NCBI RefSeq assembly: GCF_000272005.1
Contig: NZ_AKKU01000025.1
Location: forward strand, 67,493-91,492
DNA length: 24,000 nucleotides
Direction of reading: 5' to 3'
Source of the DNA: Alishewanella agri BL06
Lineage (GTDB): Bacteria > Pseudomonadota > Gammaproteobacteria > Enterobacterales > Alteromonadaceae
Of this stretch, positions 1-24,000 are shown in pieces (positions within the stretch are counted from its first letter, which is position 1; the number at the start of each line of letters is the position of its first letter). The notes under the pieces are model-generated. The model was not told where the DNA came from. It saw only the letters and a program-made list of their open reading frames with translations, and ran no database searches. The translations under genes were made by a program, and so were the position numbers.

Positions 1-412
1 CGTCAGTCAGCGAGGACATACAGTCATCCAGTTTTACTTTTTCACGGGCTAAGCCGATGACCTCCCCCAACGGGATCTCATCAGTACTTTGATCATTAGC
101 CGGTTCAGAAATATCGACATGTTCCCACTTTACTCGTCGCGATTTCAGTAAATCCAAAGCTCGGTAGCGGGTAATACTGATCATCCAGCTCATGACGCTG
201 CCTTTTTCTGCATGATAGTCTGCCGCGTTGTGCCAGATACGGACAAAAGCATCTTGCAGCACATCCTCGGCCCAGTCATGCCGGCGGAGTAAATGCAAAC
301 TAACAGAAAACAACTTGCCCGATGACGCCTGATAAAGCTTGGCAAAGGCCTCGCGGTTGCCTTGAGCTGTCTCATATAACCATTGCAGCAATTGTTGTTG
401 TGATTGGTCCAT
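1..412 (-). CDS. RNA polymerase sigma-70 family ECF sigma factor, N-terminal part (3' end lies outside the window)
   Basis: Missing from the ORF track because it runs off the window edge. The reverse complement from ATG at 410-412 reads MDQSQQQLLQWLYETAQGNREAFAKLYQASSGKLFSVSLHLLRRHDWAEDVLQDAFVRIWHNAADYHAEKGSVMSWMISITRYRALDLLKSRR... and stays open to position 1. The DVLQDAFVRIW and SWMISITRYRALDLLR segments match the ECF sigma region 2 pattern. Region 4 would lie beyond the window. Confidence 0.8.
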   Translation of the reverse strand, partial: MDQSQQQLLQWLYETAQGNREAFAKLYQASSGKLFSVSLHLLRRHDWAEDVLQDAFVRIWHNAADYHAEKGSVMSWMISITRYRALDLLKSRRVKWEHVDISEPANDQSTDEIPLGEVIGLAREKVKLDDCMSSLTD

Positions 413-493
413 TTTCAATCCTTTTATTATCAACTGTGCTACAGGTACGACTGACGAAGTGCATTAGATGCAGTCTAGGGGCATTTCAGTAAC

Positions 494-553
494 TTATCCA
501 CACGTCTCCGGTACCGGTCTGACCTCTGACCGGTACCGGAGTGCTGTGGATAA
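494..553 (-). terminator. Long imperfect inverted repeat (26-nt arms, 8-nt loop) just downstream of the carboxypeptidase stop; probable transcription stop or structured element
   Basis: The left arm TTATCCACAcgtCTCCGGTACCGGTC (494-519) pairs with GACCGGTACCGGAGtgcTGTGGATAA (528-553). That gives 9 + 14 bp of pairing around a 3-nt internal mismatch, with loop TGACCTCT. It ends 5 nt from the stop codon at 559-561. No U-tract follows on the minus strand, so it is not a textbook intrinsic terminator. Confidence 0.45.
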
Positions 554-558
554 CTGGG

Positions 559-3249
559 TTAGCGCAGGGCGCCGGCGTTTGCGGCGCCGCGGAATACGGC
601 GTTGATATACAGCAGGTGCATACCATCGACGTAAGCGCGGAAGTTTGGCTCCTGGGTAAAGGCAATCACCTGGCCACGGCCGTGCGACTGCACCATCACC
701 AGCGGTTTATGGGCAATTTGCTGGCGGTTTTCTTCCCACACAAAGCCACCGGCCAAGAGATCTTTAGGGGCGGCGAAATTAACCACATTGCGGCCATCGT
801 TAATCCGCAGCGGCTGGTAAATATGGTTGCCAACATAGAGGCTGCGTACCTGTTCAGCGATACCAGCGGTTAGCCAATGGTTTTGATCAACCACGGCATT
901 GGCAATAAAGCCCGGCACCCAGTCCGGATCGGCCTGATATGGCTTTAACATCTGCTCGAACTCGCGGTATTCCGCCAACACCCGGCCTGGCACTCTTGCT
1001 TCGCTGGCGGGTTTTTCCTGCTCGCTGACCTGATACTCGCGCTTGCTGCTTAGCAGTGGCTTATCGCCCTCCAGCAAATAGCTGGTGGCATTGCCCAGCG
1101 TAATTAGTACACCGCCACGTTGCACAAACTGGCGTAAATTCTCGCTGCCGACACTTCCCAGTGCCTGCTGATAACTGCCAGCACCCGTCGCCGGTAAAAT
1201 CAGCACCTGATAACGGCTTAGATCGGCACTGCGTAGTTGCGCCGGGCGAATTGCCGTGACCGGATAACCGATACCACGCTCCAGCACAAAGCGGGCACTG
1301 CCGGCACTCAGTGGATTCGTCGGCTCATCCCAAAGCATTGCGACATTAATCTTTGGCACAGCCGGCACATTAAAGGAACCAAAGTTCGGCCCCTCCGTTA
1401 CCCAGCTGTTATCCAGTCCTTGCACTAAGGCGCCGCTTTGCTGCGCCAGTTGTTGTACCTTGGAGGTTAAGTCAGCCGGATTATCGGCACGGCTTAATAC
1501 CAGGGTGCCGGCCGGGTAACGCTGACCATTCTGATGCGTAAAGGGCAGATCACTGCTGCGTAGCGTTAAACCCTGTTGCAGCGCCGCACTCAAAAAGCGC
1601 GCCGCCGCCATATCCCCCCAGGGCACCACAAAGCCGTAACGTGCGTCCGGGTTACTGACGCTACCGGCGATCAGGGTATCCGGACCCACCACAGTGGTAT
1701 TAACCCGCGGTGCCTGATTACAGCGCTGCATTTCCAGGTTATACATCAATGGCAACGACCAGGCGGTAACATCGTAAATCTGATCCGGCAGGTTATTGGC
1801 GCGGCGCTGCTCCTGTTTCTCTAAAAAGGCCTTATCCATCGGCACCGTTTCATCGAGCAGGGTGCGCATTAAATGGTAACTCGGCTGATTGGTGCGAATA
1901 AGGTAGCTGCCCGCCTGATAGTCTTTGCCACAGGCACGAAATGCCTGCTGCGCCTGCTCTACTTTAATGCCATGCTGGGTTAGCACGCCCATCAGTTTCT
2001 GATGGCCGGCCAGATCGCGCTCGGCAGCAAAGATAAAACTACGCAGGCCATCTTTTTCGCCCTGTGCCGCCGCAGTTTTGCGGTACTGATAAAAGTTTTG
2101 CAGTAAGGTACTGGCCTGCTGGCTGGCCGTCTCCAGCGTGGCTTTAAAGGCGACAAAATTACGCTGAATACCATCGGCAAACGTCAGGATCTGGCCATCC
2201 TGCATCCGGTAATGATGGCCGCGTGCTGAGGCCATCTCATAAGTCATCGATACGCTGCCGTAATACAGCGGCCAGCTGGCGCCATAGCCCGGGTAAAAGG
2301 CATCGAAAATCTCGCGGGTAAAGTAGTGATAGCCCAGCTCGTCAAACCATTTGGCATTATTCTGGCCCACCTTATTCAGCACCTGACGCTGGCTGGCCTG
2401 AATATGCGGGTTGTAGGGCTCGGCCTCGGGGCTAAAGTAATACCCCATATCGCCGCCCATTTCATGCGAATCGACAAACAGCAGCGGATACATTTGCTGC
2501 AGTGCTTTAACGCGGCTGGCGGTTTCCGGCTGGGTTAACGAAATCCAGTCGCGGTTCATATCAAACAGGTAATGGTTGGTACGGCCATTCGGCCAGGGTT
2601 CGTTTTGCTCAGCGGAAAGCCGATCCGGCGAATGCTCCAGGCCAACAGTGGCATAGTAACGGCTAACAAAACGGTGATGGCCATCCGGGTTTTGCAGCGG
2701 GTCTATATAGACCAGGGTATTGCTTAATATTTGCTGGGTCAGGGCGCTTTGGTCAGCCAGTAAATGATAAGCCAGCGCCATAGCGGCATCGGCCGGGCTA
2801 ATTTCGTTGCCATGCAGGCTACCGGCAATCCAAACACTGGCCGGCAGGCTGGCGATCAGCTGTTTGGCTTCTGGCTCACTCAGGCTTGCAGGCTCTGCAA
2901 GTTTACGCATTCCGGCTTCAATGTCGGCCAGCTGGCTGATATTGCTGCTACTGCCAATTACCGCATAAAATAGCGGCCGGCCCTGCCAGCTTTTGCCATA
3001 GTGCACCAGCTTAACCTGCTGCGGATAACGACTGGCCAGTTGCTCAAAAAAGCGGGATATCGCCGCCGGCTCTGAAATGCGCTCGCCAAACTGATGGCCC
3101 AGTAATTCCGGCACCGGGCTGATATCCGGCCGGTAATCACTTTGTGGAAAATACGGCACCGGCTGGGCGGTGCTGATGTCAGCAGCTGAGGCAACACAAG
3201 GTAAGGCTGCCAAACTGGCAGTGAGCAAGCTGGTATAAAATAAGCGCAT
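559..3249 (-). CDS. Secreted M14-family zinc carboxypeptidase with a long C-terminal extension (896 aa)
   Basis: A single long ORF. N-terminal signal peptide MRLFYTSLLTASLAALPCVASA/AD. The Zn-binding H-x-x-E motif sits in WIAGSLHGNEISP, with a downstream FVDSHEMGG His ligand context, both typical of peptidase M14. The C-terminal ~350 aa (VLILPATGAGS..., GGVLITLG) resembles the class-I amidotransferase-like domain appended to some M14 enzymes. Confidence 0.85.
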   Translation of the reverse strand: MRLFYTSLLTASLAALPCVASAADISTAQPVPYFPQSDYRPDISPVPELLGHQFGERISEPAAISRFFEQLASRYPQQVKLVHYGKSWQGRPLFYAVIGSSSNISQLADIEAGMRKLAEPASLSEPEAKQLIASLPASVWIAGSLHGNEISPADAAMALAYHLLADQSALTQQILSNTLVYIDPLQNPDGHHRFVSRYYATVGLEHSPDRLSAEQNEPWPNGRTNHYLFDMNRDWISLTQPETASRVKALQQMYPLLFVDSHEMGGDMGYYFSPEAEPYNPHIQASQRQVLNKVGQNNAKWFDELGYHYFTREIFDAFYPGYGASWPLYYGSVSMTYEMASARGHHYRMQDGQILTFADGIQRNFVAFKATLETASQQASTLLQNFYQYRKTAAAQGEKDGLRSFIFAAERDLAGHQKLMGVLTQHGIKVEQAQQAFRACGKDYQAGSYLIRTNQPSYHLMRTLLDETVPMDKAFLEKQEQRRANNLPDQIYDVTAWSLPLMYNLEMQRCNQAPRVNTTVVGPDTLIAGSVSNPDARYGFVVPWGDMAAARFLSAALQQGLTLRSSDLPFTHQNGQRYPAGTLVLSRADNPADLTSKVQQLAQQSGALVQGLDNSWVTEGPNFGSFNVPAVPKINVAMLWDEPTNPLSAGSARFVLERGIGYPVTAIRPAQLRSADLSRYQVLILPATGAGSYQQALGSVGSENLRQFVQRGGVLITLGNATSYLLEGDKPLLSSKREYQVSEQEKPASEARVPGRVLAEYREFEQMLKPYQADPDWVPGFIANAVVDQNHWLTAGIAEQVRSLYVGNHIYQPLRINDGRNVVNFAAPKDLLAGGFVWEENRQQIAHKPLVMVQSHGRGQVIAFTQEPNFRAYVDGMHLLYINAVFRGAANAGALR

Positions 3250-3446
3250 AGGTTCCCGCAGAGTTATAGTGTTTTTTGCTTACCTTAGGCGCAGCAGGGC
3301 AGCTGCACAAGAGGCCGCACTGTGGATTGCGACCAGTGGTCAATTAAAAACGGCCATGGCATCACAGTAGTGAGCGTTATCACAAGGAACTTGTTACAGC
3401 ACCATTACTCCAAGTTGCCACTAACGTCAGTAAGCGGAGCAAGCCT

Positions 3447-3944
3447 ATGTTAAAGGTAAAACCGATGGAAAGAATCTTACAAAGCAGCCGTATTCTGGTG
3501 CTACTGACGATAGTGGTTTGTGCGGCCGCCGCTTGCTTACTGTATCTGAGCAGTGCGGTGATTGTGTATAACATTATTTGGGAAACTCTAAGCCAACTGC
3601 CCGATACCGCCGATTTAGGCAAAAGGCTGGCAGTAAAATTGCTGAAAGTACTGGATACCTTATTAATCGCATTGACCTTTCAGATTATTGCCACCGGCCT
3701 GTACCGGCTTTTTCTGGGCGATGTGGAAAATCTCGACAAAGGCTTACTCAAAGCCATGGATATCAGAAACTTCCATGATCTAAAAATTACCCTGATGCAG
3801 GTCGCTAGCGTAATTATGGTGATTCTGTTTCTGGAGCAAGCGGTAGAAGTCGGCGCTACGCTGGAAACCCTGTACTTCGGCCTTGCCATCGCCGTAGTGG
3901 TGCTGGCCAGTGTATTTGCAGCAAAGCAGATGCGGCATTCTTAA
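3447..3944 (+). CDS. YqhA-family (UPF0114) inner-membrane protein
   Basis: 165-aa ORF with three to four hydrophobic helices. The internal MERILQSSRILVLL... resembles the MERFL...SRW start of E. coli YqhA. GGAG at 3436-3439 lies 7 nt before ATG 3447. The alternative start ATG 3465 (MERIL) is also plausible. Confidence 0.55.
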   Translation: MLKVKPMERILQSSRILVLLTIVVCAAAACLLYLSSAVIVYNIIWETLSQLPDTADLGKRLAVKLLKVLDTLLIALTFQIIATGLYRLFLGDVENLDKGLLKAMDIRNFHDLKITLMQVASVIMVILFLEQAVEVGATLETLYFGLAIAVVVLASVFAAKQMRHS

Positions 3945-3950
3945 TGTGAG

Positions 3951-4020
3951 CCGGTAAATTTACCGGTTAAGATTGCGCTGACTGGGCGTAGCTGCTACAA
4001 AGACCTAAAGTAGCAGCGAC
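3951..4020 (+). terminator. Two hairpins downstream of the yqhA-like gene (possible terminator or operator region)
   Basis: A perfect 16-bp palindrome CCGGTAAATTTACCGG lies at 3951-3966. An 11-bp stem with one mismatch, GTAGCTGCTAC (3988-3998) / GTAGCAGCGAC (4010-4020), has an 11-nt loop. No T-tract follows either one. Confidence 0.35.
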
Positions 4021-4042
4021 AACAACGGCTTAGCTATCCTCA

Positions 4043-5737
4043 ATGAGCAAAACTATCGATATTTATCATCAGCAAGCTGAGCTTTTTGCCGCCCAGTATG
4101 ATGCGCTAAGTTTTGAACAGGTGCATCAGAGTTGGCAAACTTACTGGCCGAAAGAACAATTGGTGCTCGATATCGGTGCCGGCAGCGGCCGGGATGCATT
4201 CTGGCTGGCCGCGCAAGGCAATCAGGTTATCGCCGTCGAGCCTGCAGAGGATCTGCGCCGGCTGGGGCAGTTAAAAACCAGTGCCGCGCTGGCTCCCAAA
4301 GTGCAATGGCTCTCTGATAGCTTGCCGGAGCTGAAAGCGACCTATCAGCTTAATCTGCGTTTTAATACGATTTTGCTGAGCGCAGTCTGGATGCATATCA
4401 GTCCGTCAGAGCGGCAGCGCACCTTCCGAAAAATAGCCAACTTATTGGCCCCCGGCGGCCACTTTGTTCTCAGCTTGCGCTATGGCGACTTTAGCGATCA
4501 TCGGGTTGCCTATCCGGTTTCGGTAGATGAAATAAACGAGCTGGCCAGCAAATTGGGTTTAGTGCTTAAACATCTCTCCGCGCGAACTGCCGATGCTGGC
4601 GGTCGGGTTGATATTGCATGGCAGACGCTGGTACTGATGCTACCGGATGACGGTAGTGGCAGCCTGAGTAAAGTGCGGCATATCGTAGTTAACGACAACA
4701 AATCTTCGACTTACAAGCTGGCGCTATTACGTACCTTGGTGCGGATCGCCGAGGCGCATCCGGGCGCCGTTATTGATCGGCAAGATGGGCAGGTAGGCAT
4801 TGCACTGGGTTTAGTTGCCTTATATTGGATCCGCTTGTTTAAGCGTCTGGTCGATAGCGATATGCAACAGAACGCTGATCCGGCGAAAGGCTTAGGTTTC
4901 GTAAAGCCGGATGGCTGGGGCAAGCTTGCCAATCTCACTGCTGATGATTTCGCGATCGGTAACTTTTATACCGGTCAGGAAGCTCAGGCGTTGCAACAAC
5001 TGTTCGCGGATACGCTCAGCACCATAAAGGCGGGGCCTGTTACCTATATCTGGCAGGGCGAGAAGAGTAATCCGCTATTCCGGATGGAGCGCCACAAAGT
5101 AGCAAAACGCAGCCATATATTAATTGATCGCGATTTTCTGGCAAGTTTCGGTTGCTTTGTTTTAAGCGAGGATCTCTGGAATTGCTTCCGCCAGTACGGC
5201 TGCTGGATTGAGCCGTTACTGGTTCAGCAATGGATTGCCGAGATGCAAAAGTATCAACGTAATGCAGAACGGCAAATCTCTCTTGAAAGCTACCATAACC
5301 AGCTGCGCTGGCTGGATCAGCAGCATGATACCCGACTGGTGCGGCAGAAAGTTGCAGGACTGCGCAGCAGCGGAGCTCAGGTATGCAGTGTCTGGAGTGG
5401 GGCGCCACTCTACAGTTTTGATATTGACCACTGTGTACCCTTTAGCTATTGGCCAAACAATGAGCTATGGAATTTGCTGCCGGCCAGTCAGGCCGAAAAT
5501 CGCAAAAAGCGCGATCGGCTACCGAGCCAAAGCCGGATGCAGCATTGTGCCAATCATATTCAGGATTGGTGGCGTCAAGCCTGGCAAACCGACGCGGAAC
5601 AACAACGTTTTTTTATCGAGGCAGGGCTGTCACTGCCAAATATCAGCCCGGGTTGTCGGGATTTCGCCGAAGTGCTGCATGCGATGCAACTACAAATGGT
5701 CGGTATTAAACAACGGCTACAAGTCGCTGAATGGTAA
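4043..5737 (+). CDS. Fusion protein: N-terminal class I SAM-dependent methyltransferase, unassigned middle domain, C-terminal HNH (beta-beta-alpha-Me) nuclease motif
   Basis: 564-aa ORF. Methyltransferase motif I VLDIGAGSGRD, post-I VIAVEP, then ILLSAVWMHI and LLAPGGHFVLS (Methyltransf_11/25-like). HNH signature DIDHCVPFSYWPNNELWNLLPASQAENRKKRDRLP lies at about nt 5420-5525. I could not assign the middle ~250 aa, which includes KSSTYKLALLRTLVRIAE. There is no clear Shine-Dalgarno before ATG 4043. Confidence 0.8.
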   Translation: MSKTIDIYHQQAELFAAQYDALSFEQVHQSWQTYWPKEQLVLDIGAGSGRDAFWLAAQGNQVIAVEPAEDLRRLGQLKTSAALAPKVQWLSDSLPELKATYQLNLRFNTILLSAVWMHISPSERQRTFRKIANLLAPGGHFVLSLRYGDFSDHRVAYPVSVDEINELASKLGLVLKHLSARTADAGGRVDIAWQTLVLMLPDDGSGSLSKVRHIVVNDNKSSTYKLALLRTLVRIAEAHPGAVIDRQDGQVGIALGLVALYWIRLFKRLVDSDMQQNADPAKGLGFVKPDGWGKLANLTADDFAIGNFYTGQEAQALQQLFADTLSTIKAGPVTYIWQGEKSNPLFRMERHKVAKRSHILIDRDFLASFGCFVLSEDLWNCFRQYGCWIEPLLVQQWIAEMQKYQRNAERQISLESYHNQLRWLDQQHDTRLVRQKVAGLRSSGAQVCSVWSGAPLYSFDIDHCVPFSYWPNNELWNLLPASQAENRKKRDRLPSQSRMQHCANHIQDWWRQAWQTDAEQQRFFIEAGLSLPNISPGCRDFAEVLHAMQLQMVGIKQRLQVAEW

Positions 5738-5840
5738 GCCGCCATATCCTGATCTGGCACAAGCTTAGCGCGACAAAAATACTGGCACTGCCATAGCAGC
5801 AGGAGTAGATTAAGTTCGATATCGTTTTTGGTGAGTGTTT

Positions 5841-7430
5841 ATGACCGCATCCAAAGCAGCAACCGAAGCCCAGCCTGCCAGTACTTCGAAAACCACTACC
5901 CTAAGCCTGAAGCGGGTAGGTATTGATACCTACCGCGAAAACGTGGCCTATTTACACCGCGACTGTGCCATTTACCGCGCCGAGGGTTTTCAGGCGCTGG
6001 CGAAAATTGAGGTGCAGGCGCGCGGTAAGCGCATTTTAGCCAGCCTAAATGTGGTAGACGATGCCAGTATTGTCGGCTGTCAGCAGCTCGGCCTGTCGGA
6101 AGAGGCCTTTGTTAACCTTGGTGCGCTGGATGGTGAAGCCGTTACGGTATCACCGGCCGAGCCACCGCATTCTATTCCGGCGCTGCACCGTAAAATTGCC
6201 GGTGAGCGACTAAGCCGTGATGACTTTGCCAGCATAGTGCAGGATATTGCCGCCCACCGTTACTCGAAAATTGAACTTACTGCCTTTGTGGTGGCCTGTA
6301 ATCAGGGCGAGTTAGACCGCGAAGAGGTATTCTTTTTAAGCGATGCCATGAGTAAAGTGGGGCGCCGGCTCGATTGGCAGGAACACCCGGTAGTCGATAA
6401 ACACTGTATTGGCGGCATTCCGGGGAACCGTACCTCGATGCTGGTGGTGCCGATCGTGGCCGCGCATGGCATGCTATGCCCGAAAACCTCGTCGCGGGCC
6501 ATTACGTCGCCGGCCGGCACCGCTGATACCATGGAGCTGTTGGCGCGGGTGGAGCTGCCTTTTGACCAGCTGACCGACATTGTACACCGGCATCGCGGCT
6601 GTTTAGCCTGGGGGGGCAGCAGTGATTTATCCCCGGCGGATGATGTGTTAATTTCGGTTGAACGGCCATTGTCTATCGACTCGCCGGGGCAGATGGTGGC
6701 GTCGATTTTGTCGAAAAAAGTCGCTGCCGGCTCCAGCCATTTATTACTGGATATTCCGATTGGCCCTTCGGCCAAGGTGCGCAGCATGCCCGAGGCACAA
6801 AAGCTGCGCAAACTGTTTGAGTTTGTTGCCAAACGGATGGGGCTGGCGATCGAGGTGGTGATCACCGATGGCCGGCAGCCGATTGGCAATGGTATCGGCC
6901 CGGCGCTGGAAGCCCGCGACGTGATTAGGGTGCTTAAGAATCATCCGCTGGCGCCGAACGATTTACGGCAGAAGTCGCTGCGCTTAGCCGGCAGAATGCT
7001 GGAGTTTGACCCGGATGTGCGTGGCGGTGACGGTTTTGCTATCGCCCGCGATATTCTGGATTCCGGTCGGGCCTGGCAAAAAATGCAGGCCATTATGGCG
7101 GCGCAGGGTATGAAAGACTTTGACTCGGATAAGCCGCCGCTGTCGCCGTTAAGTTTTGATGTCGCCGCACCGCACAGCGGTACGGTAGTAGAAATAGATA
7201 ATGTGCAGCTGGCCCGCATCGCCCGCTCGGCCGGTGCGCCACGTGCCAAAGGCTCAGGGGTCGATTTGCTGGTAAAACTAGGTGAGCAGGTGGAACAGGG
7301 ACAAGCGCTATACCGGGTGTATGCGGCTTACCCCACCGAGTTAGCCTTTGCCCGCCAGGCTTGTCAGCGCAGCTTGGGTTACCGGATTGGTGCCCCTGAG
7401 TTGCTGCTGCCACTGCAGTTGGAGTATTAA
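5841..7430 (+). CDS. Thymidine phosphorylase family protein, type 2 subfamily (archaeal AMP-phosphorylase-like, with N-terminal extension)
   Basis: The ORF track starts at GTG 5835. ATG 5841 is preceded by GGTGAG at 5830-5835, so I prefer it. Diagnostic segments are [30 protein letters not shown] and [10 protein letters not shown]. About 530 aa versus ~440 aa for DeoA-type enzymes, with an extra ~90-aa N-terminal domain as in the type-2/AMP phosphorylase group. Confidence 0.85.
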
Positions 7431-7433
7431 AGT

Positions 7434-8327
7434 ATGTCGGTATTTGTATTATGCGCACCGGATGAGGTGCAGGCGGCGAACCGTTTAGCCGACGCCGCCG
7501 GTTTACCGTTAATCAGTTATCAGTTGCATCATTTTCCCGATGCCGAGTTAAAACTTACCCTGCCGTTTGCTGAAGCCGTACCCCGCGAGCTGGTGCTGTA
7601 CCGTAGCCTGGATAAGCCTAACGATAAACTGGTGGAGCTGCTGCTGATCGCCCGCCATGCCCGGTTACAGGGCGTGCAGAAAATCTGGCTGGTGGCACCT
7701 TATCTGGCTTATATGCGGCAGGATATTGCGTTTAATCCGGGTGAAATTGTCAGCCAAAAGATTATCGGCCAGTTTTTAGCCGAACTGTTTGATGGCGTTA
7801 TTACTGTCGATCCGCATCTGCACCGCATCAGCGAATTAAGCGAAGCCATTCCACAAGGTGCGGCGATAGCACTCAGTGGTGCCCCGCGTTTAGCCGAGCT
7901 GATTGCCAGCAAACATAGCCGGCCGCTGTTAATTGGCCCCGATGCCGAAGCCCTGCAATGGGTGGCACTGGCGGCTGAGCACATTCATTGTGATTATGCA
8001 GTTTGTAACAAGGTGCGGCATGGTGATAAGCAGGTTGATATTGCCTTACCCGATATCAGGGTGCAGGGCCGCAACGTGGTATTAATGGACGATGTCGCCA
8101 GCTCCGGTCGTACCTTGGCGGGCGCTTGTAGCAAGTTATTAGCTGCTGGTGCTGCCTCAGTCGATGTGGCCGTTACCCATGCGCTCTTTGCCGGCGATGC
8201 GCTGGAGGTGATTAAGGCCGCCGGCGTTGGCGAAGTCTGGAGTACCGATTGTATCGCCCATGCCAGCAATGCCATTAGTATGGCGCCGCTGCTGGCAGCG
8301 GCGTTAAAAACCTTAAAACCTCTTTGA
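7434..8327 (+). CDS. Ribose-phosphate pyrophosphokinase (PRPP synthetase) family protein / phosphoribosyltransferase-fold protein
   Basis: 297 aa. The start ATG lies 3 nt after the upstream TAA (7428-7430), suggesting translational coupling. Prs-like motifs: FPDAELKL (cf. F-x-DGE), APYLAYMRQD (cf. PY-x-x-YARQD), VDPHLH (cf. VDLH), and the PRPP-binding loop VVLMDDVASSGRT. Confidence 0.8.
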   Translation: MSVFVLCAPDEVQAANRLADAAGLPLISYQLHHFPDAELKLTLPFAEAVPRELVLYRSLDKPNDKLVELLLIARHARLQGVQKIWLVAPYLAYMRQDIAFNPGEIVSQKIIGQFLAELFDGVITVDPHLHRISELSEAIPQGAAIALSGAPRLAELIASKHSRPLLIGPDAEALQWVALAAEHIHCDYAVCNKVRHGDKQVDIALPDIRVQGRNVVLMDDVASSGRTLAGACSKLLAAGAASVDVAVTHALFAGDALEVIKAAGVGEVWSTDCIAHASNAISMAPLLAAALKTLKPL

Positions 8328-8335
8328 GCTGCTCT

Positions 8336-8361
8336 CGATAATCAGCATTTTGCTGTTATCG
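8336..8361. terminator. Hairpin between convergent genes (possible bidirectional terminator)
   Basis: CGATAA-t-CAGC (8336-8346), loop ATTTT, GCTG-TTATCG (8352-8361), giving a 10-bp stem with one bulge. It lies between the stop at 8325-8327 (+) and the stop at 8381-8383 (-). There is no strong T-tract on either side. Confidence 0.4.
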
Positions 8362-8380
8362 CGTCAGTGTTGGGGTTTAA

Positions 8381-8794
8381 TTAGCGGTATGTAATGTCTT
8401 TATACATCGGCGCCAACAGTGCCAAAAGTTGATTTTGGGCACTAATACTGATGTTTTGTTGTTGCATCACATTAATCAAATTTTCAACCAGAGCATCGTA
8501 GTCAGCCAGCGTGATATTAAAACCAGTATGGCTCTGTTGCATAGTGCCGCCGGTGTACTGACAAGGCCCACCACTAATATTACACAGTTGTTCAGCAAGC
8601 AGGCGACGAAACCTGGCTATATCGGTATCAACAAAATGATGAACAATGCGCTGATCTTGTTCGATTGCGCGCAGTAAACCGTCAGTTATAGCGGCAATAC
8701 CTTGTTCACCCCCAAGTTGCTGATAAAGGCTGGGTTTTGTTGTATGGCTGCAAGCGCTCAACAGGATGATAAGAACTAAGCTGACGATACGCAT
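8381..8794 (-). CDS. Group 1 truncated haemoglobin (trHbN-like) with a lipoprotein signal peptide
   Basis: The ORF track starts at TTG 8800. ATG 8792-8794 gives MRIVSLVLIILLSAC with the lipobox LLSAC. Globin hallmarks are SLYQQLGGEQGI, HHFVDTD, GGPCQYTGGTMQQSH and FNIT. This ATG overlaps the upstream TAA by one base (TAATG on the minus strand). Confidence 0.8.
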   Translation of the reverse strand: MRIVSLVLIILLSACSHTTKPSLYQQLGGEQGIAAITDGLLRAIEQDQRIVHHFVDTDIARFRRLLAEQLCNISGGPCQYTGGTMQQSHTGFNITLADYDALVENLINVMQQQNISISAQNQLLALLAPMYKDITYR

Positions 8795-9627
8795 TACCAA
8801 GCCCCTTCCACTGATAAGTAATAGCCTTGTTGTTCGGCCAAACCGGCTATGCTACCAAGGTCAGCGTAGCCGGCAACAACAGATAGATGTTTATTGACAA
8901 ACCAAGCAATAAAGAGGTCGCGCCAATGTTGCTCGGTAGCAAAAGCTAACTGATCAGGTTTTTGTCTAAATTCAATGCCAACTGCCAAATTGTAATTAAG
9001 TAATACAGCAGCAGAACCTTCAAACATGAACTGATAATTATTGTCTTCGATGGTACCAAAGCCCAGCAGACCGGTTTGATTCGCTTTAGTCGCACGAATG
9101 GTGCCGTTTAAAAGTAAATTGCGGCCAGCCACCTGATTGAAGAAAACTTTGCTGGCTGACAAATAAATATCCAACCCACTGCTATCACGCGCTCCCACAG
9201 CTTGGGGTAGGGCAAAATCACGATGTTTTTTATACTGCAACCCCAGGCTAATCTGCGGTAATGCGGTATAAAGCAACTCACCCGCGATATGGTATTTAAT
9301 ACCGAGGATATCCTGACGCAATTCTCCACCAATACTGTCGAGCTTAAAAGTTTGCCGTGCAATCGAGAATTCCCATCTGTTATCGTAACTTGCACTGGCA
9401 CCAAAAACATTAAGTGTAAAGTCGTCGACTCCTACTTGGCTGGCGAAGGCAGTAGCCCCCCACTCTCCACTGCTGGCATAACTATTGATAACAGCCCAGG
9501 GTACGATACCGCCACCAGCACTGCCCTCGATACTGGAGGCACCGCCGGTAGCAATAATTTTACTACCCGCCACGCTATTGGTACTCAATACTAGCAAACA
9601 GGTAACCCAAAACAGTTTACTCGTCAT
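8794..9627 (-). CDS. DUF3034-family protein, predicted outer-membrane beta-barrel
   Basis: 277 aa. Signal peptide MTSKLFWVTCLLVLSTNSVAG/S. ATGGASSIEGSAGGGIVPWAVI and LGLQYKKHRDFALPQAVGARD match my recollection of DUF3034 (PF11231). It has alternating hydrophobic strands and a C-terminal aromatic residue (...VEGAW). AAGGA lies ~8 nt upstream of the ATG. Confidence 0.65.
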   Translation of the reverse strand: MTSKLFWVTCLLVLSTNSVAGSKIIATGGASSIEGSAGGGIVPWAVINSYASSGEWGATAFASQVGVDDFTLNVFGASASYDNRWEFSIARQTFKLDSIGGELRQDILGIKYHIAGELLYTALPQISLGLQYKKHRDFALPQAVGARDSSGLDIYLSASKVFFNQVAGRNLLLNGTIRATKANQTGLLGFGTIEDNNYQFMFEGSAAVLLNYNLAVGIEFRQKPDQLAFATEQHWRDLFIAWFVNKHLSVVAGYADLGSIAGLAEQQGYYLSVEGAW

Positions 9628-9654
9628 CTGTAGATCCTTTTGATGCTGTGCTAA

Positions 9655-10302
9655 CTAACTGCCAAATCCGCGCTTTGGCGGGCGCGGTTTTTCTTTGGCT
9701 GCAACGGCAAGTGTAAAAGAGAGCTCAGTCTTTAAAGGCGCTGAAACAACCTGCTCTGTCTGCTGCTCAAGTTGCCAGGGATGCCACAATTTAATCCGTA
9801 GTGTCTCTTGTGGTACCTCCGGAAAATATACTTTGCCGTTTTCGTCGGTAACTAAAAGCAGAGGACTCTCACCGACATAGATATAGGCCAGCATATAGTC
9901 ATGAATGTTGCAGCCCAGCACCACTATTCCTGGCTCATCAAACAAGACCGGCTCCTCTGGCTTACCCGTATATAGCTCAATTTCAAAGGTTTTCGCGCTG
10001 GAGAATGAGTAGACGTGGTGTCGTGTTTTATCCCGGTTAGGAAAGTCGATTAGTGAGCCTTTCGGCGTTGCGGTAACAAAGGGAACAAAGGTAAGTTGTT
10101 CCTGAGCAACGTGCTGAATGCCGGAGTTAACGATTGCTGCTGTTGGGCTGATAATTTCAACAACGGCATCTGCAAGTGGGCGGTTTCCCTGATCATAAAT
10201 TTGTATGCTAAGACTTTGACTGTGTGCCTTGGGAGTGGTGACACATTGCATGACCAAGATGAAAACCAGCCAACAAATTCGGGTACACATAGTCAAACTC
10301 AT
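9655..10302 (-). CDS. Secreted cupredoxin-domain protein with an amicyanin-like type-1 copper ligand set (family often annotated 'methylamine utilization protein')
   Basis: 215 aa with an N-terminal signal sequence (alternative start ATG 10290). DFPNRDKTRHHVYSF parallels the amicyanin N-x-D...H-x-V-x-F segment. GCNIHDYM has the C-x2-H-x2-M spacing of amicyanin CTPHPFM. The core is flanked by short beta-rich N- and C-terminal extensions. Confidence 0.65.
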   Translation of the reverse strand: MSLTMCTRICWLVFILVMQCVTTPKAHSQSLSIQIYDQGNRPLADAVVEIISPTAAIVNSGIQHVAQEQLTFVPFVTATPKGSLIDFPNRDKTRHHVYSFSSAKTFEIELYTGKPEEPVLFDEPGIVVLGCNIHDYMLAYIYVGESPLLLVTDENGKVYFPEVPQETLRIKLWHPWQLEQQTEQVVSAPLKTELSFTLAVAAKEKPRPPKRGFGS

Positions 10303-10476
10303 TTTGTTATGTTGTTACTAACACCATAACCTATGGTTTGTCAGGTTTCAAATAAGCATAAACAAAAGCACCTGTTTTTAAAGCGGTTAGCAGTTAATGC
10401 CCTGATGTTCGCGATCACCTCTAAAGCACCCCCTGGCTCGGCTGACAGTGCGATCTGATGCACTGCCCGCCAATAT

Positions 10477-11178
10477 TTAAATACTGCTCACCCAGTCTGG
10501 CAAATAGTCAATTGCCCAGGTTTCCATGACTTTGTCAAAGCCAGTAAAGATCATCAGGGCTATCAGCAATAAAGCATAACCTAATAACTTGCGGCCAAAA
10601 CTACCAGAGCTGCGCAGCTTGCTAAGCTTTACGCCAGCAGCGTAGCCAATAGCAACCAAAGGCAAGGCAGTGCCTAAGCCGAATGCCAGCATTACACTGA
10701 ACGACATCAACATATTCTGGCCAGTTGATGCTAGCGCAATGGCGGCACCTAAAGTTGGGCCGACGCAAGGTAACCAAACCAGACCAAGCGAGCCGCCGAC
10801 CATAAACTGAAATGCCGGATGCTCGCTACTTTCATTAATCTGGCCACCGGCCGGTAAACGGCTGGTCAGGCGGGATAGCAGGTTTGAAAATTGCATCGAT
10901 AACCAATCAACGGTTAGCACCAAACCCATTGCCAGCATAAACCAAGCAGCAAAGGTGCGCATAATATCGGGTGATAGTCCTGCACTTAGCAGCAGGTATG
11001 TCAGCAGAGACCCGCCAATAGCGAAGGTAAGTGCTAAGCCGGCTGCTAAAAACCAGACACCAGAGCGCGATGCTCGCATCGCTGACGCTGTTACTGCCGG
11101 AATCATCGGCAGTACACAGGGTGAAAGCAGGCTTAATAAGCCTGCTAACAGCGCCAGAGGAATGGCGGTAAACTCCAT
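10477..11178 (-). CDS. Cytochrome c biogenesis CcdA / DsbD-beta-like thiol:disulfide electron transporter
   Basis: 233-aa polytopic membrane protein with the family hallmark LSPCVLPMIP near the N-terminus and a second Cys in LVWLPCVGPTLG. The start lies 2 nt after the upstream stop. Confidence 0.8.
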   Translation of the reverse strand: MEFTAIPLALLAGLLSLLSPCVLPMIPAVTASAMRASRSGVWFLAAGLALTFAIGGSLLTYLLLSAGLSPDIMRTFAAWFMLAMGLVLTVDWLSMQFSNLLSRLTSRLPAGGQINESSEHPAFQFMVGGSLGLVWLPCVGPTLGAAIALASTGQNMLMSFSVMLAFGLGTALPLVAIGYAAGVKLSKLRSSGSFGRKLLGYALLLIALMIFTGFDKVMETWAIDYLPDWVSSI

Positions 11179-11180
11179 GG

Positions 11181-11615
11181 TTAGTTCACACCCTTATCAT
11201 GCTCGCTTAAGGCAGCAAATAGTGGTTTTTGACGAGTTTCTGCAACGTTAAACCATACTTGTTGTTCGCCACGGTACAAGACTAAGGTCGATTGGCGCGG
11301 CGCTTTAAAATAGGTTACCCAATCTTTCTGGTTATCAAAATCGACCTCTAACACCAGAATTTCGCTGCTGGGATTGGCGGCAAAATAGTCGTTTAATACC
11401 TTGTGTTGCTTGCGGCACGTTGGGCACCAAGGGGCGAAAACGTCAATTAATACCAGCTTATTGTCCGCTTGCGCTTGGCGGAACACCTCTTCAGTAAAGG
11501 GTTGTTTATGCTTCGCCAGATGTTCGGCTGCAGCAGTAGCTGGATTAAAAAAGAATACAGCAGCCAAAATAGCCAGTACAGCAACACCAGCAGTGGTAAG
11601 GATTTTAATGTTCAT
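11181..11615 (-). CDS. Membrane-anchored or periplasmic thioredoxin-family protein
   Basis: 144 aa. N-terminal hydrophobic anchor MNIKILTTAGVAVLAILAAVFFF. Active-site FAPWCPTCRKQ (CxxC) in a thioredoxin-fold context. It sits directly upstream of and is coupled to the CcdA-like gene. Confidence 0.8.
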   Translation of the reverse strand: MNIKILTTAGVAVLAILAAVFFFNPATAAAEHLAKHKQPFTEEVFRQAQADNKLVLIDVFAPWCPTCRKQHKVLNDYFAANPSSEILVLEVDFDNQKDWVTYFKAPRQSTLVLYRGEQQVWFNVAETRQKPLFAALSEHDKGVN

Positions 11616-11728
11616 AGGAACCTCTCTGTGGTTAATAAGACAGGCTCAGTGTAGAAGGTTGAGCAAGGAGCAACATCAGCCATAACAACGGTGTAATCAA
11701 CCAAAACACCGGTGGTGTAAAAAGAAAG

Positions 11729-12649
11729 TTAGCTTTGCAGTGCCCGGTAGTCGCCGGGTGAAATGCCGTGTTGCTGCTTAAAAAAGCGGATAAAGGCAGT
11801 GGCTGATTGATAACCAACTTGTTCGGCGATGCGGTCTAAGCTTTGTTCGGTGTGGATCAGTAAGTAGCGGCTACGTTGTAAGCGTAGCGTATCGAGTAAC
11901 GCTTTGGCGGTAGCTTGCATCACTTTATGGCAACGTTCGGCAAAGGCACTTTTCGATAAAAATGCCAATGCTGCCATACTTTCCACTGTCCACTCCGCTT
12001 CGGGCTTGGCCATAATGGCTAGCACTACCCGGCGTAAAGCCGGATCTTTCAGAGCAGCCAGCATGCCCTGATTAATACTATCGTCGGTTAGCACCTGGCG
12101 TAGTAAGTGCAGCACTACTACGTCACTGAGTCGGCTGATCGCGGCCTGATAGCCGGGTTGGCGAGCTTTTGCTTCAGACTGAATGAGATTGATTAATGGC
12201 CCTAACTGGCCTTTTTGTGCGTGGGCCGGCAGATGAATATAATCGGGCATCACCTGAAATAAATTCGCGGTAAGTGGCGATTCAATACTGATATCGTAAC
12301 AAACCAGGCCACGCTCGAGATGTTCAGGGACACAGTAGGGCGCCAGTTCAACTCTCTGAGTCTGTTCGGTAACAGGTTGATCACTGAGCCAGTGTCGAAT
12401 GCTATGACTAAAAAAAATAGCATCACCGGCATGCAGCTGAATTTGCTCCTGCAATTTACCGGGAATGGCCATCCACAATGTGCCGGCCGTAACGACATGC
12501 AAAGCAGCTTTGTCTGACTTACTACTCAGCATATTCCAGTTATCGCAAAAGCCAGATTCAAAATGTAATTCTGACCCAAACGCCAATTGCCCCAGCAGCT
12601 GCTCCAGCGCTTCCGGTGTTTCAGTTGATAAGGGCGTTGTTTTGGTCAT
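11729..12649 (-). CDS. AraC-family transcriptional regulator with an N-terminal cupin-like sensor domain
   Basis: 306 aa. The C-terminal double HTH is ...SMAALAFLSKSAFAERCHKVM...SLDRIAEQVGYQSATAFIRFFKQQHGISPGDYR. The N-terminal half is cupin/AraC_N-like. It is divergent from the operon starting at 12805. Confidence 0.85.
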   Translation of the reverse strand: MTKTTPLSTETPEALEQLLGQLAFGSELHFESGFCDNWNMLSSKSDKAALHVVTAGTLWMAIPGKLQEQIQLHAGDAIFFSHSIRHWLSDQPVTEQTQRVELAPYCVPEHLERGLVCYDISIESPLTANLFQVMPDYIHLPAHAQKGQLGPLINLIQSEAKARQPGYQAAISRLSDVVVLHLLRQVLTDDSINQGMLAALKDPALRRVVLAIMAKPEAEWTVESMAALAFLSKSAFAERCHKVMQATAKALLDTLRLQRSRYLLIHTEQSLDRIAEQVGYQSATAFIRFFKQQHGISPGDYRALQS

Positions 12650-12804
12650 TGTCGGCCTAGGTTTGGATTTCTAAACTGTAATTGCATCTTTAGTCTACGG
12701 TTTGTGTCCCGGTTTGCAAACTCATATCTTTGTTAATAGTCAGAAGCAAGGCTTGGCTTACCAACAGCTGGTACGCCTGCTGCTGGTCACAGAGGAATGT
12801 CCGC

Positions 12805-13299
12805 GTGCTGGATAAAATATTAGAACAAAATAGACAACAGCTTGATGTTATCGATGCTATTTTGCGTCAGGTTAGTGCTGCCGATTATCAAAAAGTTCTG
12901 GCGCTACCTGGAGAGCCAAGTGTTGGCAAGCACGTACGGCATGTGTTGGGACATTATCAACAGCTGCAACAAGGGCTACAAACCGGGATGCTGGATTATC
13001 GCCAGCGTGAACGGCAACAGCTGATTGAAACAAACCCACTCGCCGCTTTAGGGTTGTTACAACAACAACTTGACTGGCTAGCAACATTAGCAGGCTGTGA
13101 AGCAATACCAATATTTCATTACCAGTGTGCTGAGGGAAAAGGTCATAGCTGTTTGCTACGGGAGCTGGATTTTGTTGCCAGCCATACTGTACATCATCTG
13201 GCAATATTACAGATTGTGCTATTGCAACTCGGCTACCAGCTGCCTGCCGAGGCAGGGGTGCATAGTTCAACCCTGGAGTATCGGCGATGTGCACCTTAA
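12805..13299 (+). CDS. DinB-superfamily (DinB_2-like) metal-dependent protein
   Basis: The track ORF starts at TTG 12730. I prefer GTG 12805 because AGAGGAA (12791-12797) lies 7 nt upstream and the preceding residues look non-coding. His-rich four-helix pattern: GKHVRHVLGHY ... SHTVHHLAILQ. The 3' end overlaps the next ATG by 13 nt. Confidence 0.6.
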   Translation: MLDKILEQNRQQLDVIDAILRQVSAADYQKVLALPGEPSVGKHVRHVLGHYQQLQQGLQTGMLDYRQRERQQLIETNPLAALGLLQQQLDWLATLAGCEAIPIFHYQCAEGKGHSCLLRELDFVASHTVHHLAILQIVLLQLGYQLPAEAGVHSSTLEYRRCAP

Positions 13300-14897
13300 G
13301 CTGGCAATACCGGGAAGACGGTTTACATTTGCTGTTTAATCGTGACGAGCAAATACAGCGTCCGGCGGCCCTGTTACCAGAGCGCTATCAGGAAAACGGT
13401 GTCACAGCATTAATGCCGCTTGATCCTGTGGCCGGTGGCAGTTGGCTGGCAGTTAATGAACTCGGACAAGTTTGGTGTCTGTTAAATGACTATACCAAAG
13501 GAAGTCGAGTGGCTACAGCAGGTTTATCCAGTAGGGGCATGTTGATTAAAGCACTGGCGCATATGTCAGCACGTCAGCAGCAAGATACCCTGCTACAGGT
13601 GGATAAACTGCAAGCCTATGCCCCCTTTAAACTGGTGTTATTTCAACAGCTGCAAGAGCCGATCGTCTGGCATTGGAATGGCCGTAGTCTAACGCAGCAT
13701 CTGGCAGTCCGCTCGCCCATCTCGAGCTCTAGCAAATTACCTGGGGTGATCCCAGCGTTACGGCGTTGGTACTGGCGGGCTAAGGTGAAAGACATAACCA
13801 GAGCTGCCGAGCTGCTGACTTTGCAGCGCAGTAGCAAACCAGTTAATGCTTTTTGTGGTTTGGCGATGCAGCGCAGCACCAGCCAGACCGTCAGTACCTG
13901 CTATCTGCACTGTGATGCCAACGGTGTCAATTTCCGTTATTGGCATGGACATCCCAATACTCAACAGGTGCAACCAGACACCAGCTTGCTGCTGACTTGG
14001 ACGACTGCTCTGCATTTGCAGCACAGTGGTTACCAGCCAATTGATTTACCGCAACTCGTTAAAAGCGCGGTGCCAGCTTTTGCGGCACGTCTTCGTCCCT
14101 GGCAGTGGTATGGATTACAGCATTGCCTTGCGCAGCGACAACTTAACCAGGCTTTACAGCAATTAAGTGCACAACCCGACCAACGATTCTGTGACAGCGC
14201 ACTGCAGTATTTGCGGGTGGAGCCGCAGTTAGTGGCTTGTCGCTGGCCCAGTGCAGAAAGCCGGCCGGTATTTGTCGCCAACCATCCGACCGGTGGTTTA
14301 GACGGGCTAATGCTGATCGCCTTACTGCAAAAACGTTATCCGAATTTACAGGTGGTGGCAAACGACTTGCTGCAAGCGATAGTGCCATTACAAGCTAATA
14401 TTTTGCCGGTGTCGGTATTTGGCAAGCCTGCCGCCGCTGTACCACAGCTGACAGCCGCTTTTGCTTCTGGTCAGCCGTTACTGATTTTTCCTGCCGGGCG
14501 CACAGCCCGGTTTAATGCGCAGCATCAGCTTGATGATGGGGTCTGGGCTAAACTGGCGATTACGCTATGCCGACGGGAGCAACGTAGTCTGACGTTAATC
14601 CATATCGATAGCCGCAATTCCCGGCTGTTTTATGCACTGGCGGCGCTCCGCCTGTGGTTTGGCATTAAGACAAATTTGGAGATGCTACTGCTAAGCCGGG
14701 AGATGTTAAAGCCGGCCGTGAAGCACCCCAAGATCTTTGTTGATGTGCCGATGCATCCGGTCGAACTTGATGCGCTGGCCGATACCGACCGGCAGCGGGC
14801 ACAGCGGCTAAAGCGCCGCGGTATGCAATTACCGATCTTATACAAGGAGCAACAGGATGCAGCAGGCTATACCTCTTGCGGCCGCAGTCGCGGCTGA
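13287..14897 (+). CDS. Fusion protein: N-terminal NRDE/TANGO2-family domain plus C-terminal PlsC-like lyso-lipid O-acyltransferase domain
   Basis: 536 aa. The N-terminus MCTLSW...LLFNRDEQIQRP...GGSWLAVNELGQVWCLLN...SSRGMLI is the NRDE (PF05742) pattern, including Cys2. The C-terminal half has VFVANHPTGGLDGLMLIALL (nt ~14278-14306), LLIFPAGRTAR and IDSRNSRLFY. These are typical of the acyltransferases encoded next to OlsB-like GNAT N-acyltransferases. Confidence 0.75.
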   Translation: MCTLSWQYREDGLHLLFNRDEQIQRPAALLPERYQENGVTALMPLDPVAGGSWLAVNELGQVWCLLNDYTKGSRVATAGLSSRGMLIKALAHMSARQQQDTLLQVDKLQAYAPFKLVLFQQLQEPIVWHWNGRSLTQHLAVRSPISSSSKLPGVIPALRRWYWRAKVKDITRAAELLTLQRSSKPVNAFCGLAMQRSTSQTVSTCYLHCDANGVNFRYWHGHPNTQQVQPDTSLLLTWTTALHLQHSGYQPIDLPQLVKSAVPAFAARLRPWQWYGLQHCLAQRQLNQALQQLSAQPDQRFCDSALQYLRVEPQLVACRWPSAESRPVFVANHPTGGLDGLMLIALLQKRYPNLQVVANDLLQAIVPLQANILPVSVFGKPAAAVPQLTAAFASGQPLLIFPAGRTARFNAQHQLDDGVWAKLAITLCRREQRSLTLIHIDSRNSRLFYALAALRLWFGIKTNLEMLLLSREMLKPAVKHPKIFVDVPMHPVELDALADTDRQRAQRLKRRGMQLPILYKEQQDAAGYTSCGRSRG

Positions 14898-15759
14898 GTC
14901 AATGCAGGCTGAGTTAGGCGGGTTAACACCGTTGGCGACTTTCCGAGGGCTACTTATTTTTAGTACCGATGCGTCGGATATCCCCAGTACAATGCAGGAG
15001 ATCGGCCGGATCCGCGAAGCGGTATTTCGCCAGGCTGGCGCGGGGCGCAACCTGCCACGGGATCTTGATGATCTGGATTACACTGCACCTGCTTACCAGC
15101 AGTTACTGGTTTGGGATCCTGAGCGACTGCAACTGGTCGCCATGTATCGCTATCAATTGGGGTGGTTGGCGGCCGATGCGGGGCTACACATTTTACGGAC
15201 CAGTCAATTATTTAGGTATAGCGAGGCTTTTCGTGCTCAGGTCTTGCCTTACGCTATTGAATTAGGCCGCTCGGTGGTGAATCCAGCTGCTGCGGCACAT
15301 ACGCTTGGTTTTTTTGCGCTTTGGCTGGGTTTAGGAGCGTTATTGCGTCGGCATCCGCGATTGCAGTATTTTTTTGGTAATGTGACGCTGTACCCGCAAC
15401 TGGGAGAGGTGGCGATGCAGCATATAGTGCAGTTTTGCCAGCAGCTATATCCACCGCCAGAGCCAATGCTACAGGCGTTGCCAGAGTTGCTTTATCGCAG
15501 TAAGCCGATGATGGTTGACGCTGAATTATTGCATGCCGCTCCCTCAGAGCGGATTAAAGCACTTCAATACAGTTTACAGGCATTGCACTGTCGGATCCCA
15601 CCAGTGCTCCAGTCGTATTTAAGTGTTGGCAACGGCATTTGGTTTGATGACGCCGCGCTGGATCTCGATTTTGGAGCCGCATACGAGCAAAGCATTATCG
15701 TCCCCCTTCACGCGTTAAGTCATGCCTTTCGGCAACGTTTTCTTGATTGTCAGCTATAA
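14857..15759 (+). CDS. GNAT-family N-acyltransferase of the OlsB / N-acyl amino acid synthase type (Acetyltransf_5-like, 'putative hemolysin' COG)
   Basis: 300 aa. AAGGAG at 14844-14849 precedes the ATG. IGRIREAVFRQAGAG...DLDDLDY...QLLVWD...LVAMYRY...IELGRSVVNP...FALWLGLGALL...YFFGNVTL follows the OlsB-like pattern (R-x-x-VF, D-x-D-x-D/Y, YR, ELGR). It overlaps the upstream ORF by 41 nt. Confidence 0.7.
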   Translation: MQQAIPLAAAVAAESMQAELGGLTPLATFRGLLIFSTDASDIPSTMQEIGRIREAVFRQAGAGRNLPRDLDDLDYTAPAYQQLLVWDPERLQLVAMYRYQLGWLAADAGLHILRTSQLFRYSEAFRAQVLPYAIELGRSVVNPAAAAHTLGFFALWLGLGALLRRHPRLQYFFGNVTLYPQLGEVAMQHIVQFCQQLYPPPEPMLQALPELLYRSKPMMVDAELLHAAPSERIKALQYSLQALHCRIPPVLQSYLSVGNGIWFDDAALDLDFGAAYEQSIIVPLHALSHAFRQRFLDCQL

Positions 15760-15772
15760 CAGGAGAAATATC

Positions 15773-16309
15773 ATGCAGCACTTTCCAATACTTGACCGCG
15801 ATAGCGCCCCGGCACAAAGCCAGACCTTACTGGATGCTACCGCCAAAACGATGGGCCGGGTACCAAACTTATTCGCCGTTATGGCGGCTGCGCCTGGCTT
15901 ACTGGCCGGCTACCAGCAGTTGCATCAGTTGGTGATGGAGAACAGCTTTAATGCCACGGAAAAAACCGTGGTTTGGCAAACCATTAACTTAGAACATGGC
16001 TGTCATTATTGTGTGCCGGCACACGCTGCTATTGCGGCCATGCTTAAGGTAGAGCCCGCTATAGACCAAGCTTTGCGGCAGCGGCAACCGTTACCGGAGC
16101 CGCTGGCTAGTTTGCAGCACTTTACGCAGTTAATGGTGCAACAGCGCGGTCAGGTCAGCGAGCAGGATGTGGCGCAGTTCCTGAGCGCGGGCTATCAGCC
16201 GCGGCAGGTGCTGGAAATTGTGCAAATGATTGCACAAAAGGTGATGAGTAATTACACCAATCACCTGGCGCAAACGCCGCTGGATGAAGCTTTTAAAGCT
16301 TTTGCGTAA
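15773..16309 (+). CDS. Carboxymuconolactone decarboxylase (AhpD-like) family protein
   Basis: The track ORF starts at 15722. ATG 15773 follows AGGAGA (15761-15766). The AhpD-type active-site segment is LEHGCHYCVPAH (CxxC plus His). About 178 aa, all-helical. Confidence 0.8.
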   Translation: MQHFPILDRDSAPAQSQTLLDATAKTMGRVPNLFAVMAAAPGLLAGYQQLHQLVMENSFNATEKTVVWQTINLEHGCHYCVPAHAAIAAMLKVEPAIDQALRQRQPLPEPLASLQHFTQLMVQQRGQVSEQDVAQFLSAGYQPRQVLEIVQMIAQKVMSNYTNHLAQTPLDEAFKAFA

Positions 16310-16370
16310 TTGACAACGCAGGTTACAACATTGAGACTGAAGACTATCTCATCTAAGGTTAAAATGACGC

Positions 16371-16976
16371 ATGTTAAGTTACTTACAGGACAAACGCCTC
16401 ACTTTACAAAGTGGCACTGCCTTGCCGGCGGCGCAGTCTATACTGCAGTTAGCCGGGCAGGGTGAGCTTGAGGTGACGCTCAATCCCGAGCCTGATGCCG
16501 CTGCCGTGCTGGCAGCGATAGCGCAGGCTTATCAGGATGGCTATGAGCAGCAGGCGTCAACCGAGTTTGAACTGCAAGGTATTGCTTTTGCCGGCAGTGG
16601 CGATCCTTTGTTGGCACTGGAGCTGCTATCACAAGTATTACCGGCTTTTAAAGCACAGCGCCATGGTGTGCCGGTTACGCTGGTGACCTATGGCCTGGTG
16701 CTGGCTGCAGAGGCAGAGCAGCTATGCCAGCAGTTAGTGGCGCTGGAAGTCGAGCGGCTGGAAATCTATTTTCCGGCTGCGAATCCACCGGCCTATCAGC
16801 AGGCGGTACAGCCACAGCAATACGGCTTTGCCGAAGTGTGTCAGTTTATCCATACTGCCGCCGAAGCGGGATTACAGGTCAGTTGCTTTGCTTATGCCCC
16901 GGTAAAACAGGCTAGTGAAATTCGGGCGCTGGCCAAAGAGTTGGGGGCGCGGGATTTTCAGATCCTCAGTACCTAA
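16371..16976 (+). CDS. Hypothetical protein with radical-SAM-like core motifs but no CxxxCxxC cluster
   Basis: 201 aa. FAGSGDPLL resembles the radical-SAM GGEPLL motif. VTLVTYGL, LEIYFPAANPPAYQ and AAEAGLQVSCFAYAP...EIRALAKELGA follow the usual downstream strand pattern. The first ~70 aa contain no cysteine. Confidence 0.45.
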   Translation: MLSYLQDKRLTLQSGTALPAAQSILQLAGQGELEVTLNPEPDAAAVLAAIAQAYQDGYEQQASTEFELQGIAFAGSGDPLLALELLSQVLPAFKAQRHGVPVTLVTYGLVLAAEAEQLCQQLVALEVERLEIYFPAANPPAYQQAVQPQQYGFAEVCQFIHTAAEAGLQVSCFAYAPVKQASEIRALAKELGARDFQILST

Positions 16977-17049
16977 AGTACCTAAGTTTATAGCACCGCT
17001 CGATCACGTCACCCGTTGTCATCATTAAGCTCGGTGGATAGTGTTATAC

Positions 17050-17092
17050 AATAACAATTTTGCAATTGACATTGAGAATCGATCTCATTAGC
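17050..17092 (+). promoter_or_regulatory. Candidate Fur box / iron-regulated promoter upstream of the TonB-dependent receptor
   Basis: AT-rich segment AATAACAATTTTGCAATTGACATTGAGAATCGATCTCATTAGC. By hand alignment, GAGAATCGATCTCATTAGC matches the 19-bp Fur consensus GATAATGATAATCATTATC at about 12/19 positions. TGAGAATCGATCTCA is nearly palindromic. The location and the downstream iron-uptake genes fit, but the match is weak. Confidence 0.3.
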
Positions 17093-17119
17093 ATTGCCCT
17101 TCTTTTTTATGAGGGTGCC

Positions 17120-19228
17120 GTGCGATACTTTAAGTTAACGTCGATTAGTCTGGCTTTATTATCCTGCAATCTGCTGGCTGCGGCAGAAACCGTAACTGAG
17201 CAGCAGGAGCCGTCAGCGGATAAAGCGAAGGATTATGTTGAAACCATAGAGGTGATTGGCCGTTTTACCGGTAAAACCTTTTCGGAATACAGTTATTCTG
17301 CGACCAAAATTGCAGCTGATGTGTTAGATATTCCACAATCGATTAGCGCGGTCACCAAAGAGGTGATTAAAGATCAGGCGATGATGCGCCTGAACGACAT
17401 ATCGCCTTTTATCAGCGGCGTTAACGAATTTTCAGTCTATAACGATATTACGATCCGTGGCTTTCGTAACTCAGACGACCGTCGGGTCAATGGTATGCGT
17501 ACCTACAATGACTTTTGGTCGCAATCGGTGATTTCGCATGTTGAGCGGGTAGAAGTGATCAAAGGGCCGGCATCGGCTATCTTTGGGGATGCCAGCCCGG
17601 GCGGCACGGTAAACATCGTGACAAAAAAGCCGTTGGCTGAGCGTCGTAATGAAATCAGTGCGCGTTACGGTAGCTACAAAGATCGTTATGTGGCGCTGGA
17701 TACCACTGGTCCGGCGAATCAGGGTGCTTCCTTGTTATACCGGTTTAATCTCGGGTACGAGAATTCTGACTCATTCCGGGAGCAAATCTTTAATGAGAGT
17801 TTATTGGCCTCGCCTAGCATTACCTGGTTAGCTAACGATAAAACCACCATCAACCTCGAACTGGTTTACGCGGATACCAAAGGTATTCTTGACCGTGGCC
17901 AACCTAATGTGCGTAACGCTTCAGCACTGGGAGTAGTGCCCATTAATGTATCGGTTACCCAGCCCGGCGATAAAATGGATACTGAGTCGTTAACCAGCAG
18001 CCTGGCGATTGATCATAAGCTAACCGATGGTTGGACAGCGGTATTCAATTACATGCATCAGGATTATGACCAGAAGTTGGTTGAGCACCGCATTCGCAAC
18101 TATGTTACCGGTTCTGATTCTGTTATTAATCTGCTGTATGTTGATCGTGATGAGTCGGCAACAGTCGATAATTTCTCTGGCTACATCACTGGTTTGTTTC
18201 AGCTTGGCGGTATCAGCCAGAGCCTGGTGGCTGGTATAGATTACGTTGGCCGCTCTTATCATTCAGCGCAGCTGCGGGCAAATAATGTTGGCACCTTTGA
18301 TATTCTGCAACCAGAGTATCGGCCTAGAGATCCTGCTACCTACAGTGCTACTGCTGATGCTCCCTGGGGCGGCGACTTTAAGAGTACCGGGTATTACCTG
18401 CAAAATCAGATGGATCTGGGCGATTGGTCGCTGTTGCTGAGCTTACGCAGTGAGCACTACGACATTATTGATACTGATGGCTTTGGAGCCAAAGATAATG
18501 CGCTGTTACCAAGGGTCGGGGTGGTTTATCGCCTGTCGCCGCAATCCAGTTTGTATGCCACCTGGGTTACCGGCTTTGAGCCACAGGATTTATTCGCTAA
18601 TAACCCACAAAGTGGTGGCCCTTTTGATCCGCAAGACAGCGAGTTAAAAGAAATTGGTTTTAAAACCAAGCAATTCGATGACAAGTTACTGTTAACGTTA
18701 TCAGCGTATGAAATCACCAAAACCAATATTATTTTATACGATGAAGAAGCGACGCAGGCCGCAAATGACGGCTTTGACAAATACCGGCAGCGTGGCGAAG
18801 AGCAGGCGCGCGGTTTTGAGTTGGAGCTAAATGGTCAGCTTAGCGAGCAACTGCAGCTGATCGCCAACTATGCCTTTAACCGCGCCAAAATTACCGAAGA
18901 TACCAACGCAGCCCTGGTTGGTCTGGCGAAAGAGGGGGCCCCAAAACACAGTGCAACCTTGTGGGCTAAGTATCAGTTGAGTGATCGTTGGTCGACCGGT
19001 GCCGGTGTTACCTACGTGGGAGAGCGTCGCACTTTCGAGGAGGCCCTTGAGCTACCGTCATACCGCTTGTTTAGTGCCGCCTTGTACTACAAAGCGACCG
19101 ACTGGGATGCCGCACTGCAAGTTCGTAATATTACGGATGAAGTGCACTGGACCGGCGGTTATAACTTCGGCCGGATTTTCCCCGGCGATCCGCGCTCAGC
19201 CAGTTTGACCTTTAGCTACCGCTTCTAG
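17120..19228 (+). CDS. TonB-dependent siderophore/metallophore outer-membrane receptor
   Basis: The track ORF starts at TTG 17060. I prefer GTG 17120 (GAGGG at 17111-17115), which gives VRYFKLTSISLALLSCNLLAAA/ET as signal peptide. TonB-box-like ETIEVIG. Plug motifs IRGF and RVEVIKGPASAIFG. A long beta-barrel ending in ...SLTFSYRF with terminal Phe. Confidence 0.9.
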   Translation: MRYFKLTSISLALLSCNLLAAAETVTEQQEPSADKAKDYVETIEVIGRFTGKTFSEYSYSATKIAADVLDIPQSISAVTKEVIKDQAMMRLNDISPFISGVNEFSVYNDITIRGFRNSDDRRVNGMRTYNDFWSQSVISHVERVEVIKGPASAIFGDASPGGTVNIVTKKPLAERRNEISARYGSYKDRYVALDTTGPANQGASLLYRFNLGYENSDSFREQIFNESLLASPSITWLANDKTTINLELVYADTKGILDRGQPNVRNASALGVVPINVSVTQPGDKMDTESLTSSLAIDHKLTDGWTAVFNYMHQDYDQKLVEHRIRNYVTGSDSVINLLYVDRDESATVDNFSGYITGLFQLGGISQSLVAGIDYVGRSYHSAQLRANNVGTFDILQPEYRPRDPATYSATADAPWGGDFKSTGYYLQNQMDLGDWSLLLSLRSEHYDIIDTDGFGAKDNALLPRVGVVYRLSPQSSLYATWVTGFEPQDLFANNPQSGGPFDPQDSELKEIGFKTKQFDDKLLLTLSAYEITKTNIILYDEEATQAANDGFDKYRQRGEEQARGFELELNGQLSEQLQLIANYAFNRAKITEDTNAALVGLAKEGAPKHSATLWAKYQLSDRWSTGAGVTYVGERRTFEEALELPSYRLFSAALYYKATDWDAALQVRNITDEVHWTGGYNFGRIFPGDPRSASLTFSYRF

Positions 19229-19239
19229 CTGCAGCCATA

Positions 19240-19265
19240 CCCGCCTGCACTGTGTTACAGGCGGG
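19240..19265 (+). other. Intergenic hairpin between the receptor and PepSY genes
   Basis: CCCGCCTG (19240-19247) pairs with CAGGCGGG (19258-19265) across a 10-nt loop. No T-tract follows. It could be a partial terminator or mRNA-processing element within an operon. Confidence 0.3.
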
Positions 19266-19288
19266 GAGCACTCTGAGGTATAAAAACG

Positions 19289-20611
19289 ATGACAGCAAAA
19301 CAATGGTTTAACTGGCATAGCCTGACCGGTGTCTGGACAGGGCTGTTGCTGTTTGTCATTTGCTGGAGCGGTACTTTTGCCACCCTGTCATACGAACTGG
19401 ATTGGCTGACCAACCCCGCGATCCGGGCGTCAAGCAGCCAGACGCCCCAGCTTTCTCTGGCAGAGGCTTATCAAATAGTGAGCGAGGCCCGGCCGCAGGA
19501 CCGGGTAGCTTTTGCCAGTGCTCCGCTGGCGCCGGGTTTTAACTACGATCTTGTGATCGAAACTCAGGCTGGTCAGTGGCGGCACCTTTATGTCGATCCG
19601 GTTAGCGGTGTGATCGCCGGCGATAGCAGTTATCTGAATATACAACGTTTTTTTCGGGATTTTCACCGAGTGCTCTTTGGTGCCGTCAATCGAACTTTGG
19701 CGTCATATCTGGTATTTTTGCTGGCTATTCCATTGTTAATTTCAGTGATTTCAGCCTTATATCTCTATCGCTGCTGGTGGCAAAAGTTTTTTACCCTGAA
19801 CTGGAGCCGGCAGCGGCGCGCCAATGTCGCCAGCCTGCACAAACTGGCCGGGATCTGGAGCCTGTGGTTTAGTTTGGTGATTGCGTTAACCAGCGTTTGG
19901 TATTTGTATGAGGCATTTCGGGTGGATGCGATTGACGGTAAGGTGAGTTTAGTGGGGCAGGGTAGTTATGCCGTTCAGCCATTGCCGCCGTTGTCTGGTG
20001 CAATTACGGAGCCACTGCCGTTGACGGAGCTGGTCGCGCGCGCACAACAGGCAAGACCTGACCTGCAAATTACGTCGCTGTGGTTTGATAGCGGATATTT
20101 ACAGGTACATGGTCAGGCCGGACATTTGTTGGTTAGGGACCGCGCCAATAAACTTTATCTCGCCCCTTATACTGGTGAGGTAGTGCATAACCAAAATGCC
20201 AGTGATCTTTCGTTGTACTGGCGGTGGTCAGATACTGCCGATCCCTTACATTTTGGCGATTTTGCTGGCTTAACCAGTAAGCTGATTTGGTTTGTATTTG
20301 GCCTGATCCTGTCATTTATGGCCTTATCCGGTAGCTATATGTATGTCAAACGACAGCAAAGTAAACGCCAACCACTGGCATACCGACGTACGTTGATTTT
20401 GGCGGTAGCAGGCACTGTACTTATGTTGCTGGCCAGTATCTGGGCCGGTTATCAGGCGGCCCTGTCTTATGGGGTGGCGGGGCAACTGCCGGCACTCCCC
20501 GTGGCGACAACGCTATTTTTGGGTGCTTGGCTTGTTCTGACGGTCGCGATTATTGCCTACTGGTGCTTCAAGCTTTTCAGTGTAATAGGATATGAAAGAC
20601 GTTCATTTTAG
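19289..20611 (+). CDS. PepSY-associated TM-helix membrane protein (PiuB-like, iron-regulated; putative ferric-siderophore reductase partner)
   Basis: 440 aa. WHSLTGVWTGLLLFVICWSGTF at the N-terminus and DPLHFGDFAGLTSKLIWFVFGLILSFMALSG near the C-terminus are the characteristic PepSY_TM helices. It sits downstream of a TonB-dependent receptor, the usual context. Confidence 0.8.
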   Translation: MTAKQWFNWHSLTGVWTGLLLFVICWSGTFATLSYELDWLTNPAIRASSSQTPQLSLAEAYQIVSEARPQDRVAFASAPLAPGFNYDLVIETQAGQWRHLYVDPVSGVIAGDSSYLNIQRFFRDFHRVLFGAVNRTLASYLVFLLAIPLLISVISALYLYRCWWQKFFTLNWSRQRRANVASLHKLAGIWSLWFSLVIALTSVWYLYEAFRVDAIDGKVSLVGQGSYAVQPLPPLSGAITEPLPLTELVARAQQARPDLQITSLWFDSGYLQVHGQAGHLLVRDRANKLYLAPYTGEVVHNQNASDLSLYWRWSDTADPLHFGDFAGLTSKLIWFVFGLILSFMALSGSYMYVKRQQSKRQPLAYRRTLILAVAGTVLMLLASIWAGYQAALSYGVAGQLPALPVATTLFLGAWLVLTVAIIAYWCFKLFSVIGYERRSF

Positions 20612-20761
20612 CTTAGATCTACAAGATTGGGTTTGGAACTGTGTAAACACGTTTGATTATTGGGGACTAGCCGAGTAGACTCGTCAGCTCCAGTTTGCGC
20701 TTTGCAAGTTTGTTTGTCTTTTTAATATTGTAAAGAAAGTTCGATTAACCAAGGGAATGAA

Positions 20762-21358
20762 ATGTTAAAATTTGTTCGTAATATCGCTTCGTATCTATTA
20801 CTCAGTAGTGTGATTTCTGTGCCGGCTGTTGCAGCTGGTAGCTTAACCTATGATTATATCGGCGCAAGTTACAGTCGTTTGTTGCCGAAAGAGGGTAGCT
20901 TAGAGCCTTTTGGTGTGACATATGAAGCCGGCTATCAAATCAGTGAATATTTTTATGTTGCTGCTGCGCACAGCAGGTTAGCGGATAACCTTAATGATTA
21001 TGAGCTTAAGTTACGGGAAACCGAGTTAATTTTGGGTTTACGGTTACCCACAGGAGCCGCTACAGATTTGTTTGTTGAACTGGGATACCTGGAACAACAG
21101 GCTATCGAAACCGGTTGGCGAGTGCGCAACGATATCACAGCAGAAGGCTGGATGGCGAAAACAGGGCTTAATCATGCGCTGAGTGAGCGAGTGGAGTTGT
21201 CGATATATCTGAACCACCAGAATAATGACTTTGACCGTGTTACGGCATTTGGTGTCAATAGCCGCCTGCATTTTACACAGACTTTTCAGTTGGTTATAGG
21301 TTTTGACGCCGATCCTGATAATCGCCGCGGCAAAGTTGGATTGCATTACGCGTTCTAA
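20762..21358 (+). CDS. Small outer-membrane beta-barrel protein (OmpA-like/OMP_b-brl type, about 8 strands)
   Basis: 198 aa. Signal peptide ...SVISVPAVAA/GS. Alternating amphipathic strands (YDYIGASYS, YEAGYQISEYFYVAAAHS, VELSIYLNH). C-terminal ...VGLHYAF with terminal Phe. Confidence 0.7.
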   Translation: MLKFVRNIASYLLLSSVISVPAVAAGSLTYDYIGASYSRLLPKEGSLEPFGVTYEAGYQISEYFYVAAAHSRLADNLNDYELKLRETELILGLRLPTGAATDLFVELGYLEQQAIETGWRVRNDITAEGWMAKTGLNHALSERVELSIYLNHQNNDFDRVTAFGVNSRLHFTQTFQLVIGFDADPDNRRGKVGLHYAF

Positions 21359-21387
21359 GCTCTAACATGTTGTTGTTAAGCAGCCTC

Positions 21388-21412
21388 GCTCCGCAAAAGC
21401 GGGGCTGTTTTG
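21388..21412 (+). terminator. Rho-independent terminator of the OMP gene
   Basis: GCTCCGC (21388-21394), loop AAAA, GCGGGGC (21399-21405, one G-U pair), followed by TGTTTTGT. Confidence 0.7.
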
Positions 21413-21615
21413 TCTAATCTGCGGCACTGAATCATTTTTTCAGATTAAACCAATCAATTTTAATTATTTTGTCCTTTTTTTTACTTCAACTAGGCTTTAC
21501 ACACTGAGACCCAAGGCGGCGCCGGCATAAGCTGCCGGCTGGGTGTTGACCAGTTTTTAATACTTATCAGGTGTTTAACTTGCGTCGATTTTGGCGCTGT
21601 GTAATCCAGAGGTAG

Positions 21616-23847
<2,232 letters not shown>

Positions 23848-23864
23848 ACTTAAGCTGATAACCG

Positions 23865-23889
23865 AGCCCCGCCAAGCGGGGCTTTTTTT
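23865..23889 (+). terminator. Rho-independent terminator of katG
   Basis: AGCCCCGC (23865-23872), loop CAA, GCGGGGCT (23876-23883), running into a T7 tract (23883-23889). Confidence 0.85.
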
Positions 23890-23893
23890 AAGG

Positions 23894-24000
23894 CTAAATC
23901 TTTAATACAAAGGTATTGCGGCCGGCCTTCTTGGCGGCATATAAGGCCTCGTCTGCCCGTTTTAACAGCTGCATTGGCGTTTCGCCTTTTTGTTTAACAC
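23894..24000 (-). CDS. C-terminal end of a GGDEF-domain diguanylate cyclase (5' part outside the window)
   Basis: The reverse complement reads ...KGETPMQLLKRADEALYAAKKAGRNTFVLKI*, with the stop at 23894-23896. ADxALYxAKxxGRN is the conserved C-terminal helix of GGDEF domains. Only ~35 aa are visible. Confidence 0.6.
   Translation of the reverse strand, partial: VKQKGETPMQLLKRADEALYAAKKAGRNTFVLKI

What the first reader, a model, noticed from the sequence alone, without database searches (positions are those of the whole stretch)
4043..5737. One polypeptide fusing a non-DNA-type class I SAM methyltransferase to an HNH nuclease through an unassigned ~250-aa domain
The first ~200 aa carry the motifs VLDIGAGSGRD, VIAVEP and LLAPGGHFVLS. 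This is a Methyltransf_11/25-like fold, normally used on small molecules or RNA, and I see no DPPY/NPPY or PCQ DNA-methyltransferase motif. Near the C-terminus, DIDHCVPFSYWPNNELWNLLPASQAENRKKRDRLP is a complete D-x-D-H ... N ... N-x-x-K-x-D-x-x-P beta-beta-alpha-Me (HNH) signature, close to the Cas9/McrA style. The region between them (KSSTYKLALLRTLVRIAE...GLVALYWIRLFKRL...) looks helical and could be a winged-helix or other nucleic-acid-binding module, but I cannot assign it. A methyltransferase and a nuclease in one chain is the logic of self/non-self discrimination, as in type IIG-like or modification-dependent restriction. Here the methyltransferase class is atypical and no specificity or partner gene is adjacent. 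That leaves a candidate single-gene defence or nucleic-acid-modification enzyme of an undescribed type, or an RNA-directed methylation/cleavage enzyme.
Basis: partly seen in the sequence, partly recalled or inferred. Interest (0 to 1): 0.65.

Follow-up and report, generated by a model that had tools for sequence, protein, structure and literature searches.

The report
Methyltransferase-like protein fused to HNH nuclease
This Alishewanella gene encodes one protein that joins a small-molecule-type SAM methyltransferase domain, a 250-residue domain with no detectable relatives of known structure, and a Cas9-like HNH nuclease; it belongs to a large unstudied family whose members often sit beside anti-phage genes in other bacteria, so it is a credible but unproven new defence nuclease.

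Summary
ORF 4043-5737 (+, 564 aa) carries a class I SAM methyltransferase domain (aa 1-199, Methyltransf_25 E=1.6e-11) and an HNH_4 nuclease (aa 456-500, E=3.8e-7). Between them lie about 250 residues with no Pfam, PDB-sequence or Foldseek match, although the AlphaFold model is very confident (pLDDT 93.8).

The protein belongs to a large family annotated only generically. I found relatives in 472 species genomes and 1071 clusters at 50% identity. The family is mostly vertically inherited in Alishewanella/Rheinheimera and Vibrionaceae. More distant members occur in alpha- and betaproteobacteria, and stand-alone mid+HNH forms occur on cyanobacterial, Deinococcus and Hymenobacter plasmids.

HNH catalytic residues are invariant across the family. 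The SAM motif I is kept in most members but has decayed in several lineages. None of 196 full-length relatives has a DNA-methyltransferase motif IV. No neighbouring gene is conserved.

In many genomes the gene abuts known defence systems, including type I and type IV restriction, retron, Septu, DISARM, Gabija, Zorya, McrBC and toxin-antitoxin modules. The window itself holds no defence or mobile genes.

My best reading is a single-chain DNA-targeting nuclease used in genome conflict, with the SAM-binding domain acting as regulator or modifier. The classical restriction-modification logic (self-methylation of DNA) is not supported. The function remains untested.

The parts
4043..5737 (+). Complete ORF, 564 aa plus stop: methyltransferase-like domain, unassigned middle domain, HNH nuclease.
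   Evidence: ORF; full-length homologues, 98% to Alishewanella aestuarii/jeotgali
4043..4639 (+). N-terminal class I SAM methyltransferase-like domain (aa 1-199), Rossmann-type, TehB/UbiG-like.
   Evidence: Pfam Methyltransf_25/23/12/11. Foldseek hits UbiG, RPA2492 and TehB at E about 1e-7. PDB profile hits are small-molecule methyltransferases only.
4163..4195 (+). SAM-binding motif I, VLDIGAGSGRD (aa 41-51).
   Evidence: Conserved in most relatives down to about 27% identity and degenerate in P0121, P0125, P0139, P0165, P0181, P0267 and P0276.
4640..4660 (+). Conserved linker LPDDGSG (aa 200-206) between the methyltransferase and middle domains; six of its seven residues are invariant among 18 close relatives.
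   Evidence: L200, P201, D202, D203 and G204 invariant and G206 nearly invariant among 18 relatives
4661..5407 (+). Middle domain (aa 207-455), alpha/beta, unassigned. Conserved motifs: ND-K-STYKLALLR, GLV-LYW-R-FK, QQ, KGLGF, WIEP--V-QW, DT--VR, (S/C)VW(S/T)G.
   Evidence: AF2 pLDDT 93.8, pTM 0.90. No Pfam, no PDB profile hit, no Foldseek hit in PDB or BFVD. Conservation.
5408..5542 (+). HNH (beta-beta-alpha-metal) nuclease core (aa 456-500). Catalytic D462-H463 lie at nt 5426-5431; N477 and N486 are also conserved.
   Evidence: Pfam HNH_4. Matches the Cas9 HNH domain by sequence profile and by fold. D-H, N, P and W are invariant in 56 sequences down to 25% identity.
5543..5734 (+). C-terminal helical extension of the HNH domain (aa 501-564), conserved through to the final E-W.
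   Evidence: Helices 496-513, 517-530 and 541-562 in the model. Conserved W510, F523-F524, E526-A527, S530-L531-P532 and W564.

Best explanation
The gene encodes a stand-alone, single-chain, metal-dependent DNA endonuclease of a large uncharacterised family (SAM-methyltransferase-like domain, novel about 250-aa domain, Cas9-type HNH). It most likely acts in genome conflict, as a restriction-like or abortive anti-phage/anti-plasmid nuclease.

Proposed working:
- The core functional unit is the middle domain plus HNH. This is shown, because the pair exists alone in other phyla.
- The middle domain is rich in invariant Arg/Lys/Trp/Tyr and recognises the nucleic-acid target or a trigger. This is inferred.
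- The HNH cuts DNA. This is inferred from an intact, invariant catalytic set identical in layout to Cas9 HNH.
- The N-terminal TehB/UbiG-like domain binds SAM. This is inferred from intact motifs I and II.
- That domain serves as a SAM-dependent regulator or as a modifier of a non-canonical substrate. It does not act as a DNA base methyltransferase marking self. This is inferred from the absence of motif IV and from lineages that lost SAM binding or the whole domain.

In Alishewanella the gene is monocistronic, long resident and vertically inherited.
For: Architecture and motifs.

HNH competence: D462, H463, N477 and P480 are invariant, and N486 and K489 nearly so, in 56 sequences down to 25% identity. 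Of 196 full-length relatives, 171 match a strict D-H...N...N..K pattern. Sequence and fold match the Cas9 HNH domain.

Mid+HNH as the core unit:
- 1071 clusters at 50% identity were found with this module alone as query.
- Stand-alone forms of about 370-390 aa exist, including on Nostoc, Leptolyngbya, Deinococcus and Hymenobacter plasmids.

SAM domain usually intact but dispensable: 183 of 196 relatives keep [DE]xGxGxG. Seven of about 52 aligned N-terminal domains are degenerate.

No conserved partner: 296 different gene families occupy the three genes on either side across about 80 loci.

Defence association in independent lineages:
- A PLD-ResIII-DUF3427 type IV enzyme lies next to the gene in Rheinheimera, Enterovibrio and Grimontia.
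- hsdM-hsdS-hsdR is followed by the gene after a 2-bp gap in Rheinheimera fenheensis.
- A retron RT plus ATPase island lies beside it in V. parahaemolyticus.
- McrBC and VapBC lie beside it on a Roseomonas plasmid.
- IS elements, Fic and HipAB lie beside it in E. norvegicus.
- Among 138 singleton neighbours there are strong PADLOC hits to type I REase, PtuA, PDC-M01A/B, DrmA/B, NERD+UvrD, ZorE, NsnB/C, MzaE, PsyrT and GajB. GajA, Drt2, MzaC and HsdS appear further out.
- About 1.5% of bacterial genes are predicted to be defensive (abstract of PMC13434031, seen). That would give roughly 2 such genes among 138.

Rare variants carry a C-terminal LexA-like Peptidase_S24 domain. This fits a nuclease gated by a damage or infection signal.
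Against: - No experiment exists, and I found no paper on the family.
- PADLOC has no model for it.
- In the window and in other Alishewanella the neighbours are ordinary chromosomal genes: M14 peptidase, UPF0114, thymidine-phosphorylase-like, globin, TonB receptor, catalase-peroxidase.
- Distant relatives sit among metabolic genes.
- The protein tree largely follows taxonomy across Vibrionaceae and the Alishewanella/Rheinheimera group. The gene appears near-universal in V. parahaemolyticus (1197 sequence variants in one 90% cluster). That persistence is unusual for defence genes.
- In the Harveyi clade the defence island is inserted between folD and the gene, so the gene may only flank an integration hotspot.
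- My enrichment estimate has no matched genomic control. The far-flank 'control' was itself rich in defence genes.
- There are no phage-borne copies.
Confidence: 0.5

Rival explanations
1. A lineage-specific housekeeping or genome-maintenance enzyme. It would be a nuclease acting in DNA repair, recombination or RNA processing, with a SAM-dependent modification step, inherited vertically. Defence islands would simply tend to land next to it.
For: The tree is largely congruent with taxonomy. Synteny is stable in Alishewanella (M14 peptidase and UPF0114 upstream) and in the Splendidus clade of Vibrio. The gene appears near-universal in V. parahaemolyticus. The window context is ordinary and distant loci are metabolic. 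LexA-like S24 fusions could point to an SOS or repair link.
Against: The genomic position differs between most species even within a genus, with 296 neighbour families. Adjacency to many unrelated defence systems recurs in independent lineages and on plasmids. Stand-alone mid+HNH forms sit in plasmid defence clusters of other phyla. There is no match to any known repair or RNA-processing family.
Confidence: 0.25
2. A type IIG/IIL-like restriction-modification enzyme. The N-terminal domain would methylate host DNA at the site that the middle domain recognises, and the HNH would cut unmethylated DNA.
For: Methyltransferase and nuclease lie in one chain. SAM motif I is conserved in most members. 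One copy sits at the end of a type I R-M operon.
Against: There is no DNA-methyltransferase motif IV ((D/N/S)PP(Y/F/W)) or C5 motifs in the protein or in any of 196 relatives. All sequence and fold neighbours are small-molecule or protein methyltransferases. Several lineages have lost SAM binding or the whole domain while keeping an intact nuclease. That would be lethal for a true R-M enzyme unless the nuclease were otherwise restrained.
Confidence: 0.07
3. A modification-dependent (type IV) restriction enzyme. The middle domain would read a modified base or backbone such as phosphorothioate, and the TehB/TPMT-like domain would be accessory.
For: An HNH with an N-terminal reader is the standard type IV layout (established knowledge; PMC6765204 and PMC11037411, seen). 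The gene neighbours other type IV enzymes. There is weak TehB/TPMT similarity, and those enzymes methylate S/Se/Te nucleophiles.
Against: The middle domain matches no known reader (SRA, PUA/EVE, DUF3427, SBD, winged helix) by Pfam, PDB profile or Foldseek. No known type IV enzyme needs a SAM domain. The TehB/TPMT scores are below Pfam cut-offs for this protein.
Confidence: 0.1
4. Primarily a small-molecule or protein methyltransferase whose C-terminal HNH is an inactive structural or DNA-binding remnant.
For: NCBI and other sources name it only 'class I SAM-dependent methyltransferase'. The methyltransferase domain is the best-scoring part.
Against: The HNH catalytic residues and the whole mid+HNH module are more conserved than the methyltransferase domain. 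The methyltransferase domain is the part that decays or is lost.
Confidence: 0.04

Closest known systems
Cas9 HNH domain / Pfam HNH_4 (PF13395) nucleases
   Same: The beta-beta-alpha-metal core and motif layout D-x-D-H ... N ... N-x-x-K-x-D-x-x-P are the same. It is the best sequence-profile and fold match.
   Different: Only about 70-100 residues match. There is no RuvC domain, REC lobe, PAM-interacting domain, guide RNA or CRISPR array. TIGR01865 scores 15.9 bits against a cut-off of 100.
Single-protein defence nucleases with swappable N-terminal sensor domains (e.g. Shedu; type IV enzymes such as McrA/ScoMcrA, VcaM4I)
   Same: One chain with a C-terminal nuclease and an N-terminal accessory or sensor region. 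It is found in defence islands, has no obligatory partner, and the N-terminal domain is variable or dispensable. The comparison rests on literature seen.
   Different: The nuclease differs from Shedu's (Shedu is PD-(D/E)XK). The sensor region matches no known reader domain. I know of no defence nuclease that carries a small-molecule-type SAM methyltransferase domain.
Type IIG/IIL restriction-modification enzymes (MmeI, BpuSI class)
   Same: Methyltransferase fold and nuclease in a single polypeptide, with SAM binding likely.
   Different: The methyltransferase lacks DNA-methyltransferase motif IV and groups with TehB/UbiG-type enzymes. The nuclease is a C-terminal HNH, whereas those enzymes have an N-terminal PD-(D/E)XK. 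There is no recognisable target-recognition domain. SAM binding has been lost in some lineages.
TehB / UbiG / CpaM-like class I SAM methyltransferases
   Same: The fold, motif I (xLDxGxGxGRD/N) and the acidic residue at the end of beta-2 are shared. These are the top Foldseek and PDB profile hits.
   Different: All NCBIfam scores are far below the family cut-offs, for example TehB at 29.7 bits against 303. Here the domain is welded to a nuclease module through an invariant LPDDGSG linker.
MADS system protein Mad2 (PADLOC PDLC04134)
   Same: It is the best PADLOC hit (E=2.8e-14).
   Different: The match covers only the methyltransferase domain (aa 37-179 against profile positions 291-424 of 492). 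No other mad genes are in the window.

Membership tests
HNH / His-Me finger nucleases (Pfam HNH_4) | Profile match above the curated threshold | tested here: met
   PF13395: 30.4 bits against a cut-off of 22, E=3.8e-7, aa 459-494
HNH / His-Me finger nucleases (Pfam HNH_4) | Catalytic His with preceding Asp, and metal-binding or structural Asn residues, conserved | tested here: met
   D462, H463 and N477 are invariant and N486 and K489 nearly invariant across 56 sequences down to 25% identity. 171 of 196 relatives match a strict motif.
HNH / His-Me finger nucleases (Pfam HNH_4) | Beta-beta-alpha fold | tested here: met
   The model has strands 460-463 and 478-481 followed by a helix. Foldseek aligns it to isolated Cas9 HNH domains (6o56, 8f43; probability 0.99-1.0).
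HNH / His-Me finger nucleases (Pfam HNH_4) | Metal-dependent nuclease activity | not testable with these tools
   Needs a biochemical assay.
Class I (Rossmann-fold) SAM-dependent methyltransferases | Profile match, motif I GxGxG and an acidic residue after beta-2 | tested here: met
   Methyltransf_25: 45.2 bits against a cut-off of 27. D43-x-G45-x-G47-x-G49 and E66 are present. Fold matches UbiG/TehB.
Class I (Rossmann-fold) SAM-dependent methyltransferases | SAM binding and methyl transfer to a defined substrate | not testable with these tools
   The substrate is unknown. Some relatives have lost motif I.
DNA methyltransferases of R-M systems (N6A/N4C/C5) | Motif IV (D/N/S)PP(Y/F/W), or PCQ plus ENV | tested here: not met
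   No occurrence in the protein, and 0 of 196 relatives have it in the N-terminal 210 residues.
DNA methyltransferases of R-M systems (N6A/N4C/C5) | Similarity to known DNA methyltransferase families | tested here: not met
   There are no DNA methyltransferase families among the Pfam, NCBIfam, PDB or Foldseek hits.
Type IIG/IIL R-M enzymes | Target-recognition domain and DNA methylation of the cognate site | tested here: inconclusive
   The middle domain is unassigned. Methylation was not testable.
Type IV modification-dependent restriction enzymes | Known modified-DNA reader domain (SRA, PUA/EVE/YTH, DUF3427, SBD, winged helix) fused to a nuclease | tested here: not met
   No such Pfam domain appears in 40 members. 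There is no fold or profile match.
Type II CRISPR Cas9 | RuvC domain, REC lobe, CRISPR array; equivalog score | tested here: not met
   TIGR01865 scores 15.9 bits against a cut-off of 100, over the HNH segment only. The window has no cas genes.
MADS defence system (Mad2) | Full-length Mad2 match and accompanying mad genes | tested here: not met
   The match covers 134 of 492 profile positions, within the methyltransferase domain only. The neighbours are unrelated.
Defence-island-associated gene (guilt by association) | Recurrent proximity to known defence systems in independent lineages, above background | tested here: inconclusive
   There are many strong examples. No matched genomic control was possible, many loci including the window have none, and in some clades the gene only flanks an insertion hotspot.

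The most novel reading that the evidence does not exclude
The family is a new type of single-protein immune nuclease. A previously unseen fold (the 250-aa middle domain) recognises the target or trigger. A co-opted small-molecule methyltransferase domain works as a SAM sensor or switch. For example, it could hold the HNH inactive while SAM is bound and release it when a phage SAM lyase or hydrolase depletes SAM, or it could methylate a non-base nucleophile on invader DNA. Variants with a LexA-like S24 domain would be the same nuclease wired instead to a RecA/DNA-damage signal.
Probability: 0.15. Interest if true: 0.8.

Novelty: new variant of a known kind. Interest (0 to 1): 0.58.

Why it matters
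If the family is defensive, it adds a widespread one-gene system that current defence finders miss. I found it in hundreds of species of Vibrionaceae and Alteromonadales-like bacteria, with relatives in alpha- and betaproteobacteria and on cyanobacterial and Deinococcus plasmids. It would also link SAM, the cofactor that phages attack to escape restriction and BREX, to direct control of a nuclease.

The middle domain is predicted with high confidence yet matches no solved or viral predicted structure. It is a good target for structure determination and could be a new nucleic-acid or ligand-recognition module attached to a compact Cas9-type HNH.

If the protein turns out to be a housekeeping enzyme, it would still define an unknown conserved nucleic-acid transaction in marine gammaproteobacteria, including the pathogen V. 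parahaemolyticus.

Tried and rejected
1. Assigning the middle domain. Every attempt gave nothing beyond the HNH or chance-level matches:
   - Pfam on the protein, on stand-alone relatives and on 40 trimmed middle domains.
   - NCBIfam.
   - PDB sequence and profile searches with three alignments.
   - Foldseek of a pLDDT-94 model against PDB and BFVD.
   - Foldseek of the full-length model returned only methyltransferases.
2. Conserved partner gene. Clustering all ORFs in about 80 loci found no family shared beyond close relatives. The small ORFs just upstream of stand-alone mid+HNH genes on plasmids are not homologous to each other.
3. Alternative N-terminal domains replacing the methyltransferase. 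Shorter relatives are truncated methyltransferases or have no Pfam hit. Only a C-terminal Peptidase_S24 addition was found.
4. Control for defence enrichment. Genes five or more positions away also carried defence hits. This shows that the islands extend outward but gives no clean background.
5. Phage-borne copies: none.
6. Literature. Four full-text searches found no description of this architecture. The His-Me finger classification, DefensePredictor and BREX-diversity papers do not mention it.
7. Promoter and terminator scan around the gene. Counts were no better than shuffled sequence and so uninformative.
8. Rejected readings: Cas9 relative, MADS Mad2, and DNA methyltransferase of an R-M system (see the membership tests).
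Full report
**Observation**

The window holds an ATG-initiated ORF at 4043..5737 on the + strand, encoding 564 residues.

Pfam places Methyltransf_25/23/12/11 on aa 37-146 (best E=1.6e-11, above the gathering score). It places HNH_4 on aa 459-494 (E=3.8e-7, 30.4 bits against a cut-off of 22). Nothing matches in between. NCBIfam gives only sub-threshold hits to assorted small-molecule methyltransferases and to the HNH part of Cas9. PADLOC gives only the methyltransferase part of Mad2 and the HNH part of Cas9.

**Source and local context**

The protein is 98% identical to proteins of Alishewanella aestuarii B11 and A. jeotgali, so the window is Alishewanella chromosome. GC content around the gene is unremarkable.

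- Upstream lie an M14 carboxypeptidase (- strand) and a UPF0114 membrane protein.
- Downstream lie a thymidine-phosphorylase-family gene and a PRPP-synthetase-like gene, then globin, DUF3034, DsbD-like, thioredoxin and AraC genes.
- Further on lie acyltransferases, a TonB receptor, PepSY and a catalase-peroxidase.

There is no defence, mobile-element, specificity-subunit or second methyltransferase gene in the 24 kb. The simple promoter/terminator scan was no better than shuffles.

**Family and distribution**

A full-length search returned 2897 proteins at E<=1e-3.
- Alishewanella/Rheinheimera/Arsukibacterium members are 67-79% identical.
- Vibrio/Photobacterium/Enterovibrio members are about 54% identical over 100% of the length.
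- All are named only 'class I SAM-dependent methyltransferase' or similar.
- One V. parahaemolyticus 90% cluster has 1197 member sequences.

In a one-genome-per-species collection, 472 genomes encode a relative. Searching with residues 200-564 alone against 1.8 billion 50%-identity representatives gave 1071 clusters at E<=1e-3. Most are 555-595 aa with the module starting near residue 200, which is the same architecture.

Other forms and locations:
- Some members are stand-alone mid+HNH proteins of about 370-385 aa.
- Two carry an extra C-terminal LexA-like Peptidase_S24 domain.
- tblastn found copies on 22 plasmids or chromids. Full architectures occur in Pseudoalteromonas, Azospirillum, Roseomonas, Sphingobium and Sinorhizobium. 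Stand-alone mid+HNH forms at 22-27% identity occur in Nostoc, Leptolyngbya, Tolypothrix, Deinococcus and Hymenobacter.
- There were no hits in 50,697 phage records.
- A Sutterella member shows reach into Betaproteobacteria.

**The three parts**

*(a) N-terminal domain.* Its sequence and fold neighbours are UbiG, TehB, RPA2492, phosphoethanolamine, glycine and thiol methyltransferases. No DNA methyltransferase appears among them. There is no (D/N/S)PP(Y/F/W), PCQ or ENV motif in this protein, and none in the first 210 residues of any of 196 full-length relatives.

Motif I (xLDxGAGSGRDA) and the acidic residue after beta-2 persist down to about 27% identity. However, seven of about 52 aligned N-domains have lost them: P0121, P0125, P0139, P0165, P0181, P0267 and P0276. 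Those proteins keep mid+HNH and several non-SAM residues (H28, W31, W35-P36, W89, D92, the R-x-x-F-R-K helix).

*(b) Middle domain (aa 207-455).* A 56-sequence alignment gave an AlphaFold model of mid+HNH with mean pLDDT 93.8 and pTM 0.90.
- Foldseek against PDB found only Cas9 HNH domains (best E=2e-3, none at or below 1e-3).
- Foldseek against BFVD found only phage HNH proteins (E>=0.06).
- A profile of 40 trimmed middle domains hit nothing in PDB sequences better than E=0.49.
- No Pfam family matched more than one member.

The domain is rich in invariant basic and aromatic residues (K220, Y224-K225, R230, W262, W388, W397 and others). This fits nucleic-acid binding, but that is an inference. 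The winged-helix guess is not supported.

*(c) HNH.* D462-H463, N477 and P480 are invariant, and N486 and K489 nearly so, in 56 sequences down to 25% identity. The layout equals that of Cas9 HNH. I infer a catalytically competent DNA nuclease.

**Partners and synteny**

I called ORFs in about 80 loci, clustered them and compared gene orders.
- No neighbour family is shared beyond close relatives. The three genes on either side comprise 296 different families.
- Within clades synteny can be stable. In Alishewanella, M14 peptidase and UPF0114 lie upstream. In the Vibrio Splendidus clade an acyltransferase and an unknown gene lie upstream, and DUF429, an M15 peptidase and a Zn protease lie downstream.
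- A neighbour-joining tree of 74 full-length proteins largely follows taxonomy, with a few exceptions.

The gene therefore acts alone and is mostly vertically inherited, although its chromosomal address changes often.

**Defence association**

Known defence genes recur next to the gene in unrelated settings:
- A PLD-ResIII-DUF3427 type IV restriction enzyme (PADLOC mREase_IV, E=4e-213) is adjacent in Rheinheimera texasensis, a gammaproteobacterial MAG, Enterovibrio and Grimontia. WYL regulators and a NERD protein lie nearby.
- In Rheinheimera fenheensis the order is hsdM-hsdS-hsdR, then the gene after a 2-bp gap on the same strand.
- In V. parahaemolyticus an integrase/resolvase/reverse-transcriptase+ATPase island abuts it (PADLOC retron ATPase-Toprim I-B).
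- In E. norvegicus it is followed by IS elements, a broken PLD-ResIII gene, Fic and HipAB.
- On a 40-kb Roseomonas plasmid it lies beside McrBC and VapBC.
- Among 138 singleton neighbour proteins there were strong hits (E from 0 to 1e-78) to type I REase, PtuA, PDC-M01A/B, DrmA/B, NERD+UvrD, ZorE, NsnB/C, MzaE and PsyrT, and weaker hits to GajB (1.2e-41).
- Genes five or more positions away added GajA, Drt2, MzaC, HsdS and a type II methyltransferase, so whole islands are involved.
- Stand-alone mid+HNH genes on cyanobacterial plasmids sit beside DUF262, other HNH and GIY-YIG nucleases and a DUF3696 OLD-like ATPase, or next to type III-B CRISPR, WYL and NucS genes.

About 1.5% of bacterial genes are predicted to be defensive (abstract of PMC13434031). 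On that basis I would expect about two such genes among 138. The excess looks large, but I could not build a matched control.

Caveats:
- The window and several distant loci show no defence genes.
- In the Harveyi clade the island is inserted between folD and the gene, so there the gene may merely flank a hotspot.

**Mechanism, with its status**

Shown:
- The architecture.
- Invariance of the HNH catalytic set.
- Conservation and independence of the mid+HNH module.
- The small-molecule class of the methyltransferase domain, and its occasional decay.
- The absence of a conserved partner.

Inferred:
- The protein is an active DNA endonuclease.
- The middle domain provides target or trigger recognition.
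- The SAM domain regulates or modifies and does not mark self DNA.
- The biological role is genome defence or conflict.

I put about 0.5 on the defence-nuclease reading. The rivals are:
- A vertically inherited maintenance enzyme, about 0.25.
- An unconventional type IV enzyme, about 0.1.
- A true type IIG-like R-M enzyme, about 0.07. This is weak because motif IV is absent and some lineages keep the nuclease after losing SAM binding.
- A methyltransferase with a dead HNH, about 0.04.

**Comparison with known systems**

The protein works like single-chain defence nucleases that combine a nuclease with a variable sensor region, such as type IV enzymes and Shedu. At the domain level it is a member of the HNH_4 and class I methyltransferase superfamilies. 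It fails the membership tests for DNA methyltransferases, type IV readers, Cas9 and MADS.

Four full-text searches and three targeted paper reads found no description of the architecture. Absence from that library is not proof of absence from the literature.

**Verdict**

This is a real, intact and widespread gene of unknown function with an unusual domain combination and a structurally unassigned core domain. The context evidence for a defence role is suggestive but uncontrolled. I rate it as a new variant of a known kind (single-protein nuclease effectors). Interest is moderate to high (0.58), pending a simple phage-challenge and nuclease assay.

Noticed in passing
window 5835-8327 (+): A thymidine-phosphorylase-family gene (531 aa, with about 100 extra N-terminal residues) is followed 4 bp later by a PRPP-synthetase-like gene (297 aa), directly downstream of the finding. 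The pair is present in A. aestuarii/jeotgali but not at this position in other Alishewanella (A. longhuensis has OsmC and MipA there). I did not examine its function or any link to the nuclease gene.
   Followed up: partly
P0121-P0129 (metagenomic relatives): This is a clade of 532-555 aa relatives, 60-62% identical in mid+HNH. Their methyltransferase domain has lost the glycine-rich SAM loop (FIGSRRSRE or IGIDANSE in place of DIGAGSGRD) but keeps other invariant residues. That suggests the domain has a role independent of SAM.
   Followed up: partly
P0259 and P0271 (773-779 aa): These distant relatives carry an additional C-terminal Peptidase_S24 (LexA/UmuD-like self-cleaving) domain after the HNH. 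This hints at control by RecA or DNA damage.
   Followed up: no
L090 2956-11695 (Rheinheimera fenheensis FR7-31): hsdM, hsdS and hsdR are followed on the same strand, after a 2-bp gap, by the methyltransferase-HNH gene, as if it were a fourth gene of a type I R-M operon. This is reminiscent of PrrC-type add-ons.
   Followed up: no
L030, L040, L053-L069 just downstream of the homologue; L089 9971-10516: A DUF429 gene lies 10-59 bp downstream on the same strand in 14 Vibrio loci (Splendidus clade and V. fortis). A DUF429 gene also lies about 6 kb away on the Roseomonas plasmid that carries a homologue. This may be a clade-specific operon partner.
   Followed up: partly
L087 6741-9333, L088 6726-8140, L093-L095 (plasmids): Stand-alone mid+HNH genes in Nostoc, Leptolyngbya, Deinococcus and Hymenobacter are each preceded by a small ORF of 79-94 aa, 17-70 bp upstream. 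These ORFs are not homologous across genera. In Nostoc N6 a DUF3696 OLD-like ATPase follows the gene.
   Followed up: yes
window 13287-14897 (+): This 536-aa ORF combines a TANGO2 domain (aa 1-133) with an acyltransferase domain (aa 272-500), and a GNAT-like gene that overlaps it follows. It is an unusual fusion that I did not examine further.
   Followed up: no
window 8381-10302 (-): A run of three genes lies on the - strand: a bacterial-like globin, DUF3034, and a 215-aa protein with an N-terminal hydrophobic segment and no Pfam match. Its function is unknown.
   Followed up: no
L024, L025 (Rheinheimera sp. W122 and a gammaproteobacterial MAG): A second, divergent lineage of the gene (57% identity to the window protein) occurs in a Rheinheimera genome. 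It branches apart from the main Alishewanella/Rheinheimera clade, which indicates occasional horizontal transfer or an old paralogue.
   Followed up: no

What the first reader, a model, noticed from the sequence alone, without database searches (positions are those of the whole stretch)
13287..14897. NRDE/TANGO2-family domain fused in-frame to a lyso-lipid O-acyltransferase
Residues 1-~235 (MCTLSW..., LLFNRDE, GGSWLAVN, SSRGMLI) form an NRDE/TANGO2 (PF05742) domain with the N-terminal Cys2 typical of an Ntn-hydrolase-like nucleophile. Residues ~290-520 form a PlsC-like acyltransferase of the type encoded next to OlsB-like N-acyltransferases. Its catalytic motif ANHPTGGLDG has five residues between H and D, against four in the classical H(X)4D. 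The biochemical function of TANGO2 proteins is unresolved, with published proposals including haem mobilisation and acyl-CoA/lipid homeostasis. A covalent fusion to an acyl-chain-transferring enzyme inside a lipid-biosynthesis operon is Rosetta-stone evidence for an acyl-thioester or lipid-related role. I am not aware of this architecture being characterised.
Basis: partly seen in the sequence, partly recalled or inferred. Interest (0 to 1): 0.7.

Follow-up and report, generated by a model that had tools for sequence, protein, structure and literature searches.

The report
TANGO2-like domain fused to aminolipid acyltransferase
A bacterial relative of the human disease protein TANGO2, whose biochemical job is still disputed, is here permanently joined to an enzyme that adds a fatty acid to a membrane lipid, and related bacteria keep the two genes side by side, giving a testable clue that TANGO2-type proteins work in lipid acylation.

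Summary
ORF 13287..14897 (+) encodes a 536-aa protein. Residues 1 to about 238 form a complete TANGO2/NRDE Cys-Ntn domain; residues about 252-512 form a GlsA/OlsF-N-type lyso-aminolipid O-acyltransferase.

The gene sits between a DinB-like gene and a GlsB-like N-acyltransferase gene, and all three overlap.

The fusion is not an artefact. About 30 protein clusters, down to 31% identity, share the architecture in Alteromonadales, Oceanospirillales, Ectothiorhodospiraceae and Balneolales. The putative catalytic residues of both halves are conserved.

These are OlsF-type or OlsB/OlsA-type, and they occur in several phyla.

The H(X)5D spacing is real, but it is normal for the whole GlsA/OlsF family.

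No searched paper links TANGO2/NRDE to aminolipids. The sequences are in databases only as "NRDE family protein".

The mechanism is unproven. My best reading (about 0.35) is that the NRDE domain handles the fatty-acyl thioester donor for the O-acylation step. This parallels human TANGO2's acyl-CoA binding and the high LPA and low PA seen when it is lost. The main rival is an amidase or transacylase acting on the N-acyl bond.

Interest is high, because it makes TANGO2 biochemistry testable in bacteria.

The parts
11729..12649 (-). AraC-family regulator with a Cupin_6 sensor domain, divergently oriented; candidate regulator of the operon
   Evidence: Pfam Cupin_6 (E 7e-32), HTH_18 and HTH_AraC. 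The same gene sits at the same place in the Alishewanella, Alkalimonas and Arsukibacterium loci L001-L003 and in L081 (cluster c18). The regulatory role is inferred from position only.
12805..13299 (+). c1: DinB/YfiT-fold putative metalloprotein (164 aa from the probable GTG start at 12805; the mechanical ORF starts at TTG 12730). Its stop overlaps the fusion's start by 13 nt.
   Evidence: Weak Pfam DinB_2 hit. Invariant H68, H71, H152, H155, H156 and R70, R95, R144, E145 in ORF numbering. AF2 model pLDDT 89. Best folds are DinB/YfiT structures 2f22, 2qe9, 3dka and 1rxq. Found directly upstream of NRDE in 47 of 80 loci. The 13-nt overlap is identical in 17 loci of several phyla. The 164-aa gene call comes from the 97% relative.
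13275..13278 (+). Shine-Dalgarno GGAG, 8 nt upstream of the fusion's ATG and inside the 3' end of c1
   Evidence: Read directly from the sequence.
13287..14897 (+). Fusion gene: TANGO2/NRDE Cys-Ntn domain joined to a GlsA/OlsF-N-type lyso-aminolipid O-acyltransferase (536 aa)
13287..14000 (+). NRDE/TANGO2 domain (aa 1 to about 238), a complete alpha-beta-beta-alpha Ntn fold
   Evidence: PF05742 over aa 1-133. Full-length alignment to standalone NRDE proteins of about 240 aa. Foldseek best hits are human TANGO2 9bwa and 8sv7 (E about 1e-9), then acyl-CoA:isopenicillin N acyltransferase, penicillin V acylase, bile salt hydrolases and acid ceramidase.
13290..13292 (+). Cys2 codon: the putative N-terminal nucleophile once Met1 is removed
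   Evidence: Present in 21 of the 22 aligned fused proteins; the exception looks N-terminally truncated. Invariant in the alignment with standalone relatives and human TANGO2. Corresponds to the Cys2 proposed as nucleophile in the human crystal structures. No upstream in-frame start exists.
13338..13349 (+). N18-R19-D20-E21, the NRDE motif
   Evidence: R19, D20 and E21 are invariant from the fused proteins to human TANGO2. The human sequence used was verified as identical to 8sv7. The motif is required for acyl-CoA binding by human TANGO2.
14001..14039 (+). Short interdomain linker (aa 239-251), predicted ordered
   Evidence: pLDDT is about 90 across aa 231-260, and pTM for the whole protein is 0.88. 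One Balneolales variant (605 aa; L022, P0033) carries an insertion of tens of residues here.
14040..14822 (+). O-acyltransferase domain (aa about 252-512), GlsA/OlsF-N type (PF19576)
   Evidence: PF19576 at 101 bits. The NCBIfam GlsA model aligns over positions 2-262 of 267 at 155 bits, below the 260-bit cutoff, and OlsF positions 5-262 also align.
14280..14306 (+). N332-H333-P-T-G-G-L-D339-G340: catalytic His/Asp motif with H(X)5D spacing
   Evidence: N332, H333, P334, G336, D339 and G340 are invariant in the fused family. The same NHPxGxx[D/E]G occurs in all seven OlsF-like proteins checked, while OlsA-like neighbours have NH(X)4D.
14487..14510 (+). F401-P-A-G-R-T-A-R408: second acyltransferase block, the counterpart of FPEGT in PlsC-type enzymes
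   Evidence: F401, P402, G404, T406 and R408 are invariant or nearly so. The motif appears as FPAGE in OlsF-like and FPEGTS in OlsA-like neighbours.
14845..14849 (+). Shine-Dalgarno AGGAG, 7 nt upstream of the GlsB-like ATG and inside the 3' end of the fusion gene
   Evidence: Read directly from the sequence.
14857..15759 (+). GlsB/OlsF-C-type amino acid N-acyltransferase (300 aa); overlaps the fusion gene by 41 nt
   Evidence: PF13444. NCBIfam GlsB at 174 bits (cutoff 300) and the OlsF C-terminal half at 153 bits. Immediately downstream of the fusion in L001-L003, L017, L022, L025 and L081.

Best explanation
**What it is (high confidence, about 0.9).** This is a genuine, conserved bifunctional protein of an Alishewanella-like gammaproteobacterium. 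It lies in a translationally coupled three-gene operon: a DinB-like metalloprotein, then the NRDE::O-acyltransferase fusion, then a GlsB-like N-acyltransferase. The operon builds an acyloxyacyl aminolipid, meaning an ornithine- or glycine-lipid-type membrane lipid. The head-group amino acid is unknown.

**Steps inferred from family knowledge.**
1. The GlsB-like enzyme N-acylates an amino acid with a 3-hydroxy fatty acid, giving a lyso-aminolipid.
2. The C-terminal domain of the fusion (H333/D339 dyad) esterifies a second fatty acid onto the 3-hydroxyl group.

**Step that is my hypothesis (about 0.35).** The N-terminal TANGO2/NRDE domain serves that O-acylation step by handling the fatty-acyl thioester donor.
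- After Met1 is removed, Cys2 becomes the N-terminal nucleophile of a Cys-Ntn active site.
- That site either binds acyl-CoA or acyl-ACP, or is transiently S-acylated, as in acyl-CoA:isopenicillin N acyltransferase.
- It then presents the acyl chain to the tightly packed acyltransferase domain.
- The nucleophile must be at the protein's N-terminus, which explains why the NRDE domain always comes first.
For: **Shown here.**
- The ORF, its domains and its motifs.
- A complete Ntn fold whose closest match is human TANGO2, followed by acyl-CoA:isopenicillin N acyltransferase.
- The catalytic set C2, R19, D20, E21, N67 and R159 is invariant from fused proteins to human TANGO2. So the domain is probably an enzyme rather than a passive module.
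- About 30 fused clusters reach down to 31% identity, and every one has NRDE at residue 1.
- The two-domain model is confident (pTM 0.88) with an ordered linker, which suggests a fixed interface.
- Shine-Dalgarno sites lie inside the overlapping gene ends.
- Independent neighbourhood link: 32 of 80 NRDE loci carry aminolipid acyltransferase genes within 7 kb. These are 11 fused, 7 OlsF-type, 13 OlsB+OlsA-type and 1 with an N-acyltransferase only, and they occur in several phyla. Random placement would give well under 1%.
- Other recurrent neighbours are membrane or lipid proteins (VTT/DedA, alpha/beta-hydrolase/thioesterase).

**From the literature.**
- Purified human TANGO2 binds C16 and C18:1 acyl-CoA, and this needs the NRDE motif (PMC11867700).
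- Loss of TANGO2 raises lysophosphatidic acid and lowers phosphatidic acid (PMC10042531, abstract). From my own knowledge, LPA-to-PA conversion is catalysed by a PlsC-superfamily lyso-lipid O-acyltransferase. That is the same kind of step as the one fused here.
- The crystal structures propose a Cys2 Ntn enzyme acting on fatty-acid derivatives (PMC13044924 and PMC12359130).

**From my own knowledge (a precedent).** E. coli Aas joins a PlsC-type lyso-lipid acyltransferase to the domain that supplies its activated acyl donor.
Against: - No experiment exists for any fused protein, and I could not obtain model coordinates, so the distance and path between Cys2 and His333 are unknown.
- Characterised Cys-Ntn enzymes mostly cleave or form amide bonds. 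The pathway intermediate is an N-acyl amide, which fits the rival at least as naturally.
- The most constant partner of NRDE is the DinB-like c1 (47 of 80 loci), not an acyltransferase. 48 of 80 loci show no aminolipid gene within 7 kb, although many of those contigs are short.
- Balneolales fused genes lack both c1 and a nearby N-acyltransferase gene.
- The acyl donor of GlsA/OlsF-type enzymes has not been established, so a need for a donor-handling domain is assumed.
- The domain is only 19% identical to human TANGO2 in the multiple alignment (13-14% in the structural alignments), so transfer of the human acyl-CoA data is by homology only.
- The only bacterial homologue studied, HtpA, was assigned to heme trafficking.
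Confidence: 0.4

Rival explanations
1. The NRDE domain is an amidase or transacylase acting on the N-acyl amide bond of the lyso-aminolipid or aminolipid, as in bile salt hydrolase, penicillin V acylase, NAAA or acid ceramidase. It would either proofread or recycle dead-end N-acyl amino acids that cannot be O-acylated, or move the N-acyl chain to another amine and so exchange the head group.
For: - The fold and catalytic residues match Cys-Ntn amide hydrolases and N-acyltransferases.
- The structure papers note that these enzymes cleave non-peptide amides, and that bile salt hydrolase also has amine N-acyltransferase activity.
- The product of the adjacent GlsB-like enzyme is exactly such an N-acyl amide.
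- Many neighbourhoods look like aminolipid synthesis-plus-modification islands, with ATP-grasp, Rieske/ferric-reductase-like and oxidoreductase genes.
Against: - A hydrolase that undoes the N-acyltransferase product is an odd partner to weld rigidly onto the enzyme that consumes that product.
- In all fused forms the partner is the O-acyltransferase, never the N-acyltransferase.
- It does not explain the human acyl-CoA binding or the LPA/PA imbalance.
Confidence: 0.25
2. c1 plus NRDE is a self-contained two-protein module whose substrate is not the aminolipid acyl chains. It might act on a head-group precursor, a thiol or metal-dependent metabolite, or another membrane lipid handled together with the VTT/ATP-grasp proteins. 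Under this view, fusion and clustering with aminolipid genes reflect shared regulation or a shared membrane-stress response, not consecutive chemistry.
For: - c1 and NRDE are the most conserved pair (47 of 80 loci), and the 13-nt overlap is identical across phyla.
- c2 (VTT with or without ATP-grasp) occurs in 35 loci, more often than aminolipid genes.
- DinB-fold enzymes are typically metal- and thiol-dependent, and the c1 fold search also returned distant, non-significant similarity to mycothiol-dependent enzymes and EgtB/OvsA N-terminal domains.
- A YHS-domain (seleno)protein lies between NRDE and OlsF in Vibrio and Alteromonas.
Against: - A covalent fusion with an ordered linker, kept down to 31% identity, is hard to explain by co-regulation alone.
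- Balneolales fused genes have no c1 next to them, so NRDE can work with the acyltransferase without c1 in cis.
- The window contains no VTT, ATP-grasp or YHS gene.
Confidence: 0.15
3. The NRDE domain is a heme-binding or heme-trafficking module like S. oneidensis HtpA, unrelated to acyl chemistry.
For: HtpA (SO0126), an NRDE/DUF833 protein, was reported to bind heme and aid cytochrome c maturation (PMC10470608).
Against: - Nothing heme-related is fused or consistently adjacent in the 80 loci.
- The crystallographic work found heme binding to human TANGO2 to be non-specific.
- A cross-species study challenges the heme role (PMC12782551, abstract).
- Strict conservation of the Ntn catalytic residues argues for catalysis.
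- HtpA has a different gene context, with a metal transporter as neighbour.
Confidence: 0.04
4. The fusion is an assembly or frameshift artefact joining two separate genes.
For: None found.
Against: Uninterrupted fused ORFs occur in independent isolates and MAGs of many genera, from 97% to 31% identity, with conserved length (523-556 aa, plus 598- and 605-aa insertion variants).
Confidence: 0.01

Closest known systems
Human TANGO2 (PDB 8sv7, 9bwa) and the NRDE/DUF833 family PF05742
   Same: - Same alpha-beta-beta-alpha Ntn fold; it is the best PDB match.
- Same Met-Cys start, NRDE motif and aligned putative catalytic residues: C2; N25/R26/D27/E28 = N18/R19/D20/E21; N75 = N67; G89 = G84.
- Proposed to act on fatty-acid derivatives or to bind acyl-CoA.
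   Different: - 19% identical in the multiple alignment (13-14% in the structural alignments).
- Human TANGO2 is a free-standing mitochondrial protein; here the domain is covalently joined to a lipid acyltransferase.
- The human Asn157 position aligns with a Ser-rich stretch (SSSS) in the bacterial subfamily.
- No biochemical data exist for the bacterial form.
GlsA/GlsB of Bacteroides (glycine lipid synthesis) and bifunctional OlsF (ornithine lipid synthase)
   Same: - The C-terminal domain aligns over the whole GlsA model and the N-terminal half of OlsF. The downstream gene aligns over GlsB and the C-terminal half of OlsF.
- Same NHPxGxx[D/E]G and FPAG motifs.
- Same two-step logic of N-acylation followed by O-acylation (review PMC12971839).
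   Different: - Scores are below the equivalog cutoffs (155 against 260; 174 against 300; 118 and 153 against 620), so the head group cannot be assigned.
- Gene order is O-acyltransferase then N-acyltransferase as separate genes, unlike OlsF, where the two are fused.
- There is an extra N-terminal NRDE domain and a coupled DinB-like gene, neither described for GlsBA or OlsF.
Acyl-CoA:isopenicillin N acyltransferase (PDB 2x1d) and other Cys-Ntn enzymes (penicillin V acylase, bile salt hydrolase, NAAA, acid ceramidase)
   Same: Second-best structural matches (E about 1e-7 to 1e-5). They use an N-terminal Cys nucleophile and act on acyl amides. The isopenicillin enzyme also takes acyl groups from acyl-CoA through an acyl-enzyme, which is the chemical precedent for the proposed S-acyl-Cys2 intermediate.
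   Different: - Roughly 8-16% identity.
- Many of those enzymes (for example the isopenicillin N acyltransferase, NAAA and acid ceramidase) expose their Cys by autoproteolysis of a propeptide, whereas here Cys is residue 2.
- None is known to be fused to a PlsC-superfamily acyltransferase.
- Activity here is untested.
E. coli Aas (2-acyl-GPE acyltransferase / acyl-ACP synthetase); own knowledge, with NF006386 appearing as a weak hit for OlsF-like neighbours
   Same: A lyso-lipid O-acyltransferase domain is fused to a second domain that provides the activated acyl donor. This is the architectural analogy behind the best explanation.
   Different: The partner domain in Aas is an adenylate-forming acyl-ACP synthetase at the C-terminus, not an Ntn domain at the N-terminus. 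This is an analogy, not homology.
S. oneidensis HtpA (SO0126), the only bacterial NRDE protein studied experimentally
   Same: Same family (DUF833/NRDE); cytoplasmic.
   Different: It is standalone, sits next to a metal-transporter gene, and was assigned to heme trafficking. No lipid genes are reported near it. Whether it belongs to the subfamily analysed here was not tested.

Membership tests
TANGO2/NRDE (PF05742) | Profile match above Pfam's gathering score | tested here: met
   50.1 bits against 22.6, over aa 1-133. phmmer aligns aa 1 to about 225-240 with full-length standalone members.
TANGO2/NRDE (PF05742) | Met-Cys N-terminus and the N-R-D-E motif | tested here: met
   MCTLSW and F17-N18-R19-D20-E21. 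They are conserved in the fused family and up to human TANGO2. There is no alternative upstream start.
TANGO2/NRDE (PF05742) | Four-layer alpha-beta-beta-alpha Ntn fold resembling solved TANGO2 | tested here: met
   The AF2 model has pLDDT 87.6. The best Foldseek PDB hits are 9bwa and 8sv7, with E 9e-10 to 7e-9 and probability 1.0.
TANGO2/NRDE (PF05742) | Acyl-CoA binding that depends on the NRDE motif (shown for human TANGO2) | not testable with these tools
   Needs purified protein. The reference is PMC11867700.
Cys-Ntn hydrolase superfamily | Free N-terminal Cys nucleophile with aligned Arg/Asp, Asn and Arg/Lys catalytic residues | tested here: inconclusive
   The residues align (C2, R19, D20, N67, R159) with those named in PMC13044924. 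Removal of Met1 and catalysis cannot be shown computationally.
GlsA/OlsF-N-type O-acyltransferase (PF19576 Acyltransf_2) | Profile match above the gathering score, with the NHPxGxx[D/E]G and FPAG blocks | tested here: met
   101.3 bits against 27. The motifs are invariant in the fused family and shared with seven OlsF-like proteins.
GlsA equivalog (NF053697, lyso-glycine lipid O-acyltransferase) | Score at or above NCBI's equivalog cutoff | tested here: not met
   155.3 bits against a cutoff of 260, although the alignment spans model positions 2-262 of 267. It is GlsA-like, but cannot be called GlsA.
Classical PlsC/LPLAT acyltransferase (PF01553) | H(X)4D catalytic motif and a profile match above the gathering score | tested here: not met
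   22.7 bits against 23. The spacing is H(X)5D, whereas the OlsA-like neighbours in other loci have NH(X)4D. It is a sister family within the same superfamily.
OlsF (NF052615, bifunctional ornithine lipid synthase) | A single polypeptide with the O-acyltransferase N-terminal and the N-acyltransferase C-terminal, scoring at or above the cutoff | tested here: not met
   The two halves are separate genes here, scoring 117.8 and 152.7 bits against 620.
GlsB equivalog (NF053696) for the downstream gene | Score at or above the equivalog cutoff; PF13444 domain | tested here: inconclusive
   PF13444 is met (36 bits against 22.4). The GlsB model scores 174.5 bits against 300. It is an N-acyltransferase of this type with unknown amino-acid specificity.
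Acyloxyacyl aminolipid biosynthesis operon | Adjacent, co-oriented N- and O-acyltransferase genes | tested here: met
   The two genes overlap by 41 nt, with an internal Shine-Dalgarno site. The same pair occurs in L001-L003, L017, L022, L025 and L081.
Acyloxyacyl aminolipid biosynthesis operon | Production of an aminolipid | not testable with these tools
   Needs lipidomics. A literature search for polar-lipid data on these genera found nothing usable.
DinB/YfiT superfamily (for the coupled gene c1) | Four-helix bundle with a conserved His triad | tested here: met
   Invariant H68, H152 and H156, plus H71 and H155. The AF2 model has pLDDT 89. Foldseek best matches are 2f22, 2qe9, 3dka and 1rxq, with TM 0.6-0.74. 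The Pfam DinB_2 score is below the cutoff (21.3 against 24.8).

The most novel reading that the evidence does not exclude
TANGO2/NRDE proteins are, across life, Cys-Ntn acyl-enzymes that take a fatty acyl group from acyl-CoA or acyl-ACP onto Cys2 and feed it to PlsC-superfamily lyso-lipid O-acyltransferases. The bacterial fusion and operons would then be the ancestral, hard-wired form of the partnership whose loss in humans causes the high lysophosphatidic acid and low phosphatidic acid of TANGO2 deficiency disorder.
Probability: 0.2. Interest if true: 0.9.

Novelty: new variant of a known kind. Interest (0 to 1): 0.72.

Why it matters
- **An open question with clinical weight.** TANGO2 deficiency is a severe human metabolic disease, and the protein's molecular function is openly disputed. 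The candidates are heme trafficking, acyl-CoA binding, and an Ntn hydrolase with unknown substrate.
- **Independent evidence from genomes.** A conserved covalent fusion, plus repeated operon linkage in several phyla, points to one specific kind of reaction: O-acylation of a lyso-lipid by a PlsC-superfamily enzyme. That is the step implicated by the lipid imbalance in patient cells.
- **A practical test system.** Three small genes can be expressed in E. coli, the lipid read-out is simple, and point mutants of Cys2 and the NRDE motif are easy to make.
- **Relevance to bacterial membranes.** It adds an undescribed component, along with a DinB-like partner and VTT/ATP-grasp neighbours, to aminolipid pathways. 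The 2026 review of the field contains none of the terms TANGO2, NRDE, DinB, DedA or ATP-grasp.

Tried and rejected
- **Locus search with the human sequence included.** The alignment had no block conserved enough to search with. I rebuilt it without the human sequence.
- **Sequence-profile search of the PDB with the fused family.** No hits.
- **Structure prediction of c1 using locus-derived sequences.** I redid it with database homologues.
- **Link to the V. cholerae vca0649-0646 operon.** A V. cholerae-labelled assembly has c1, NRDE, YHS and an OlsF-like gene in that order. The published primers for VCA0646/0649 do not match it, and the Tn-seq paper gives no annotation. I report this as an unverified lead.
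- **Exact look-up of the window protein.** Not on record. The organism was inferred from relatives at 97% and 95% identity.
- **Single versus multiple origin of the fusion.** NJ places all fused domains in one subfamily, with standalone proteins nested among them. The question is unresolved.
- **Promoter and terminator scan of 12500-17200.** Nothing above the shuffled expectation.
- **Literature on polar lipids of Alishewanella, Alkalimonas and Arsukibacterium, and on ACT14924/PF19576.** Nothing usable.
- **Special catalytic significance of H(X)5D.** Rejected, because it is the norm for the family.

Full report

Yes. The window contains an ORF at 13287..14897 (+) of 536 aa. ATG 13287 is the first possible start after the upstream stop, so the product must begin Met-Cys.

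Pfam assigns aa 1-133 to TANGO2 (PF05742; 50.1 bits, cutoff 22.6). It assigns aa 272-500 to Acyltransf_2 (PF19576; 101.3 bits, cutoff 27). The classical PlsC family PF01553 scores just below its cutoff. NCBIfam aligns aa 252-510 to almost the entire GlsA model (lyso-glycine-lipid O-acyltransferase) and to the N-terminal half of OlsF.

The Pfam TANGO2 match covers only half of the profile, but the domain is complete. In an exhaustive phmmer search, aa 1 to about 225-240 align end to end with standalone NRDE proteins of about 240 aa. An AF2 model built from 22 homologues is confident (mean pLDDT 87.6, pTM 0.88). Its best PDB matches are the two human TANGO2 crystal structures. After those come acyl-CoA:isopenicillin N acyltransferase, penicillin V acylase, bile salt hydrolases and acid ceramidase.

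**2. Is the fusion genuine?**

The database search found about 30 clusters (at 90% identity) with both domains in one protein of about 530 aa. They range from 97% to 31% identity. Named sources include Alishewanella, Alkalimonas, Arsukibacterium, Salinispirillum, Natronospirillum and a Cyclonatronaceae MAG.

In species-representative genomes, 11 of the 80 loci retrieved have an uninterrupted fused ORF of 529-605 aa. These also include Ectothiorhodospiraceae and several Balneolales MAGs. A 97%-identical relative (GCA_037445495.1) has the same gene order.

Across this divergence the putative catalytic residues of both halves are invariant or nearly so:
- NRDE half: M1, C2, T3, W6, F17, N18, R19, D20, E21, D46, G51, N67, S82, R83, G84, V202 and S203.
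- Acyltransferase half: N332, H333, P334, G336, D339, G340, F401, P402, G404, T406 and R408.

An alignment with standalone bacterial NRDE proteins and human TANGO2 keeps C2, R19, D20, E21, N67 and R159 invariant. These positions correspond to the human residues proposed as the Cys-Ntn catalytic set (Cys2, Asn25/Arg26/Asp27, Asn75, Lys166 region) in PMC13044924.

Every fused protein has the NRDE domain starting at residue 1. That is what an N-terminal-nucleophile enzyme requires.

**3. The operon in the window.**

Three genes overlap:
- **c1, a DinB-like gene.** The probable start is GTG 12805 and the stop is at 13299. It overlaps the fusion's start by 13 nt, with a GGAG 8 nt before the ATG.
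- **The fusion gene,** 13287..14897.
- **A GlsB/OlsF-C-type N-acyltransferase gene,** 14857..15759. It overlaps the fusion's end by 41 nt, with an AGGAG 7 nt before its ATG.

The N-acyltransferase carries PF13444. It aligns to GlsB and to the C-terminal half of OlsF, but below the equivalog cutoffs, so the amino-acid head group cannot be named.

An AraC/Cupin_6 regulator lies divergently upstream, and it is syntenic in the close relatives. The organism is an Alishewanella species; c1 is 95% identical to that of strain BS5-314.

**4. Evidence beyond the fusion: gene neighbourhoods.**

I clustered all ORFs in the 80 NRDE loci and identified the recurrent families.
- **c1.** The most constant neighbour is the DinB-like c1, directly upstream of NRDE in 47 loci. 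The identical 13-nt overlap occurs in the window and in 17 loci from several phyla. c1 has invariant histidines typical of the DinB metal site and a confident DinB/YfiT-type fold. No specific function can be assigned.
- **VTT/DedA-domain proteins.** These are the second most frequent neighbour. They often carry a RimK-like ATP-grasp domain, and in a planctomycete an alpha/beta-hydrolase/thioesterase domain.
- **Aminolipid acyltransferase genes.** This is the point most relevant to the finding. A census using HMMs built from the loci shows such genes within 7 kb of NRDE in 32 of 80 loci:
  - 11 fused loci.
  - 7 with an OlsF-like bifunctional gene: two Vibrio, Alteromonas, Psychromonadaceae, Bryobacteraceae, Solibacteraceae and Opitutales.
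  - 13 with an OlsB-like plus classical OlsA-like pair: Thermoanaerobaculia, Blastocatellia, Gemmatimonadota, Planctomycetota, Kiritimatiellia and Verrucomicrobiota.
  - 1 with an N-acyltransferase only.

That is 21 of 69 standalone loci. A window of about 14 kb in a genome of several megabases would contain such a gene by chance in well under 1% of cases. Because many contigs are short, 30% is a lower bound.

Typical operons are:
- OlsB-like, OlsA-like, c1, NRDE, VTT protein.
- VTT, c2, c1, NRDE, YHS protein, c5, OlsF-like.

The link between NRDE and aminolipid synthases therefore recurs with three different synthase architectures. This is much stronger than a single Rosetta-stone fusion.

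Caveat: the 80 loci are the relatives closest to the window's domain, out of 139 confirmed. The statement therefore holds for this NRDE subfamily, not for all 3221 NRDE clusters detected.

**5. Origin of the fusion.**

In an NJ tree of 240 NRDE domains, one bipartition contains 46-47 of the 47 fused domains. It also contains 16-19 nested standalone proteins, from Marinobacter, some Balneolia MAGs and unnamed clusters.

The fusion is therefore confined to one subfamily. Whether it arose once, with later fission or loss and horizontal transfer, or several times is unresolved.

Several Balneolales fused genes have neither c1 nor an N-acyltransferase gene nearby.

**6. The H(X)5D point.**

The motif ANHPTGGLDG does have five residues between His and Asp. 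All seven OlsF-like proteins examined have the same NHPxGxx[D/E]G. The OlsA-like PF01553 neighbours have the classical NH(X)4D.

The spacing is a family trait of the GlsA/OlsF lineage. It says nothing specific about this protein.

**7. How it most likely works.**

Two steps are inferred from family knowledge (review PMC12971839):
1. The GlsB-like enzyme makes an N-(3-hydroxyacyl) amino acid.
2. The C-terminal domain of the fusion esterifies a second fatty acid onto the 3-hydroxyl group.

For the NRDE domain I favour handling of the fatty-acyl thioester donor. This could be by binding alone or through a transient S-acyl-Cys2 intermediate. The reasons are:
- The intact catalytic set argues for chemistry rather than scaffolding.
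- After TANGO2 itself, the closest structural relative is an enzyme that takes acyl groups from acyl-CoA through a Cys acyl-enzyme.
- Human TANGO2 binds C16 and C18:1 acyl-CoA in a manner that depends on the NRDE motif.
- Loss of human TANGO2 raises lysophosphatidic acid and lowers phosphatidic acid. From my own knowledge, LPA-to-PA conversion is catalysed by a PlsC-superfamily lyso-lipid O-acyltransferase. That is the same kind of step as the one fused here.
- The fusion partner is always the O-acyltransferase, never the N-acyltransferase.
- The high pTM and the ordered linker suggest a fixed two-domain machine.
- E. coli Aas offers a precedent for fusing a lyso-lipid acyltransferase to its acyl-donor supplier (own knowledge).

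I put this at about 0.35. The identity of the locus as an aminolipid operon with a genuine NRDE fusion I put at about 0.9.

**8. Rivals.**
- **Amidase or transacylase (about 0.25).** Characterised Cys-Ntn enzymes mostly cleave or form non-peptide amide bonds, and the pathway intermediate is such an amide. The NRDE domain could proofread, recycle or re-head N-acyl amino acids. Against this, it is an odd partner to weld onto the enzyme that consumes that intermediate, and it does not explain the human data.
- **Independent c1-NRDE module (about 0.15).** The module might act on something else, such as a head-group precursor, thiol or metal chemistry, or another membrane lipid together with the VTT/ATP-grasp proteins. 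This is supported by the fact that c1 and VTT proteins accompany NRDE more often than acyltransferases do. It is weakened by the rigid fusion and by fused genes that lack c1.
- **Heme trafficking as for HtpA (about 0.04).** Nothing in these loci supports it, and recent structural and genetic work disputes it.
- **Artefact (about 0.01).** Excluded (section 2).

**9. Novelty.**

The proteins are in public databases, but only as "NRDE family protein", "Transport and Golgi organisation 2" or "putative acyltransferase".

Full-text searches found nothing relevant:
- No paper combines TANGO2/NRDE with ornithine, glycine or other aminolipids, or with OlsF.
- Neither crystal-structure paper mentions a fusion or fused protein; 'bacteria' occurs only twice in one of them, in the passages I saw for the comparator bile-salt hydrolase, and 'acyltransferase' in the passages I saw refers to the isopenicillin N acyltransferase or to bile-salt-hydrolase activity.
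- The HtpA paper does not mention an acyltransferase.
- The 2026 aminolipid review does not mention TANGO2, NRDE, DinB, DedA, ATP-grasp or fusions.
- There is no comparative-genomics paper on DUF833/NRDE.

Both domain families are known. The combination, and the wider link between NRDE and aminolipid genes, appear undescribed. I therefore rate it a new variant of a known kind.

**10. Verdict.**

The mechanism remains open, but it can be tested directly. Interest is 0.72.

Noticed in passing
window 12805-13299; L001-L082 (for example L043:6438-6986, L041:6443-6994): A DinB/YfiT-fold protein (c1) lies directly upstream of NRDE in 47 of 80 loci. Its stop overlaps the NRDE start by exactly 13 nt in the window and in 17 loci of several phyla. 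It has an invariant histidine cluster and its function is unknown. It is probably a physical partner of bacterial TANGO2 homologues.
   Followed up: partly
L041:4700-6421, L054:7754-10204, L063:7159-10386, L082:3666-5376: VTT/DedA-domain membrane proteins recur next to NRDE in 35 loci. They are often fused or adjacent to a RimK-like ATP-grasp domain, and in a planctomycete also to an alpha/beta-hydrolase/thioesterase domain. The aminolipid review says the ATP-dependent taurine transferase of ornithine lipids is still unidentified, so this ATP-grasp is a candidate head-group ligase.
   Followed up: partly
L041:7705-8646, L044, L048, L039, L082:6761-7201: In Vibrio, Alteromonas and Psychromonadaceae, a YHS-domain (seleno)protein (NF041384) and, in most of these loci, a 150-aa protein with no family hit lie next to the OlsF-like gene: between NRDE and OlsF in Vibrio and Alteromonas (L082 has only the YHS gene), and upstream of OlsF in L039.
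   Followed up: no
L082 (assembly GCA_036903875.1, labelled V. cholerae): The gene order is VTT, 375 aa, c1, NRDE, YHS, OlsF-like. This resembles the published four-gene vca0649-0646 operon, whose last gene is a validated ornithine-lipid synthase. That operon is HapR-activated, and overexpressing vca0646 with vca0647 causes cell death. The published primers do not match this contig, so whether vca0648/0649 are NRDE and c1 is unverified.
   Followed up: partly
L042:1899-3600, L058:12137-13856, L049:4980-6791, L037, L061, L067, L074, L078: Genes for a Rieske plus ferric-reductase-like transmembrane protein and an unassigned protein of about 250 aa sit beside the OlsB/OlsF genes in Acidobacteriota and Gemmatimonadota. 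They may be aminolipid-modifying oxygenases.
   Followed up: no
loci L002-L006, L012, L017, L022, L023, L025; proteins P0004-P0034: Fused forms come overwhelmingly from alkaliphilic or soda-lake taxa and MAGs: Alkalimonas, Arsukibacterium, Natronospirillum, Salinispirillum, Cyclonatronaceae, and contigs named CSSed, T1Sed, B1Sed and PBR18. My reading of those sample names is from memory. This could reflect habitat-linked horizontal transfer or a role of the lipid at high pH.
   Followed up: no
window 15722-16309 and 16371-16976: An AhpD/CMD-like peroxidase-related gene overlaps the end of the GlsB-like gene by 38 nt. It is followed by a short (201 aa) protein with only weak radical-SAM-like matches. 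Both are kept in the 97% relative (L081); in L001-L003 they were not detected as conserved ORF clusters, though L001 has a similar-sized ORF at the corresponding position that I did not compare.
   Followed up: partly
window 10477-11615 (-): A DsbD_TM/CcdA-like membrane protein and a thioredoxin-like protein form a pair next to the AraC regulator. The thioredoxin-like gene is syntenic in Alishewanella, Alkalimonas and Arsukibacterium, and the DsbD_TM-like gene in Alishewanella and Alkalimonas (clusters c17 and c27).
   Followed up: no
L022:7001-8818; P0033 (alignment A1, columns about 255-300 and 385-408): One Balneolales lineage (a 605-aa ORF in locus L022 and the 598-aa database protein P0033) carries insertions of tens of residues between the NRDE and acyltransferase domains. 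The linker therefore tolerates expansion in at least one lineage.
   Followed up: no
L015, L018-L020, L024, L029, L031, L036, L052: Oceanospirillales (Amphritea, Neptunomonas, Litoribacillus) have a fixed seven-gene array with no acyltransferase within 7 kb. The order is YHS protein, c5, an unassigned 280-aa protein with weak ATP-grasp-like hits, an ATP-grasp protein, an MFS transporter, c1 and NRDE.
   Followed up: no
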